Positions 1 to 64,000 of a stretch of DNA of 64,000 nucleotides are shown piece after piece; position 1 is the first letter of the stretch; every line of letters begins with the position of its first letter. A program made the position numbers and the translations under genes. The DNA is from Fimbriimonadia bacterium (GTDB lineage Bacteria > Armatimonadota > Fimbriimonadia > Fimbriimonadales > JABRVX01): the NCBI GenBank assembly GCA_041483895.1, contig JBGPGO010000004.1, forward strand, positions 33,987-97,986, given 5' to 3'. A model generated the notes under the pieces. That model was not told the origin of the DNA. It worked only from the letters and a program-made list of their open reading frames with translations, and ran no database searches.

Positions 1-400
1 CAATCCCAAGACCATGCAGGTCCAGCCCACCTACGGAGACGTGCTTCACGACGTGATGGCCTATCTTGATGCCCGCATTCATACGGCGCAGAAATACGGC
101 ATCGCGGAAGACCGGATCTGGATCGACCCAGGCTTTGGCTTTGGGAAGAACAATCGGCACAATATGGAGCTGCTTCGGCGTTTGGGCGAGTTTCAGACGC
201 TCGGCAAGCCAATCTTGGTGGGAACCTCTCGCAAATCGTTCCTCGGCCGCATTATCGACTCCAACGCGACGGAGCATCCAGGTGTCACCGCCGGTTCGGT
301 GGCCGCCGCAGTAATGCAGGGCGCCAGGGGCGCCCGCGTCCACGATGTCAGACTCATTCGGGACACCGTCGCCGTCATCGACGCCCTCAACGAGTCCTAA
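1..400 (+). CDS. folP: dihydropteroate synthase, C-terminal part (5' end lies upstream of window)
   Basis: The reading frame is open from the window edge. Translation (IWIDPGFGFGK, ILVGTSRKSF, RVHDV) matches the conserved C-terminal half of the pterin-binding DHPS fold. Confidence 0.85.
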   Translation, partial: NPKTMQVQPTYGDVLHDVMAYLDARIHTAQKYGIAEDRIWIDPGFGFGKNNRHNMELLRRLGEFQTLGKPILVGTSRKSFLGRIIDSNATEHPGVTAGSVAAAVMQGARGARVHDVRLIRDTVAVIDALNES

Positions 401-405
401 GACCC

Positions 406-495
406 GATGCGGCCGGTCTCCTGACCGAGCCGCAGTCCAGGAACGGTCAGGAGACCTGGAAGCGAGCGCGACTCGGTCAGGAGACCGGTCGCATC
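406..495. mobile_element. MITE-like element with 28-nt terminal inverted repeats (family A: GATGCGRCCGGTCTCCTGACCGAGYCGC)
   Basis: The left arm (406-433) and right arm (468-495) are reverse complements with 2 mismatches. The element is flanked by the 17-nt direct repeat CCCTCAACGA(G/A)TCCTAA at 384-400 and 501-517. The same arm recurs at 23055-23122 and 45899-45926. Confidence 0.5.
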
Positions 496-604
496 AGAGA
501 CCCTCAACGAATCCTAATCCTCCGGGAACCTCTCTCGTCGAGTCCGGCGTATCCGTAAAGGAACGGTGGACGATCCGCATGACTTTGGAGGTGAGAACTT
601 CACG

Positions 605-1714
605 ATGAAATTGAAAGCTAAACACCTATGGTTGGGGTTGGCGATAGCTACGGTGTCTGTGGTCATCGCCACTCCGGGACAGAAACTGGACGACACATCG
701 TTGACGCAGAAGGTCAACAGCGAATTCAACCTCGACAACGCAACCTTTTCCCAGGCATTGGAGAAGCTGCTGCATCTGCCGGAACTGAAGGACGTCACGG
801 TGGCCGCTCCGGAACCGAACGCGGATGCCACGCAGGTCACTCTGCATGTCAGCCCAGGCAAATATACGGTCAAGGAACTGCTGCAGATCGTTGCGGAGCT
901 GTATCAGCGCAATTTGCAGATCGACAATGGGACGGTCAAACTCCAGAAGGGCCGAGGCTGGATCATCGAGCCCAATGGGCAAAACAAGCTTGAGATTCCC
1001 AACTGGGGAGACACGATCAAGCGGTACGACCTTCAGACTCCGAAGAACTGGTCCTATACGGTCCCCGATCTCAAGTCGCTGGAGCCGCTCAAGGCATATT
1101 CCTGGGCGCTCGGCGGTCAGGACAACAAGCAGATCGCCGAAGAGTTGAAGAAGATCGCCGAGGAGATGGCAAAGACGGGTCAGCAGAAAGCGCTGACCGA
1201 CAAGGATCAAGCGAAGATCAAGGAGCTTGCCGAAAGGCTTGCGAAGATGGCGAAAGAGCTTGCCGAAAAGTCCACGAGCATGGTGGCTCCCTTCCTGCGA
1301 TCGGATACCGGCAATCAATTCTTCCGCCAATACATGAACCCAAAGAACCAGACGCCAGAGAAGCGGGAACAGATGAATAAGTGGCTGAAGGAGCATGGGT
1401 ATCAGCCGGGGACGGAAGATGGCAATGGCTTGTTCAAGTACTTCCAGCTCGCTCCGAGGTCCGGAGACAGCAGCATTTTCAAGCTGTTCAATCGCGGCGA
1501 TACTGATAGGGCTTTTGTCTTCGGAACGCAGGACATCAAGGGTCTGATGAACAGCCTTACCGACAAGCAGTGGGAATTGCAGAAGAAGAATGGCTACTTG
1601 ACGCCGGATGATTTGACTCCGAAACAGCGTGTGATGCTTGGTTCGGACACCAAAGGCGACTTCTCTCTATCGTTTTCGTTGGATGGCAAGACGCTGACGA
1701 TCAAGAGCAAATAA
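605..1714 (+). CDS. hypothetical secreted or membrane-anchored protein with a K/E-rich coiled-coil segment
   Basis: Long ORF (track 566..1714). An internal ATG at 605 gives MKLKAKHLWLGLAIATVSVVIA, a signal or anchor peptide. No family recognised. Confidence 0.6.
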   Translation: MKLKAKHLWLGLAIATVSVVIATPGQKLDDTSLTQKVNSEFNLDNATFSQALEKLLHLPELKDVTVAAPEPNADATQVTLHVSPGKYTVKELLQIVAELYQRNLQIDNGTVKLQKGRGWIIEPNGQNKLEIPNWGDTIKRYDLQTPKNWSYTVPDLKSLEPLKAYSWALGGQDNKQIAEELKKIAEEMAKTGQQKALTDKDQAKIKELAERLAKMAKELAEKSTSMVAPFLRSDTGNQFFRQYMNPKNQTPEKREQMNKWLKEHGYQPGTEDGNGLFKYFQLAPRSGDSSIFKLFNRGDTDRAFVFGTQDIKGLMNSLTDKQWELQKKNGYLTPDDLTPKQRVMLGSDTKGDFSLSFSLDGKTLTIKSK

Positions 1715-1722
1715 AGCTATGT

Positions 1723-1747
1723 CCCTTCACAGTCTGACTGTGAAGGG
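1723..1747 (+). terminator. stem-loop just downstream of the 605..1714 gene
   Basis: Perfect 11-bp stem CCCTTCACAGT / ACTGTGAAGGG with a 3-nt loop. No clear U-tract follows. Confidence 0.35.
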
Positions 1748-1769
1748 ATAGGTTAACTCACCTAGCGGC

Positions 1770-1806
1770 AAGGGGCGGATAGGTTGTTTCCGCCCCTTGT
1801 TCATTT
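1770..1806 (+). terminator. candidate intrinsic terminator
   Basis: 10-bp stem AAGGGGCGGA / TCCGCCCCTT with a 9-nt loop, followed by the T-rich stretch GTTCATTTCT. Confidence 0.45.
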
Positions 1807-1825
1807 CTGGGGGGGGTTCAATTGG

Positions 1826-1890
1826 ATCGGACGTATCGGACTTATAGGTCGTATAGGTCCTATAAGTCCTATATGTCCTATATGTCGGAT
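1826..1890. repeat. 9-bp tandem repeat array (about 7 units, consensus GGTCCTATA, core palindrome CCTATAGG)
   Basis: The sequence reads ggacgtatc ggacttata ggtcgtata ggtcctata agtcctata tgtcctata tgtcgg. It overlaps the last codons and the stop of the MFS gene. Confidence 0.85.
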
Positions 1891-3239
1891 GCGGGCAGCA
1901 AAACACTGGGCGCCATGCCCGGTTCCTCGGCGCGAGCGTCCGGAACGAAGTCGGGCAGTTCCTCCTCCACATGTCGCGTGCGCGGATACAGATAGACGGC
2001 AACGCACAACGCCACACACACGACCCCGATCATCATGAGCAGAAACCGCATCCCGCTGCCCGGATAGGTCCCGATCAGGGAGCCGACGGAGGATGCCAGC
2101 GCGCCGCCCGGCCGAAACGCCGGCTCCAACACCCGATCGACCAACGGCCCGGCGAACAGGTAGGAGAGCGGAGTCATCGACTGCGCGATCACGCGACGAA
2201 CGGCAAATACCCGGCCCTGCACGTCCGGCGGGGTTTTGGCCATCCAGATCGCCTGGCTGCAGCCGTAGCAGATCGGCTCCAGGAAGCAGAGGACAATCAT
2301 CGGCGTGGTCAGCACCCACCATGTCGGTGGGAGGCCGTATGCGAGAAACCCCAAATACCCGATGACGGAACCGCCGACAAGGCCGTTGATTTTGCGCTTC
2401 GGCCCGCCCCAGGCGCCCATCACTACTGTCCCGATGAGCAGTCCTACGCCGGCCGCCGACACGATGGACCCGAGGATACGCGGATCCTTGTTCAAGGTCA
2501 GCATCATCGGCGTGAACACCGCCATCAATAGCCCTAAGAAAAAGTTGCAGGCCGCGAAGAAGCATAGCAGGCCGAGCAAACCGGGCCGGACTCGAATGAA
2601 TTTCCACCCGAACAGCGCTTCGCCGGCCAGCGAACCCTTGGCCGCGACCCCTTCCTCCGATGGAGGCGGGGGTGGCACTCGGACCGCCACCGCTGTGCCG
2701 ACCGCGAAAAGGAAAGTGGCAAAGTCGATGACGATGATGCCCGTAAGCCCGGATGCCACGAGCAGGAACGCGCCGAGGGCGGGGGCCGCGATCATGGAGA
2801 CCGCCTCGGCAACGGACATCATTCCGCTTGCCCGGGCGTGATGTTCTTGGGGGACGAGCAGGGTCGTCACCGCGTTGAAGGCCGGCCAATGGAGGGAGCT
2901 GAACGAAGCACTGACGGCGCTGATGATGTAGATGTGCCAGACCTGCAACAGGTTGAAGTAGACCAGGACAGCGAGGGCCAACGCGCCGATGCCCGCTCCG
3001 AGGTCGGCGATGATGAGGGCCTTGCGCCGATCCCAACGATCCACCAGCGCGCCCGCGAACGGACCGAAGACGATGGACGGTAAGGTGGCGGCAAGCATGG
3101 TAATGGAGAACTTGGTTACGGAGCCGGTGTGCTGGTAGACCCAGATGCTGATGGCGAAGCCGGTAAGGCCGGACCCCAGCACGGACACGACCTGCCCGAA
3201 CCAGAGGATGAGGAAAGTACGGATGCCTGCGCTTCGCAT
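1878..3239 (-). CDS. MFS transporter (efflux-type, 12-TM-like)
   Basis: The ORF has repeated hydrophobic helices and an MFS loop motif (GALVDRWDRRK). The start was moved to MRSAGIRTFLILWF at 3239, because the longer track ORF begins inside the repeat array. Confidence 0.85.
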   Translation of the reverse strand: MRSAGIRTFLILWFGQVVSVLGSGLTGFAISIWVYQHTGSVTKFSITMLAATLPSIVFGPFAGALVDRWDRRKALIIADLGAGIGALALAVLVYFNLLQVWHIYIISAVSASFSSLHWPAFNAVTTLLVPQEHHARASGMMSVAEAVSMIAAPALGAFLLVASGLTGIIVIDFATFLFAVGTAVAVRVPPPPPSEEGVAAKGSLAGEALFGWKFIRVRPGLLGLLCFFAACNFFLGLLMAVFTPMMLTLNKDPRILGSIVSAAGVGLLIGTVVMGAWGGPKRKINGLVGGSVIGYLGFLAYGLPPTWWVLTTPMIVLCFLEPICYGCSQAIWMAKTPPDVQGRVFAVRRVIAQSMTPLSYLFAGPLVDRVLEPAFRPGGALASSVGSLIGTYPGSGMRFLLMMIGVVCVALCVAVYLYPRTRHVEEELPDFVPDARAEEPGMAPSVLLPASDI

Positions 3240-3266
3240 GCGGAACAGGGTACACGAATTGGGCAA

Positions 3267-3337
3267 GTAGGACCTATAGGACGTATAGGTCGTATAGGTC
3301 CTATAAGTCCTAAAAGTCCGATGAGTCCGATACGTCC
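3267..3337. repeat. 9-bp tandem repeat array (about 8 units, same family as 1826-1890, same orientation)
   Basis: The sequence reads gtaggacct ataggacgt ataggtcgt ataggtcct ataagtcct aaaagtccg atgagtccg atacgtcc. It shares the string ggtcgtataggtcctataagtcct with the first array. Confidence 0.85.
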
Positions 3338-4086
3338 AAAATCCATCGCGCCGCATGAGAGAGACGAACCAAGGTCGCGGGGCGGATGTGCTTCTTTTGG
3401 TCCAGCTGCGGCGGCTGATCGCGGCGGCAGAAGTAGGAATGGAGCGCGCGGCGGGGTCGGTCGGTGCGGTTGGTGGTGCCGCCGTGCCAGGTGTGGCTGT
3501 TGAAGATCACCACCGTCCCGGCAGGCGCGATCAGCAACTTCTGATCGGGATGCGCGGCCGCGGTGTCCTGCATATCGTCGGATGGCATCCGGCCGCTTCG
3601 GTGCGAACCGGGCACGACGCGCGTGGCCCCGTTTTCTTCCGTGAAATCATCGAGCAGCCAGATGGAGTTGCAGACATAGTAATCGCCCGGCGTCACTGGG
3701 CCGCTCCAGTCGACGTGCAGCGCCTGGTTCCCCTGACCCGGAAGCGCCGACCGGGCGTTGAGCGATGACAGCTTGAACTCTCCGCCAAGCACGTGGGCGA
3801 TCGCCGCCAATACGCGCGGATGGGTGAAACAGACCTCGAACATCGGGTCCTTGTTCACCAGGTCCGCCAGCCGGTCGGTCCCTGCCTCCTGGTGCACCTC
3901 TTTCCCCGCCTCCGAACCTTCTTCGGCAACCAGGGCATTGAACTTTTCGCCCAATGCACGAATTTGGCCAGGAGTAAGGATGTTTGGGAGCGGGAGGTAT
4001 CCATCGGCATCCAACCGAGCGCGTTCCTCTTGGGAAAGGGTGTCGTCGCGTACACCCAACTCGTCAAGCGCGAGCGCAATGTTCAT
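3310..4086 (-). CDS. phytanoyl-CoA dioxygenase (PhyH) family Fe(II)/2-oxoglutarate oxygenase
   Basis: HVDW and SHTWHGG metal-ligand context plus the overall PhyH-like sequence. The last 8 codons (DVSDSSDF) are encoded by the 9-bp array. Confidence 0.8.
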   Translation of the reverse strand: MNIALALDELGVRDDTLSQEERARLDADGYLPLPNILTPGQIRALGEKFNALVAEEGSEAGKEVHQEAGTDRLADLVNKDPMFEVCFTHPRVLAAIAHVLGGEFKLSSLNARSALPGQGNQALHVDWSGPVTPGDYYVCNSIWLLDDFTEENGATRVVPGSHRSGRMPSDDMQDTAAAHPDQKLLIAPAGTVVIFNSHTWHGGTTNRTDRPRRALHSYFCRRDQPPQLDQKKHIRPATLVRLSHAARWILDVSDSSDF

Positions 4087-4122
4087 GGAATGCGAATTCC
4101 CTGAGGAAATGGGAGGTCCTGC

Positions 4123-4821
4123 CTAGTGTTGATCGGTGATTCGGCCAGTTTCCGAATACCAAATCACAACGGTCTTGCCTTTGTCGAGGACCTGGAAACG
4201 GATCGTCAGTGGATCATCGTTCGATGCGTCCCAGAAACAGGCCCAAACGTCGTATGCCGTTGCTTGAACATTCTTGTTCAGATATCGCCGCTTCCGTATC
4301 GCAATCGTGTCCAATATCGGTCTGGTCGTGTGCTGCTCAAGAACTGTCTGCGAGGTGAGCGCGTCCAGCACCTCTCTTGGAATCTTCGCCGTCGCAAGAT
4401 CATCGAGGCGCTTGCCGATGCACTTCGGCTTCGGGATGATCGGACTTGGCAGGGGCGCGCCACGTTCGGTCGTCAAGCAGTGGTCGCGGACGAGCCCGGA
4501 TTGGATAAGCAACTCATACACGCTCTCCGCCGCGTCATCTGAAACCATCAAGCGAACCATCTCGCCCGACGCGGTCTTATCATAGTCGATGTGATATCGG
4601 TTGAAGATGGATTGGACATGTCGTTCAGTTGCAAGATCGTGCGCCGAATAGGATGCGACGTTATTCCATCCAGTGCCAGGCCAGATGTATTCATCAATCG
4701 GATCGAATTGCACCAGATCAACATCGTCCGGTATCAGGCTTTGCGCCTCCTCTTGAATCGCCGGATGAGGAGTTACGAGTCGCATAGCAAGAGCGAGCGC
4801 CACGGCAATTTGAGCTAACAT
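4123..4821 (-). CDS. hypothetical secreted protein
   Basis: N-terminal MLAQIAVALALAMRLV looks like a signal peptide. It lies 37 nt upstream of the PhyH gene on the same strand. No family recognised. Confidence 0.55.
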   Translation of the reverse strand: MLAQIAVALALAMRLVTPHPAIQEEAQSLIPDDVDLVQFDPIDEYIWPGTGWNNVASYSAHDLATERHVQSIFNRYHIDYDKTASGEMVRLMVSDDAAESVYELLIQSGLVRDHCLTTERGAPLPSPIIPKPKCIGKRLDDLATAKIPREVLDALTSQTVLEQHTTRPILDTIAIRKRRYLNKNVQATAYDVWACFWDASNDDPLTIRFQVLDKGKTVVIWYSETGRITDQH

Positions 4822-4896
4822 CTGTAGCCATAGTATATCACGACGCGGGGACTCGGAGGGAAGACGATGCGATAATCAATGAAATGAGAAGGCTCG

Positions 4897-4921
4897 ATAG
4901 GACCTATAGGTCCTATAGGTA
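4897..4921. repeat. 9-bp tandem repeat array (3 units, same family)
   Basis: ataggacct ataggtcct ataggta, in the intergenic region between the accA 3' end and the 4123..4821 gene start. Confidence 0.75.
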
Positions 4922-5037
4922 TTTGCCGCGTTAATCGCGTTGGACGGACCAGGATCGTTTCGCGAGAGGTTGCCACGCGGGTCTTGGTGGTCGCAAAATG
5001 AACACCTCCGGCAAGACGACCCGCGCCTACTATCGCC

Positions 5038-6000
5038 TCAGACCTTCTCAAAGACTCCGAGAGCTTCAAAGCGCTGGAGGCGCTGGGAACGGAGCTGGTC
5101 GGGGGTGAGAGTTTCCAGTTCGACGAGGGCTTTCGTTAGGGACTCCTTCGCCGATGCGATCACCTCGGTCGGATGGGTATGTGCCGCGCCGATCGGCTCC
5201 GGGATAATCTCCTCGATAAGCTCCAGCGACAGGGCGTCTTCCGCAGTGAGTCGCAATGCAGTTGAGGCCTCCGCCCGCCGCGCCGGATCGCGCCACAGGA
5301 TCGCCGCGCAGCCCTCCGGCGGGATGACCGAATAGATGGCGTTCTGCAACATCAGCACCTTGTTCGCGCACGCGATCGCGATGGCCCCTCCGCTGCCGCC
5401 CTCCCCCAGCACCAACGCGACAATGGGCACCGACAGGCCGAACATCTTGCGCATGCTCTCGGCGATGGCCCAACTGATGCCGCGCTGTTCCGCCTCCACG
5501 CCGGGGTCCGCAGCCGGTGTGTCCACGAGGCTCAAAATCGGGAGTTGGAACCGTTCGGCGAGGTCCATCATGCGCATCGCTTTGCGATACCCCTCGGGCT
5601 TGGCCATGCCAAAGTTTCGCAGCTTGCGCTCCTTAACATCCCTGCCCTTTTGCTGCGCGATGATCGCCACGCGCCGCCCGTCAAATCGTCCCAGCCCAAC
5701 CACGATCGCGCCATCGTCGGCCGATTCTCGATCCCCATGAAGCTCCACGAACTCTTCGCAAATCGCCCGGATGATATCCAGCGAATAGGGCCGGCTGGCG
5801 TGGCGGGCGATCAAGGTCCGGTCCCACGGCGTCAGGCGGGAATAGATCTGCTTCTCGTTCTCGACCGCCTTTTTTCGCAATGCCGCCAGCTCTTTCGGCT
5901 CCGGCAGATTGTGCGCCCGCGCATAGGCCTCGATCTTCGCGATCTGCTCGCGAAGCTCGCGCAATGGACTTTCCAACTCGTTGAAGTCCGAATCAGCCAC
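5038..6000 (-). CDS. accA: acetyl-CoA carboxylase carboxyltransferase subunit alpha
   Basis: Full-length match to the AccA pattern (RPYSLD, GRFDGR, GGSGGA). GTG start at 6000. Confidence 0.95.
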   Translation of the reverse strand: MADSDFNELESPLRELREQIAKIEAYARAHNLPEPKELAALRKKAVENEKQIYSRLTPWDRTLIARHASRPYSLDIIRAICEEFVELHGDRESADDGAIVVGLGRFDGRRVAIIAQQKGRDVKERKLRNFGMAKPEGYRKAMRMMDLAERFQLPILSLVDTPAADPGVEAEQRGISWAIAESMRKMFGLSVPIVALVLGEGGSGGAIAIACANKVLMLQNAIYSVIPPEGCAAILWRDPARRAEASTALRLTAEDALSLELIEEIIPEPIGAAHTHPTEVIASAKESLTKALVELETLTPDQLRSQRLQRFEALGVFEKV

Positions 6001-6172
6001 GCGGCAGGCGTCCCCCTTCGGGCGTCTCTTCCCTGTTTTTCTTTGCCTTCTCCAGAAGCTCCAGCTCGGGCGGCGTGGGGAGGTTATGCTTGCGCACGAA
6101 GCGCCTGATCTTTGAAATATTGTCTCGCAGGTCCAGCATCAGCATTTCCAGCTCTGCGCTGTTTTTCGTCAT
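5993..6172 (-). CDS. 59-aa small ORF paralogous to the AccA N-terminus
   Basis: Hand translation gives MTKNSAELEMLMLDLRDNISKIRRFVRKHNLPTPPELELLEKAKKNREETPEGGRLPRG. An AAGGAG Shine-Dalgarno sequence lies 7 nt upstream of the ATG. Its stop overlaps the accA GTG start (GTGGCTGA). About 18 of 43 positions are identical to AccA residues 8-50. Confidence 0.45.
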   Translation of the reverse strand: MTKNSAELEMLMLDLRDNISKIRRFVRKHNLPTPPELELLEKAKKNREETPEGGRLPRG

Positions 6173-6200
6173 CGTTCACTCCTTGAGAATCAATCAAAAT

Positions 6201-7082
6201 CTATGTGTCGCCCACGTGGGGCTTTCCACTCATCAGCGACAGCAGCGTGCCTATGGTGCGTCGCAGCTCTTTGCGCGGCACGATGCGGTCGATCATTCCG
6301 TGGCGGTACTGAAACTCCGCCGTCTGAAAGTCCGGAGGCGGCTTGCCGACCGTGGCCTGCGCGGCGACCCGCTCCCCGGCGAACCCAACCTTCGCGCCCG
6401 GCTCGGAAAGAATCACGTCCCCAAGCGCCGCGAAGCTGGCCAGCACACCCGCCATCGTCGGGTTGGTGAATACCGAGACATAGGGCACGGCGGCCTGGTT
6501 GATCAGATATACGCCGGCAGAGGTCTTGGCCATCTGCATCAGCGCAATCAGACCTTCCTGCATCCGCGCGCCTCCACTGGCGCAGAACAGAACGATGGGA
6601 GTCTTCTCGTCCGCGCCTTTTTCGAATGCCCGATACACCTTCGCTCCAACAACGGAGCCCATACTGCCGCCCATGAAGCCGAAATCCATGATGCCCAGCA
6701 ATACGGGAATTTCCTCGATCGCGGCAGCGCCGATTGTGATTGCTTCCTTGCCCCCGGCGGCCTGCAGCTTGTCTAGATAGCCGGGAAAGCGCAACGGATC
6801 GCAGGTGATCATGTCCGTGAACAGCTCTTGGAACTTGCCGTCGTCGGCGGTCATTTCAACCCGTTCCGGAACCGTCAATCGGTGATGGTGGCCGCACTTC
6901 GGACACACCTTAAGCTGCCGCTCGAACTCCTTTCCAAACAGAATCTTGCGGCATCGCGGGTTCGCGCAATGGATCCATCCGGATTCGTTTGTCATGGGTT
7001 CAGCCATGGCGACCACGGCCTTTTTGGGCGTTGATTTCGGTTCGTTTTTGCTCGCTCCGGTTCTTGGTGTTTGCAAGGCCAC
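6201..7082 (-). CDS. accD: acetyl-CoA carboxylase carboxyltransferase subunit beta
   Basis: N-terminal Cys4 zinc ribbon (CANPRC...CPKCGHH) followed by a carboxyltransferase domain (GGARMQEG). Confidence 0.95.
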   Translation of the reverse strand: MALQTPRTGASKNEPKSTPKKAVVAMAEPMTNESGWIHCANPRCRKILFGKEFERQLKVCPKCGHHHRLTVPERVEMTADDGKFQELFTDMITCDPLRFPGYLDKLQAAGGKEAITIGAAAIEEIPVLLGIMDFGFMGGSMGSVVGAKVYRAFEKGADEKTPIVLFCASGGARMQEGLIALMQMAKTSAGVYLINQAAVPYVSVFTNPTMAGVLASFAALGDVILSEPGAKVGFAGERVAAQATVGKPPPDFQTAEFQYRHGMIDRIVPRKELRRTIGTLLSLMSGKPHVGDT

Positions 7083-7103
7083 AGAACATACCCCCTTCCG
7101 AGG

Positions 7104-8081
7104 TTACTCCACAAGGGGCAGGATGGACTTCCCGAAGATGGAGCAGATTAATTCGACGGCAAGCCGCGCTGTCCTGTTTTGCGTGTCCTCAAGCGGGTCG
7201 ATCTCTACTACGTCCAGCGACACCAATTCGGGACCCTTGTTGGAGCGAATAATCTCCTCATAAATAAGTTCCGTCGCCAGGTGGGCCTCTCGGTAGCTCA
7301 GGCCGCCGGGTACCTTCGTACCGGTTCCGGGTGCGATTTCCGGGTCCAGCACGTCAACGTCGATGGACAGGTGCAGATATTTGGCCTTCGCGCGTCGGAA
7401 CTGGCTGAGGGCCGCTATGATCGTCTGCTTGATTCCGGCTTGGTCGATGTCGCTCATTGTTCTCGCTGGGCGCGTCTGCATGTCGAGAATGGCCCGTTTT
7501 TCCTCATTGTCCAGCTCCCGCAGCCCGATCCAGAAAATGCCTGAGGGCGGCAGATGGCGGCCCTCGTACAGATCGAGGAGGCGTTGCCATGCGATCGCGG
7601 CTTTGCATTCGGATTCAAGACCGCTCGGCCTCCCCAAGGCCGCGCCGAGCACCATGCCGTGAGAGTTGCCGGACGGGGTCGTTGAAGGGGTATTGATATC
7701 TCCGTGCGCATCGATCCAGAGGACGGCGCACTCCGCCGGATCATGGCGGGTCAGGAAGGCCGCCAAGGTCCCGATGGAGAGGCTGTGGTCACCGCCAATC
7801 GTCATCGGCAAGCGCCCGGCGGCATAGCTGTCGAGCAGGATTTCCTTCACATTGCGGCATTTGTCGGCGACGGCATGGCCGTATCTGAGTTTGGGATCGC
7901 CGGGTTCCAGATCGTATCGTCGAGGGGGAAAGATATCGTCGGCATCGCGAACGTCCACACCGAGGTCCCTCAACTGTTGCATGACCCCGGCGGTGCGGAC
8001 GGCCTCCGGTCCGAGGCGCGTACCCGGCTTCCGGCCCCCCAGGTCGGTGGGAACGCCGATAATGTCTACTCCCTTTCGCAT
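7104..8081 (-). CDS. rocF: arginase (ureohydrolase family)
   Basis: [25 protein letters not shown] and SIDVDVLDP manganese-ligand motifs. The start was trimmed to [11 protein letters not shown] at 8081. Confidence 0.8.
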
Positions 8082-8133
8082 GGCGGGGAGTCTACCTGCA
8101 GGAGTTGGCGACCCCTTCGGGAAACCGGATTGC

Positions 8134-8718
8134 ATGGATCGTCGGCTGATTGCGGGGATCGATGAGGCTGGGCGAGGTCCACTTGCGGGTCCCGTCGTCG
8201 CGGCCGCGGTCATCTTGGGCGAGCCGATCGAAGGGCTGGCGGACTCCAAACAACTGACCCGGACGCAACGAGAGGAATTGGAGCCAATCATAATGAATCG
8301 TGCCGTCGGTTGGGCTGTTGGGATGGCGGACGTCGATGAGATCGATCGACTCAATATCCTCCATGCCACGTTTCTCGCCATGCGGCGGGCGATTGAGGGA
8401 CTGCGCCAAGTGCCGGAAATGTGCCTTGTGGACGGCAATCGACCCATCCGTGGTCTATCCATCCCGCAACGGACAATTGTCGACGGGGACGCAAAAGAGC
8501 CGGCGATTTCCGCCGCATCGATCCTGGCGAAGGTTCACCGCGACCGCCTGATGGTGCAGCACGATTTGATTTACCCCGGATATGGCTTCGCGGACCATAA
8601 GGGCTATTACTGCCCCGTGCACATTGCCGCGCTTGACCGGCTTGGGCCGTGCGAAATCCATCGGAGGAGCTTCTCACCGGTTCGGGAGCGGCTCGAGCAG
8701 GGTGTGCTGTTTGGTTAG
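8134..8718 (+). CDS. rnhB: ribonuclease HII
   Basis: [15 protein letters not shown] and DSKQL motifs. Start at the ATG giving [11 protein letters not shown]. Confidence 0.9.
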
Positions 8719-9079
8719 CTCGGGAAACCGGAGGATCAGCCTGGGCCGTCGCGGGGAAGAGATCGTCGCACGGTACTTGGAGCAGGAGGGATTCCGGATT
8801 GTGGAGCGCAATTGGCGAGCGCCCAGCGGCGAGCTGGACATCGTCGCGATGGACGGCGAAACTCTGGTGTTCGTGGAGGTTCGGACGCGAATGAGGGCGG
8901 ATCGGATACCTTCCTCGGAGTGGTTCCCGCTGGCAAAGCAACGCAAGCTCGTGGCGTTGGCGGAGCGGTATCTGTGCGATCGCGAGCCATGCTCCTGCAG
9001 GTTCGATGCCGTTGGCGTCACCCTATCGGGAATTCATCCAACGATTACCCACTATCGCGCGGCGTTCGGAGTCGAATGA
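8702..9079 (+). CDS. yraN: YraN family (UPF0102) endonuclease-like protein
   Basis: [25 protein letters not shown]...GELDIVA...LVFVEVRTR pattern. The start is uncertain (GTG 8702 or TTG 8711). Confidence 0.75.
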
Positions 9080-10152
9080 AGGCGGTCACCGTCGGGCAGA
9101 TTGTGGATGCCGTTGAGCGGTGGGCGCCCGCCGGGCTGGCTATGCCGGGAGACAGGATCGGACTGCAGATCGGCGATCCTGCGGCCCCGGTTGAGAAGGT
9201 CGCGGTGGCTCTCGACCCATCGCCCGCCACGATAGAAATGGCGCATGAGGGCGGCTGCCAAATGCTGGTTACCCACCATCCCCTCATCTATCAGCCCCTA
9301 ACGGAAATCGATCCCAGAGATCCTGTCGGGGCGGCGGTATGGAAGCTTTGCCGCGCCGGCATAGCGCTATTGGCCGCGCACACGAACTGGGATGTGGCTG
9401 ACGGGGGCATCAACGACGCGCTGGCGGGAGCGCTGGGCTTGGCGTCTGTGGAGCGGTTCGGCGAAGATGCAGCGATTTCGGATGTCAAGATCGTCACTTT
9501 CGCACCGGCCAACGCGGTCGATGCCTTGATCGACGCGATGACCGCCGCGGGCGCCGGAACCATCGGTCTATATCAGCGATGCGCTTTCACCGGTAAAGGG
9601 ACCGGCACCTTTGAACCGCAGCCGGGGTCGAATCCCGCCGTCGGCGCGGTCGGCAATCGGGAGGCGGTTGCGGAGATGCGCCTAGAGATGCGAGCGCCGT
9701 CTGCCGCGATGGCGGCGGTCGAGCAGGCATTAATGAAGGCGCATCCCTATGATGAACCGGCATACGACATCTATCCGTTGACCAGCGCTCGCCTTTTGGG
9801 ACTAGGACGCGTGGGGACGTTGCCGGAGGAGACGACGCTGGGTGAGTTCTCCCTTTTCGTCAGCAAGCAGCTTGGAAGTCCTGTTCGCTATTGGGGCAGA
9901 GCGGATCGTGCGGTCCGCCGGGTGGCCGTGGTCGGCGGAGCGGGCAGCGACTATCTGGACCGAGCAATCGGTGCGGGTGCGGACGCGCTGGTTACCGGCG
10001 AGGTTCGGCACCACCATACGTGGGCGGCGGAATTCCATGATGTCGGACTATTGGACGCGACCCATTTCGGGACGGAGCAACCCGGCGTGGTGGCGCTTGG
10101 CAAACGCATCGCTCAAGAATTCAAAGATCGCCTGGAAGTGAAGGTCTATTAG
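9076..10152 (+). CDS. Nif3-like dinuclear metal centre protein (YbgI/YqfO family, with inserted domain)
   Basis: MLVTHHPLI and AHTNWD motifs, about 359 aa. The ATG overlaps the yraN stop (ATGA). Confidence 0.85.
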   Translation: MKAVTVGQIVDAVERWAPAGLAMPGDRIGLQIGDPAAPVEKVAVALDPSPATIEMAHEGGCQMLVTHHPLIYQPLTEIDPRDPVGAAVWKLCRAGIALLAAHTNWDVADGGINDALAGALGLASVERFGEDAAISDVKIVTFAPANAVDALIDAMTAAGAGTIGLYQRCAFTGKGTGTFEPQPGSNPAVGAVGNREAVAEMRLEMRAPSAAMAAVEQALMKAHPYDEPAYDIYPLTSARLLGLGRVGTLPEETTLGEFSLFVSKQLGSPVRYWGRADRAVRRVAVVGGAGSDYLDRAIGAGADALVTGEVRHHHTWAAEFHDVGLLDATHFGTEQPGVVALGKRIAQEFKDRLEVKVY

Positions 10153-10214
10153 CAAAAAACGCGAGCTAGTGCATTTACTGGGTGGCGGATTCGGCATGTT
10201 TGCTGTATAATGGC

Positions 10215-10511
10215 TGCATTGAGATGTGGGAGGCGCTTGCCGACCTACACTGAGTTGGAGGATGGTGACGCTGTTACTTTCCAAAAATTCTCTGTGGCAC
10301 ACCTTCTGCGTCTTTAGAAGGGTAGAGCAAAGCCTGCCCTCCAAGAGGACACTAAGACCCTAACCTGTAGATGGTAACTGACCAAGCAAACAACAAAAAA
10401 AATAAATAAAAAAATAGGGTTCAAAAAAGAGCCCAAATATTTTCGAGTTAAAATTGGACTCGATACACTCTGACCTACAAGTGCCGAGAATTGTCTCGGC
10501 CTTTTCTTTTT
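10215..10511 (+). ncRNA. candidate unclassified small RNA or long structured 3' UTR
   Basis: TATAAT sits at 10206-10211. An AT-rich tract (caaacaacaaaaaaaataaataaaaaaa) and several local hairpins (GGGTTC-A6-GAGCCC; TCGAGT...ACTCGA) follow. The region ends in a clean intrinsic terminator. No convincing ORF, and no tmRNA, RNase P or SRP signature seen. Confidence 0.3.
10483..10511 (+). terminator. intrinsic terminator
   Basis: GCCGAGA-attg-TCTCGGC followed by CTTTTCTTTTT. Confidence 0.75.
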
Positions 10512-10515
10512 AATC

Positions 10516-10668
10516 CCCCGTAACGCTGCCTTCCAGGCGGCATTGACTTCTTTTGTGCCGGCAAGATGCCAGCGCTCCCGTAACGCTGCCTTCCAGGCGG
10601 CATTGACCTTTTGTGCCGGCAAGATGCCAGCGTTACGGGAAGCCGCCTGGAAGGCAGCGTTACGGGGG
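10516..10668. repeat. REP-like hairpin repeat cluster (family B: CGTAACGCTGCCTTCCAGGCGGC plus GTGCCGGCAAGATGCCAGCG)
   Basis: Two direct copies of a ~59-bp unit are followed by an inverted copy (GCCGCCTGGAAGGCAGCGTTACGG). The family recurs at 47788-47950 and 59495-59518. Confidence 0.85.
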
Positions 10669-10682
10669 AGATACAATGGGGC

Positions 10683-11207
10683 ATGTCGCTGCATGAAGAG
10701 GTCCTCCACTCGGAAACCATCTACGAAGGCCGGGTCATCACCGTCCGACTCGACAGAATACGACTGCCGGACGGGACCGAGTCGACCCGGGAAGTCGTGA
10801 TCCATCAGGGCGCGGTCGCAATTGTGCCGTTCCTTAGCTCGGAAACGCTCCTGATGGTCCGGCAATATCGCCGGGCCGTTGACGAGGTTCTGCTGGAACT
10901 TCCCGCAGGCACGCGCGAACCCGGCGAACCGACTGATACCTGTGCCGCCCGAGAATTGGAAGAAGAGACGGGGTACCGAGCGGGATCGCTGCGCCGGCTG
11001 TTCAAGCAGTATTTAGCGCCCGGCTATTCTAGCGAGTGCTTGGTTGTGTATGAGGCGAGGGATTTGACCCCGGGAACCTATCGGCCTGATTTTGATGAAA
11101 GGCTGGAAGTGGTGGAGGTTCCTGTCAGTGAGGTCGCCGGTAAAATCACGGGCGGCGAGATCAAGGACGCTAAATCCATCGCCGGACTTCTGGTAGCTTT
11201 GCGGTGA
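10683..11207 (+). CDS. Nudix hydrolase, ADP-ribose pyrophosphatase-like
   Basis: Nudix box GTREPGEPTDTCAARELEEETG and an NudF-like N-terminal beta domain. Start at the ATG giving MSLHEEV. Confidence 0.8.
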   Translation: MSLHEEVLHSETIYEGRVITVRLDRIRLPDGTESTREVVIHQGAVAIVPFLSSETLLMVRQYRRAVDEVLLELPAGTREPGEPTDTCAARELEEETGYRAGSLRRLFKQYLAPGYSSECLVVYEARDLTPGTYRPDFDERLEVVEVPVSEVAGKITGGEIKDAKSIAGLLVALR

Positions 11208-11301
11208 TCGCCATAAAATTCGCCGATGAACCGAATAGGGCATTATTCATGTCTCTCTTGACGTAGAATGTTCCGTATATGCAATTGGAGGCTATGACGC
11301 T

Positions 11302-12765
11302 TTGAAATTGAAGTCCCGCAAGTTGCTCCCCCTTATCTTTCTTCCTGTGGCGGCGATTGCGTTTGGCGGCGGATTTTGGCTCAAGCATAACGCCGTCAGT
11401 TACGGAACCCGAACCGTAGCGGTCGAAGAGGACACAATGGGGAGGCAGTACGCCTCCCTCAAACCGGAGCGCAGCCCGCTCGATACCTTCTTCACCGTAT
11501 TTGCCCATCTTCGCCGCTATTATGTGGACGAAAAAGACATTACCGACCAGACGAAGCTGTCCTATGGCGCGCTGCGAGGGGCCGCGCTCTACTTTAATGA
11601 CCCCGACACCCGATTCATGGAACCGAAAGAGTTTGCCAAATACCGGGCGGAGATAGACGGCACATTCCAGGGGATCGGCGCCACCGTGGCCGTTCAGCGC
11701 GTGGTCGATCCGGTGACATCGGATGCGATGCGGCATGAATTGGAAAAGCTGCTCGATCGCATGCATCAGCAGGGGGAAGACGACGCGGACGTCGGGATAA
11801 CGGCGAATTCCATCACGAAATCCTATCTCGCGGTTTTAGCGCCTGTTCCGGGTGGACCGGCCGACAAAGCCGGCCTGCTTCCGGGGGACCGGATCGAATA
11901 TATCAACGGCAAATGGGTGCTTTCTTATAACCCGAACTTGGATTTTCTCGAGGTGGTTACCGCGTGGCGGAACAAAAAGATTACCCGCCAGGAATATGAC
12001 GCGGCGTTCAACAAGCTGGAATCCCGCGTCAATGAGTCGATCACTCCCGGCGAGGCGCTCGAGCTGCTGACAAGTTCTGAGAAGCCGATCAAAGTGAAGG
12101 TTCGCCGGAACGCCGGCAATCAGTTGGTTGAGGCGACTATCGCGCCCGGAAAGTCCGAGCTGGAGGCCGCGACGTGGAGCGATCTGGGCGGCACGGGCTA
12201 CATTCGAATTGCGACCTTCTCCGATCACACGACGGGGCTCGTGCGCTCGGCGATCAACACTTTGCAGAGCAAGGGAGTTCACGACTTCGTGCTCGATCTT
12301 CGCAGCAACAGCCGCGGAACTCGGCAGACCATGCTGGAAACGCTCGGCCTGTTCCTGCCAAAAGGCAGCGTAGCGCAGGTGAAGGCGCGGCAGAACGTTG
12401 ACACCAAGTCGCCGCTGACGATAGATGGCGAGCCGGTCGCCAAGGGCAAGTTTGTGGTTCTCGTCAATCGAGGAACAGCGAACTTGGCTGAAGTGTTCGC
12501 TTCCGCCCTAAAGGAACGCGCGGGAGCGAAGCTGGTCGGCGACCCAACGGCGGGCGATCCGATGGCGGTCGATAGCTACGAGCTGCCCGATCACTCGGCC
12601 CTCATCTATACGTCCGGCAAATACTTTACGAGCAATGGGACGGATTTCGGCGGCGCGGGACTGAAGCCGGATGTGAGTGTGGCGGCGGGAAAGGTGGCGG
12701 ATCCGGCCAGTGACCCGGCCGTTGCCGAAGCGAAAAAGGTTGTGCGAGCGGAGGTGACCGGCTAA
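11302..12765 (+). CDS. S41 family peptidase (C-terminal processing protease-like, divergent)
   Basis: FQGIGA, PDZ segment (PGGPADKAGLLPGDRI) and VLVNRGTANLAEVFASAL. TTG start, N-terminal TM helix. Confidence 0.75.
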   Translation: MKLKSRKLLPLIFLPVAAIAFGGGFWLKHNAVSYGTRTVAVEEDTMGRQYASLKPERSPLDTFFTVFAHLRRYYVDEKDITDQTKLSYGALRGAALYFNDPDTRFMEPKEFAKYRAEIDGTFQGIGATVAVQRVVDPVTSDAMRHELEKLLDRMHQQGEDDADVGITANSITKSYLAVLAPVPGGPADKAGLLPGDRIEYINGKWVLSYNPNLDFLEVVTAWRNKKITRQEYDAAFNKLESRVNESITPGEALELLTSSEKPIKVKVRRNAGNQLVEATIAPGKSELEAATWSDLGGTGYIRIATFSDHTTGLVRSAINTLQSKGVHDFVLDLRSNSRGTRQTMLETLGLFLPKGSVAQVKARQNVDTKSPLTIDGEPVAKGKFVVLVNRGTANLAEVFASALKERAGAKLVGDPTAGDPMAVDSYELPDHSALIYTSGKYFTSNGTDFGGAGLKPDVSVAAGKVADPASDPAVAEAKKVVRAEVTG

Positions 12766-14060
12766 TGAAGCGTCGCGGTTCAATTATCATCACGGCAGTT
12801 CTCGGTATGGCATTTATCGGATCGGCCTTCGTCGTTGGATACTCTTGGGACAGCCTGACCAATCCGCCGAGAGCCGTCGCCGAATTGCGCGAAATGCCCG
12901 AGCGGCTCTCCCTCGTATTCGGCCCACGGAAAGACACCGGCACAGTTCTTCCCACCGTCCAGACCTATTCAGACGCGATGACACAGTTGGAGAGCCGGCA
13001 TTACCAGTCTGTCGATCCCATCAAATTGACCTATTCCGCGATCTCCGGGATGATGGGCGCCCTGAACGACCCCTACACGCGATTCATGCCTCCGAAGGCG
13101 TGGAAGGCGATGGAGGACGATACGCGCGGCGACTACGTCGGCGTGGGCGCGACGCTCGACCCATCGCCGAAGGGTGCGATTGTTGCCCGGCCGCTGCCGA
13201 ACAGTCCCTGTGTTCGGGCCGGAATCCGCGCCAACGACCTGATCGTCACCGTCGATGGGAAAAATGTCGCCGGTATGGATCTCGAGGAGATCGTGCGCAT
13301 GATCCGCGGCGAAGAGGGCACGTACGTGACAATCGGCATCGAGCGTACCAACAATAGCGCCACAGAATCACTATCGTTCAAATTGCAGCGGTCCCGCGTC
13401 GATTTGCCGACCGTCGAGTACCGCGTCCTTTCCGGTCCCAACAAGATCGGCTATGTTTCGCTGCTGCAGTTCAATGAGAAGGCGACGACCATGCTCGAAG
13501 ACGCGCTGACCGAACTGGAGAAGAAAGGAATCAAGGGGCTGGTTTTGGATGTTCGAGACAATCCCGGCGGCCTTTTGACCCAAGCGATCGGCGTGTCGAG
13601 TCTGTTCATGGACAACAAGTCGGTTGTCATTCAAAAGGCCCGCGACGGCAAAGAGGATGTCAGCTTTTCCATCCCGTCCAGCTACAAGCCGCGCAACTAT
13701 CCCATTGCGGTCCTCATCAACGGCCGGTCGGCGAGCGCTTCGGAGATCGTGTCCGGCGCGCTGCGCGATCATAAGGTTGCGACGCTGGTTGGGGAGAGCT
13801 CTTTTGGAAAAGGCTTGGTGCAGTCCATTTTCCCCCTGGATGATGGGGAGTCTATCTCGATTACGACGGCCCGATACTACACGCCGAACCACGTGGACAT
13901 CAACAAGCACAAGGACGCCGATGGCAAGGAAATCAAGGGCCTGAAGCCGGATGTCGAGGTGGTGCAGAGCAAGGACTATGAATTCGGCAAAGATGAGACC
14001 GATGCGCAACTAAAGAAGGCTGTCGAGGTCATTACGTCGCAGATCGGGAAGAAATCATGA
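12765..14060 (+). CDS. ctpA: carboxy-terminal processing protease (S41A)
   Basis: YVGVGA, PDZ domain, DVRDNPGG, INGRSASASEI and GKGLVQ catalytic Ser/Lys context. Confidence 0.85.
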   Translation: MKRRGSIIITAVLGMAFIGSAFVVGYSWDSLTNPPRAVAELREMPERLSLVFGPRKDTGTVLPTVQTYSDAMTQLESRHYQSVDPIKLTYSAISGMMGALNDPYTRFMPPKAWKAMEDDTRGDYVGVGATLDPSPKGAIVARPLPNSPCVRAGIRANDLIVTVDGKNVAGMDLEEIVRMIRGEEGTYVTIGIERTNNSATESLSFKLQRSRVDLPTVEYRVLSGPNKIGYVSLLQFNEKATTMLEDALTELEKKGIKGLVLDVRDNPGGLLTQAIGVSSLFMDNKSVVIQKARDGKEDVSFSIPSSYKPRNYPIAVLINGRSASASEIVSGALRDHKVATLVGESSFGKGLVQSIFPLDDGESISITTARYYTPNHVDINKHKDADGKEIKGLKPDVEVVQSKDYEFGKDETDAQLKKAVEVITSQIGKKS

Positions 14061-14210
14061 TATAATGATTGGTGCGGACGGCAATACCGTTCGGCCTTGT
14101 TTCATTTTTAACCTTCCAATCCCTTCGCAGTTAACTGCGGGGGGATTCGATTTTGAGCCGCTGTTCGCTATCGCTGCGAGCGACCGGCGGATTGCTTTCG
14201 GATATTTCCG

Positions 14211-14522
14211 TCATTTCTTATTCTTCCAATACTCGACGAGCGCCGCGTTCGATGCCTTCGTTTCAGCGTCTTCACCGTCCCGGGGAGAGTGCGCAAGATC
14301 GGCGTCCATGCCCGACAATGCGTACATGGTGGCGAAGACCACCGAATCGTCGGGGTCGCTGAGAAACGGCTTGACTTGATCGCGATATTTCCGATTGCGG
14401 GCGCCACAAAGATTGAGCAGCGCCATCCGGAGAATCGGCTTATCTTTGACAGCGAGGAGCCGGACGGATGCGTCCGGGCCGCCTGCCATATCGGCCCAGA
14501 TCGCGTGCACCGCGGCGGCCAT
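14211..14522 (-). CDS. hypothetical small helical (HEAT-like) protein
   Basis: 103-aa ORF with plausible composition. It competes with an Arg-rich 205-aa ORF in another frame that looks spurious. Confidence 0.35.
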   Translation of the reverse strand: MAAAVHAIWADMAGGPDASVRLLAVKDKPILRMALLNLCGARNRKYRDQVKPFLSDPDDSVVFATMYALSGMDADLAHSPRDGEDAETKASNAALVEYWKNKK

Positions 14523-14664
14523 GGAGTTCCATGTCTCGACAGGTCATCCTGTCGAGACGGAGCAAAAGGTACCCTGCTCATGAACTGAGCCTCGACGGCA
14601 GGAGCAATCGAGGCATCTGAATTGTGGTAAAATATCATTTCGCTCTTACAATGGGGGTGCATCA

Positions 14665-15345
14665 ATGATAACTGTTCTCCTGCTCGTCGTTGCGTCACTG
14701 GTCGGTCCGAGCGATCCATCGAGTGGACTGTCCGCCGACGCATACGGAAGAGAATTGGTAGATTCCATGAGAGAAGCCTATTCAAAATGCGATGCGTACG
14801 CTGATTTTGGCACGTTCACCACGACCCTTTTGACGCCATCGGGCAAGATTGATAGTTCATATGCAAAGAAGTTTAACACGGTCTATCTTCGCGGCCAAAT
14901 ATACTATTACGCGACAACGAACGCGAAAGACGACTCTTTTCACCAATTCGTGTTATCGGTTGGCAGCTACAATAAAGTTGCAACATCTAGGGTGGAGAAA
15001 CCTCTATCCTTTTCTACCCTCGACTGGGCCTACGGACAATGTCCTTCCCTTACGCTACCATTCTTGGAGGCAAGAGAGGGGTTTACCCTCAACGAAATCG
15101 TTCGCCCAAAGTCACTGACCGAGATTCGCTACGCTGGCGAGGAAACCGTCGGTGGCATCAAGTGCCATATCGTTACCGCCGAGTTGCCGGATTGGGCGGA
15201 CTTGAAACAGGTTCCAACCATTCGTCTCTGGTTCGCTCACAATGACTACATGATTCGTCGCGCGAAGACAGTAACAAAATCATCGAAAGTGACTCATGGC
15301 GAGATAATTAGAGAGTACGTAATCCAGCGTTTAAACCTCAAGTAA
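14665..15345 (+). CDS. hypothetical exported protein (possibly LolA-like fold)
   Basis: N-terminal MITVLLLVVASLV signal, beta-rich sequence, AT-richer codon usage than flanking genes. The fold guess is weak. Confidence 0.5.
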   Translation: MITVLLLVVASLVGPSDPSSGLSADAYGRELVDSMREAYSKCDAYADFGTFTTTLLTPSGKIDSSYAKKFNTVYLRGQIYYYATTNAKDDSFHQFVLSVGSYNKVATSRVEKPLSFSTLDWAYGQCPSLTLPFLEAREGFTLNEIVRPKSLTEIRYAGEETVGGIKCHIVTAELPDWADLKQVPTIRLWFAHNDYMIRRAKTVTKSSKVTHGEIIREYVIQRLNLK

Positions 15346-16046
15346 TTGGTTATGGCAGTGGCCACATCGCAATTTCTGGTATCCGTCCGTTGTTGCAATT
15401 CCGAACTCGTCAAGCGCAGGTTTCGTTGGGGGCCAGTTGAGAGGTTATCGGTATGAGAACCTGCGGCTACAGGGATCTTGCGCTTGGAACTCCGCCGTAT
15501 AGTGTCGATGTTTCGTCTAGGATACTTGCGACGGAAGCTATCAAACTGTCTAATATACTGTTGCGTTCCTGGTGGAAAGCCCGTGATTCCGAGAGGGGAT
15601 CGAAGCAAAATTAATTCGCCCTTGGGCCCGTATTCTAACGGCCACATCGAATCACGCTGCATTTCTCCAGCTTCAGAAGGCACCTCGAACAGGACACTAT
15701 TGAGAAGCCTCAGCGTCATCGGATAATCCCATGGCTTGTTCGTTTGATCTCGAGGCGGAATTGCAATTGCAGATCTTATATCATCTAAGTCGCATTCGGC
15801 AATTTCCGCCATGATCGCCATGATCTTCAAGCGGCCCGCAGTATCTTGAGGCGGCACACGAATCCAAGACGGGCAGGACTGCAACAATTCATAGACATGC
15901 TTCACTTGATTGTCGGACGTTTGCTTTGAAGAAGCGGGATGATCCGTTGAAGACCCACTGCTCGGGGCATTATGGTATGCCCTGTTTGGAACGATCTGCG
16001 CGGAAACTACTAATGTCACGGCACAGGCTAAGATAAGTTGATTCAT
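15294..16046 (-). CDS. hypothetical exported protein, paralogue of 16578..17219
   Basis: Start chosen at MNQLILACAVTLVVSA (signal-like). It shares the motifs LLxSCP, LLNxxLF and a C-terminal PPxTxxY region with the neighbouring ORF. Confidence 0.5.
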   Translation of the reverse strand: MNQLILACAVTLVVSAQIVPNRAYHNAPSSGSSTDHPASSKQTSDNQVKHVYELLQSCPSWIRVPPQDTAGRLKIMAIMAEIAECDLDDIRSAIAIPPRDQTNKPWDYPMTLRLLNSVLFEVPSEAGEMQRDSMWPLEYGPKGELILLRSPLGITGFPPGTQQYIRQFDSFRRKYPRRNIDTIRRSSKRKIPVAAGSHTDNLSTGPQRNLRLTSSELQQRTDTRNCDVATAITNYLRFKRWITYSLIISP

Positions 16047-16542
16047 AATGTGTACCTGTCTTCCGAAAAAAAACGGGCAGCACTGGCACAGAAAACACCT
16101 TTTGGCAGGTTTGCGCTCCCCGGCAAGGCCATGGTGGACCGGAATGCGTAAAACCATGTTGCGGTTTACGCTGAATACCTGGTTGTTTCCCGCAGCGGCA
16201 ATCCCAACAAACACTCTGTTTTTGCAACTCAGGTGCCGATCCCCAGTTTGGATAGGTTTTGGCACTTAGTAAGGATCCGGCCGCATTATCAGTAAACGGA
16301 TAAAAGTTGTGTTTAACTTTCTGGAAATCTTCGTCCGCTACTAACTTCGCCTCCCCTACGACAAAGATTTGTCCTCTTGTACCCTCACCCCCTCCAACAT
16401 TCCACCATACGTCGTGAGCTTCTTTATCTCCGATTTGATAAAGGCAATCGTCCGAACCCTCCTCGATCAAACCAGCAAAAAAACCTTGTCGAATCACTAT
16501 ACGACGCATCGTCCTCGTCCATGCTTCAATAGCTCCAGTCAT
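15970..16542 (-). CDS. hypothetical protein (possibly frameshifted into the next ORF)
   Basis: The N-terminal ~95 aa look protein-like (IVIRQGFFAGLIEEG...IFVVGEAKLVADEDF). The C-terminal part is Cys/Arg/Pro-rich and overlaps the next gene. The alternative frame 16265->16047 reads VFVGIAAAGNNQVFSV. Confidence 0.3.
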   Translation of the reverse strand: MTGAIEAWTRTMRRIVIRQGFFAGLIEEGSDDCLYQIGDKEAHDVWWNVGGGEGTRGQIFVVGEAKLVADEDFQKVKHNFYPFTDNAAGSLLSAKTYPNWGSAPELQKQSVCWDCRCGKQPGIQRKPQHGFTHSGPPWPCRGAQTCQKVFSVPVLPVFFRKTGTHYESTYLSLCRDISSFRADRSKQGIP

Positions 16543-16577
16543 ATGAGAGCCCAACAAGCCGAAGCAGAGCAAACTAT

Positions 16578-17219
16578 TTAGGGTGATTTCCTGGGTGCAT
16601 AAACACACGCCTTTCTAAGACTGATAAAATGGCTCAAAGGATCGTAATCAGTCTTCGGCGGAGGTCCAAGGTAGATGCTTGTTACGTAGGTGGCTGCCAA
16701 TCGAGCGTTGCCCGAGCTGTCGAAAACGAAGAAATCGGTTGGCTTCGCCAGGGCTGATTTCACACGATCAGACGGTTCCGGTGAAAAAATGAATTCTGAA
16801 TAAACGGTGATCTTGTCAGCCTCTGGGCATCCAAGGAAGAGATACATGTTCAACAAATAAATCAACAGTCGATGCTGTAATGTGTATGTGTTACCGAGAT
16901 ACTTAATTATTGCAACGTATATTTCCCCTAATGAATACTCCTCAATTCGGCGAAACGCCGCAGTGATTTTCGGCAAGTCCTCCAAACTCCTATCCTCGAC
17001 GTTCGGACAACTCATTAGAAGCCTAAATATCACATCAACGTGCATGTTTGCCACATCTTCGTCGCCCGGTAACGTGCCGCCAAAACATAATTCAGACGGA
17101 TCGCGATGTTTGTGGTGGGCATAGAAGGGTTCAGAAGATTTCTGTCCGAGATCACTTTGCGAGGTCTGTGGATTTGTACAGTGTCCGCCGATGAGGCTCA
17201 TAACGATCCATGCAAGCAT
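16578..17219 (-). CDS. hypothetical protein, paralogue of 15294..16046
   Basis: 213-aa ORF in the AT-richer island with a hydrophobic N-terminus. Similar to the other copy along most of its length. Confidence 0.5.
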   Translation of the reverse strand: MLAWIVMSLIGGHCTNPQTSQSDLGQKSSEPFYAHHKHRDPSELCFGGTLPGDEDVANMHVDVIFRLLMSCPNVEDRSLEDLPKITAAFRRIEEYSLGEIYVAIIKYLGNTYTLQHRLLIYLLNMYLFLGCPEADKITVYSEFIFSPEPSDRVKSALAKPTDFFVFDSSGNARLAATYVTSIYLGPPPKTDYDPLSHFISLRKACVYAPRKSP

Positions 17220-17332
17220 ATTGTCACCACCTATCTAATAATTCCAATCGTACCAAGGCCTGGGGCAAACGGAATGCACGTTTCCTTCCCAATTCCATCA
17301 CAATCGAAATATTCCCAAGGACCCTGCGGCAT

Positions 17333-17500
17333 TGTAATCCCTCAACAATCACATTGTTGAGGGGACTCTGGCTCTTCCTTAGCGGATGTTACCAGGAAAC
17401 CGTCAACCTCGCTCGCGGCGGAGTTTTTCAGGTCACAGCCGCATCCGGGGCGGCGTGAACAGCAATAGCCCCTCAACAATGTGATTGTTGAGGGATTACA
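17333..17500. repeat. 168-bp element with perfect 32-nt terminal inverted repeats, each arm itself a palindrome (family C: CCCTCAACAAT-nnn-ATTGTTGAGGG)
   Basis: tgtaatccctcaacaatcacattgttgagggg at 17333-17364 is the exact reverse complement of 17469-17500. A third copy of the palindrome lies at 24429-24453 inside a GT9 gene. Confidence 0.8.
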
Positions 17501-17514
17501 GTCTTGGCTGGTCG

Positions 17515-18564
17515 CTATCGCTTGCCTCGACCGCCGGCAAGGTCGGCGGCTGGGGTGCCGGGATATTCCTCCACAATGCGCGCGAAGAGGCCGCGCGCGG
17601 CGGCGGGGTCGGAGTCCAGCTTCATCTCCGCCAACCGCAACAAGGCGGTCGGCCTGTCCGGGGTCGCGATCGGCTCTTCAACAAAGCTCTCCAGAACCGC
17701 CTCCCGCAGCGACAGCGATAGATTCGGAAGCAGGCGAAAACGGAAGTCGGGAGACAGGCGGTGCAGGCCCAGCATTTGCCCCAGCTTACGGACTGACGCT
17801 TCGTCCGGGCTCTCCATGACGACCTTGGCCTGATACTCGGCGGCCTGGTCCGCGTCGCCCAGCTGGTTCCATGCCTGGGCGAGAAGCCGGTTGGCGGGTA
17901 GGCCGGGATGGCGCTCGCACAGCGCGATGGCTTCTGTCGCCCGCCCCGCCTCGATTAGCTCCTCCGCGCGACCAAGCGGATCTGAACGCCACAGGCCCGC
18001 GACGGCAATGCCAAAAAGGAAACCGCCCAAATGCGCCCACGTCGCCACAGAGCCAAGCTCTCCGCCACGCGCCGCCAGCACGGCTTTCGCGGCCTCGTAG
18101 AGCAGCAACAGGCCGGCCGCCGCCCGCAGTGCGAGATCGATTTTCGTGCGATTGCGGAAGCTGAAAAGAAACGACGATCCAATCACGGCGGCGACCGCGC
18201 CGGATGCCCCGATCGTGGCGACATTCGTCTCCGACGACAGAATCGAGATCATAAATTGGTTGGCCAGAACCGCCGCGACCGCGCCGCCGAGATATGCGGC
18301 GAGCCAGAGTAGATGCCCGGCGCGCGGCTCGAGATAGGCGCCAAAGAGCGCCAGCAGCACCAGGTTGACCATCAGGTGCCCGATCCCGGCATGCACCAAA
18401 GTGTACGTCGCGAGCTGCCAAAGATGGAATTGACCGGGATTGAATGCGAAACGATGAAGTACGGTCTCGCGGTCCATCGTCGAAAACAGCGCGTAGCAGA
18501 GCGCGATGAGTCCGATTGTGGATATCGTCGCAATGGGGTATCGGCCCAACCGGGACCGGGGCAT
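17515..18564 (-). CDS. rhomboid family intramembrane serine protease with C-terminal TPR-like extension
   Basis: Multi-TM N-terminal half with a GASGA catalytic serine motif and a downstream AHLGG histidine. Helical repeat tail. Confidence 0.8.
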   Translation of the reverse strand: MPRSRLGRYPIATISTIGLIALCYALFSTMDRETVLHRFAFNPGQFHLWQLATYTLVHAGIGHLMVNLVLLALFGAYLEPRAGHLLWLAAYLGGAVAAVLANQFMISILSSETNVATIGASGAVAAVIGSSFLFSFRNRTKIDLALRAAAGLLLLYEAAKAVLAARGGELGSVATWAHLGGFLFGIAVAGLWRSDPLGRAEELIEAGRATEAIALCERHPGLPANRLLAQAWNQLGDADQAAEYQAKVVMESPDEASVRKLGQMLGLHRLSPDFRFRLLPNLSLSLREAVLESFVEEPIATPDRPTALLRLAEMKLDSDPAAARGLFARIVEEYPGTPAADLAGGRGKR

Positions 18565-18569
18565 GGCCT

Positions 18570-19316
18570 CTACTCGACCGCCTCCATGACCTCTTCGGAG
18601 ATGTCAAAGTTGGCGTAGGTTTCTTGCACATCGTCCAGATCGTCGAGCGCGTCCATGAACCGGACGACCGCCCGCACGTCTTTCTCATCCACCTGGACCA
18701 TGTTTGTCGGAAAGAGATCGAGGCTCGCGTCCGTGATGAGAATTCCGGCTTTCTCGATGGCGACTTGTACTATGTGGAGCTCGTCCGGCGATGTCGTGAC
18801 CTCGAACACATCGTCTTCCAAGGTCAGGTTTTCGGCGCCGGCCTCCATGGCGACCTCGAACAGGGCGTCCTCGGTCGTAGCGCCGGCATCGACCGTGATC
18901 AGTCCCTGCGATTTGAACTGCCAGGCGACGGAACCGGACTCGCTGAGGTTGCCGCCATACTTGCTAAACGCATGCCGGACCTCAGAGACCGTGCGATTCT
19001 TGTTCTCGGTAAAGCACTGGACGATGACCGCGATGCCGCCGGGGCCGTAGCCTTCGTAGGTGAGCTGTTCGTACTGCGCTCCCTCGATCTCTCCCGTGCC
19101 CCGCTGGATGTTGCGCTTGATGTTGTCCGCGGGCATGTTGGCCTCTTTGGCCTTGGCGATGGCGCTTCGCAGGGAGGGGTTCATTTCCTGGTCGCCTCCC
19201 CCGTTGCGTGCGGCGATGATGATCTCACGGGCGATCCGGGTGAAGGTTTTTCCCCGTATCGCGTCCTGCTTGCCCTTTCGGAGCCGAATGTTATGCCATT
19301 TTGAATGTCCGGACAT
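18570..19316 (-). CDS. yebC: YebC/PmpR family DNA-binding transcriptional regulator
   Basis: MSGHSKWHNI...RGK, full-length family signature. Confidence 0.95.
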   Translation of the reverse strand: MSGHSKWHNIRLRKGKQDAIRGKTFTRIAREIIIAARNGGGDQEMNPSLRSAIAKAKEANMPADNIKRNIQRGTGEIEGAQYEQLTYEGYGPGGIAVIVQCFTENKNRTVSEVRHAFSKYGGNLSESGSVAWQFKSQGLITVDAGATTEDALFEVAMEAGAENLTLEDDVFEVTTSPDELHIVQVAIEKAGILITDASLDLFPTNMVQVDEKDVRAVVRFMDALDDLDDVQETYANFDISEEVMEAVE

Positions 19317-19525
19317 GTTTGAAGGTAGAGTTTATCATCCGGGGCGGCTTTGGCACAAGGACCCCCCTCGTGTCGGGGTCTTTGGGGTCGGCAGACGTGA
19401 ACCCCGACACATCGGTGCGTCATTGGAACGAGTTACCTGATTTTGATTTTTGCCGGGAACGAATTGGGAGGCTCAGCCTGTCATTATAGGGGGGAGGCGC
19501 CCACAATGATGTGGGTGCGCAAAGA

Positions 19526-19900
19526 ATGAACCATACGGATTGTAAGTTGAGTACGAAAGTAAGCGGTAAGTACGGTGTCATCAGCGTGGAGGGCAGCATC
19601 GATCAAAGCGCGCCGAGTTCGGGAAGAGTGATTGAAGAGTTGGTCGGCGGGAACATAGAGGTCGGGGTTCTGGATCTGTCGGGCGCCGATTTGATCGATA
19701 GTGATGGGCTGGATTGGCTGGAAGAGATCCGGTCGGGGCTGGAGGATCGGGGCATCGGGCTGCGAATCGTGGCCGCTTCCGAGGGCAAGGTGGGCAGAAT
19801 CCTTCGTTTGATGCAGTACGATCAACTGGCGGAGTTGTTCGATTCGCTCTCTGGGGCCGTACCGGTGGCGCAATCTTCAATGGAAGTTTCGAATCAGTAG
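19526..19900 (+). CDS. STAS domain protein (anti-sigma-factor antagonist-like)
   Basis: VLDLSGADLIDSDGLDWL pattern typical of SpoIIAA/STAS. The start could instead be GTG 19511. Confidence 0.65.
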   Translation: MNHTDCKLSTKVSGKYGVISVEGSIDQSAPSSGRVIEELVGGNIEVGVLDLSGADLIDSDGLDWLEEIRSGLEDRGIGLRIVAASEGKVGRILRLMQYDQLAELFDSLSGAVPVAQSSMEVSNQ

Positions 19901-20020
19901 CTCTTTCGGCTCCTAAAGATTGATTCTCCCGCAAAAACTCTCTCGTGATATTAGGCATTGAATTGCCGTGCGAATTGAAATCTTGTTACAATGGGCTAGT
20001 CGGGTATCGAGGTGAGCGAT

Positions 20021-22630
20021 ATGACGAAGCTAGCTTTTGTCGTTGCGGCGTTGGTGGCCGGCATTTCCGCATGGGCCGCCGACATACCAGTGCCAAATCC
20101 CAGTTTCGAATCAAAGACAACCGCGCCATGGGTGGTTGAAGTTACCTACGGCGGTAACGGCAGTTCGGCGCCTCGAATTGTCACCCAATTCGCGTCGCCG
20201 GGGCATGATGGCTACTACAGCTATAACGCGACCTGCCGGGTGAGCGCTCTCAGACCTCCTGTGGACGGATGCACCCAGTCCGACGCGTTCGTGACGTTGG
20301 ACATGCAGCAGACCATTCTGCTGGACGGGCCGCGCACGGGAGAGTTTTCCTTCGGCATGTGGGTCAGACCGTTTTTCAGCAACGGCTCCAGCTCCGAAGC
20401 CGTCTGCCGCGCCGGGATCGATCCGACCGGCGGCACGGACAAGAACGCGCCGACAGTTGTTTGGGGCCCATCGAATCATCGAATGGGGCTATGGTCGAGG
20501 GCATCGGTCGCTACGCCCAGCGCCACGACGGACCGACTCACGCTCTTTGTCGAGATGCGAGTGTCTGCTCAACTGATTCAGTGCAATACCGGCACGACCA
20601 ACGACGTCATCGTGTCGGTGTCCATCGATGATGCCCGACTGCGCGATCAATTCAACGCATCCCCGAGCGTATCGATCGTATCTCCACCACCGAATGATCC
20701 GACATTGCGTCCGTTGGCTGTGCAGTTCAGTTTGAACGATCCTGACAGCGCGATCCTGTATTGCAACGTATATCGTGACGGCGTTCTGTTTCAAACGATG
20801 AACAACTGTCCCAACGGTCTGAACCAAAGCTCGCTCATGTCCCCGTCCTATGGCATTCATACGCTGCAGGTGGAGGCGGTTGATATGTGGGACAACGAGA
20901 CGCTTTCGCCTCTCATTCAATTTGAGGTGATCCCCGAGCGACCCATTAATAACTATGACGATAAGCTAGACTCCTACGCCTATTCCGGAATCATTCTCCC
21001 CGTCCACTTGGGAGGGTGTTATGTGGTCGGCGGGGTTACAACGGCGGCAAATGGTCAACACGATACGGTCGTGCATCGGTATGATCGCAATCTCAATCTC
21101 ATTTGGCGGCAGCCGATATCCGGCCCCATCGGAATAAACCAGACGGCCGTACGGGCCAAGCTCACCCCCGACGGCGGCTTGGTGACGATTGGCACCGGCA
21201 ACGTAAGAGTCCCATGGAGTAGCGACCTAATTGCGACACGCTTTGCTCCGGATGGGACTAAGCTATGGCAGTATATTTACGATGGCACTCCTCCCGGATA
21301 TCCGATCTATCTCAATGACACTGGGAAGGATATTGCGGTTGACGCGGAAGGAAACGCATACCTTCTCGGTTCCACTAGACCGTATGGCAATCCTCTCGAT
21401 GACTATCTCGTTATCACGAAACTGAGCCCAAACGGCACGGTCGTCTGGTCGCGCTATTTCGGCGTAGAAAATGGACTGCAAGAGATCTCGGCTGCCATAG
21501 CAGTGGGCGCCAGCGGACTTCTGTATGTCGCTTCGCAGAGCAAGTTATCAACGGAATGGCGAGCAGGGACGATCTATCTTTACGCCCTCGCTCCGAGCGG
21601 AGATCTGTTGTCGACGGGGAAGTTCACTGGGCCGTCTTTCGCCGATCAGCCTGCCGCGTTAGCCGTTGAAGGCGATGGAAGCGTATATGTAACTGCCAAC
21701 ATCGGATACTCCGCCACGGATGTTTTTATGACAACAATCAAATTCGATTCCTTTGGTCATGTCGATTGGTGGCTACCCGTTTCCGGTGGAACGCTACCCA
21801 ACAGTTACAGAAAGTTGATTCAGATCGGCGCTTCGGGGTGTCTTTATGAACTCGGAACTCTTGATGATGGTGGCGCGAATACCGAACGCTATATCATTCA
21901 TAAGATCACTCCGACCGGAGAACTTGTATGGTCCCGGTCGTCAAGCCTTACTTCCGTCAGCGCAACCGCGATGGTTCTCGATGCACATGAAAATATCTAT
22001 CTTGTGGGGAGCTGGTTCAATCAAGGCGTGGGCACATTTGGTCTATTTGCAAAATATGATAAAGATGGGAATGAATTGTATTCCGATCTCTGCGGCGGCG
22101 CCTCCGGCACATACTGTCTTTGGAATGATGTCGCCTTGTCCGATACCGACGGTGTATACGTTGTCGGCGGTGGTAGCGGAATAATTGTCGCGACTACTTA
22201 CCTTGCAAATGGTTCGATGGTCTATGGGCACACGGAACTTGGAGCATTTGCCGGTGAATTTGGGGGAGTCCCATTCGGTGTGTACATTCAAGGTCGGCAA
22301 TATCAGGCTGCGACGAATATTAGTCCGCTTGGAAATTACTGGCTGGTTGTTCCGACACCGGATCCGGTCGAATTGATCGTGAAGCCGAGTCACTGGCTGT
22401 CCGTAAAGCAGCCTTTTGAACCGACAACGACGGCGACTCGATTGGATTGGACGTTCCCAGTGAATGGCGATGTTGCTCAGAATAATCGCATCGATCTCGC
22501 CGACCTGAATGCCATCTTCTTGGACTATGGCGGCACGTCTTCGTCCGCAGATGCAGATGGGGATGGCGTCGTCGATCTGAAAGATTTGAATTTGATTTTT
22601 GTTAGTTTCGGACTTTCCGGGCAAGAGTAG
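20021..22630 (+). CDS. large secreted protein: CBM-like jelly-roll + Ig-like + SBBP-type beta-propeller repeats + C-terminal dockerin (paralogue A)
   Basis: Signal peptide MTKLAFVVAALVAGISAWA, an NPSFE..W motif, repeated D(A/G)xGNxYxxG blades, and two EF-hand-like dockerin loops (NGDVAQNNRIDLADL; DADGDGVVDLKDL). GAGGTGA Shine-Dalgarno sequence upstream of ATG 20021. Confidence 0.8.
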   Translation: MTKLAFVVAALVAGISAWAADIPVPNPSFESKTTAPWVVEVTYGGNGSSAPRIVTQFASPGHDGYYSYNATCRVSALRPPVDGCTQSDAFVTLDMQQTILLDGPRTGEFSFGMWVRPFFSNGSSSEAVCRAGIDPTGGTDKNAPTVVWGPSNHRMGLWSRASVATPSATTDRLTLFVEMRVSAQLIQCNTGTTNDVIVSVSIDDARLRDQFNASPSVSIVSPPPNDPTLRPLAVQFSLNDPDSAILYCNVYRDGVLFQTMNNCPNGLNQSSLMSPSYGIHTLQVEAVDMWDNETLSPLIQFEVIPERPINNYDDKLDSYAYSGIILPVHLGGCYVVGGVTTAANGQHDTVVHRYDRNLNLIWRQPISGPIGINQTAVRAKLTPDGGLVTIGTGNVRVPWSSDLIATRFAPDGTKLWQYIYDGTPPGYPIYLNDTGKDIAVDAEGNAYLLGSTRPYGNPLDDYLVITKLSPNGTVVWSRYFGVENGLQEISAAIAVGASGLLYVASQSKLSTEWRAGTIYLYALAPSGDLLSTGKFTGPSFADQPAALAVEGDGSVYVTANIGYSATDVFMTTIKFDSFGHVDWWLPVSGGTLPNSYRKLIQIGASGCLYELGTLDDGGANTERYIIHKITPTGELVWSRSSSLTSVSATAMVLDAHENIYLVGSWFNQGVGTFGLFAKYDKDGNELYSDLCGGASGTYCLWNDVALSDTDGVYVVGGGSGIIVATTYLANGSMVYGHTELGAFAGEFGGVPFGVYIQGRQYQAATNISPLGNYWLVVPTPDPVELIVKPSHWLSVKQPFEPTTTATRLDWTFPVNGDVAQNNRIDLADLNAIFLDYGGTSSSADADGDGVVDLKDLNLIFVSFGLSGQE

Positions 22631-23834
22631 CTCGGTAGACTGCCTCCACTCCCTCCGCCATCTTTGCCGTCGAGAAGCGGGCGCGGGTGTCGAGCAGCGC
22701 GGCGGCGCCGAGACGTTTGCGGCGGTCTGGATCGTGGGCGAGAAGGGTGAGGGTCGAGGCGAGGGCGGGCACGTCGTCGCGGGGGATTAGTATTCCGGTT
22801 TCACCGTCTTTCACCATCTCCGGGATTCCGCCGACGCGGGAGGCGACGACGGGCAGACCCAGCATCATTGGTTCGAGCAGCGCGGACGGAAACGGCTCGG
22901 GCCACAGACTCGGTGCGGCGACGATATCCATGGCCAGCATGTAGCTCTCGACATCCTCCACGTACCCGGTGAAGATGACGCGATCGGAATTGACCCCCAC
23001 CCAACCCTCCCCCTTTTCCAGGCTGGCGCCTGGAAAAGGGGGAGGGCTTTCTTCGATGCGACCGGTCTCCTGACCGAGTCGCCCGCGCTCCCTTGCGACT
23101 CGGTCAGGAGACCGGTCGCATCGAGCGCGGGCGAACAGTTTGAGATCGTCCAGGTCCTCGCCCGCTCCCACGATAACCGCAACGACTTGGGAAGGCAAGA
23201 ATTCCAGGGCTTGGAGGAGCAGCCGGTGGCCTTTCTCTTTGATCACCCGCGAGAACATGCCGACGGCGATCTGGTCCTCGCGGAGCCCCAACTCGTTGCG
23301 GACAGCTTCCCGTGACCGCTGGGGGGTTCCCAATTCCACCCCGTTCAGCACCGTCACCACTTTCTCCGGCGCGATGCCGCCTTCCAACAGCGGCTGCCGA
23401 ACGGCCTCGGCCACCGCGATGATCCGGTCGTAGAGCCAGTCGCCGTACATCTTGCGCTTCCAGCCCTTCCAGGACCAGGCCATGTGGCGGGTCATAATGA
23501 CGGCCGGGACCTTGCACAGCCGAGCGGCGACGGCGGGGACGATGAAATCGACGGAGTAATGAGTATGGACAACGTCGTACTTTTCGCGCCGGAGCAGGCG
23601 AATGTAAGGGATGAGCGCGCGCCAATCCTGCTGGCTGCGCACGCTGATCTGTGGGCAATGGAATCCCAGGGGCTTGGCATGGCGGCGGACGTAGGTATCC
23701 GGGCCACAAGTGAGGTGGATTTCATGGCCGCGATCTCGAAGGGCTTTCATCAGGCCGATGATCCACCGATCGATGCCGCCCCACTCAAACAGGGCGCTTC
23801 CCACCTGCAGGACCTTGAGCGGCTGGTGTATCAT
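22602..23834 (-). CDS. GT4 family glycosyltransferase (RfaG-like) carrying an in-frame repeat insertion
   Basis: GT-B fold signatures (GGIDRW, DVVHTH, EPFPSALLEPMMLGLPVVASRVGGIPE). A ~42-aa insert is encoded by two palindromic repeats. Confidence 0.85.
   Translation of the reverse strand: MIHQPLKVLQVGSALFEWGGIDRWIIGLMKALRDRGHEIHLTCGPDTYVRRHAKPLGFHCPQISVRSQQDWRALIPYIRLLRREKYDVVHTHYSVDFIVPAVAARLCKVPAVIMTRHMAWSWKGWKRKMYGDWLYDRIIAVAEAVRQPLLEGGIAPEKVVTVLNGVELGTPQRSREAVRNELGLREDQIAVGMFSRVIKEKGHRLLLQALEFLPSQVVAVIVGAGEDLDDLKLFARARCDRSPDRVARERGRLGQETGRIEESPPPFPGASLEKGEGWVGVNSDRVIFTGYVEDVESYMLAMDIVAAPSLWPEPFPSALLEPMMLGLPVVASRVGGIPEMVKDGETGILIPRDDVPALASTLTLLAHDPDRRKRLGAAALLDTRARFSTAKMAEGVEAVYRATLARKVRN
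23005..23046. repeat. perfect 18-bp-stem hairpin repeat (family D: CCCTCCCCCTTTTCCAGG)
   Basis: CCCTCCCCCTTTTCCAGG ctggcg CCTGGAAAAGGGGGAGGG, inside the GT4 CDS. A related copy lies at 24390-24414. Confidence 0.85.
23055..23122. repeat. family A element, compact copy (28-bp perfect stem, 12-nt loop)
   Basis: GATGCGACCGGTCTCCTGACCGAGTCGC followed by its exact reverse complement, inside the GT4 CDS. Confidence 0.85.
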
Positions 23835-23851
23835 TCTGGCGAGTCTAGCCG

Positions 23852-24982
23852 ATGACCGAACGAATTCTTGTGATGATGCGGGAGCATATCGGGGATGTGG
23901 TGAATTCCATCCCCGCGCTTCGCTGCATCCGGCGTCACCATCCTTCGGCGCTCATCACGGTGGAGGTGGGGGATCGGGCGGCGGGGCTTCTGCGGAACTG
24001 CCCGTATTTGGACGAGTTGTGGCCGCGTCCAGAGCATCAGGGATTATTGCGGAAAGTGGCGCTGATTGGGAAGATGCGGCTGCGCCGGTTTCGGGCGGTC
24101 TATATTTTGGATGACAGCAACGCGATGATTCTGTACTGTTGGCTGGGCGGGTTGCGCGAGCGATATGGGATTGTGAAGACCAAATACGAGCGGTTGTTCA
24201 CCCAGTGCATTTGGTTCGATCCGTCGGTGCATGAGACGCTTGGGAATTTTCGTCAGTTGTTGGACCAGGTTGGGGTGGATACTGCGGATTGGCATCTGGA
24301 GCTTTTTGATCGTGCCGGGCCCTTTGGGGACGGCGATCGGGAGGATATGGCAGGCGAGAACCCCGGCACATCCATCCCCCCCACCCTAACCCTCCCCCCC
24401 AAAGGGGAGGAGGGAATCAGAGTTCCATCCCCCAACAATCATATTGTTGAGGGTGATGGGGCCTTGGTCGCGATCAACCCAGGGGCCAGCATCGAGCAAA
24501 AGCGGTGGTTCCCAGAGCGATTTGCTGAGGTCGCTGACAGGGTGCAAGAGGAGTTGGGCGCGACGGTCTGCATTTTGGGCGGGCCGGGAGAGGTGGCGTT
24601 GGCCGAGGAGATTCGGTCCACGATGCGGACGGAACCGATGATGCTGACCGGCAAGCTGTCGTTGGACGAGCTGATCGCGGTGTTGGAGAGATGCGACGCT
24701 TTGGTCACGTGCGACAGCGGTCCAAAGCACATAGCCGCGGCGGTCGGCACGTCCGTCGTGGGAATTTTCGGCTACTTCGATCCGGCCATCGTTGGCCCCG
24801 CCGGCGAGGGGCACATCCTATTAAGAAAGGTCGCCGGCTGTCCCGATTGCCGGCATTCGGACTGCGCGCACGATCGCTCTTGTCTCCGCCTGATTGAGGC
24901 GGACGATGTTGTCCAGGCGGTGGCCACAATCCTGGAAAGGTCAGGCGCGCATGCGATCCGTCCTCATCGTTCGGCAGGATAA
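23852..24982 (+). CDS. GT9 family glycosyltransferase (heptosyltransferase-like) carrying an in-frame repeat insertion
   Basis: ILVMMREHIGDVVNSIPALR start, KRWFPERFAEV and the CDSGPKHIAAAVGT motif. An insert (PPTLTLPPKGEEGIRVPSPNNHIVEG) is encoded by family D and C palindromes. Confidence 0.8.
   Translation: MTERILVMMREHIGDVVNSIPALRCIRRHHPSALITVEVGDRAAGLLRNCPYLDELWPRPEHQGLLRKVALIGKMRLRRFRAVYILDDSNAMILYCWLGGLRERYGIVKTKYERLFTQCIWFDPSVHETLGNFRQLLDQVGVDTADWHLELFDRAGPFGDGDREDMAGENPGTSIPPTLTLPPKGEEGIRVPSPNNHIVEGDGALVAINPGASIEQKRWFPERFAEVADRVQEELGATVCILGGPGEVALAEEIRSTMRTEPMMLTGKLSLDELIAVLERCDALVTCDSGPKHIAAAVGTSVVGIFGYFDPAIVGPAGEGHILLRKVAGCPDCRHSDCAHDRSCLRLIEADDVVQAVATILERSGAHAIRPHRSAG
24390..24453. 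repeat. family D hairpin (24390-24414) plus family C palindrome (24429-24453) inside the GT9 CDS
   Basis: ccctccccccc aaa ggggaggaggg, and cccccaacaat cat attgttgaggg. Confidence 0.8.
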
Positions 24983-25970
24983 GCTGGGAGATCTGCTTCT
25001 GACGACGCCGCTATTTCGCGCGCTTCATGAGGAGGGCTGCCGGATCACAACGGCTGTTCAAGGGCTCTTTGTTCCTCTCATGGAGCAAAACGAGCACGTC
25101 AGCCACGCATTCCCAATTCCTTACAAGCCCAACCTCCGTGCCGCCGGGAGGTTCTTGCGTGATGTCCGGCGAGTGCGACCGGATGCGGTTCTGCTCCTCA
25201 AGCCGGATTCCGGGAGCTACACTATTCTTTCTCGCATCGCCGGCGTGCCGGTTCGGATCGCCGCGACACGCAAATGGTACGGACGGCTGATGACTGACAA
25301 TCTGGGCGGACAATTGGGCGGGCATGAGGCCGAACGGAACCTGAAAATGGGAGAAAAGTTGGTTGGCCACGAGCTGCCGCGATATCCGATGCACCACCAG
25401 CCAAGCCGCCCTGTTGCCGATCGGGCGACTGAAGATTTGTGCTCCATGGGTGTTCCAATCGGAAAACGGTTTATTGTCCTCCACGTCGGAACCGGAGGCG
25501 GTTCGCGGCCCTGGTCGGCGACCGGATTTGCGCGGGTCAGCGATTGGATCCGGGCGACGCTTGGGGTTCCCGTGGTATTGATGGGATCAAAGCAGGACGA
25601 GGCACAGATCGATGGGTTTCGCCGTTCAGTCCGCTCCGAATTCATCGATATCACCGACGGCACGGATCTCTTGCAGCTTGGGGAGCTTTTTCGCCAGGCC
25701 GCTCTGCTGGTCAGCACAGACACCGGCCCCGTCCATTTGGCCGCGGCTGTGGGTACACCGTGCGTGACGATATATCCCCAGCGATTCAGCGCCTCAGGCC
25801 GTTGGCATCCGTGGATGGTTCCCCATCGCATCGTGGCACCCAACCGGTACTGCCAATCATGCGATGATCACGGCTGTACCTATCAGGAATCGACCTGCGT
25901 CGAGACGATCGAAGTGGATGCGGTCATTCGCGCGATCCGAGATTTGTGGGGCGAGCTTAGTATTCGATGA
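24951..25970 (+). CDS. GT9 family glycosyltransferase (heptosyltransferase-like)
   Basis: VLIVRQDKLGDLLLTTPLFRAL, RPW and the TDTGPVHLAAAVGTP motif. ATG at 24951 overlaps the preceding GT9 gene by 32 nt. Confidence 0.8.
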   Translation: MRSVLIVRQDKLGDLLLTTPLFRALHEEGCRITTAVQGLFVPLMEQNEHVSHAFPIPYKPNLRAAGRFLRDVRRVRPDAVLLLKPDSGSYTILSRIAGVPVRIAATRKWYGRLMTDNLGGQLGGHEAERNLKMGEKLVGHELPRYPMHHQPSRPVADRATEDLCSMGVPIGKRFIVLHVGTGGGSRPWSATGFARVSDWIRATLGVPVVLMGSKQDEAQIDGFRRSVRSEFIDITDGTDLLQLGELFRQAALLVSTDTGPVHLAAAVGTPCVTIYPQRFSASGRWHPWMVPHRIVAPNRYCQSCDDHGCTYQESTCVETIEVDAVIRAIRDLWGELSIR

Positions 25971-26478
25971 GCGCGTGGACCGGGTAGCCAATGAGGTTGT
26001 GGCGTCCTTGGAGATCGGTCAACTCGATCATAAAGCAATATCCCGCCACGATCCCGCCCAGCCGTTCGATGAGGCGGGCGGACGCGGCGGCGGTCCCCCC
26101 GGTGGCAAGGAGGTCATCGACGATGACCACTCTCTGGCCCTTCTCCACCGCGTCGGTATGGATCTCGACCGTGTTGGTTCCATACTCCAAGGCGTATTCC
26201 TCGCTTATCGTATCGGCCGGCAGTTTTCCCAGCTTCCGAACGATGGAGAACGGCACGCCAAGCTCCAGCGCCACCGGGACCCCGAGCAAGAATCCGCGCG
26301 ACTCGATCCCGACAATCACTTCCGCGCCCAAGGTGTCCGCATGATCCGTCATCAGGTTGATCACCTGGCGCAACGCCTCGGGCTGGCGAAAGACCGGGGT
26401 GATGTCGCGGAAAAGAATGCCCGGTTTCGGGAAATCGGGCACGTTCCGAATATGCTGTTTCGCAAGGATATCGCTCAT
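25957..26478 (-). CDS. apt: adenine phosphoribosyltransferase
   Basis: FPKPGILFRDITP and the VVIVDDLLATGGT PRPP-binding motif. Confidence 0.95.
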   Translation of the reverse strand: MSDILAKQHIRNVPDFPKPGILFRDITPVFRQPEALRQVINLMTDHADTLGAEVIVGIESRGFLLGVPVALELGVPFSIVRKLGKLPADTISEEYALEYGTNTVEIHTDAVEKGQRVVIVDDLLATGGTAAASARLIERLGGIVAGYCFMIELTDLQGRHNLIGYPVHALIEY

Positions 26479-26601
26479 GGTCCGCTCCTAGACATGTTAG
26501 ATTCGGTTGGACGGCGAAGATTCCTTTGGGGCCTTTGGCTTGATTTGCAACGTCATCGAGCGCGATCCTGTAACGGCAGTAGAAGAACATGGAGGTGCAT
26601 T

Positions 26602-27735
26602 GTGAGATTTCTTTCTTTAGTGGTTCTCATTGCCGGTTCGGCGTCGATTGTAGCCCAGACGACCAAACCCGTCATCCATCGAACGTTCGATACCGTTGCC
26701 GACATCGAGGGCTGGAAGCCGTTCCGTGATGCGGACAAGGTGACCTTTGTCAAGCGAGCGGACAACGCCAACGACGTGCATTCCGGAGACGGCTCGATGG
26801 TGTTCACATACGTTGCGTCGAAGGGATCATTGCCCGTTCTGTTTTTCGAGGTTGGCGACGTTACGGAGATGAAGGCGGTCGATGTTTGGTTCAAGACCGA
26901 CGCGTCAACAGCGATTATCGTCGCCCTTGGGGAGCGGGACGAGCAAGTGGATGGTAAGAGCCAAAAAGGCGAGAGCTACAACACCATCGTTACCACAAAG
27001 GGCCACGAATGGACCCACGCGACGATTCCTTTGGAGGACTTCCAGCTCGACACCAACGACGGCAATCCGCGCCGAAACGGCAAGCTCGACACAAACAAGA
27101 TCGGATCGTTTGCTATGGTGGACATCCTCTCCGTGTTTGTTGCCGGCGACGAGAATCTGACCTATATCTTTGGCGATCACAGTGGTACGCAGCGGATATG
27201 CATTGACGACTTCCAGCTTGCCCCTGCCTTTGTGGCGAAACGCGCGGTGTTGGCTGCGAATCGAACCCCAATTGACATGTTCAATCGCAACTACATTAGC
27301 TGGGTGCCGTCAAAAGGGGTCGATTTGAAACAGTCAATCATGCCGGGAACGGCATCGGGATTTGGCCTCCACTTGGATTATGAACGTGCTGCCGGAAAGT
27401 TCAACGCCATGTTCCGCCCGATCGAAATTGGCGCCTTTGCGAACGCGAAGAGCATGGACTTTCAGGTCTCCAGCAGCCAAGAGATCCAATTGATTGTCGG
27501 CATTGAGGAGACAGACGGTGGGAAATGGAACATGATCCTGTCTATCCCCGGCGGCAATGCGGCGAGCAAGCAGGCGGTGGTGTTTGCCGAAATGAAGCCC
27601 GCCGACGACACCAAAGACTCGGATGGCAAATTGAGTCCGGAGAAAATTAAGTTGATCACTTTTGCCGACGCCACTCCGGATGCCGGGAAGGCGTCCCTAA
27701 CATTCGGTGAGATTGTTGCCAATAAATCGCATTAA
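26602..27735 (+). CDS. secreted protein with two beta-sandwich (CBM11/CIA30-like) domains
   Basis: GTG start 6 nt after GGAGG. Signal peptide RFLSLVVLIAGSASIVAQ. Two repeated ~170-aa halves. The domain call is tentative. Confidence 0.55.
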   Translation: MRFLSLVVLIAGSASIVAQTTKPVIHRTFDTVADIEGWKPFRDADKVTFVKRADNANDVHSGDGSMVFTYVASKGSLPVLFFEVGDVTEMKAVDVWFKTDASTAIIVALGERDEQVDGKSQKGESYNTIVTTKGHEWTHATIPLEDFQLDTNDGNPRRNGKLDTNKIGSFAMVDILSVFVAGDENLTYIFGDHSGTQRICIDDFQLAPAFVAKRAVLAANRTPIDMFNRNYISWVPSKGVDLKQSIMPGTASGFGLHLDYERAAGKFNAMFRPIEIGAFANAKSMDFQVSSSQEIQLIVGIEETDGGKWNMILSIPGGNAASKQAVVFAEMKPADDTKDSDGKLSPEKIKLITFADATPDAGKASLTFGEIVANKSH

Positions 27736-28070
27736 TTCGTCTCAAGGCGGTCATCTGGTAACCGGGTATACGAAAGAATTTCGCAAAATACCCCTTTCTG
27801 GGGACACTTTACTTATTCGCATGTCTACATAATCCGATACAGTTGCATCTCCGTTGCATTTGGGAGCCGGGAAGAGACATTTGAACCCCGATGGGAATTT
27901 GGAGACAGCCGAGTTCCGGTACGCTAGAGTGGAAGTTGGGGGAACATGCGAGATTCCATGTCAACATTCCGGCTCCCAATCGAATAAATCCGGCCAAGAC
28001 ACGTCCAAAAAGAGTATAATTCGTTCGTAGGCAAAACCACGTTTGTGGGCCTTTCTGCTGTTGAACGATT

Positions 28071-29786
28071 GTGTCAGGTCGTGATACGTTGGGCAAGAAA
28101 AATCAGGCGAGTCAGCCACCTGGTCCTCCAAGCGAAGGGCAATTAACTCGGCGCGAGGAGGAGATTCTTCTCGTGGCCGCTCAGGGATTGACTGACAAGC
28201 GGATCGCCGAGCAGCTGGGCATCAGCGCGGAAACTGTTACAACTCATTGGAAGAGGATTCGAGCGAAGTACGGCGCTTCCAATCGCGGAGAAGTGATCGC
28301 GATTGCCCTCGAGCGAAGGGCACAGGTTCTTCTCTTCGAAATCGCCCAACGCGCCCGCGTGGAAGATGAGCTCCGGAAACTGACGCGGGCCCTCGAACAG
28401 GCCCCGGTGGGTGTCATTATCGCGGATGCTTCGCGGGAGATCGAGTACGCAAATCCTGCCGCCGGCCGGGTATTCAATCGGCCCATAGAAGATCTGATCG
28501 GCAGCAGTACGGATAGCCTCAGCGTGTTTGAGAAAGATGCCCGGGCAAAGCTCTGGCAAGACCTCCAATCCGGCCGGCAGGTTAGCTTTCAATTCCAACC
28601 GAAAAGTACGTCCAGAGATCCAAAGTGGTGCGGCGCGACCATTTCCCCGTTGAGGGACGTTGCCGGAGAAATTACGCACATAGTCGGGATATGCGAGGAC
28701 ATCACGGATCGCAAACTGGCCGCACAAGCCCTGGAGGCGTCACAAGAACAGATTAAGACGATCCTGAGCATTGCGCCCATTATCCTTTTTGCGTTGGACC
28801 GGAACGGAAAGATTCTCGCGTCGGAAGGCCAAGGGATGCATTTGCTGGGACGCGAGCCTGGGGCATCGGTGGGCCAAAGCGTGTTTGATCTGTATGCCGA
28901 CAATCCCAAGCTGATCAGTGACGTTCAAAAAGCACTTGCCGGGATCGAAATCCAGGAGACTCAAGTCATTCTCGGTAGGATAGTTCAGGGCTGGGTGAAA
29001 CCGACGTTCGGCGAAGATGGCGAAGTTATCGGTGTCCACGGTGTTTCCGTCGATATTACGGACATGCGGGAAAAAGAAGAGCTGCTTCGGCGGACGGAAG
29101 AGCGGTATCGCCTGGTCGTCGAGCAGGCCCAAGATGCCATCGTGATCACGACCCGGCAAGGTGACATTTTGGAAATCAATCGTGCGGCGTGCGACCTGTT
29201 CGGTTATTCGGAACAAGAATTGGTAAACATGAACGTCGTGCAACTATGTGTTCCCGAAGATTTGGTGCGTCTGCCGATACAGCTTTCGGTGATCGCGGAC
29301 GGCGAGTCAGTTCGGTATGACCGCTTGGTTGTTAGACCAGACGGCGCAATTCGCTCGATTGAGATCGTCGCAAGCAGTCTGTCCGATGGGAGAATGCTCT
29401 CCGTGGCGCGGGATTTTACGGAGCGCAAACAAGCGGAAGACACTCTTCGATTGACCGAGGCAACGAACCTTGCTCTGCTGAATGCGATGCCGGATTGGGT
29501 GTTTCGGATCGGTCGCGACGGTAGGTATCTGGATTTCCATGGGGCTGCAAATAACAGTTTGCTGATGCCTCCGGAACAGTTTCTCGGCAAGACCAGCCAC
29601 GAGGTGATGCCAAAAGAGATCGCGGACAAAACCTTGGAGGCGATTGAGAAGGCCCTGGCGGACGGCAATGTGGTGGCATTTGAATACGAACTGGAGGTTG
29701 GCGGGGCGGTCCGATCGTTCGGGTGCCGGATTACCGCGTGCGGGCCGGACGAGGTGCTGGCGATCGTGGCCGAAAAGGGAGGCTAG
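28071..29786 (+). CDS. LuxR-family HTH regulator with four PAS domains
   Basis: N-terminal LTRREEEILLVAAQGLTDKRIAEQLGISAETVTTHWKRI (GerE/LuxR HTH), followed by four PAS-like repeats ending in DITDRK, DITDMRE and DFTERKQAE. No kinase, GGDEF or receiver domain. Confidence 0.8.
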   Translation: MSGRDTLGKKNQASQPPGPPSEGQLTRREEEILLVAAQGLTDKRIAEQLGISAETVTTHWKRIRAKYGASNRGEVIAIALERRAQVLLFEIAQRARVEDELRKLTRALEQAPVGVIIADASREIEYANPAAGRVFNRPIEDLIGSSTDSLSVFEKDARAKLWQDLQSGRQVSFQFQPKSTSRDPKWCGATISPLRDVAGEITHIVGICEDITDRKLAAQALEASQEQIKTILSIAPIILFALDRNGKILASEGQGMHLLGREPGASVGQSVFDLYADNPKLISDVQKALAGIEIQETQVILGRIVQGWVKPTFGEDGEVIGVHGVSVDITDMREKEELLRRTEERYRLVVEQAQDAIVITTRQGDILEINRAACDLFGYSEQELVNMNVVQLCVPEDLVRLPIQLSVIADGESVRYDRLVVRPDGAIRSIEIVASSLSDGRMLSVARDFTERKQAEDTLRLTEATNLALLNAMPDWVFRIGRDGRYLDFHGAANNSLLMPPEQFLGKTSHEVMPKEIADKTLEAIEKALADGNVVAFEYELEVGGAVRSFGCRITACGPDEVLAIVAEKGG

Positions 29787-29790
29787 ACAC

Positions 29791-31023
29791 ATGAAATTCG
29801 TCGGTTTTGTCGTTCTTCTTGTTCTCGCCGGCTGCCGGCCGAGCGGGGAGATCCATTCCGACATCGATGTCGGGGCACGGGATGCGGCGACCAAGTCCCT
29901 CCTGACCGACAGTGGCCAGGCGGTTGTCGAAGCCGACAACGAATTCGCTTTCCGACTTTTCGGGAAACTGATGGATGCGGAGCCGGGCACTTCGCTCTTC
30001 ATCTCCCCCCTGTCTGTTAGTCTGTCATTGCAGATGCTGCTAAACGGGGCTTCCGGGGAGACCGCTTCGGAACTGCGCGAGGCGCTCGGGATGTCGGGGA
30101 TGTCGGTGGAGGAGATCAACGCGGCGTCGGGAGACATGACGCGGTTGCTGGCAAACCTGGATTCCAAAGTGGAACTCTCCATCGCCAACTCCTTATGGGA
30201 TTACAAGACGCTGAAACTGGATCCCGGCTTTGTGCGGCGATTGAAGGATTCGTACGCATCCGAGGTGCACCAGATATCGGAGAATGACAATGGGCTGAAG
30301 GCGATCAACGATTGGGCGTCCGAAAAGACGCATGGACGGATCAAGCAGATCATCAAGCAGTTTCCTTCGACACCGATGGTGCTCTCGCTCCTCAATGCGG
30401 TCTATTTTAAGGGGGAGTGGAAGACCAAGTTCGACCCGGCGATGACCCACGACCTTCCGTTCAACACTTGGTCGGGCAGCAAGGACCTTCGGCCGATGAT
30501 GAACGGCTCTAAGCTGGAGTGCCGGTATGCGGAAACCAAAGAGTACCAGGTTATAGAGTTGCCGTACGGCGAAGGGCGAATGGGCCTTGTAATCGTCTTG
30601 CCAAACGAGAAGATCCGCTTGCCAAAGTTCTTGGCTACCCTCGACGGCAAGAAGTGGACAGATATGATGAAGAGCCTTACTAGTGGGAAGGCTGGGATCA
30701 CGATCCCACGCTTCAAAACGGAGGGCTTCCGGGCACTGGACAATCTCCTAAAGTCCCTTGGCATTCATCTGGTTTTCGATCCTGGGCAGGCCGATTTCAC
30801 TGCGTTGGGGCCAAGAGCCCGCGTGTGGGTAGGCGAGACCCGCCAGGCGAGTTGGGTGAGTGTCAACGAAGAAGGAACAGAAGCGGCGGCCGTGACGGAA
30901 GTGGATGTCACTACGAAGGCTGAGGACTTCGAATTCTCGATCTTCTGCGACCGGCCATTCTTCTACGCCATCCGAGACACCCAGACTGGCGTCATTCTGT
31001 TCATGGGCGCTTACGGCGGGTAA
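29791..31023 (+). CDS. serpin family protease inhibitor, lipoprotein-type signal
   Basis: Lipobox LVLAGC, NAVYFKGEW, hinge NEEGTEAAAVTE and C-terminal FCDRPFFYAIRD. Starts 4 nt after the preceding stop. Confidence 0.9.
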   Translation: MKFVGFVVLLVLAGCRPSGEIHSDIDVGARDAATKSLLTDSGQAVVEADNEFAFRLFGKLMDAEPGTSLFISPLSVSLSLQMLLNGASGETASELREALGMSGMSVEEINAASGDMTRLLANLDSKVELSIANSLWDYKTLKLDPGFVRRLKDSYASEVHQISENDNGLKAINDWASEKTHGRIKQIIKQFPSTPMVLSLLNAVYFKGEWKTKFDPAMTHDLPFNTWSGSKDLRPMMNGSKLECRYAETKEYQVIELPYGEGRMGLVIVLPNEKIRLPKFLATLDGKKWTDMMKSLTSGKAGITIPRFKTEGFRALDNLLKSLGIHLVFDPGQADFTALGPRARVWVGETRQASWVSVNEEGTEAAAVTEVDVTTKAEDFEFSIFCDRPFFYAIRDTQTGVILFMGAYGG

Positions 31024-31032
31024 GATCGCCGC

Positions 31033-32730
31033 GTGCGAGTTTCCCAAATGTACCTCCCAACCCTGCGCGAGGCGCCGGGCGACGCTGAGCTAATCAGCCA
31101 CAAGTTGCTGGTCCGCGCCGGATTTATCCGTCGCCAGGCCGCCGGCATCTACAACTATCTGCCTCTGGGCCTGCGCGTCCTTCGCAAGATTCAGAACATC
31201 GTTCGCGAGGAGCTGACCAGGGTTGGAGCGCAAGAGCTGCTGATGCCTTCGCTGGTGCCGATGGAGCTTCTGGAGCAGACCGGGCGGTCGAAAGTTGATG
31301 TGCTGTTTCCCGTTCGGGACCGGGCGGACCGGCTGTTTTCGCTCGGCTTTACGCACGAGGAAGTGATCACGGATATCTTCCGTCACACGGTACATTCGTA
31401 TAAGAACTTGCCCCTAAACTTATACCAAATACAGACAAAATTCCGAGACGAGCCGCGTCCTCGCGCCGGACTGATCCGCGCGCGCGAGTTCATCATGAAG
31501 GACGCCTACAGCTTCCATACGACTCAGGAGTCGCTCGACGAGACCTATGCGCTGATGGGGGAGGCGTACGAGCGGGCCTACACCCGGATGGGATTGGAGA
31601 CGCTGCGATGCGAGGCCGACTCCGGCGCCATCGGCGGCAGCGAGAACCACGAGTTTATGGTGGTCACCCCCGGCGGAGAAGACACTGTGCTGGTGAGCGA
31701 TGTGGGGAAATTTGCCGCCAACGCCGAGCGGTGCGAACTGCCCGACGCTTTCGAAACGCCGGTGGATGCGGGGGATGCGCCAGCGTGGGAATCCGTCGCC
31801 ACGCCGGGAGCGCATACGGTGGAGCAGGTCGCCGATTTCCTGAAAGTTGGACCGGAACGGATAGTCAAAACACTTTTGTATATGGCGGATGGGAAACCGA
31901 TTGCGGCCCCCGTTCGCGGCGATCGGGACCTGAATGAGGTCAAATTGCGGCGATACCTCGAAGCAGTCGAGATGAGGATGATGTCGCCCGAGGAGATCGA
32001 ACGGGTGACCGGCGCTCCGGTCGGATTTGCAGGTCCGGTCGGGCTGAATGGGGTGCGGATTGTCGCGGATTTCGAGCTAAAAGCGTTGCGCGATTTTGTG
32101 ACCGGCGCCAACAAGGACGAGACGCACAACATCCACGTCTGCCATGGTCGTGATTTCGCCGTGGAAGAATGGGCGGATTTGCGCGTGGCGGTGGCGGGAG
32201 ATCCGGCTCCGAATGGCGGCACATTGTCTACGGTCCGCGGCATAGAAGTTGGACATATCTTTCAGCTCGGCACGAAGTATTCAGAATCCATGGACGCGAA
32301 GGTGGTGGATGCCGACGGCGAGGAGCGGCCGGTTCTGATGGGCTGCTATGGACTGGGAATTTCGCGCTGCATGGCCGCCGTGGCCGAGGTCTGCGCGGAC
32401 GACGATGGGCTGATCTGGCCCGTCTCGATTTCTCCCTACTCCGTCGTCATCATATCTACTTCTCCCGACGAGGCGGTAGTTCGGGCGGCGGAGAACATCT
32501 ATGAAGAGCTCCGACAGCGGGGGGTGGAGGTAGTTTTCGACGACCGGGATGAGCGGGCCGGGGTGAAGTTTAAGGACGCGGACCTGATCGGCTGGCCGGT
32601 GCAAGTGGTTGCCGGCCGGGGTGTGGCCGAGGGTGTGGTAGAGGTAGGTCTTCGACGCGAAAAGTCCCGTCAATCCACGCCGATCGATGCAGCGACCAGC
32701 CGTGTGCTTGCACTGCTCGAACAAGGATGA
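31033..32730 (+). CDS. proS: proline--tRNA ligase (bacterial type with INS editing domain)
   Basis: LLVRAGFIRR, FRDEPRPRAGLIRAREFIMKDAYSF and the C-terminal anticodon-binding domain. 565 aa. Confidence 0.95.
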   Translation: MRVSQMYLPTLREAPGDAELISHKLLVRAGFIRRQAAGIYNYLPLGLRVLRKIQNIVREELTRVGAQELLMPSLVPMELLEQTGRSKVDVLFPVRDRADRLFSLGFTHEEVITDIFRHTVHSYKNLPLNLYQIQTKFRDEPRPRAGLIRAREFIMKDAYSFHTTQESLDETYALMGEAYERAYTRMGLETLRCEADSGAIGGSENHEFMVVTPGGEDTVLVSDVGKFAANAERCELPDAFETPVDAGDAPAWESVATPGAHTVEQVADFLKVGPERIVKTLLYMADGKPIAAPVRGDRDLNEVKLRRYLEAVEMRMMSPEEIERVTGAPVGFAGPVGLNGVRIVADFELKALRDFVTGANKDETHNIHVCHGRDFAVEEWADLRVAVAGDPAPNGGTLSTVRGIEVGHIFQLGTKYSESMDAKVVDADGEERPVLMGCYGLGISRCMAAVAEVCADDDGLIWPVSISPYSVVIISTSPDEAVVRAAENIYEELRQRGVEVVFDDRDERAGVKFKDADLIGWPVQVVAGRGVAEGVVEVGLRREKSRQSTPIDAATSRVLALLEQG

Positions 32731-33530
32731 ACGCAATCGGCGGCAAGGCTTCCGCATATTTTCACATCTACTTGACGGAGGTATTCGCCTATCGCGCAGC
32801 GGCCTTCCTGTGGATCCTGGCGGACAGCATCACCGCGCTCGTCCTTCCGGTAGTGTGGATTGCGGCCGCAGGCGACAAGGGGCATCTCGGTACCATGTCA
32901 GTGCCGGACGTGGTCACCTACTACGTGTTTTCCCTTGTCCTGTCACAGTTTATTATTAGCCACATGATGTGGGATATCGCGTTGGAAATTCGGGAGGGTG
33001 CGTTCACTGTTTATCTGTTGCGGCCGCTCAGTTACTTTTTCACACAATTCTTACGCAATGTGGCATGGAGGATTGGAAAGGTCGCCCTCTTTTTGCCGGT
33101 GCTGGCTCTCATGCTCGTTGTCTATTGGCCATATCTTGGTCAGTCTCACTTTCATATCGGCCCTCTATTCGTTCTCGCTACTTTTCTTGGGTTCATACTC
33201 AGCTTTTGCAACGCGTTTGCTGTCGGCATTATCGCGCTACGAACCCAAGAATGTTTCGCGATCATTCGGTTGTATTATATGCCGGAGCTCTTTCTATCGG
33301 GCAGGATGTTTCCGCTGGCTCTCATGCCTGGTTGGGTCGCGTTCATTGCCAATATCACCCCATTTCGATTCACGCTGTCCTTCCCTCTGGAACTGGCCCT
33401 TGGGCGCCTGGATCAGTCCGCGGTTCTCACAGGATTCATGATGCAGTCCGGTTGGATCGCTATCATGTCATTGATTGGATGGTATCTGTGGCGGTCGGGA
33501 TTGAAACACTACACGGGCGTGGGGATGTAG
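32727..33530 (+). CDS. ABC-2 family transporter permease (ABC2_membrane_6 / COG4587-COG3694-like), copy 1
   Basis: Six predicted TM helices, EIREGAFTVYLLRPLSY motif, C-terminal HYTGVGM. Confidence 0.7.
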   Translation: MNAIGGKASAYFHIYLTEVFAYRAAAFLWILADSITALVLPVVWIAAAGDKGHLGTMSVPDVVTYYVFSLVLSQFIISHMMWDIALEIREGAFTVYLLRPLSYFFTQFLRNVAWRIGKVALFLPVLALMLVVYWPYLGQSHFHIGPLFVLATFLGFILSFCNAFAVGIIALRTQECFAIIRLYYMPELFLSGRMFPLALMPGWVAFIANITPFRFTLSFPLELALGRLDQSAVLTGFMMQSGWIAIMSLIGWYLWRSGLKHYTGVGM

Positions 33531-34331
33531 ATGTCCACCTGGAGGAAATGGAAGGCGATCTATAACATATACTTCCAAGAAAGCATGGCATATCGCGCGA
33601 ACGCCATGATTTGGGCGCTGACAGATACCATACCCGCCGCCATCATGCCGCTGGCGTGGCTCAGCGCGTACGGTGGACGCTCACAGATTGCCGGATTCGA
33701 TCCGAAGCAGATGGTCACCTACTACATGATGGTTTTGCTCTTCACAAACTTCATCACCTGCCATTTGATGTGGGAGATGGCTTGGGAGATTAAGGAAGGT
33801 ATTTGGTCAACATTATTGATTAGGCCGGTTTCGGTATTTGAGATGTATTTGGTTCGAAACTTTTCTTGGCGAATCGTGCGAACGATTGTGTTTGTTCCGA
33901 TGCTCATAATGCTGCTTCTCGCCTATCATAATATGTTCGACTTTGGCCACCTCTATTTTGGATGGGAACTGTGGGCGTCGGTTATTCTTGGCCATCTCGT
34001 AAGCTTCTGCTTCGTTTTCGCTATGGGATTGCTGGCGCTGTGGTTTCAGGAGACGCACAGTTTATTCGGGCTATACTACATTCCCATGCTGTTCCTGTCT
34101 GGCCAGATGTTTCCGTTGTCGATGTTGCCGAAATGGGCGTTTATTCTCGGCGCGCTATTTCCGTTTCGATACACCACTGCCTTTCCGACGGAGATCGCGA
34201 TTGGCCGCACAACGGGCGCCGCGATGTATCAAGGGATGTTGCTGCAGATCGCGTGGATCGTGATTTCGCTCCTTGCGGCGCAGGTCCTATGGCGTCGTGG
34301 CATCAAACAATACACGGGAGTGGGCATGTGA
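33531..34331 (+). CDS. ABC-2 family transporter permease, copy 2
   Basis: Close paralogue of copy 1 (EIKEGIWSTLLIRPVSV, QYTGVGM). Abuts copy 1. Confidence 0.7.
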   Translation: MSTWRKWKAIYNIYFQESMAYRANAMIWALTDTIPAAIMPLAWLSAYGGRSQIAGFDPKQMVTYYMMVLLFTNFITCHLMWEMAWEIKEGIWSTLLIRPVSVFEMYLVRNFSWRIVRTIVFVPMLIMLLLAYHNMFDFGHLYFGWELWASVILGHLVSFCFVFAMGLLALWFQETHSLFGLYYIPMLFLSGQMFPLSMLPKWAFILGALFPFRYTTAFPTEIAIGRTTGAAMYQGMLLQIAWIVISLLAAQVLWRRGIKQYTGVGM

Positions 34332-35116
34332 AACGGCATTGGCGACTCTACATGGCGATGGTTAAGGCCAGCCTGCAACGGGAAATTGAATTTCGGGCTA
34401 ATTTTTGGGCCAAGGTCGGACAGAACATAGTTTGGCTGGCATTCTTCTTGCTCATTCTAAAGGTGCTTTACAGCCACACGAACAGTATCGCCGGGTGGTC
34501 CGAGGGTAAGTCATTTTTGTTGCTTGCCACATGCTATATCATGGCGTCGATTGTCGGCGCGGTATTTGGTATGAGCGTGCAAGAGATTCCAACGCTTGTA
34601 CGTATGGGGACCTTGGACTATGTGCTGGTAAAGCCCGTGGACAGTCAGTTCTGGGTCAGCGTTCGGTTGTTCAACTTCGATCAACTTGCGCCCATCATAG
34701 TCTCTTTTGGATTTCTGTGGTATGGCATGAGAATGGAGCACTTGTCGTTCAACTTGCTCTACCTCTGCACATATTTGGTGTTGGTAGTATCTGCCATTTT
34801 GATCTTTTATTCGCTGGAACTGATAATGATGACGCTCGGCATCTGGCTGGTGCGCGTCGAGAACCTTTGGGTGCTCGGCGAATCGATGTTCCAGGTTGCC
34901 CGATTCCCAATCGATATCTTTCCCCCAATCTTGCAAAAGGTGTTCTTTTACGTCATCCCACTGGCATTTATCGCGACGATTCCGACGGAGGCGCTTTGGG
35001 GCGGGCTACCGCCATTGACCATTGTGTATGGGATTGTTTGGAGCATTGTTTCCGTCATCGTCAGCCGCGCATTCTGGCGCTTCGCCCTGCGCCACTACAC
35101 GAGCGCGAGCAGTTAG
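34328..35116 (+). CDS. ABC-2 family transporter permease, copy 3 (more divergent)
   Basis: The GTG start overlaps the preceding stop. GTLDYVLVKPVDSQF motif and C-terminal HYTSASS. Confidence 0.65.
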   Translation: MKRHWRLYMAMVKASLQREIEFRANFWAKVGQNIVWLAFFLLILKVLYSHTNSIAGWSEGKSFLLLATCYIMASIVGAVFGMSVQEIPTLVRMGTLDYVLVKPVDSQFWVSVRLFNFDQLAPIIVSFGFLWYGMRMEHLSFNLLYLCTYLVLVVSAILIFYSLELIMMTLGIWLVRVENLWVLGESMFQVARFPIDIFPPILQKVFFYVIPLAFIATIPTEALWGGLPPLTIVYGIVWSIVSVIVSRAFWRFALRHYTSASS

Positions 35117-35184
35117 CGGATCATTCCGAAAATTCGGCTTGCGCCCAAGTCAATCTGGCTCGAATCGGGCGCAAGGCGATACAT

Positions 35185-37818
35185 CTACCCCTCCCCGCTC
35201 AGGCCGAAGTTGATGAAGACGATATCGATGTCATGTAAATCGACTGTTCCGCTCCCATCGATATCGTCGTCAGGTGCGGCATCTCCAAAGTTGACCATCA
35301 TCGAGTTCAAATCGCGCAGATCAACACGGTTATCTTGCGTGGCGTCACCGTTCACCGAGAGGGTCCAGTCTAAACGCTGTACACTGCCCGTCGGTGCGTT
35401 GGAAGCGACCTTTGAAAGCCAATGAGAACCCTTGAAGATGACATCTTCGCCGGCATCCAAGAAGCCTTGATAGTTGGAGAGAACGTTGATCGACAGCTCG
35501 GTCGAGTCGATCAACGCTCCGCCTGTCTTACCGGTCAATCTCGCCGGTAAGCCAGAGGGATCACCCACGTAGTCGGCAAGATCGACATGTCCGTAGTATT
35601 GGGTTCCGGAAAAGAAATATCGTTCAGCAAGCATCTTGTAACCGTATTGAGAATTGCATGTGCCGACCACATACAGGTCATGATCCGGCGACGCTGCAAC
35701 TGAGTACCAAGTACACGAGGAATTTACAGTATCATTTGCGCTGTCCCAGAACAGCAAATTACCATTCGTATCCAATTTCGCGACAAACGCGCCATTACCA
35801 GGCCCGTCGCCGGCAATGTACAGATTCTCGTCCTCATCCAGAATTCCGGTCAAAGCGCATTCATTATTACCAGGCTTTTCGATCTGCTTGAACCAAACCT
35901 GGTTTCCGTCCGAATCGTATTTGATGACAATGGAATCAATATAATTGCCCGGATCATCGCTCTGCGCATATCCTATCACGTAGATATTGCCGGACTTTCC
36001 GATCGCCATATCTGTAGCCTCGTCCAGCAAGTTGGCGGATCCGTTCTCCAGTACGCTCCAAAGCACATCTCCTGTGGGGCTGAATTTCATCGTCATGACA
36101 TCGGCGGCTTCTCCCGGCACCTCCCAAATGGCAGTGACATAGATATTGCCATCCGGATCTATCACCATGGCGGCGCCCTCTCGTATCTCATCCTCCTCAT
36201 TGAATACTTTGGACCAGAGAAGATCGCCGTCTTTGCTATAACAGACGACCGCAAATTGCTCGCTATAATAGTACGGATCCGCTCCGTTGAACGCAACAAT
36301 GACATTGTCGTCCTTGCCGACGCGCACAGCAAATGGCGCGTCAGGATATCCGGGAAATGACGGAAAGCTACGTTGCCACAGCTGATGGCCGTCCGCGTCC
36401 AGCTTGATGACAGTGAGGTCTCTGTCCGTCGAACTGTTCTTCACCGCCGTCCATCCAGCGACATAGATGGATCCATCATCGGACCGCGCCAATCTGGAAG
36501 CTCCATCGGCTAACGGTTTCGGATCGCCGGGCGGGGTACCGTCATAGACGAAATTCCAGACAAGATTTCCGGCAGGATCGTATTCTCTTACAATCATATC
36601 CTGATTGGCCGCGCTGGCTATTCCGCCTCGACAGGCAACGATCGCTTTGCTGTCGGGAGTGACGAGCAGATCGGATGGACCGGAAAAGGTATCTTGGTAG
36701 GCGGTAATCGATTGAGTCCAGATCGGTGCGAGCTTCGTATCGTATTTGACGACAAACAATGTATCGGCCGGAGTCGTATCCATACCACCAATGGCATATA
36801 GGGTGCCATCCGGCGCATACTTAATACGCCTTCCAACTCCCAAAGCATCATTATGATCGAATGGGATGTGATAGGGTCTTTGCGAAACAACCTCAATTCC
36901 GGTGAGAGGTGTCGCGGCCTCATTATCCCAAGCATCGATCACGACAACCTGAATCGTGTGAACACCAAAACCGGGTGTCATTCCGGCGTACTCGTGATCT
37001 CCCAATGGGCAATTGTCGATCTCCTCCTTTCTGTGTACATCAACATAAAGGTCGCAATGAACCGGGAGCCCTTCTGCATCGGAAACGTTGTAATGAACTG
37101 AAAAAGGCTGGAAGAGCATGGCGCCCTGCTGCGGAGCCGATATCGCGACGGTGGGAGGAGAATCGACATAGTCTGCCAGGCGCACATCATCAAAACGCAT
37201 CACTGCAGAAATCTGGGCAATTATTGTGGTCTGGCACAATTCCTCCTCGGCTGATGCTCGTCCGGAGAGGAAGATGGTGAGCCTGTCCGTGGTGATGGTT
37301 CCCGTACGGACCTGGGCGCGGACGAAAACTCCAGTCTGTTCTTGGTAGTCGCCCCAAATGACCGTTGGAGCATCTATATCCGTTCCACCTGTCGGATCGC
37401 TGCCGACGCGAAAACGGAAAGTGCCTCCGGATGCGATGTGTCCGCTGCCATTTGCCCAAGCGCCGAGATTGAAGTCACCGGTCGTGGGAGCTCCCAACTG
37501 GATCGTTTGCCGCAAGACCGATTGAACGAACACATCGTTCGTGACGCAATTGCCATTGGAAGGTTGCTTGACGAAGATCTTCGCCTCAGCATAATAGGCG
37601 AGGCTACCGTTGCGACCCGCGCTTTGGACGCCGGAAGAGATCGTGGCTGGGGCCTTGCCATGTCCGCCGTAGGACCGGGTCTCCAGCCACGGGCTGAGGG
37701 AACCGGACTCAAAGTTAGAGTTCTGAACTGGGATATCGCCCGCGAAAGCGATGGCGCAGACAAATGGGATGATGATTGCAAAGAAGATTCGTGAACGGAT
37801 GATCATGACTCGCCTCAC
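35185..37818 (-). CDS. large secreted CBM-like / Ig-like / beta-propeller / dockerin protein (paralogue B)
   Basis: Same architecture and length as 20021..22630. DIPVQNSNFESGSLSPW, propeller blades, C-terminal NGDATQDNRVDLRDL and DIDGSGTVDLHDI. Confidence 0.8.
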   Translation of the reverse strand: MRRVMIIRSRIFFAIIIPFVCAIAFAGDIPVQNSNFESGSLSPWLETRSYGGHGKAPATISSGVQSAGRNGSLAYYAEAKIFVKQPSNGNCVTNDVFVQSVLRQTIQLGAPTTGDFNLGAWANGSGHIASGGTFRFRVGSDPTGGTDIDAPTVIWGDYQEQTGVFVRAQVRTGTITTDRLTIFLSGRASAEEELCQTTIIAQISAVMRFDDVRLADYVDSPPTVAISAPQQGAMLFQPFSVHYNVSDAEGLPVHCDLYVDVHRKEEIDNCPLGDHEYAGMTPGFGVHTIQVVVIDAWDNEAATPLTGIEVVSQRPYHIPFDHNDALGVGRRIKYAPDGTLYAIGGMDTTPADTLFVVKYDTKLAPIWTQSITAYQDTFSGPSDLLVTPDSKAIVACRGGIASAANQDMIVREYDPAGNLVWNFVYDGTPPGDPKPLADGASRLARSDDGSIYVAGWTAVKNSSTDRDLTVIKLDADGHQLWQRSFPSFPGYPDAPFAVRVGKDDNVIVAFNGADPYYYSEQFAVVCYSKDGDLLWSKVFNEEDEIREGAAMVIDPDGNIYVTAIWEVPGEAADVMTMKFSPTGDVLWSVLENGSANLLDEATDMAIGKSGNIYVIGYAQSDDPGNYIDSIVIKYDSDGNQVWFKQIEKPGNNECALTGILDEDENLYIAGDGPGNGAFVAKLDTNGNLLFWDSANDTVNSSCTWYSVAASPDHDLYVVGTCNSQYGYKMLAERYFFSGTQYYGHVDLADYVGDPSGLPARLTGKTGGALIDSTELSINVLSNYQGFLDAGEDVIFKGSHWLSKVASNAPTGSVQRLDWTLSVNGDATQDNRVDLRDLNSMMVNFGDAAPDDDIDGSGTVDLHDIDIVFINFGLSGEG

Positions 37819-37940
37819 TTATGATAAATCTGATAATAGATGACTCTGATTCTCTCCGATTCTATTGATTTTGCCAAGAAAATTATCCGCCGTAGCGTGT
37901 GGACATCTCATTCTCCAAAATTTTCAGTCGAATCATTATC

Positions 37941-40571
37941 CTATTCCTCACCCGTCAGCCCGAAATTGACAACGATGATGTTTATATCCGGCACGTCGAC
38001 GGTTCCACTGCCATCCATGTCCGAATTGGGATCGTTGAGTGCGAAATTGACAAAAATCTGGTTGAGATCGGGAAGCGCAATGCGATTGTCTCCTGTCGCG
38101 TCTCCATTGTACGGAATCGTCCAGTCCAACCGTGGCCCACTATTCTGATCGACGGGAGTCGCAACCGAGAGCCAATGAGTTGGTTTCAACGTCAACCGTT
38201 CGGATAGCCCGTCTTCGAGCAGGACGGAGTAATTCCCTAACGCACTGAGGGAGGCACTGCGTGATTCCGTCTTCTGGCCGCCTTGCCACGAAGCGAATTC
38301 CGCCTCAAGCCCGTCGAGCGAACCGGTGTATGCCGCCAAGTCGACTTGACCGAACCAATAGCGGGCGGATGCGGGAACGCGGATCGTTTTCATCGTCTCG
38401 GTCTGCTGATTACCTGTGGCAGCGCCGGTCACATATGCATCGCCGTCGGAAAATACCGCCATGGATCTCGCATAGAATTTGTTCCAAATAATTCCGGTTA
38501 GAGTCCTTGATTCCAAGACTTGACCATCAAGCGAACTTTTGAAAACAAGAGCGGGCGAATTATTATCGCTGCCGAGTAAATGTATTTTGCCGCTGCCGTC
38601 TTCGAAGATCGCAGTCGCAGTATCCCATATCTCTGGATTCTTGTCCTGTGCCACCCATTGCTGTTGGCCGTCGTTGTCGTACTTGATTACCACAAGGTCG
38701 TAGCCATAACTTGAACTTACCCAGTAATTGCCGCCGACGAGAATACCTCCGTCGCTCGCGATTGTAATGCAGCCAGCGGTATCATCCGCATTTCCGATCC
38801 CGTTCTGGCTGCGTGCCCACAAGAGCGACCCTTCGCTGTTGTACTTGAGGGTGTAGATATCGGGGAGACCGTTCTCCCCCGGACAGGATGCGGCAACGTA
38901 TACATTTCCTTCGCCGTCAGCTACGATTCCGTTGGTTTCATTTCTGTCAGCCCTGGATGTAAATTCCTGCGTCCAAGCGATCGTTCCGGTCGGGTTAACC
39001 GCGGTAAGGCTAACTTGCGACCGCTGCGCGTCGGAATTCGAACCGGTCGTTGACGCGAGATAGATCTTTCCGTCTGAACCTATGGAGAACTGGACGGGAG
39101 TCAGATGATACCCGTCGTCCGGCAGAATGAAAGTCCTCCAAACTTCGTTGCCCTGCGCGTCAAGCTTCAACAAGAAATCGCGGATTGTGTACGGCGCCTC
39201 GCGGAGCGCTGATTTGCCAAACAGGTAGATATTTCCGTTGCCATCCCGGGCGAGATTTGTGGGTTGATCGTCTGCGGGGTGAGAAGATCCCTCCGGTGTG
39301 CCATCGAAGACAAATCGCCATTGTTCCACTCCGTTGGGGCCTATATCAAGCACGTATGCGTCGGCGGATTGCGGATTAATGCTAACGCTGCTGTTGACCG
39401 CAACAATCTTACTCCCATCCGGATGAACGATCATGTCCACAGGTTTGCAAATCTTGCCCGCCAGGTTACAAGTATATCGGTTCTCTTGCAAGGTATTCAG
39501 TCTGCGATCAAATCGAAGGACAGCAAATCGGCCAACACCATTCTCCGAAAAACCGCCCACTCCTATCAGTTGATCTTGACCGAAAGTTTTCAGGAGGTAG
39601 CATGACGCATTACCCGTTGGACCGGTATATAGATTCATTTGAGCTTCGGGCATCGATTCAATATAGACAGGTCCTGAAGTTGACGTGTTGTCCCAGTCGT
39701 CGGTCACTGTCAGTTCATATTGATGAATCCCATAGCCAGCCATAATGTTGGTAAACTGTACGTCCCCACCTGTAGTTGTCACAGGTGACTGATACTTTTC
39801 TCCGTCTCGATAAAGATTGACTGTCATACCTTCAGATTCCGGGTCCGTTACATTGAACGTCAACGAATAAGGCTGAATCATAGGAGCGCCATTTGTGGGA
39901 TCAGTCAGTACAATGACGGGCGGCTGATCGAGAGACGTCGCCATGTGAACTGAATCAACGCGAAGCGTTGCGGTCAGTGTCTGCGGCATGGACGCATTGC
40001 ATACGCGCATAGAAACTTCCGCGTATCCTTGAATGAATACCGTGAATGTGTTGGAGGTCGTAGGAGGAAGGGATAGGATCTGGCGAACCCAGCGTGCATT
40101 GGGAATAGCGGTTACTTCTGTCCAGACCACCGATAAGCCGTTCTCGTCTTCACTGCCCGTTGGATCGAGCCCGATGCGCGCATGCATTTCGGATGTGTCA
40201 CCTTGCGATACATTACCAACCAACCATATCGCTAGAGCGATTGGGCCCGTGACACTGGCCGCAAGCGAGAATGACTGATGCATGGATAGGCTGAGATGGA
40301 TGTTGTTATCCGTGCATTGGCCGGGTTTCGGTGGCTGTGCGGCCATCGATGCTCTCGCACGATAGCCGTAGATACCGGAATAGCTGTCGCTCGTCACGCC
40401 GGCTTCCAATGTCGGACTGCCGCCGCCTTGGCCGACGACGCTGGCATTTGCGACCCAAGGATCAAGATTGCCTGTCTCAAAATCACCGTTCGGAACGGTT
40501 ATGGTGGACGCGAGGCACCGCGCTGCCAAAGCTCCCATTCCAAGCGCGAGGATCGGACTTCGTATTTCCAT
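37941..40571 (-). CDS. large secreted CBM-like / Ig-like / beta-propeller / dockerin protein (paralogue C)
   Basis: Same architecture. ITVPNGDFETGNLDPW, propeller blades, C-terminal NGDATGDNRIALPDL and DMDGSGTVDVPDI. Confidence 0.8.
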   Translation of the reverse strand: MEIRSPILALGMGALAARCLASTITVPNGDFETGNLDPWVANASVVGQGGGSPTLEAGVTSDSYSGIYGYRARASMAAQPPKPGQCTDNNIHLSLSMHQSFSLAASVTGPIALAIWLVGNVSQGDTSEMHARIGLDPTGSEDENGLSVVWTEVTAIPNARWVRQILSLPPTTSNTFTVFIQGYAEVSMRVCNASMPQTLTATLRVDSVHMATSLDQPPVIVLTDPTNGAPMIQPYSLTFNVTDPESEGMTVNLYRDGEKYQSPVTTTGGDVQFTNIMAGYGIHQYELTVTDDWDNTSTSGPVYIESMPEAQMNLYTGPTGNASCYLLKTFGQDQLIGVGGFSENGVGRFAVLRFDRRLNTLQENRYTCNLAGKICKPVDMIVHPDGSKIVAVNSSVSINPQSADAYVLDIGPNGVEQWRFVFDGTPEGSSHPADDQPTNLARDGNGNIYLFGKSALREAPYTIRDFLLKLDAQGNEVWRTFILPDDGYHLTPVQFSIGSDGKIYLASTTGSNSDAQRSQVSLTAVNPTGTIAWTQEFTSRADRNETNGIVADGEGNVYVAASCPGENGLPDIYTLKYNSEGSLLWARSQNGIGNADDTAGCITIASDGGILVGGNYWVSSSYGYDLVVIKYDNDGQQQWVAQDKNPEIWDTATAIFEDGSGKIHLLGSDNNSPALVFKSSLDGQVLESRTLTGIIWNKFYARSMAVFSDGDAYVTGAATGNQQTETMKTIRVPASARYWFGQVDLAAYTGSLDGLEAEFASWQGGQKTESRSASLSALGNYSVLLEDGLSERLTLKPTHWLSVATPVDQNSGPRLDWTIPYNGDATGDNRIALPDLNQIFVNFALNDPNSDMDGSGTVDVPDINIIVVNFGLTGEE

Positions 40572-40648
40572 GCCACACCCCCAAATTTGCTGCGTTCAAA
40601 TACTAAAGACTGATTTCGCCGTCAAATCTATCCATCGACACCGAAAAA

Positions 40649-41824
40649 TTACCCGCCATATCGGGGCGAAGGATCACCTTTCGTCTCAGATAGCGTCCGA
40701 TCGAGCGTGGCGGAGATGGGGGCGCTGGAAGCCGAAGCGAGGGGGGAGTGGAGTTCCAGGAGCAGTTTCCGGTCCGGTTCCAGGCCAAGCCCTGGGCCTT
40801 CCGGGACGATGAGCTGCGAATTATCGTATCGAACGCGGGGATCGCACACGTCGTCGGCATAGAGGCATGGACCGGTGCAGTCGGAGACATGCTCCAGATT
40901 GGGGACGGCGGCACCGATCTGGGCCTGCGCCGCCGTACCGAGCGAAAGTTCTTGCGTTGTGCCGATCAGGCAGGCGATGTCGGCCGATTGCGCCATCCGA
41001 AACATCCCCAGCGCCGCCTCAAAACCGCCGATGAAGGTGAGTGCGATGTTGAAGATGTCCACCGAGCGGTTTTGCAACAATTGGATGGCGTAATGGCGGC
41101 TGATCACGTGCTCGCTGACCGGAATGGGGCATTTTTCACGGAATGTCGCCAGGCCCTCAAAATCGTACCGTAGCGTGGGGCTTTCTACAAGAGTCGGGTT
41201 GTACGGCAGCAGTCGCTCGGTGACGCACCACGCCTCTTTCCAATCGAGAATGTTGCTGAAGTCGATGGATTTTAGATTTGCACCTTTGGGGAGCTGTTTG
41301 CAGAATGCCTCGTCCATTTCCGGACGCCTGCCAACATAGAGCCGAAAATGAGTGAAGCCTTCTGACTGGCGCTCCTTCACCGTTTGCAGATTCTTTTCGA
41401 CGTCTTCTTCAGATGTGATGCGGAAGATGGGGTAGCAGACGGGAAAGCTATCCCGCGTCTGACCGCCCAACAGTTGATTGATAGGAACGCCAAGCTGCCG
41501 TGCGACCGCGTCATGCAGTGCCATGTCAATGCCGCATCGAATCACGGCGCCCATGTCATATACATACATCTGTTCCGGAAACGCCTGCAGCATTTTTGCG
41601 TTGAGCGCCGCAATCCGCCGCGCATCTTGGCCCACTAGCAGTGTGTTAAGAGCTTTCTCCAAATCCGTGAGGTCCGGCACATACATGGGAAGATGCCCCA
41701 GATCCGACACCTCTCCCCAGCCGATACCACTATCAGTTGTCAGCTCAATGATGACGTGATGGGAGATCAGGCCCGTGTGGCGCTTTGTTGCGACTGGATG
41801 AAGTTTGATCTGGAAAATCTTCAT
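40649..41824 (-). CDS. enolase superfamily enzyme (mandelate racemase / muconate lactonising enzyme family)
   Basis: N-terminal capping domain plus a TIM-barrel-like region with spaced acidic ligands (IDFS, VESP, VDIFNI). Substrate unknown. Confidence 0.7.
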   Translation of the reverse strand: MKIFQIKLHPVATKRHTGLISHHVIIELTTDSGIGWGEVSDLGHLPMYVPDLTDLEKALNTLLVGQDARRIAALNAKMLQAFPEQMYVYDMGAVIRCGIDMALHDAVARQLGVPINQLLGGQTRDSFPVCYPIFRITSEEDVEKNLQTVKERQSEGFTHFRLYVGRRPEMDEAFCKQLPKGANLKSIDFSNILDWKEAWCVTERLLPYNPTLVESPTLRYDFEGLATFREKCPIPVSEHVISRHYAIQLLQNRSVDIFNIALTFIGGFEAALGMFRMAQSADIACLIGTTQELSLGTAAQAQIGAAVPNLEHVSDCTGPCLYADDVCDPRVRYDNSQLIVPEGPGLGLEPDRKLLLELHSPLASASSAPISATLDRTLSETKGDPSPRYGG

Positions 41825-41828
41825 GGTA

Positions 41829-41915
41829 TTAGTTCAAAACTTGCCAAATGGAATATCGAAGAATCCTGTTGCATGATTTCAAAATATCTTCTAGCCAAAG
41901 CTTTAGCTTACGCAA
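41829..41915 (-). pseudogene. truncated HEPN (DUF86) toxin remnant, 28 codons
   Basis: Hand translation from a TTG overlapping the MNT stop gives MRKLKLWLEDILKSCNRILRYSIWQVLN*. This resembles the conserved DUF86 N-terminus (LYLxDILxxIxxIxxY). It ends 4 nt before the enolase-family gene start. Confidence 0.4.
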
Positions 41916-42198
41916 CGCGGATTGCCTCATCCAACACGGATGTTCGTATCGATGGCCGTAGCGCCGCCTCCGTCACTAAATCGACATGGAGTCCTAACAA
42001 CTCCTCCAAGAAAAACAGCAGATCAAAGTATCCATCAAAAGTTGTCTTGCCTTTGAATTGAACAAGAATGTCTAGGCCACTGGCTTCATTATTTTCAGCG
42101 CGGGCAAACGAACCAAACAGTGGAAGCGACTCAACATCAAATTCACTCAGCCGGTCCTTATTGGCCCTGATTTTCTCAATAATTGTATCTCGATCCAT
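41908..42198 (-). CDS. nucleotidyltransferase-domain protein (MNT-type antitoxin of HEPN/MNT modules)
   Basis: LFGSFARAENNEASGLDILV (the GS...D.D Pol-beta NTase motif). 96 aa. Confidence 0.8.
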   Translation of the reverse strand: MDRDTIIEKIRANKDRLSEFDVESLPLFGSFARAENNEASGLDILVQFKGKTTFDGYFDLLFFLEELLGLHVDLVTEAALRPSIRTSVLDEAIRVA

Positions 42199-42240
42199 AA
42201 TAAGATTGTAACCGATCCCAAGATAAAATTGCAGACTCGA

Positions 42241-44091
42241 CTATAAAGCATTCTTGTCGCCACCCACCGCCTTCCGCATCAACGGCAAATCCCCAACCTC
42301 CAATATCCGGTGCGGCATGGCATAGCCGGGAAGGTCCTCCCGATCGAACACGTCCAGGTAGCTGCGAAGGGTCTTCTGCCCGAACGCCCTCTTGATCCGG
42401 GAATCCATAATCGCGGCGAGATAGGCCACCTGCCCGCCGCCGGGACCATACCCCCACACCTCGATTTCACCCATCTCCACATCGTCGCGCGAGGCCAAAT
42501 AGTCCACCGCGCGGCTGACGTCCCACGCCCACATGATCACGTCCGGCCGCCCGACGTAGGTGGCGAGCCGCTGGTCCAAACCCGGTATGTTCCCAAATCC
42601 GCGCCCCGTGATCGTCATATCGATGTGCGGCCCGCCCTCTGCCGGCAGCGCCCCGTCCTCATACCCGCGCTCCGCCAAAATGATCCGCGCCGGCAGCTTG
42701 CCTCCGGGCCGGCGTGACAACACAAACGGAATCCGCAGACCCGGTTCCGAAACGTAGCTCCCCGTAATCTGTTCCAGCGTCTGTCCCGCGGTCTGTGTCA
42801 CTTTTCCATCGACGGGGACGCGCGCCGGCTCCGGATAGATCTTCTTCATCCGCTGTGCCAAGTACCCCCGCAAATCCCCTTTCGCATCCGCTACCGCCTT
42901 GGCCGCCAATGCCGCGCCTTTCTCCCGTGCCAGCGCCAACATTGTGCGGGCGTCCGCGTACGGCTTGCCATCAGGAAAACACTGAGACGCGGGCGCCTTC
43001 CAATCCTCCACATTCATCGGCGGGTCGCTACCCCGGTCGGCCAGTTCCCGCAATTCCTTTGCCGGACCGCCATCGCCAATACCCATCAAATGCTTCAACA
43101 CAAACCCATACATCCGCTCGCGCATCGGCTTGCGATAGTCATGCCCACCTTGCGCAATCAGCACTTGGCAATCGTCCGGTTTTCCATACGCTTCATATAG
43201 CTTGAGCAGCTTTGCGTGCGTCCGCAGCGTTCCCTCTTTTGGGAACTCGGCATCCGTCTCCGCGCCGATCACCAGAACCGGTTTCGGCGCGGCAATCGCT
43301 AGTACGTCCGACCGATCGCCTAACAGAAACGCACCCGGAACATGGTTACAATAACACCCATTGCCATAGTTGTCTTCGTAGCTGCTGGGATAGCAGACGG
43401 GTATCGCCATGCTGATACGCGGTTCGACGGCAAACGCATACATAGATGTCAGTCCACCGCCGGACGCCCCCGTCACCGCCATTCGCTTCGTATCAAATTC
43501 CGGCCTCGTTTCGAGATAGTCGATCCCGCGCACAACATCCCATACCATCACGCCCTCAGGCGGAAGCGACGCCATATGCAAGCGCCAATCGGAATGCGGT
43601 CCGGGAAAATCGCGCTCGTCGTCGTTGTGCCCAACCTGGCCGGGCATATCGATGCACAAAACCGCAAACCCATACAGCGCGAGGCCGATGCACCGGGCCT
43701 GCACCACCGGTTCCAGCTTTTTGTGCGCCCAGTGCCCTACCGGCGCCAGCACCACCGGATATGGCGCGGTTCCCTTTTTCGGAATATATAGATAAGCCGT
43801 GCAATAGAACTTGGGATAGGTTTCGTATATCAGCTTCTCGATCACATATCCGTCGCGATCCAATTTGCCGGTGATCTTCGGATTGAGCGGCGTTTTTTCC
43901 GGCATCGGATCGAGGCCGAGCATTCCCAGCGCCTCATGCCGCATCTTCGCCTTCGTCTCTTCCTTCATCATCTCGGAGGGCGGGTGGCCGACGATCATTT
44001 TTCGGATCATCGCGTCCATGTATGCGGGGACCATTTTCGTGTCGGGTTGTTGTTGTGCGGTTGTCATAATCAGCGCCATTAGTGCGAGCAT
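42241..44091 (-). CDS. alpha/beta hydrolase (acetyl-xylan-esterase / dienelactone-hydrolase-like), two-lobed
   Basis: GASGGG nucleophile elbow and an N-terminal signal-like segment. A second hydrolase-like C-terminal lobe carries GYGPGGG. Confidence 0.65.
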   Translation of the reverse strand: MLALMALIMTTAQQQPDTKMVPAYMDAMIRKMIVGHPPSEMMKEETKAKMRHEALGMLGLDPMPEKTPLNPKITGKLDRDGYVIEKLIYETYPKFYCTAYLYIPKKGTAPYPVVLAPVGHWAHKKLEPVVQARCIGLALYGFAVLCIDMPGQVGHNDDERDFPGPHSDWRLHMASLPPEGVMVWDVVRGIDYLETRPEFDTKRMAVTGASGGGLTSMYAFAVEPRISMAIPVCYPSSYEDNYGNGCYCNHVPGAFLLGDRSDVLAIAAPKPVLVIGAETDAEFPKEGTLRTHAKLLKLYEAYGKPDDCQVLIAQGGHDYRKPMRERMYGFVLKHLMGIGDGGPAKELRELADRGSDPPMNVEDWKAPASQCFPDGKPYADARTMLALAREKGAALAAKAVADAKGDLRGYLAQRMKKIYPEPARVPVDGKVTQTAGQTLEQITGSYVSEPGLRIPFVLSRRPGGKLPARIILAERGYEDGALPAEGGPHIDMTITGRGFGNIPGLDQRLATYVGRPDVIMWAWDVSRAVDYLASRDDVEMGEIEVWGYGPGGGQVAYLAAIMDSRIKRAFGQKTLRSYLDVFDREDLPGYAMPHRILEVGDLPLMRKAVGGDKNAL

Positions 44092-45078
44092 CTATTTCCT
44101 CGGTTTTATTTCTGGATTGACTTGAAACGGGAGCGGTTCGCCGCGCAGGCCGGCGACCAAATTCTCGGCGGCGCGGACCGCCATCGCTGTGCGCGTTTGG
44201 ATGCTGGCCGAGCCGATGTGCGGCAGCAGCACCACGTTTTCGAGTTGAAGTAGCGGGTCGTCCATCGGCAGCGGCTCGGCTTGGAAAACATCCAGTCCCG
44301 CAGCCGCAATTTCACCGCTTCGCAGCGCATCGGCGAGCGCCTTTTGATCGACCAGCGCGCCGCGGGAGGTGTTGACAAAAACGGTGGTTTTCTTCATCGC
44401 GCGGAACTGCTCGACGCCGAACAGATTCTTGGTCTCCGGTGTGGAGGGGGCATGGACAGTGACGATGTCGCTCTCGGCCAGCAATTCATCAAAGGATACA
44501 AATCGCGCGCCCGTCTCCCGCTCCGCCTCTTCGTCGCGCGATCGATTGTGATAGATGACGCGCATGCCGAACCCGCGAGCCCGCCGCGCGACCGCCGTCC
44601 CGATGCGGCCCATCCCCACGATGCCGAGCGTCGCGCCGTGCACGTCCTGGCCAACCATGTACATCAGGTGCCAGTTGCCCCACTTGCCGCCGCGCACGAT
44701 GCGCTCGCCCTCGCCCAGCCGCCGCGCCGCCGCCATGATCAGCGCCCAGGCCAGGTCGGCGGTGGTCTCGGTCAGCACGCCCGGCGTGTTGCCAACCATC
44801 ACGCCGCGCTTGGAGCAGGCGGGCACATCAATGTTGTCGTACCCGACGGCGCAGTTGCTGACCACGCGCAGATTCGGCCCTGCGTCCAGCACCTCGTCGT
44901 CAATCCGATCGGTGAGGAACGACAGCAGCCCATCGGCCTCCCGGACTTCCCGCAACAGCACATCCCGCGGCACAGGCTCCGCATCCGGCTGCCATTGCCG
45001 CACGACGGCATGCGGCCGGATAACGGCCATCGCCTCTTCCGGGATCCACCGGCAGATGTAGGCTACGGGTTGGGACAT
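44092..45078 (-). CDS. D-isomer-specific 2-hydroxyacid dehydrogenase (glyoxylate/hydroxypyruvate reductase-like)
   Basis: GIVGMGRIGTAVARR NAD-binding motif and the LLPHIGSAS catalytic region. Start trimmed to MSQPVAYI at 45078. Confidence 0.9.
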   Translation of the reverse strand: MSQPVAYICRWIPEEAMAVIRPHAVVRQWQPDAEPVPRDVLLREVREADGLLSFLTDRIDDEVLDAGPNLRVVSNCAVGYDNIDVPACSKRGVMVGNTPGVLTETTADLAWALIMAAARRLGEGERIVRGGKWGNWHLMYMVGQDVHGATLGIVGMGRIGTAVARRARGFGMRVIYHNRSRDEEAERETGARFVSFDELLAESDIVTVHAPSTPETKNLFGVEQFRAMKKTTVFVNTSRGALVDQKALADALRSGEIAAAGLDVFQAEPLPMDDPLLQLENVVLLPHIGSASIQTRTAMAVRAAENLVAGLRGEPLPFQVNPEIKPRK

Positions 45079-45285
45079 GTTGCCCAATTCGGTACTTGGG
45101 GTCGCGATCCCTCCATTGCGGCACCTGGACGCACTAATCCCACCCAACCCGCCGCAACACCAACCTGATCCTTGCACCGAATAGTCCCGACAATCGGACC
45201 TTTCGAAAATCACCATTCATAAATGTCAATGAGGTCGTGTAATTGTACACCGGAGAGGTTCAGGCATCGCAAGACCAATTCGGTC

Positions 45286-45792
45286 CTACTTACTGCCAGC
45301 TACCCTTTGACGAATCATCTCCTGAATCGCTGGTGTTGCAAAGGTACGAGCAAAATCCAATGCCGTTGCTCCAGCACTCGTTTGAATATCGACTCGCGCG
45401 CCTGCGTCAAGGAGAATTCGTACTACATCCTGCCGCCGGTACATTACCGCCTCATGCAAGGGGGTGAATCCGTCCTTAGACGGCAAGTTGATATCCGCCG
45501 CTTTCTTTATGAGATACCGCACGGCATCCGCCTTCCCCTCGGAGGCTGCGACTTGAACAGCAGTCCAGCCGGAGAACTTGTCTTGCTCGTTGATGTTTGA
45601 GCCGGACTTCAGAAATCGCTCGATCCCGGAGATGTCGCCGTGCCTGGCCGCCTCATGGAGCGATCGGGAAGTCGAACAGCCGGCCAGCGCTAGTAGGGAA
45701 AGGAGCAACAGCCAGCGCTGCCGCACAACCGTCGATCCACGTTTGTTGGTACGCCTCATCCGCGTCTGCCTCCAAGGCTTGTTCACCGTCAA
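45286..45792 (-). CDS. ankyrin-repeat lipoprotein
   Basis: Lipobox LALAGC. Three ankyrin-like repeats (LHEAARHGD, GWTAVQVAASEG, GFTPLHEAV). The start may be the internal ATG at 45759. Confidence 0.75.
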   Translation of the reverse strand: MTVNKPWRQTRMRRTNKRGSTVVRQRWLLLLSLLALAGCSTSRSLHEAARHGDISGIERFLKSGSNINEQDKFSGWTAVQVAASEGKADAVRYLIKKAADINLPSKDGFTPLHEAVMYRRQDVVRILLDAGARVDIQTSAGATALDFARTFATPAIQEMIRQRVAGSK

Positions 45793-45855
45793 TCGTAGTT
45801 TACACCACGGCAGGAAAAACAGTGTGCTGGGACAATGGCGGGAACTGCGCGCCTA

Positions 45856-46028
45856 GAAACCAAGCCCATGAAACGTGTTCCCGCAATCCTCCTCCTCCGA
45901 TGCGACCGGTCTCCCGACCGAGTCGCAGGTCTTCCACAGGTCTCCCGACCGATCCCGGACAGGAAATGCCAACAATGCCTCGAAACCATCCCCATGAAAC
46001 GTGTTCTCGCCATCCTCCTCATCCTCCT
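45856..46028. repeat. family A element (rearranged) flanked by a ~43-bp duplication of the S15 peptidase start region
   Basis: gaaaccaagcccATGAAACGTGTTCCCGCAATCCTCCTCCTCC (45856-45898), then GATGCGACCGGTCTCCCGACCGAGTCGC..., then gaaaccatccccATGAAACGTGTTCTCGCCATCCTCCTCATCCTCC (from 45982). Confidence 0.8.
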
Positions 46029-47793
46029 CGCCTGCCTGACCCAAGCCCAGGTCAACGGCGACAACTACACCAAGCAGCTCATCATGATCCCCATGCGCGA
46101 CGGCGTCAAGCTGGCCACCGTCGTCTATGTCCCAAAAGACACCAGCGAAAAACACCCGATCCTGATGGAGCGCACCCCCTACGGCGCCGGACCCTATGAC
46201 ACCGGCTTCCGCAACCCATACGGCTCGCGGAAGTTCAGCGACAATCACTACATCTTCGCCTACCAGGACGTGCGCGGCAAGGGCCGATCGGAAGGCGAGT
46301 TCGAGAATATCCGCCCCATCCGAACCAAGTACAACGGCCCGAAGGACACCGACGAGAGCACAGATACCTACGACATGGTCGAATACTTGGTCAAAAACAT
46401 CCCCAACAACAACGGGCGCGTCGGCGTGCGCGGCATCTCCTATCCGGGCTTCTACGCCGGCGCCGCCGCGATAAACACGCATCCCGCGCTCAAGGCCGCC
46501 TCGCCCCAGGCGCCCGTCTCCAACTGGTGGATTGGCGACGATTTTCACCACAATGGCGTGCTGTTCCTCATGGACGGGTTCAACTTCCTATCCGGTTTTG
46601 GCCGCCCGCCCAACCCGACCGTCCAGATGCCCTCGATCGACCGCGGCAGCGACGCGTATCAGTTCTTCCTCGATCTCGGCCCGCTGGCAAACGCCAATGA
46701 CAAATATCTGAAGAACCAGATCGCCTTTTGGAACGACATGGCGGCGCACGAGAGCTACGACGACTTTTGGAGGGCCCGCGCGCTCACCGATCACGCAAAG
46801 AACGTCCACTGCGCCGTGATGACCGTCGGCGGCTGGTTCGACGCCGAGGACCTCTGGGGCGCGCTCAACCTCTACAAGCATATCGAAAAGCAGAACAAGG
46901 GGATCCACAACACACTGGTGATGGGACCATGGCCGCACGGAGGATGGGCCGGCCGACCCGGAGACAAATTCGGCGACATTCCGTTCGGCATGCCAGCCTC
47001 CACATATTATCAGGAGAACATCGAATGGCCGTTCTTCGACGCCTACCTGCGCGGCGACGGCAACCCGAGCACGCAGGAGGCACAGGTGTTCGAGACCGGC
47101 GCGAACCAATGGCACACCTTCGACAAGTGGCCGCCAAAGGGGACGAAGGAGCAGTCGTTCTATCTCAGCGCCGGCAAAACGATCTCAACCAAGCAGGCAG
47201 GTAGCGGCCAGGATGAATATGTGAGCGACCCCGCCAATCCGGTTCCCTATGTTGGAAAGACGGGCCGGAATCGGAACAGCACATATATGGACGGCGACCA
47301 GCGCTTTGCCGAAAAAAGGGCGGACGTGTTGACCTTTAAGACCGAGCCGATGACGGAAGATCTAACCATCGTTGGACCGGTCTGGGCGGACCTTTTCGTG
47401 ACCTCAACGAGCACGGACGCTGATTTCGTGGTCAAAGTCATCGACGTATTCCCAGACGATGCGTCGGATAACCTTGGTGGCTATGAGATGCTGGTGCGCG
47501 GCGAAATCATGCGGGCCAAGTTCCGGAATAATCCGACAAAGCCCTCGCCGCTGACTCCCGGCAAAATAGAAAAGGTCTCGTACGCGCTGCCGGACGTGTT
47601 CCACACCTTTAAGAAGGGTCACCGGATGATGGTGCAGGTTCAGAGCAGCTGGTTCCCGCTCGGGGATCGGAATCCGCAGAAGTTCATGGACATTTGGAAG
47701 GCCAAGGCGGAGGACTTTACGAAAGCTACGATTCAATTGCACCACTCATCAAAGTCGGCTTCCCGCATCCGCGTCGGCGTCCTCCACCCGTAA
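45994..47793 (+). CDS. CocE/NonD family hydrolase (S15 X-Pro dipeptidyl-peptidase-like)
   Basis: Signal peptide MKRVLAILLILLACLTQA, MRDGVKL, YQDVRGKGRSEG and a C-terminal beta-sandwich domain. Start placed at the second duplicated ATG. Confidence 0.85.
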   Translation: MKRVLAILLILLACLTQAQVNGDNYTKQLIMIPMRDGVKLATVVYVPKDTSEKHPILMERTPYGAGPYDTGFRNPYGSRKFSDNHYIFAYQDVRGKGRSEGEFENIRPIRTKYNGPKDTDESTDTYDMVEYLVKNIPNNNGRVGVRGISYPGFYAGAAAINTHPALKAASPQAPVSNWWIGDDFHHNGVLFLMDGFNFLSGFGRPPNPTVQMPSIDRGSDAYQFFLDLGPLANANDKYLKNQIAFWNDMAAHESYDDFWRARALTDHAKNVHCAVMTVGGWFDAEDLWGALNLYKHIEKQNKGIHNTLVMGPWPHGGWAGRPGDKFGDIPFGMPASTYYQENIEWPFFDAYLRGDGNPSTQEAQVFETGANQWHTFDKWPPKGTKEQSFYLSAGKTISTKQAGSGQDEYVSDPANPVPYVGKTGRNRNSTYMDGDQRFAEKRADVLTFKTEPMTEDLTIVGPVWADLFVTSTSTDADFVVKVIDVFPDDASDNLGGYEMLVRGEIMRAKFRNNPTKPSPLTPGKIEKVSYALPDVFHTFKKGHRMMVQVQSSWFPLGDRNPQKFMDIWKAKAEDFTKATIQLHHSSKSASRIRVGVLHP

Positions 47794-47950
47794 CGCTGCC
47801 TTCCAGGCGGCAAAGATGAATTTGTAACGCTGGCATCCTGCCGGCTCAAATTTCCCGTAGCGCTGCCTTCCAGGCGGCAAAAACGATCGTGCCGGCATCC
47901 TGACGGCTCTCCCCAAAGGTCGCAATGCCACCTAGAAGGCAGCGTTACAA
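47788..47950. repeat. REP-like hairpin repeat cluster (family B, four to five hairpin units in both orientations)
   Basis: CCGTAACGCTGCCTTCCAGGCGGCA, GTAACGCTGGCATCCTGCCGGC, CGTAGCGCTGCCTTCCAGGCGGCA, GTGCCGGCATCCTGACGGC and an inverted ...GAAGGCAGCGTTAC. The TAA stop of the S15 gene lies within the first unit. Confidence 0.85.
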
Positions 47951-48153
47951 GACGGACATTGACGTAAAAAAAAGGAAGGCAGAATAGCTTCGGCCCTCCT
48001 AAGGCATACGCCCCAACCTGGATGGTAAATAGATCATATCGTATATTGACGGTTCTGTCAAGCGGAATCTGAAGAAAAGCTCGAACTTTTTCGAATGTGA
48101 CGCCGTTACTGACCACTTGAGGTTCTGCCCGCTCGGTGGCCTGCAATCATATT

Positions 48154-48975
48154 TCATGGATTATCCTCGGTCGATGTGATGTTCCATAACCGCATTCTCC
48201 GCTCAGATTCCTCTAGCCCGATGCGCTTCAATTCGTCATGCTTCGCCTCAATCCGGACTAAGAATTCCTTTCCTTCGGGAGAGGTCACCTGCGCCTTGAG
48301 CACGGCCATTCGATCGTCGAGATTCGATTGCATTTTCCCCAGTGCATCTTTCATGCGCCCCATCATCTGCCTAACATTGGCCGACATTTGCTCAAGCGCT
48401 TCTTCCTTGGTTATCTCGCCGGACAAACGCCGTTCAAGAATCGATTCGGACGTATTGTGGCTCTCATCGCCAGTTGCCAAGATGGTCTCGATATGCTCTC
48501 GCTGCTCAGGCAAAGCATGATCGAGCAGGTCCTGATGTTCTTGGTCCAAGACCGGTCGGCACGTTCCAAGCCGTTCCAAGATTTCTTCTCGGCTGGCCGA
48601 TTTGGCCCATTCTAGGAGCTCTTGCACATGAGAACGAGTGGTTTTCGCTTCTTGTCGGGCCGCTTTCCGCTGTTCCGGACTCAGCCCGCGAGCATCCACC
48701 CACTCCTTGCCGCCGGCTGCAACAAAGGATTCATAAAACGCGATGGAGTGTGCTTCCGAGAGCTGGCGCATCTCGTCGGACGGCCTGCCAAACGTCCAGT
48801 CCCGGTAACATTCCCCGAGGACGATTTCGATTGCCACCTCCTCCGTCTTGTCCAGGTCGGCAGCCAGGCATGGCAGCTCGATGTCCATCTTCGAGCAATA
48901 CCAGTCGATCATCCACCGCACGCGGATGCCGAGATCGGGCGGCTGAGGTCCAGATTCAGGCTTCGGTTCTTCCAT
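48154..48975 (-). CDS. hypothetical acidic helical protein, N-terminal domain shared with 49095..50057
   Basis: ORF with good coding character. Shares the MIxWYC(S/R)...LE(I/L)xLG...(R/E)DW N-terminal block with its neighbour. No family recognised. The track ORF begins at TTG 49014. Confidence 0.55.
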   Translation of the reverse strand: MEEPKPESGPQPPDLGIRVRWMIDWYCSKMDIELPCLAADLDKTEEVAIEIVLGECYRDWTFGRPSDEMRQLSEAHSIAFYESFVAAGGKEWVDARGLSPEQRKAARQEAKTTRSHVQELLEWAKSASREEILERLGTCRPVLDQEHQDLLDHALPEQREHIETILATGDESHNTSESILERRLSGEITKEEALEQMSANVRQMMGRMKDALGKMQSNLDDRMAVLKAQVTSPEGKEFLVRIEAKHDELKRIGLEESERRMRLWNITSTEDNP

Positions 48976-49094
48976 CACTAACCAATGTACGCCAAAATTC
49001 GTCTTGAGATGCAAGTTTCGAGCATTGGCGGCGATATTGCCTGCCCGACGCGGTACCCGCCTTCGCAGTGCTATTGCGAAGGGATTAGGGACGG

Positions 49095-50057
49095 TTACTT
49101 CTCACGGCGGCGAGGACGCAAGCCCCAGCGGCTGCGGAATTCTGACCAGAAGGAGGTTTGCTCTCGCTCGCCACAAAGCGTCCGTATCCATTCCGATTCG
49201 ATCTGGGTCGTCTCCTGCGCGAGGCGATCGACCTCATCCAGCATAGGCTGCAGAGCCACTTGGAACTGGCCCATAAACTCCTCGCCCGCGGCAGCGGGCA
49301 CACAGTTTACGTCAACCTGCCGTCCCTTCATCACCCAAGCCGTCGGGCCATAAATCGACACGTGCTGCCGCATTTCCCATGCGCGGCGTTCAATTTGCCG
49401 AATGACATCTTCTTGCTCCCGATTGGCGGGATGATGCCGCTTGAATTCCGCCCCTTCCCGGCGCAACTCTCGACCCCTTTCCTCAATCCGCCGAAAGAGG
49501 GCACGGCCAGCATCGGAGCGGATTCGGGATCGCAGTCGATCCCTGTTCACAATCTTCTGCCGCTTCACTTCGGCCAATTCGTTCATGTATCGCTTCGCAG
49601 CCCAGGCCGCCTTCCGTTGCAACTCCTCGTTCTCAGAAAGGTCGCCCGTTGACAGTTTCTCTTCCATCTCGCTGAGCACCAAGAGGTAGTCGTCCGCCGC
49701 ATCGAAATACCCCTCAAATTGCGGCCGCATGCTGCCCGGGATCGATCGATAAACATCGGTCATATCAATCTCAGGTGGCTCCGTCGGCTCCGGACGGGTC
49801 CTTCTCTCCCGGCCCTCTTTGCCCGCGACCTCCTTGGCAAGCCAGCGCAGTTCCGAAATCGGCTGCAGTAGCAGCCAGTCCTCGAAAAGCCCTCCGAGCA
49901 TCAATTCCAGTGCCGCTCCCTCCCGGCCACCGTAGGCGCTCTCGTGCCACCGTAGCTTGATGCCAAACCGCCGGCAATACCAGCCGATCATATTCTCGTG
50001 TTCCGCCATACCGATAAGAATACGTCCGGGAGTATTCTTGGATGCGTTTCGGCTCAC
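49095..50057 (-). CDS. hypothetical Arg/Glu-rich helical protein, N-terminal domain shared with 48154..48975
   Basis: As above. The start is either GTG 50057 or ATG 50009. The antisense 451-aa ORF over the permease gene was rejected. Confidence 0.55.
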   Translation of the reverse strand: MSRNASKNTPGRILIGMAEHENMIGWYCRRFGIKLRWHESAYGGREGAALELMLGGLFEDWLLLQPISELRWLAKEVAGKEGRERRTRPEPTEPPEIDMTDVYRSIPGSMRPQFEGYFDAADDYLLVLSEMEEKLSTGDLSENEELQRKAAWAAKRYMNELAEVKRQKIVNRDRLRSRIRSDAGRALFRRIEERGRELRREGAEFKRHHPANREQEDVIRQIERRAWEMRQHVSIYGPTAWVMKGRQVDVNCVPAAAGEEFMGQFQVALQPMLDEVDRLAQETTQIESEWIRTLCGEREQTSFWSEFRSRWGLRPRRREK

Positions 50058-50124
50058 TTCGCGTACTAATAATCACACCGAGCATCGAAAGGGATGGATA
50101 ATTAGGGATGAGTTCAATGGCCCT

Positions 50125-51315
50125 ATGGCAATAACCGCCGAAAAATCCGTGGCAAAGAAGCGGCCGCGCGCCCGGTCCGCCTTCAACCCGCTGTCGCCGG
50201 TCATGTTCCTTTGGCGCAACCCCGGCCAAACCATCCCCCTTTGCGGAGTGATCGTCATGGCGGTGCTGCTCATCGGCGGCATCGTGGCCATGCTGGATTC
50301 CATCCCCCACGCCATCCGCACCGTCTACGGCTACAACAAAGAGTTCTGCATCGTCTGGCCTCGCGCGGACACGGAAAATACCCAAAAGATGGCCGACATG
50401 CTGCATGACGCGCCCCAATTGGGCCGCATGCTCCGCGTCCGCACCGCCATGATGCGCGTCAAGACCATCGTCGGCCAGTGGCCGTTCATCGTCTACGGCC
50501 TCTCGCAGCGCGATTACCAGCCGATGATGGACCGCCTCGGGTTCACCATCACCGAGGGCCGGCTGCCGAGACCCGGCGAGCCCGAGATGGTTGTCTCCCG
50601 GCAGGTGGCGCGGAACAAGAACCTGCATATCGGCAGCGTGGCGATGGGGCCGGACCTGACGGACGAGTACGCTACGGTGCCGGTCAAAGTGGTCGGCATC
50701 ATGGACGGCAAGCACTGGTTCGCTTTCACATCCGGGCGTTTCATCCGCGAACAGCCGCTGCTGCGAAGCGTGAGCCTTGTGCTGATGGCGGACGAATCGA
50801 AGAATCAACAGGCGCTCGACATATGGACCACCAAACGGATGAAAGGTACGCAGGCAAGGGTGTTCAGCTATGAGGAGCTCAACACGCAGACGGAAAAGGA
50901 CCTGTCCACGCTCTACCTGCTGCTGAACATCGTCATCGGCGCCCTGGTTGTCGTTATGGCCACCATGATGGGTCTGCTCGCCAACATCCACTTTTCCCAA
51001 CGGATGGTGGAGTTCGGACTGCTGCAGGCCATCGGCTACACGCGGTCTAAGCTGCTGCGCCGCGTGGTCGGCGAAACTCTGCTGGTGGTCATCGGGGCCT
51101 GGATCATCGGTCTCGGCCTCACCCATTTAGGCCTCGAGATCGTCCGCACACAAGTGATGGACCCAAAGGGCTACCCGATGGTGATGGCGGGATGGGAGAT
51201 CTATCGCTATACCCTGGCTGTCCCGGTCGCCATTGGGATGTTCGCCGTTCTGACTGTGTGGCTGAGGTTCCGGCGATTCGATCCAGTGGCCATCGTCGAG
51301 CGGAGGCTCGTGTGA
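50125..51315 (+). CDS. ABC transporter permease, FtsX/MacB-like (4 TM with large periplasmic loop)
   Basis: TM1, then a ~230-aa loop, then three C-terminal TM helices with the FGLLQAIGYTR motif. Start at MAITAEK. Confidence 0.8.
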   Translation: MAITAEKSVAKKRPRARSAFNPLSPVMFLWRNPGQTIPLCGVIVMAVLLIGGIVAMLDSIPHAIRTVYGYNKEFCIVWPRADTENTQKMADMLHDAPQLGRMLRVRTAMMRVKTIVGQWPFIVYGLSQRDYQPMMDRLGFTITEGRLPRPGEPEMVVSRQVARNKNLHIGSVAMGPDLTDEYATVPVKVVGIMDGKHWFAFTSGRFIREQPLLRSVSLVLMADESKNQQALDIWTTKRMKGTQARVFSYEELNTQTEKDLSTLYLLLNIVIGALVVVMATMMGLLANIHFSQRMVEFGLLQAIGYTRSKLLRRVVGETLLVVIGAWIIGLGLTHLGLEIVRTQVMDPKGYPMVMAGWEIYRYTLAVPVAIGMFAVLTVWLRFRRFDPVAIVERRLV

Positions 51316-51980
51316 TTCGAATCGAAGACGCCTCCCTGATCTATCGAGATTCGACCGGTCCGGTGCATGCCTGCCGAAGAATCAATCTGCAAGTGGAGAC
51401 GGGCGAGTTTCTCGGTATCTTGGGCCCGAGCGGGTCGGGGAAAAGCTCTCTGCTCTATCTGATGAGCGGACTGAAGACACCGACGCACGGCCGCGTGCTG
51501 TATCAGGACCGGGACTATCAGGAGCTAAAGGCAAGCGAGCGGGACCGGCTCCGGCTGGCGCGATTCGGCATGCTGTTCCAATACCCGTATCTTCTTGGTT
51601 ATCTAACGGCATTGGAAAACGTGCTGGTCGGCGGGAACGGGCCGGTCCGGACGGCGCGCGCTGTGGAGCTGCTCGATCGCCTGGGGGTAGGCGACAAGCT
51701 GCATCGCCGGCCGCGAGCGCTTTCCGGCGGGGAGAAGCAGCGGGTCTGCGTGGCGCGGGCATTGCTCAACGAGCCGGAGGCTATCTTCGCCGACGAACCG
51801 ACGGCGTCACTGGACCATTCGACGGGAAAAGCTGTGGTGGAGACCCTGATCGAGCATCGGGGCGAAGGGACCATAATCCTGGTCACCCACGACCCGACGA
51901 TGCTAGAGTCGGCGGACCGCGTGATCCGGCTAGAAGACGGGGAGATCGTGGGTGCCAATCCCTCGGAAGGCATGGTATAA
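51312..51980 (+). CDS. ABC transporter ATP-binding protein (MacB/LolD-like)
   Basis: Walker [10 protein letters not shown], signature LSGGEKQR, Walker B IFADEPT. The GTG start overlaps the permease stop (GTGTGA). Confidence 0.9.
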   Translation: MIRIEDASLIYRDSTGPVHACRRINLQVETGEFLGILGPSGSGKSSLLYLMSGLKTPTHGRVLYQDRDYQELKASERDRLRLARFGMLFQYPYLLGYLTALENVLVGGNGPVRTARAVELLDRLGVGDKLHRRPRALSGGEKQRVCVARALLNEPEAIFADEPTASLDHSTGKAVVETLIEHRGEGTIILVTHDPTMLESADRVIRLEDGEIVGANPSEGMV

Positions 51981-51988
51981 AGTAAGGG

Positions 51989-52231
51989 ATGTTGACAAAG
52001 TACATTCAGACGGCTATGAGCCTAGCCAAATACGAAGTTATTGAGGACGATAACACCTACTTTGGGTCTATTCCTGGATTCCAGGGATTGTGGGCCAACG
52101 CAGACACCCTCGAGGCATGCCGCGATGAGCTTATGGAGACACTGGAGGACTGGATCCTGGTTGGTGTTCGGCGCCAAATGCCGCTTCCCGTCATCGGCGG
52201 CATTGATTTGAATGTGCGCGCAGGGGTTTAG
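51989..52231 (+). CDS. hicB: HicB family antitoxin (UPF0150 fold only)
   Basis: YEVIEDDNTYFGSIPGFQGLWANADTLEACRDEL is typical of the HicB N-terminal domain. It sits immediately upstream of hicA. Confidence 0.75.
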   Translation: MLTKYIQTAMSLAKYEVIEDDNTYFGSIPGFQGLWANADTLEACRDELMETLEDWILVGVRRQMPLPVIGGIDLNVRAGV

Positions 52232-52449
52232 TGCCAAAACTAGGGCCAATCAATCGTCGTGACTTCATAAAGTTCCTGCGTAAGTGCGGATTCGATGGCC
52301 CATTCGCTGGAGCGAAGCATCAACTTATGACGAAGGGCGAAATTCAGATTCCTATCCCCAATCCACATCGCTCCGATATCGGACGCGGACTTCTCACAAG
52401 AATCCTGCGTGACGCAGATATTTCTCGCGAAGAGTGGGAGGCCCTTTGA
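52231..52449 (+). CDS. hicA: HicA family mRNA interferase toxin
   Basis: RDFIKFLRKCGF...GAKHQLM...IPNPHRSDIGRGLLTRILRDADIS matches the YcfA/HicA pattern. The GTG start overlaps the hicB stop. Confidence 0.8.
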   Translation: MPKLGPINRRDFIKFLRKCGFDGPFAGAKHQLMTKGEIQIPIPNPHRSDIGRGLLTRILRDADISREEWEAL

Positions 52450-52631
52450 GGCTCGATTCCTACACCCAATTTGGCGGGCATCGCCGGGAAAGCAGGCCGT
52501 GTACGAATTGCGTGGCCTGCCCCCTGTGGCCGTGGATCCGCACGCCGATATCCATTCGCGGTTGACCACAAGAAGCCCTCAGCGGCGGGATCATGAAACT
52601 GCCTGTATAATATGAGGTAGAGGAGAGCCCA

Positions 52632-53516
52632 ATGAACGCACGCACTGGATTGGTTATAGGTAGCGCATTGTTCGCACTGATCGGATATGCTCATCCGATC
52701 TCGCAGGTCGTCTCTTTTGGCGACAGCCTGTCGGACAACGGCAACCTGTTCGCCCTCACGGGATATCCCGGCGCCCCCTACTGGCAGGGACGATTTTCCA
52801 ACGGCCCCGTCTGGGTTGAATATCTTTCGAGCGATCTGGGTAAGACGTTAAACGACTACGCCTACGGCGGCGCGGACACGGACACCGTCAACACCCTTGC
52901 GCCCGGCACTGGAATCCGATGGCAGGTGGACAGCTATCTGGCGGCGCATCCCTCCGTTGATTCCGACGCGCTCTATGTGTTGAACGGCGGCACTAACGAC
53001 TACATCGATGGGGCGAGCGACCCAACGGTGCCGGTCAACAACTTTCTGGGTGAGATCCACGACCTTGCACAACATGGCGGCGGGCTGTTTCTGATCATGT
53101 CTCTTCCGGACCTCGGCATCACGCCGGCGCTCTACGGGACGGCGCTCCAGGACCTCGCGACGCAGCTCTCCATTCAGCACAATGCATTGATTCAATCCGG
53201 CCTCGCCGATATGGGCAGCCAGTTTCCTACGGTCCACTTCATCTATTTCGATGTGTTCGCGATTCAACACCAGATTTTCGACGACCCTGGAGCGTATGGG
53301 TTCACGAACGTGACGGACAGCTATCTGGACAAAGGCTCGGGCGATCCGTACAACTATGCCTATTGGGACATCGGCCATCCGACGACGCACGCCCACCACA
53401 TCATCGGCGACGCGGCGTACACCCTGGTGCCGGAGCCCTGCATAGCCGTTTCTTTCGCGGCACTAGTCGCCGCGGCTGTCCGGCGTCGGCAGCGACAGGG
53501 TCTACGGAGAGCGTGA
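52632..53516 (+). CDS. SGNH/GDSL family lipase/esterase with C-terminal PEP-CTERM sorting signal
   Basis: FGDSLSDNGN block I and DxxHPT block V (WDIGHPT). The C-terminus VPEP + hydrophobic helix + RRRQRQ is a PEP-CTERM signal. Confidence 0.85.
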   Translation: MNARTGLVIGSALFALIGYAHPISQVVSFGDSLSDNGNLFALTGYPGAPYWQGRFSNGPVWVEYLSSDLGKTLNDYAYGGADTDTVNTLAPGTGIRWQVDSYLAAHPSVDSDALYVLNGGTNDYIDGASDPTVPVNNFLGEIHDLAQHGGGLFLIMSLPDLGITPALYGTALQDLATQLSIQHNALIQSGLADMGSQFPTVHFIYFDVFAIQHQIFDDPGAYGFTNVTDSYLDKGSGDPYNYAYWDIGHPTTHAHHIIGDAAYTLVPEPCIAVSFAALVAAAVRRRQRQGLRRA

Positions 53517-54608
53517 GTGCACATTCGGAAAATGGATGTCCACAATATCCCTGACTGCATCGTAATGATAGGTCCCGCCGGCGGCAATCACGACGTCGCG
53601 AATGTATACGAACTTGACCTTCATAAGTGCATCGAATTCGCGCACGTTCTTGAGACGCGGTTTTCGCTTTAGCTTCGCAAGGAAATCGTGCGAGAATGAT
53701 GGGCCCGTATCGGGATCAACCTCCAGTACAATCTTATCTCGGAACAATCCCGACGACGGGTTCTTCCAGTTGCCGTCAAGATAGTACGCGTCCGTCAAGA
53801 GCTCCAGCGCCGATCGAATGGGAACAAGCAAATCCCTAGGGTCGCCCTTGGGAAGGGCGCTACTGTACGGGTACAGGGCCGACGGTGGCACCGACTCGCC
53901 GTTGATCCTAAACCGCCAAAATGCGGGAATCTGCCAGATCCAAATGTCGAAGTCCGGTATAAAGCCTTTGAACTCCACCCATGCAAACTGCCGACCTAGC
54001 GGTCGCGGCACTAAGACCTCGTCGTAGCCTTTGCAGACAATGGGTTGCTGAAATTTTGTGACATTTGACCAGTCGATGATGAACCGCGCCGAGGAAATTT
54101 TGCCCAGCCAGGTCGCTCCAGTCGTGAGCTCATAGAATGCTCCACGCACCTTCTCGCCGGACTGCCATTGAATCGATTCATATTCCACACGAACCCGCCG
54201 TCTCTGGCCTTTGGCAAAGGCCACCTTCTTTATCCAAGCTCCCTCATGGCGGCGTTCCTCGTCGTCCGGATCGGGCTGCTCGAGGTATTTGAAGGAAACT
54301 CGCACCCGATTGCCGTCCACCCAAGACTTGAACCACCGGATACACCTGCGGTTCATCGTGTGGTCGCCCTCGTCAGGGAAGCCCATCGTGACCGTCGTCT
54401 TTCCGCCCGTGTTTTGAAAGACGAAGTCGGCTATCGCAATGAAAAACGTGTTATGCAGATAGATTCGGACGGTCTCGTTCACCATCCGAATCTGCTTGTT
54501 CTTGGAGAAGTTGTATGCGCCGCCCACCTCGGCGGTGCTGCCATCGTCGGCATGGCAGGCGAGGATCGTGATGGTCGAGAAAAGGACGCTGATCAAAAAC
54601 CGCCGCAT
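53502..54608 (-). CDS. DUF4424-like exported protein with copper-amine-oxidase-N-like C-terminal domain (paralogue 1)
   Basis: Signal peptide. DDGSTAEVGGAYNFSKNKQIRMVNETVRIY...FVFQNTG...TMGFPDEG resembles the DUF4424 N-terminal pattern. Family recall is from memory. Confidence 0.55.
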   Translation of the reverse strand: MRRFLISVLFSTITILACHADDGSTAEVGGAYNFSKNKQIRMVNETVRIYLHNTFFIAIADFVFQNTGGKTTVTMGFPDEGDHTMNRRCIRWFKSWVDGNRVRVSFKYLEQPDPDDEERRHEGAWIKKVAFAKGQRRRVRVEYESIQWQSGEKVRGAFYELTTGATWLGKISSARFIIDWSNVTKFQQPIVCKGYDEVLVPRPLGRQFAWVEFKGFIPDFDIWIWQIPAFWRFRINGESVPPSALYPYSSALPKGDPRDLLVPIRSALELLTDAYYLDGNWKNPSSGLFRDKIVLEVDPDTGPSFSHDFLAKLKRKPRLKNVREFDALMKVKFVYIRDVVIAAGGTYHYDAVRDIVDIHFPNVHSRSP

Positions 54609-54686
54609 GATGGCACCCGCCTTACATTCTGCCGTTGATTATGTCACGGATGATACGTTCGTTGCGATGAAGTTAGCCTCCCGACG

Positions 54687-55778
54687 CTACCTAGGGAACT
54701 TTATGTTCACCCGATCCTCGACGGGATCGTATTTGTACGATCCACCCGCCGCCTCGATCACATCCTTCAAGTAAACGTACGCTTCCGGCGCTTCGTCAGC
54801 CTCCGCCCGCTTCCAAACGACCGGACGGTGTAGCTTCACGGTCCTTCTGCCACCCAGCAAAGCGGTACCATCGTCGTTGATCTCGATTTCACCACCGAAC
54901 CACTTGCAGGCAGGATTCGTCCAGGGCACGCATCCGCCTGGACCGAAACCAGCGAACAGGTCGCCTAGTTGGCCAGTGTGAATCAGCAAATCTCTTGAAT
55001 CGCCGCTTGGGAATGGAAGCACGTACTCAAGGCAAGGGGCTGAGTTGATTACATCATTTACCATGAACCTCCAGAATCCCTTACACATCGTCACGTCTAA
55101 ATCAAAATCAGGGACATAGTGTCCGAATTCAATTGTTCTCGAAGTCATTCCGGTCCTTTTCCAAGGCTTTACATATTCGTGTCCCGAGGATGCTCTTGTG
55201 AACGTCAGTGTCGGGTGCTGGAACTCCCTAATATGTGACCAGTTGACGGTGATTCGTGTCGACGAGATCTTGCCGTGCCATGTGGCTCCGGTTGTAAGAA
55301 TGTATGTTGCGCCCGAAATCGTGCCGCCCGTATACCAGTTCACTGCTTCGTAATCGACTCGCACGCGTCTAGTCTGTTTTGCTCCGAACTGCACCCACTT
55401 TGTCCACAATCCTTCGTGAGTTTCTTCCGGGTTCGTGTCTTTCGGTTGGGTGAGCTTCTTGTACTGGACCTTAACCGGTTTCCCATCGACCCAAGATTTG
55501 AACCGAATGATGCTATGGGCTGCGCTGATGTTGCCACCTCGGTCGGGAAATCCCATCATGACGGCGGTTTTTGCACCGGTGTTTTTGAACGTGAAATCTA
55601 CCGTTACATGATGTTGATCGTCATACATGTAAATGCGAACATTCTCGCTGACCATCCTGATCTGTTTGTTTTTGGAAAAGTTAACTGCCGACCCAACCTC
55701 AACGCTGCTTCCATCGTTGGCACGGACGGCCAACGGTGCACCAACCGTGATTAGGAGAGCGAGAAACCATCGGCTCAT
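54687..55778 (-). CDS. DUF4424-like exported protein (paralogue 2)
   Basis: Collinear with 53502..54608 (NDGSSVEVGSAVNFSKNKQIRMVSENVRIY...FTFKNTG...MMGFPDRG; C-terminal YVYLKDVIEAAGGSYKYD). Confidence 0.55.
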   Translation of the reverse strand: MSRWFLALLITVGAPLAVRANDGSSVEVGSAVNFSKNKQIRMVSENVRIYMYDDQHHVTVDFTFKNTGAKTAVMMGFPDRGGNISAAHSIIRFKSWVDGKPVKVQYKKLTQPKDTNPEETHEGLWTKWVQFGAKQTRRVRVDYEAVNWYTGGTISGATYILTTGATWHGKISSTRITVNWSHIREFQHPTLTFTRASSGHEYVKPWKRTGMTSRTIEFGHYVPDFDLDVTMCKGFWRFMVNDVINSAPCLEYVLPFPSGDSRDLLIHTGQLGDLFAGFGPGGCVPWTNPACKWFGGEIEINDDGTALLGGRRTVKLHRPVVWKRAEADEAPEAYVYLKDVIEAAGGSYKYDPVEDRVNIKFPR

Positions 55779-55888
55779 GACCCATTATGTCATGGTTCGT
55801 ACGTTTCTTCTTACTATTCCAATCAATCTGAAACTTCTTGCCCGTGGGAAGCATCTAAGAGTTGATCCGTGTAGGCAAGGAGATGCAG

Positions 55889-56377
55889 ATGATAAGTTTG
55901 ATTTGGGCGCTCGTCGTCGCCTGTTCGATATTGCCTCAGCACCAGGCGGCGCATCATCCGGTCGGGGGAATGCTTACCGGCGTCGTCGTCGCCGCCAAGG
56001 GCAAACCCATGCAGACCTCCCTAGACATCGTCATGCCCCAGTATTTTGGCCAGGCACCAAACGGAGTGCGGTGGATGGAGAAGGATTCCACCGGGCATGA
56101 GGTTGAGCGCGTGGCGGAAGACGGCGGGCCGTTCCCAGCCGGAGAAGAGGTCAACCGCATATTGGACATCGACCTCAAAACCTTCAAGACGCAAGGCGCC
56201 CAGTTCTCCCGGTCGGTCAAGACCGACAAGCTCGGCCGGTTCACGCTGACCAAATTGAAGGCCGGACTTTACGTCATCACTCCCAAAAGTGGGAACGCCA
56301 TCTTGGAGGTGGCGCGTATCTCGGCGGATCGGGGCCGCGAGGTCACGATCACGATGGGGCCACGGGTTGTGAAGTGA
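55889..56377 (+). CDS. hypothetical exported protein with carboxypeptidase-regulatory-like beta-sandwich
   Basis: AAGGAG lies 6 nt upstream of ATG 55889. Signal MISLIWALVVACS. GRFTLTKLKAGLYVITP is typical of CarboxypepD_reg-like domains. Confidence 0.5.
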   Translation: MISLIWALVVACSILPQHQAAHHPVGGMLTGVVVAAKGKPMQTSLDIVMPQYFGQAPNGVRWMEKDSTGHEVERVAEDGGPFPAGEEVNRILDIDLKTFKTQGAQFSRSVKTDKLGRFTLTKLKAGLYVITPKSGNAILEVARISADRGREVTITMGPRVVK

Positions 56378-56400
56378 TTTCCACCGTCGTGAGATAGGGA

Positions 56401-57078
56401 ATGAGGAGGGCTGAATTGGCACGAACTCGTTGGATAATCGCGCTGTGCGCCTTCGCTTCAATCGCAATGGCGCACGATGTGTCGCTGTCGGGCAAGATAA
56501 CAGACGAAACCGGTCGGCCTCTCTGGGGCGTCAAGGTCAGCCTGTTCGGCAACATGGACGGCCCGGCGACGCAGGAGGCGGTCACTGATGTACACGGCGA
56601 GTACCGCTTTGACCCCGTAAAGGCGCAGCTGGTGAAGGGGCATTACTACCCGATGCTGATGCTCCAGCACCCAACCCATGTCAGTGAGGACGGCAACTCG
56701 CACTGGAACCTCGACATCCCCGACGAACTGGGCACAGCGGTTCAAAAGGATTTCCGGTTTGTGCAGGGCGGTGTTGTCTGGGGCGTGCTTCGGCACGTTA
56801 TGGGCAAGCCGATCCAGATGGAGCTTCGCTTCGCCCTGTTGATGGATAATGAAACGGACGCGGCAAAGGTCCAGGCCACCATCAACACAGGCGGCATCCT
56901 CAGGAACTCATACTCCGCCAACACGGACCGGAAGGGGCAGTTCCTCGTCACCGGGCTCCCCGCCGGACATTACGCTATCCAGGCGATGCCGGACGGCGAG
57001 GTTCTTGGGTTTGTCGATGTCGCTGCGAAACAGTGTATTGGGGAGCTGGACCTGAGACGGCCACGTGTCAAGCTGTAG
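56401..57078 (+). CDS. exported protein with two carboxypeptidase-regulatory-like domains
   Basis: SLSGKITDETGRPLWGVKVSL...DVHGEYRF and GQFLVTGLPAGHYAIQA motifs. Confidence 0.6.
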   Translation: MRRAELARTRWIIALCAFASIAMAHDVSLSGKITDETGRPLWGVKVSLFGNMDGPATQEAVTDVHGEYRFDPVKAQLVKGHYYPMLMLQHPTHVSEDGNSHWNLDIPDELGTAVQKDFRFVQGGVVWGVLRHVMGKPIQMELRFALLMDNETDAAKVQATINTGGILRNSYSANTDRKGQFLVTGLPAGHYAIQAMPDGEVLGFVDVAAKQCIGELDLRRPRVKL

Positions 57079-57080
57079 CG

Positions 57081-57476
57081 TCAGATGGCTTCCAGAACCC
57101 TCCGGAGCGCTCCAGCAACCTCTGCGGCAAGTGGGGCGAGGGCGCCCCGCTTCTCCTCATCGACGAGGCTGAACAGCGCGGCGGCGTCCACAATGCCGAC
57201 CTCGATCTGATCGCCGACCTGACGGAGAGTGACATTGCAGGGCAAGAGCAGTCCGACCGCTCGCTCCTCAGTGAGGGCAAGGTTGGCGAACTTCGGATTG
57301 CAGGCGCCAAGGATCAGATACGGTTCGTAATCCGCGTCGATCTTCTCCTTCATCGTCTTCGCAACGTCGATCTCCGTCAACACGCCGAACCCCTCGCCCC
57401 TAAGCGCCGCTTCCACCCGCTCCCGGACGCTCTCCATGCTGCCGCCTATCGCTTTGAACATGCCATATCTAGCCAT
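57081..57476 (-). CDS. DUF302 domain protein
   Basis: GFGVLTEIDV...YLILGACNP...LLPCNV pattern. Start trimmed to MARYGMF at 57476. Confidence 0.8.
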   Translation of the reverse strand: MARYGMFKAIGGSMESVRERVEAALRGEGFGVLTEIDVAKTMKEKIDADYEPYLILGACNPKFANLALTEERAVGLLLPCNVTLRQVGDQIEVGIVDAAALFSLVDEEKRGALAPLAAEVAGALRRVLEAI

Positions 57477-57524
57477 GAACCAATGGTACTCGTGAAGGGA
57501 CGAATGCTTCTGTCGTGGAAATGA

Positions 57525-58832
57525 ATGACAATGAAACGGGTACTCACAATTCTCCTGCTGGCGGCGTGCGTCCACACCTGCCATGCCGGCGACGGGTTCA
57601 AGCCACTCTTCAACGGCAAAGACCTAAAGGGCTGGAAAACCGTCAACTGCGCGCCCTCAACCTTCACGGTGAGAAACGGCATGATCTTCTGCACGGGCAA
57701 GCCGACCGGAGTGATGCGCACCGAAAAGATGTACGAGAACTTTGTGCTTCAGGCTGATTGGCGGCACCTGGACAAAGAGGGCAATTCCGGCATCTTCATT
57801 TGGAGCGACGCGACCACCGCGAAGGGCCAACCCTTCACGCGCGCCATCGAAGTCCAGGTGATGGTTGGTTCGGAGGCCGATTGGTACACCAGCGACGGGG
57901 ACGTGTTTCCCATCCACGGCGCGGTGATGAAGCCGGAGAACCCCAGACCCAAAGGTGGCGATCGCGCTTATCCCACGGAAAAGCGCATGAGGCCCGGCGG
58001 CGAATGGAACCATTACGAGATTACTTGCAAGGACGGCAGCATTTCGCTGGCGGTAAACGGCAAGATGGTAACGCGCGGCCACGATGTTAATCCGCGCAGA
58101 GGCTACATCTGCCTCGAATCCGAAGGCTCGCCCATCGAATTCAAGAACATTCGGATTAAAGAGATGCCGCCCGCAAAGCCGCCGCTGACCATCGTCCAAA
58201 TCGCGCGGAAGGACGACGGATTTCTGCCGATGTACACCGGCGTCGACTTCTCTGGGTGGAGGTTTGAGAAGGTCCATGAGGGCCATTTCAAGGCGGATGA
58301 CTGGATGATTACATTCGACGGCGGCGGGGACGATCTGTGGACGCAAAAGTCCTACAAAGATTTTGTCATGGTCTGCGACTGGCGATGGACGGCGAAGCCG
58401 GAGACCCATGAGCTGCCGGTGCTGCTGCCCAACGGCGACTACCGGCTCACAAACGACGGCACGCAGATGTCCGTGCCCATGGAGGACGCCGGAGACAGCG
58501 GCATCTATCTGCGCGGCAACAGCAAGAGCCAGGTGAATATCTGGTGCTGGTCGTGCGGATCCAGCGAGGTGCATGGCTACGTTACGGACGAGAAGCTGCC
58601 GCGCGAGGTCCGCGCCGGCGGAGTGCCCAAGGAGCGCGCCGACGCCGCGATCGGGCAGTGGAACCGGTTCGTGATCACAATGAAGGGGGATCGGCTTACC
58701 GTGGTCCTCAACAACAAGACCGTCATCGACAACGCCCAGCTCCTTGGGGTCCCGAGCGAGGGCCCGATTGCGCTGCAGCACCACGGCGGGGCAATTCAGT
58801 TCGCCAACCTCTTCATCAAGGAGATGAAATGA
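57525..58832 (+). CDS. secreted protein with two DUF1080 (3-keto-disaccharide hydrolase-like) domains
   Basis: Signal peptide. FKPLFNGKDLKGWK...NSGIF...IEFKNIRIKEM, and a second copy ending IQFANLFIKEM. Confidence 0.85.
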   Translation: MTMKRVLTILLLAACVHTCHAGDGFKPLFNGKDLKGWKTVNCAPSTFTVRNGMIFCTGKPTGVMRTEKMYENFVLQADWRHLDKEGNSGIFIWSDATTAKGQPFTRAIEVQVMVGSEADWYTSDGDVFPIHGAVMKPENPRPKGGDRAYPTEKRMRPGGEWNHYEITCKDGSISLAVNGKMVTRGHDVNPRRGYICLESEGSPIEFKNIRIKEMPPAKPPLTIVQIARKDDGFLPMYTGVDFSGWRFEKVHEGHFKADDWMITFDGGGDDLWTQKSYKDFVMVCDWRWTAKPETHELPVLLPNGDYRLTNDGTQMSVPMEDAGDSGIYLRGNSKSQVNIWCWSCGSSEVHGYVTDEKLPREVRAGGVPKERADAAIGQWNRFVITMKGDRLTVVLNNKTVIDNAQLLGVPSEGPIALQHHGGAIQFANLFIKEMK

Positions 58833-58890
58833 GGCCGAAGTGACAAGTTGGATGAAGCGCGCGTATGAGATGGATGAATAGGGGGAAATC

Positions 58891-59427
58891 ATGGCGGAAC
58901 GGATGAGCGATAAGGCTGTGCACTCGAAAACCGGGAAGACCTGGCCCGAATGGTTTGCGGTGTTGGACAAGGACGACGGCAAGAAGATGAGCCATAAGGA
59001 AATTGTCGCGGTCCTTGGCATAAAGCACGGCCTCGGGCCGTGGTGGCAGCAGATGGTGACCGTTGAGTATGAGCGGGATCGCGGCCTGCGACAAAAGTAT
59101 GAGATGCCGGACGGTTTTCGAATCGCGAAGAGCCTAACCGTGCCGGTGCCGGTTGAGATGCTGTATGCCGCTTGGAAAGACGGTCGGCAGCGCAAGAAGT
59201 GGCTGGACGAGGCAATCTCCATTCGTACGCCAATCGAAAACCGATCGCTTCGCGCCGATTGGTCCGATGGGAAATCGCTTCTGGTTGTGAACTTCATTGG
59301 CAAAAGCGACGTCAAATCGCAAGTGGTCTTGGAACATGGCAAGCTGCCGGATGCGAAAACCGCCGAACGCATGAAGCGGTACTGGACGGAGCGTTTCGCG
59401 GCGCTCAGAAGCGCATTGGGTAGGTAG
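58891..59427 (+). CDS. DUF4287-like N-terminal domain fused to an SRPBCC (AHSA1-like) domain
   Basis: KTGKTWPEWFAVLD...MSHKEIVAVL...WWQQMVTVEYE, followed by a START/SRPBCC-like C-terminal half. Confidence 0.6.
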   Translation: MAERMSDKAVHSKTGKTWPEWFAVLDKDDGKKMSHKEIVAVLGIKHGLGPWWQQMVTVEYERDRGLRQKYEMPDGFRIAKSLTVPVPVEMLYAAWKDGRQRKKWLDEAISIRTPIENRSLRADWSDGKSLLVVNFIGKSDVKSQVVLEHGKLPDAKTAERMKRYWTERFAALRSALGR

Positions 59428-59494
59428 GCCAAACGTCCTATGCTCGGCGGGGCCAAATCCGTCTCAGTGATGCCCCAGTGAGTAACGGACGCAA

Positions 59495-59518
59495 TGCCGC
59501 CTGGAAGGCAGCGTTACG
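59495..59518. repeat. single family B REP-like hairpin
   Basis: TGCCGCCTGGAAGGCAGCGTTACG in the intergenic region upstream of the TolC gene. Confidence 0.8.
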
Positions 59519-59600
59519 ATCAGATCGGCAACGCAACGCCCATTCGGTTGCGTAGGTAGACTATAGGAACTCCAAAGGATCGGAAAAGGAGAACTCGTAC

Positions 59601-60878
59601 ATGCGTTTGGCATCTTGCATTTTGGCGTTGCTTGCCTCGATCTTCATCGCAACCGGCCAAGACCAGCCCCTCAGCCTTGACGAAATCATCCGATTGTCCC
59701 TTGCCCGCAATGGCGCCGTGGCAGCTGCACGATTGGATCGCATCGGTGCATCCGAGCGGCTCACCCAGGTGAACGCCGCCTTTTTCCCCACCATCACTCC
59801 GGAATACAACTACACGGACAACTTAACGGAGTTCGGTGCGTCCAACCGATTCTCCAGTCGGCAGACCTCCGCGGGCATCGTCGCGGATTGGCTGCTCTGG
59901 GACTCCGGCGGTCGCTATACCAATCTGCGCACATCGCAGGCCGGTGTGCGAAGCAGTCGGTACGATGAGCGCCAGCAGCGGCGTTCGATCATATTCGAGG
60001 CCACGGATCGATACTACAGCACTCTTCTGGCCCGCGAACTGGTCCGAGTGGCCCAGGCGACGGTGGATCGGAACAAGACCACGCTAGAGATCACCCAGGC
60101 AGAAGCCGATGCTGGGGCAGTCGCTCGCAAAGAGGTCCTACAGGCGCAGGCCGATTTGAAGAATTCCGAGGTAAGCCTCATCCAGGCGCAGCAAAATGCC
60201 CGTGTTGCCGAGGCTGATCTCCGCGAGACGCTGGGCTGGGAACCGAATCGTCCGCTCCCAGAATTAGTCCCCGTGCCGAAACCGACTCCACCGGCCAAAA
60301 TCGACCCGCTCACAGCGTACGAGGAGAAGGCAATCGCCGAGCGTCCGGACCTGAAAAGCACGTCCGAGTCCATCCGTGCCTTCAACTACTCCATCCGCCA
60401 GGCGGAATACAATTCGCGCGTCAGCTATCAGCTTCATGGCAGCTACGTTCGAAATTTCCAAGAGGAGAGCTCTTCGGACCGCTCCATCAGTTTCTTCGCC
60501 TCGATCCCCTTGTTCGATGCTGGGCGCTCTCGATCGATCGTGCGAGAAACCAAAGCGAGCCGCGACGCCGCGCAGGCGCGCTTCGAGCAGACCGAGCGCA
60601 GAGTTCGATCCGACGTCGAATCCGCGTACCTGTCCTACTCGCTCAACATCCAAGCGCTGACAGCCGCATCGTTGGCGCTTGAGGCGGCGCAGCTGAACTA
60701 CGAAGCGGCGACGGAAGGCCGGAAAGAGGGCGCCGGGAGTCTCACCGACGTAATCAACGCGCAGCTCGCCCTGGTCCAGGCCGAGACCAACAACGTGAAC
60801 GCCGTCTACAACTTTTACATCGCCAACGCCCAATTGCAGTTCGTCTCCGGCGCGCCGATGGCAGGAGAGTTGCCGTAG
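59601..60878 (+). CDS. TolC family outer-membrane efflux protein
   Basis: Signal peptide and two OEP repeats (coiled helices with [31 protein letters not shown]). AAGGAG Shine-Dalgarno sequence upstream. Confidence 0.85.
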
Positions 60879-61606
60879 TGGCTCTGCTGCGGACAGTCAA
60901 ACTGAACAAAGATTATCACATGGGCGATAACGTCGTTCGGGCGTTGCGGGGCGTGGATTGCGAAATCGATGAGGGGGATTTCGTCGCGATCATGGGGCCG
61001 TCAGGGTCAGGCAAATCCACGTTCATGAACATCATCGGCTGCCTGGATCGGCCCACATCAGGCGAATACTATTTGGATGGCGAGCTGGTTTCGGAACTTG
61101 GGGACAACCGCCTGGCGGAGGTTCGAAATCAGATGATCGGCTTCGTCTTTCAGACCTTCAATCTGTTGCCGCGAACGAATGCGCTGCGCAACGTCGAGCT
61201 GCCGCTGGTCTACTCCGGGGAAAAACGCCGGTCGGAAAAGGCGACGGTCGCGTTGGATCGCGTGGGATTGAAAGATCGAATGGGGCATCGGCCCAACGAG
61301 CTCTCCGGCGGGCAGCAACAACGCGTTGCAATCGCGCGTGCGATCGTCAACGATCCAAAGATCATTTTGGCGGACGAGCCGACCGGGAACCTGGACAGCC
61401 GCACGGGAGCGGAGATCATGGTGATCTTTCAAGACCTGCATCGGCAAGGCAAGACCATCATCGTCGTCACCCATGAACCGGACATCGCAAAGCACTGCAA
61501 CCGCATCATCCGTTTTCGTGACGGTATGATCGTCGGTGATGAGAACGTGCCGACTCCGATCGATGCAGGCGATGCTCTGGCCGCGATGGGTCCTGAGCTG
61601 GACTAG
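60878..61606 (+). CDS. ABC transporter ATP-binding protein (MacB-type ATPase domain only)
   Basis: Walker [24 protein letters not shown], Walker [12 protein letters not shown]. The GTG start overlaps the TolC stop. Confidence 0.9.
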
Positions 61607-62900
61607 CCTCACTCTTTTCCTGCCCTGTTTTGCCGGACTTTCCGCTGGGGTTGGCCGCGCGACCATCACGCCCGACGTGAAGTCGCAAAAGGTTCCGCTT
61701 GGGGGCTATACGGCCCGTGGCAGCAAAACGGCTACTGGCGTGAGAGACCCGGTCTATGCGCGAGCCATCGTCCTTCGTTCCGAATCCGATCGCATTGGCA
61801 TCGTTTCGTGCGACATGCTCACGCTGCCGCGATCGTTGAAGCGTGCCGTGTTGGAGCGGCTTCCCGGTTGGCAGGAGGATCACTTAATCCTAGCGGCGAC
61901 CCACACGCATTGCGCCCCCGACAGCCAGCGACTCAATCAGAAGATGACCTTTCCCGTTCCCGGCATCGCGACGTTTCAAGAAAAGGCGCTGGATTGGACC
62001 GCCGACCAAATCGCGCAGGCGGTTCGCGACGCCGAGCGAAACATGCAGCCTGTCTCTTTGCGGTTGGGGATGCAGCAGGCCGGCCTCAGCCGACTGCGGC
62101 GATGGCAGAATTTGACGCGAGAGCCGCAACCGTTGCAACGATCGGGACCGCTGGGTTGGGATTGGGTGAAACGGCCGGCGCCGGAAATTCCGGAAGAGGA
62201 TCTGCTTCGAATCGCGGAATTTGTGCGGTCGGATGGGCAACCGTTGGCGGTCGTCGTCAACTATGCTGCGCATCCAACGATCTTCAGCGAGAAGATGCTG
62301 GAAGTTTCTGCCGAGTACCCTGGAGAGCTGGCGCGGCGATGGGAGGGCAAACATCCCGGCGGCATGCTGCTGTTTATCAATGGAGCGCAGGGGGATCGGT
62401 CCCCAATTGCAGACGACGGCGTAACGGAAGAAGAGAAAATGCAGCGGTATGCCGGCCGCGTGCTTGGCATCGTCGAGAGGGCCGAGAAGGAAGCTATCAT
62501 CTATCCCTTCGACGGCATCAAAGTTCGGTCCGCCGAGATTCAGCTTCCCCCAGTGCAACCCCATCCACAGCTTGTTGAGCAGGTCGCGAAGCAGGGAATC
62601 AGCAAAGAATTGTTGCAGAGAGTCGCCGAAGGGTTTATGCCAAAGACGACGATTTGCGTTTGGGGAAAAGTCGGCGCGTGGGAGTTTATTGCGGTTCCGG
62701 GGGAGCCAACGACCACTGTCGGGCGGGAACTGAGGCGAGGCTTTCCGCAAACAACCCACCTATTTGGCCTTGCCAATGATTGGATTGGATATATCCCCAC
62801 CCCGGACCAATACAGAGTCGGCGGGTATGAGGCGACCGTCTCGTTCAACGGGCCGGGCCTCGCGGCGGCAATTGTCAGAGCGTTCCGTTCCCTGCTGTGA
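61563..62900 (+). CDS. neutral/alkaline ceramidase-like hydrolase
   Basis: [10 protein letters not shown]...PLGGY...ARAIVL...[10 protein letters not shown] pattern of the ceramidase N-terminal domain. The start is uncertain (ATG 61563 or 61572). Confidence 0.65.
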
Positions 62901-62976
62901 GAAGACGCCGATTTTTGCCGCGCCAAAAGACCCCGGCGCTCGAATGGCCGGGATCTCGGGCGGACAAATCCAACTC

Positions 62977-63123
62977 CTACTTCGCCGCGCCAATGCGGAA
63001 GATCTTGCCTCCGCAGGTAGGACAAAGACCCTTGACGGCCGGCTTGCCGTTTTTCAGCGTCGTGGTCTCCGGATCTTTGATTTCTTTATGGGCCTTACAC
63101 TTCAAGCAGTAACCTTGGGCCAT
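62977..63123 (-). CDS. DUF5679-like small zinc-ribbon protein
   Basis: MAQGYCLKCKAHKEI...NGKPAVKGLCPTCGGKIFRIG, with two CxxC pairs. 48 aa. Confidence 0.7.
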   Translation of the reverse strand: MAQGYCLKCKAHKEIKDPETTTLKNGKPAVKGLCPTCGGKIFRIGAAK

Positions 63124-63285
63124 ATCGTTCCTCCATTTGTACTGTGGGAGCCCGTGAGAGCATCGCAGTTGCGTTCGCGTGTACACCCTAACTCAGTAGG
63201 CTCTCGAATCAGCGGACCAGTGCGAATCGCACCAGTCATGGTAGGGAGTTTGCCGTACTGTGGGCCTATCCTGCAATCGGAACGA

Positions 63286-64000
63286 TTATTTTTGGAGGGA
63301 GATTTCCATGCCGTCGTAGCCGGGAACGACGCCTTGCGGCTCCAGAAGCTCGGTGAGACGTTCGTGGGTTGCGCCGCCGCGATGATCGTGGTGGGTCGTT
63401 ACAACCATTGAATCCGGGCGCAGAGCGCCGATTTTGACCAACTTGTCCCGGGCCTGCAAAACCTCTTCGACATCAAGATGACCGGGGTATTCGTTCTTCA
63501 CCATACCGTGACTGCAATCGATCACGAGCAGATCGATCGGCGCGGCCATCGCGGAGAGGAATTTCCATGTCGCTTCCGGCCACCAGCCCGTGTCCGTGGC
63601 ATAGAGGAACCGCGATTTGCCGTCATCGACGATCAGATTGAGTGCGTCTTCTCGCTCGAGATGGCCTGCTCGGATTCCCGTCAAGTCATACGAGCCGACG
63701 CGCGAAGTGTCGAAGGAGCTGAGGCAAAAGGTGCGAAGCAATTCGCTTTGCGCCAATTCGCTCGCAATGCGATGAAGAACGACATCGTTGCCACCCAACG
63801 CGAACTTTGGGCCATGCCCGTTTAGGAACGGCGGCAACAGATACTGCAGCTCGCGAATGGCAAAGTGATCGTCGTCCGAATGGGTAAAAACCACGTTGTC
63901 CCACGCTGTTGCATTCAGGCGGTCCCGGTGGATTTGGCAGAGAGTATCGGGTCCCAAATCGATCTTTAGCGCGCCGTCCACAAGGGCGCTGGATCGGCTC
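63286..64000 (-). CDS. MBL-fold metallo-hydrolase (5' end probably beyond window)
   Basis: THSDDDH (HxHxDH-like) and later H/D ligands (CSHG, TTHHDH). The frame stays open to the window edge. Confidence 0.7.
   Translation of the reverse strand, partial: SRSSALVDGALKIDLGPDTLCQIHRDRLNATAWDNVVFTHSDDDHFAIRELQYLLPPFLNGHGPKFALGGNDVVLHRIASELAQSELLRTFCLSSFDTSRVGSYDLTGIRAGHLEREDALNLIVDDGKSRFLYATDTGWWPEATWKFLSAMAAPIDLLVIDCSHGMVKNEYPGHLDVEEVLQARDKLVKIGALRPDSMVVTTHHDHRGGATHERLTELLEPQGVVPGYDGMEISLQK

Follow-up and report, generated by a model that had tools for sequence, protein, structure and literature searches.

The question raised by this locus is how two long and perfect hairpins have come to lie in the middle of a glycosyltransferase gene and to be translated with it. 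The sequence-only reading had taken them for repeats that entered a coding region with the frame kept, and the frame is indeed kept; the gene is otherwise intact and retains all 33 of the 33 invariant columns in a 12-sequence alignment (A1). In the following, the window denotes the whole 64-kb stretch of DNA that was analysed, and positions of the features are collected in Table 1.

Table 1. Positions of genes, hairpins and repeat units in the window
Feature	Position	Strand	Description
Intergenic family-A doublet	406..495		arms 406-433/468-495, 28 nt, 93% complementary, 34-nt spacer
GT4 (GT-B fold) glycosyltransferase gene, insert host	22602..23834	-	410-aa ORF; Pfam, AF2, Foldseek
BoxC/PIT/TMECO-like intrastrand-triplex motif in GT4	22994..23046	-	hairpin 1 and G-rich tail
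Hairpin 1	23005..23046		perfect 19-bp stem, arms 23005-23023/23028-23046, 100% complementary, 4-nt loop
Hairpin 2, REPIN-like inverted doublet	23053..23124		arms 23053-23082/23095-23124, 30 nt, 100%, 12-nt loop
Family-A unit GCGACCGGTCTCCTGACCGAGTCGC	23058..23082	+	10-bp hairpin itself, one bulged A, TCCT loop
Family-A unit, inverted orientation	23095..23119	-	second unit of the hairpin-2 doublet
GAGCGCGGGCGA, native GT4 flank (codons F-A-R-A)	23123..23134		perfect reverse complement of 23079-23090
GT9 (heptosyltransferase-like) gene, second in-frame hairpin block	23852..24982	+	376 aa, Pfam PF01075
Second TMECO-like motif, antisense to GT9	24378..24414	-	CCCTCCTCC-CCTTTGG-GGGGGAGGG-TTA-GGGTGGGGG; translated PPTLTLPPKGEEG
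Family-C hairpin CCCCCAACAATCATATTGTTGAGGG inside GT9	24429..24453		2 mismatches to 17339-17363 copy
Family-A unit and partial direct copy	45899..45950	+	between two copies of peptidase S15 gene start

Hairpin blocks in two neighbouring glycosyltransferase genes

The host gene encodes a protein with the Pfam domains PF13439 (Glyco_transf_4, 80.9 bits) and PF00534 (Glycos_transf_1, 115.3 bits), both above the gathering score, and the best Foldseek matches of its two-Rossmann-domain fold were HepE, BshA, MshA, PimB' and WaaG (E 1e-23 to 1e-15). Both hairpins are located inside the uninterrupted 410-aa minus-strand ORF, and the translation is exactly as first quoted. The stems proved slightly longer than claimed, with 19 bp in place of 18 bp for hairpin 1 and 30 bp in place of 28 bp for hairpin 2. 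Hairpin 1 consists of the 9-bp stem of a BoxC/PIT/TMECO-like (TM) motif and a 24-nt perfect palindrome (TTTTCCAGGC TGGC GCCTGGAAAA) filling the first loop of that motif, and hairpin 2 is translated as RCDRSPDRVARERGRLGQETGRI. In a census of perfect hairpins (stem of at least 11 bp, loop of 3-40 nt), 15 were counted in the window compared with 0-1 per shuffle in 20 shuffles, and these two were the longest. Moreover, the mRNA segment with the hairpins folds at -126.3 kcal/mol (z = -13.5), and 0 of 200 shuffles were as stable.

At the position of the block, 44 residues are present in the GT4 protein compared with 0-9 (mostly 3) in 81 homologues, which upholds the earlier suggestion that the block is specific to this lineage. 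The closest homologues (61-64% identity, no synteny) align on both sides of it, and at the DNA level the alignment gap falls on the hairpins. In the AF2 model, overall pLDDT was 90.9 and fell below 50 only at residues 255-282, between helix H243-252 and strand E286-290; the model is confident everywhere except in the block. Alignment and model together support a lineage-specific insert in the helix-to-strand linker before the VIFTG strand, and the insert is predicted to be a disordered surface loop of ∼42 residues. The lengths of the three segments of the block (42, 6 and 72 nt) are multiples of 3, and the used frame contains no stop. The open frame is weak evidence by itself, since 4 of the 6 frames are stop-free.

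The insert was also considered as a conserved peptide module, and this was rejected: a word index gave no candidates, and exhaustive phmmer with the 45-aa insert peptide against 1.84 billion representatives returned one chance match, to a repeat-rich 3376-aa protein.

The next gene, GT9, appears to have undergone the same kind of insertion, at its inter-domain linker. Its block (∼30 aa, two hairpins) brings this position to 38 residues compared with 5-8 in 11 homologues, residues 156-200 have AF2 pLDDT <50, and the block is stop-free in one of the six frames, which is the one used. One part is a family-C hairpin related to the terminal repeats of an element at 17333-17500. In annotation, the odd low-complexity stretches of 40-odd residues that proteins of this kind contain (RCDRSPDR..., TLTLPPKGEEG...) should be taken as translated repeats and not as domains.

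Repeat families in the block

Hairpin 2 is built from a repeat unit of 25-28 nt, here termed family A; the window has 5 full units of it, spread over 3 loci. The arms in GT4 match the copy at 468-495 exactly. That copy belongs to a doublet which directly follows the stop codon of the gene for a pterin-binding enzyme, and a further unit (45899-45926) is situated in a probable 5′ leader. The claim that the same repeats lie between genes in the window therefore holds for the hairpin-2 arm (406-433/468-495, 45899-45926), but not for hairpin 1, which has no intergenic copy there. Elsewhere, 23 stretches carry the exact family-A 25-mer; they come from Planctomycetota, Chloroflexota and a single genome of the Rhodospirillales, and include sites within a DUF2339 membrane-protein ORF of a planctomycete (L019) and within a 974-aa LTD-domain frame of an Anaerolineales genome (L021). 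Positions 4 and 22 of the unit covary (A-T or G-C) in 38 of the 39 units from the window and the 23 loci.

In several respects family A resembles REP and REPIN elements. It is a short, dispersed, imperfectly palindromic unit in the range of 20-40 nt, and in the doublets 406-495 and 23053-23124 two mutually inverted units flank a short spacer. The units are preceded by (T/C)C-GAT and not by an unpaired GTAG or CGTC tag, and the GT4 copy is not extragenic. If family A is regarded as a MITE, its arms might pass for terminal inverted repeats. The GT4 site shows no recognisable duplication of the target, other family-A sites have imperfect direct target duplications of 17 nt and ∼48 nt, and family A has no known IS partner. 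No transposase, including Y1/HUH, was detected among the 23 window ORFs scanned or by a crude motif screen, no transposase family recurred beside family A in the top 25 of 60 Pfam families (69 ORFs, 23 loci), and IMG/VR gave 0 matches that would indicate carriage by phages. In two Caldilineales loci the 25-mer is regularly spaced (L022 ∼69 nt, L005 ∼100 nt) and a CRISPR array was considered, but the putative spacers are themselves repeated, so that these are tandem mosaic repeats. A GTAG-type family is also present in the window (10514-10669, 47790-47948, 59484-59518), outside genes only.

Searching the literature by sequence string retrieved family-A cores only as unrelated primers and no description of the family. 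Within this search, the view that the sequence families are undescribed holds for hairpin 2, but it fails for hairpin 1, which together with its G-rich tail fits the published BoxC/PIT/TMECO motif (PMC4666352) as judged from its block order. On the coding strand the GT4 motif reads CCCTCCCCC, a 24-nt loop, GGGGGAGGG, TT and GGGTGGGGG, translated as SPPPFPGASLEKGEGWVG. The only relative of hairpin 1 in the window lies inside the neighbouring GT9 ORF, and a relaxed TMECO pattern gave these 2 matches, both inside glycosyltransferase genes, and 0 in 50 shuffles. The strict consensus is CCCTCNCCC N3-6 GGGNGAGGG N3 GGGNGAGGG with at most one mismatched pair (PMC4666352). From their letters, both copies appear to have the three-block architecture but deviate from this strict form: in the GT4 copy the first loop is 24 nt long, the second loop is TT and block 3 contains one mismatch, and the GT9 copy has a 7-nt first loop (3 nt if the stem is extended), a TTA loop and one mismatch each in blocks 1 and 3. 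The motif has been shown to form an intrastrand triplex in vitro for the E. coli version (PMC4666352). The TM tail and stem are widespread in viral contigs, with loops that vary: there were 39 matches in 35 contigs, 27 of them with the stem partner.

The hairpin-1 stem has no further copy in the window at up to three mismatches. Its inner 18-mer gave 97 metagenome matches, all single and in unrelated contexts; 0 of the 97 had the partner arm, which is consistent with chance and led us to reject the idea that hairpin 1 forms a separate dispersed family. As the inner palindrome is unique, that part is not a dispersed repeat. Two further ideas were rejected. One was that TM motifs generally accompany family A; 203 kb of family-A loci contained only 2 TM-like motifs, neither of them adjacent. 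A known RNA family was searched for with Rfam over the whole window, which gave nothing at the gathering threshold, and in E-value mode only generic miRNA-type hairpin matches far below threshold.

Origin of the block

In our preferred reading, to which we assign a probability of about 0.8, ∼126-131 nt of the GT4 gene (∼22994-23124) form a composite: two small hairpin repeats, unrelated to each other, were inserted into the coding sequence and are translated today. This reading builds on the observed anatomy, lineage-specificity and family membership of the block and on its predicted disorder. Counting against it are the uniqueness of the inner palindrome, the absence of a recognisable target-site duplication at GT4 and of a transposase among the 23 window ORFs scanned, the reliance on a single assembly, and the distance of the nearest homologues, which offer no empty site. 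One part would be an inverted REPIN-like doublet of a 25-28-nt REP-type unit with copies outside genes here and in Planctomycetota and Chloroflexota; the other would be a G/C-rich three-block motif of the BoxC/PIT/TMECO type, with its first loop expanded into the 24-nt perfect palindrome. The composite occupies the segment that links an alpha-helix to the VIFTG beta-strand of the C-terminal Rossmann domain; in the model this position is at the N-terminal edge of the sheet and clear of the nucleotide-sugar site, and the rest of the enzyme is intact. The repeats would be neutral or selfish DNA that plays no part in the protein and is tolerated where a surface loop is permissive, and selection would spare only copies that keep the frame, bring no stop and land in such a loop. 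The REP-like unit may have been mobilised by a hairpin-recognising single-strand transposase of the HUH/RAYT-like kind, and the unique inner palindrome and the perfect arms may come from local template switching. On the mRNA side, a 30-bp perfect RNA duplex would be long enough to act as an RNase III-type substrate.

A possible, though doubtful, alternative is that most of the block originated on the spot, through replication template switching or the correction of quasi-palindromes at a triplex motif prone to stalling, and not from ready-made transposed elements. In the data searched, the inner 24-nt palindrome of hairpin 1 has no second occurrence, the stems are both 100% perfect despite being translated, and the loop of hairpin 2 contains an inverted copy of 8 nt of native flank: the segment 23079-23090, to which the flank at 23123-23134 is complementary, comprises the end of the left arm and these 8 nt, and the flank is conserved in homologues. 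The 17-nt and ∼48-nt duplications at other family-A sites point in the same direction, being too long for ordinary transposase duplications, and TM motifs have been linked to local rearrangement, genomic instability and polymerase stops (PMC4666352). However, conserved copies in other genomes clearly mark both the family-A unit and the TM blocks as dispersed families, which means that their sequence was imported and not invented locally; nor does any simple fold-back model yield the order in which flank, arms and loop are found.

More speculatively, and in our opinion unlikely, TM motifs might be intragenic nucleation points, at which replication stalling attracts or generates adjacent hairpin repeats. 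If this were true, the repeats so acquired would be family A in the case of GT4, family C in that of GT9, and the unique palindrome within the TM loop itself, and in large-genome Planctomycetota disordered enzyme loops would repeatedly grow in this way, via repeat families that cross phyla.

Slightly less likely still is a selected cis-acting element, either an antisense terminator against read-through from a convergent gene or a site of mRNA processing or translation pausing that tunes GT4. An 872-aa ORF does converge on GT4 and overlaps its end, hairpin 1 on the plus strand is followed by CTTTCTTC so that a simple terminator pattern fits, and the mRNA structure is extremely stable. However, a terminator scan gave 2 sites compared with 3.1 in shuffles, i.e. 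fewer, and the T-tract is weak; PIT/TM elements have neither promoter nor terminator activity in E. coli (PMC4666352). The Rfam result also speaks against this explanation, and the closest homologues do without the block.

It is improbable that GT4 is a recently inactivated pseudogene whose frame is open only because G+C-rich repeats have few stops. The 4 stop-free frames of the GT4 block and a 44-residue disordered insert beside a core beta-strand, which could impair folding, would suit this explanation, but the whole 410-aa frame and all invariant columns are retained, the GT4 fold is predicted with high confidence, GT9 is open only in its used frame, and the inserts of both genes are in linkers.

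We consider an assembly or sequencing artefact very improbable: the identical GT4 protein sequence is found in one contig of a single assembly and chimeric reads can yield perfect palindromes, but the block lies mid-way in a 236-kb contig, related imperfect copies are present elsewhere (the 93% doublet at 406-495) and in independent assemblies of other taxa, and a different second block in the next gene also keeps the frame. Programmed translational bypassing of GC-rich hairpin inserts in coding regions, with precedent in some yeast mitochondria and T4 gene 60, is scarcely credible here, as the block has no in-frame stop, its segment lengths keep the frame, and GCT before hairpin 2 and GAA GAA after it offer no match of take-off and landing codons.

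In the composite reading, in-frame insertions of repeats reveal positions where a protein tolerates extra sequence, and they are one route by which new loops are born. The case adds a lineage beyond those with catalogued intragenic REPs, it adds the BoxC/TM type inside genes (earlier reports were proteobacterial and, in E. coli K-12, exclusively intergenic), and it adds a 30-bp perfect RNA duplex, predicted from sequence, midway along an mRNA. ORF calls beginning within such repeats, e.g. the peptidase gene at 45835, deserve distrust.

Comparison with known repeat systems

The translated hairpin block is real, and it is a further example of a phenomenon already described in other bacteria. Intragenic REPs, including dimers and double inserts, have been catalogued (Di Nocera, De Gregorio & Rocco 2013, PMC3733652), with the highest numbers in Opitutus terrae (PVC superphylum) and Rickettsia conorii. 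Like the present block, they are short hairpins, often inverted dimers, and lie within genes whose function is known; they lengthen the protein by 20-30 (up to 82) residues, some ORFs having two inserts, at proposed linker or loop positions (PMC3733652). They are tagged with GTAG or CGTC, whereas family A and the TM motif carry neither tag, and in the present block two unrelated families follow each other within 6 nt, with arms that are 100% perfect.

The earlier comparison with Rickettsia palindromic elements (RPEs) was apt, in that these are palindromic repeats inserted in frame within unrelated metabolic genes, compatible with the protein fold and away from functional sites (PMC10969869, PMC3733652). 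However, RPEs are ∼100-150 bp, Rickettsia-specific, and each family has a conserved encoded peptide (PMC10969869, PMC3733652), while the insert peptide here has no protein homologues and the block thus falls outside the RPE families; the host, too, is taken as a free-living lineage with a large genome.

REPINs (Bertels & Rainey 2011, PMC3116915) share with family A the two inverted REP units, the short spacer, the resulting long hairpin and the dispersal of units in non-coding DNA. By definition they are extragenic, whereas the GT4 copy is intragenic; they are mobilised by RAYT (PMC3116915), and in the loci scanned no RAYT gene could be linked to family A. The REPIN-RAYT system is described as mostly vertically inherited in a preprint (bioRxiv 10.1101/2022.05.22.493013), in contrast to family A, which is near-identical across phyla.

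With BoxC/PIT/TMECO (Holder et al. 2015, PMC4666352), the copies in the window share the order CCCTCNCCC-loop-GGGNGAGGG-N3-GGGNGAGGG with a TTA-type second loop, and conserved blocks around a variable first loop. They differ in one or two block mismatches per copy and, in GT4, in a first loop of 24 nt against 3-6 nt in the consensus and a second loop of 2 nt. The motif was reported from 262 proteobacterial genomes and is always intergenic in E. coli K-12 (PMC4666352), whereas here both copies lie inside ORFs and are translated.

Two hairpins in a glycosyltransferase gene

The minus-strand GT4 gene encodes a genuine GT4/GT-B glycosyltransferase. Both the Glyco_transf_4 and the Glycos_transf_1 domains were matched (Pfam), the AlphaFold2 model (mean pLDDT 90.9) gave Foldseek matches to HepE, BshA, MshA, PimB' and WaaG, and in an alignment with the 11 closest homologues 33/33 invariant columns were retained. 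The closest homologues (P0002, 361 aa; P0003, 358 aa; P0004, 365 aa; 50-64% identity) could be aligned on both sides of a block whose 42 residues they lack, and the gap in the DNA-level alignment is the position of the hairpins. The segment has 44 residues in GT4 versus 0-9, mostly 3, in 81 homologues, which bears out the earlier suggestion that the block is lineage-specific. The model also agrees with its being a flexible loop, as pLDDT was <50 only at residues 255-282, after helix 243-252 and ahead of the VIFTG strand (286-290); from the Rossmann-fold topology of helix-to-strand connections, the insert would lie across from the nucleotide-sugar site, on the other face. A word search gave no protein relatives of the 45-aa insert peptide, nor did an exhaustive phmmer run over 1.84 billion representatives, apart from one chance match to a repeat-rich 3376-aa protein; thus, the block is defined by nucleotide palindromy, not by its peptide.

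In a census of perfect hairpins (stem at least 11, loop 3-40), 15 were found in the window versus 0-1 per shuffle in 20 shuffles, hairpins 1 and 2 being the longest, and the mRNA across both has a folding energy of -126.3 kcal/mol (z = -13.5). The two perfect stems described in the sequence-only reading do lie inside the ORF and are slightly longer than it stated, and its translation of the block is the one found here. The G-blocks at 23029-23046 (coding - strand) also give GGAGG with an in-frame GTG five bases on, a Shine-Dalgarno-like site within the ORF which may perhaps be without meaning.

Repeat features of the window and family-A arrays elsewhere
Feature	Position	Strand	Description
GT4 ORF	22602-23834	-	410 aa, uninterrupted, contains both hairpins
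Triplex-motif (TM)-like motif in GT4	22994-23046	-	coding strand: CCCTCCCCC - 24 nt - GGGGGAGGG - TT - GGGTGGGGG
Hairpin 1	arms 23005-23023/23028-23046		perfect 19-bp stem, 4-nt loop
Hairpin 2	arms 23053-23082/23095-23124		perfect 30-bp stem, 12-nt loop
GT9 heptosyltransferase-like gene	23852-24982	+	adjoins GT4
GT9 block	within 24371-24456		~30 aa, in frame: TMECO-like motif plus family-C hairpin
Second TM motif	24378-24414		canonical short loops including TTA; inside GT9
Family-C hairpin	24429-24453		CCCCCAACAATCATATTGTTGAGGG; inside GT9
MITE-like element	17333-17500		168 bp; 32-bp perfect terminal inverted repeats; between two minus-strand genes
Family-A doublet	406-495		93% complementary; directly 3' of pterin-binding-enzyme gene stop
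Family-A unit plus partial direct copy	45899-45950		between two copies of a peptidase S15 gene start
GTAG/GTAA-tagged REP clusters	10514-10669; 47790-47948; 59484-59518		inverted arrangements, outside genes
9-nt TAGGNCNTA arrays	1826-1881; 3268-3337; 4898-4924		three intergenic sites
CALESQ01 family-A arrays	L005 686-1404; L022 5367-5597; also L006, L023		loci of a Caldilineales MAG

Repeat families of the block and their distribution

Each arm of hairpin 2 contains the 25-nt unit GCGACCGGTCTCCTGACCGAGTCGC (family A), itself a small hairpin whose 10-bp stem, with a single bulged A, closes a TCCT loop. As each arm contains such a unit, the 72-nt palindrome consists of two inverted REP-like units, an architecture shared with REPINs. 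Family A lacks the GTAG or CGTC tag of the REP super-families. Unit positions 4 and 22 covary (A-T or G-C) in 38/39 units, indicating that the stem is the conserved feature. The 25-mer, searched by exact match with R/Y allowed at three positions, was found in 23 stretches of a species-representative genome set, in several Planctomycetota MAGs, Caldilineales/Anaerolineales, other Chloroflexota and one Rhodospirillales MAG; IMG/VR gave no matches. Many of these genomes derive from wastewater-type samples. In CALESQ01, family A forms tandem mosaic arrays repeating about every 69 and 100 nt, in company with other modules such as GATTGGGAACC...GGTTCCCAATC; the arrays were considered as CRISPRs and rejected. 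Two single units, one within the Pfam match of a 1279-aa DUF2339 membrane-protein ORF (L019 2217-2241, Planctomycetaceae) and one in an LTD-domain frame of 974 aa (L021 102-126, an Anaerolineales genome), are probably further candidate in-frame insertions. A unit in the Rhodospirillales MAG (L016 2840-2864) lies inside a 277-aa open frame, 1.5 kb from a TMECO-like motif; other ORFs there match phage portal and prohead-protease families, and the locus may be a prophage.

Hairpin 1 is a member, or a close variant, of the described and widespread BoxC/PIT/TMECO family, a G/C-rich intrastrand-triplex motif with the consensus CCCTCNCCC N3-6 GGGNGAGGG N3 GGGNGAGGG (Holder et al. 2015, PMC4666352). 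The outer 9 bp of the hairpin and the adjacent G-rich tail have its three-block architecture, but the first loop is a perfect 24-nt palindrome instead of N3-6. A relaxed TMECO pattern occurs exactly twice in the window and in 0 of 50 shuffles. The sequence-only reading stated that both repeat families occur between genes elsewhere in the window, which holds for hairpin 2 (406-495, 45899-45950) but not for the hairpin-1 stem, of which the window has no second copy; its 18-mer gave 97 single matches in unrelated contexts of a metagenome collection, none with the partner arm, consistent with chance. Thus, the inner palindrome is unique to the GT4 locus. The tail-plus-stem 19-mer CCCACCCWAACCCTCCCCC had 39 matches in 35 IMG/VR contigs (L125-L159), 27 of which lie within a few bases of the stem partner, and the loops vary by copy; in one contig (L147), four TMECO-type copies are part of a longer conserved repeat. 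For the E. coli motif, Holder et al. reported no association with phages (PMC4666352). Since TMECO was reported from 262 proteobacterial genomes and is always intergenic in E. coli K-12 (PMC4666352), the intragenic, translated copy here departs from the published pattern. The sequence-only reading knew no description of either family, and for family A none was found, the core sequence occurring in the literature only as unrelated primers; hairpin 1, in contrast, fits a published one.

The adjoining GT9 gene carries a second block, in a segment of 38 residues versus 5-8 in 11 homologues. Its family-C hairpin matches, except at 2 bases, the hairpin CCCTCAACAATCACATTGTTGAGGG present in each terminal repeat of the MITE-like element. 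The GT9 block is predicted to be disordered, with AlphaFold2 pLDDT <50 at residues 156-200, directly ahead of the strand that opens the C-terminal domain. All other repeat clusters of the window lie outside genes, though long ORFs cover up to 96% of it, a pattern expected from a selective filter. The GTAG-type REP consists of GTAACGCTGCCTTCCAGGCGGC and a diverged partner GTAACGCTGGCATCTTGCCGGC, and the ORF overlapping one such cluster (47733-48146) is probably spurious. The 9-nt arrays include TAGGACCTA / TAGGTCGTA variants forming imperfect palindromes, and one extends into an MFS transporter ORF at its predicted 5' end.

Origin of the inserts

The observation is real and the earlier interpretation holds in its main line, the best-supported explanation being that hairpin repeats, selfish or neutral, inserted into the glycosyltransferase genes; such repeats would survive only where frame, lack of stop codons and protein structure allow. 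Hairpin 1 also matches a simple terminator pattern and might act as an antisense terminator, but its tail is weak, a terminator scan was no higher than background, and PIT elements have no terminator activity in E. coli (PMC4666352). Judged from sequence, decay of GT4 into a pseudogene is disfavoured by its intact conserved residues and by the frame statistics of GT9, where the used frame alone of six is stop-free (four of six are in the GT4 block). An assembly artefact is unlikely, since imperfect relatives of the repeats exist, independent assemblies carry copies too and the block sits in mid-contig, and ribosomal bypassing is not needed for a block that has no stop or frame break.

The GT4 family-A arms are identical to the copy at 468-495 and the stems are perfect despite translation, which points to a recent event or ongoing intrastrand correction. 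No transposase was found in 23 window ORFs scanned, where a single-copy RAYT would be only about 1% likely in a 64-kb sample, and none recurs as a neighbour of family-A copies elsewhere among the best 25 of 60 families. Three details favour a contribution of template switching or repair over clean cut-and-paste. These are the unique palindrome within the TM loop, a perfect 12-nt inverted match between hairpin-2 loop and arm end (23079-23090) and the native upstream flank (23123-23134), and the long imperfect target duplications flanking other family-A sites. The 12-nt match suggests that the element contains target sequence in inverted orientation, but no simple fold-back model accounts for it. 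A 17-nt imperfect direct duplication, CCCTCAACGA(G/A)TCCTAA, brackets the 406-495 doublet (371-520); it contains the stop codon of the upstream gene and exceeds the usual length of a target-site duplication. At the 45899 site about 48 nt are imperfectly duplicated, including the ribosome-binding site and ATG (45835-46010); the start copies ATGAAACGTGTT at 45868 and 45994 place the ATGs 126 nt apart and in frame. The frame upstream of the second reads RCDRSPDRVA, the same as in GT4, and the true start is probably this second ATG, followed by a signal peptide. Polymerase stops and local rearrangement have been associated with TM motifs (PMC4666352), which could account for a second repeat family within 6-14 nt of the TM in both GT4 and GT9; at family-A loci elsewhere, no TM association was seen.

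Comparison with known in-frame repeats

The catalogue of intragenic REPs in Di Nocera et al. 2013 (PMC3733652) includes dimers encoding 20-30 residues and double inserts in a single ORF; such REPs are commonest in Opitutus terrae (PVC superphylum) and R. conorii. Rickettsia palindromic elements (RPEs) are the classic case of in-frame palindromic inserts (PMC10969869). The GT4 locus behaves like both, but lies outside the tagged REP super-families and outside the RPE families, and of its two components one falls in the BoxC/TMECO family or is a variant of it. The GT4 insert is not a new kind of phenomenon.
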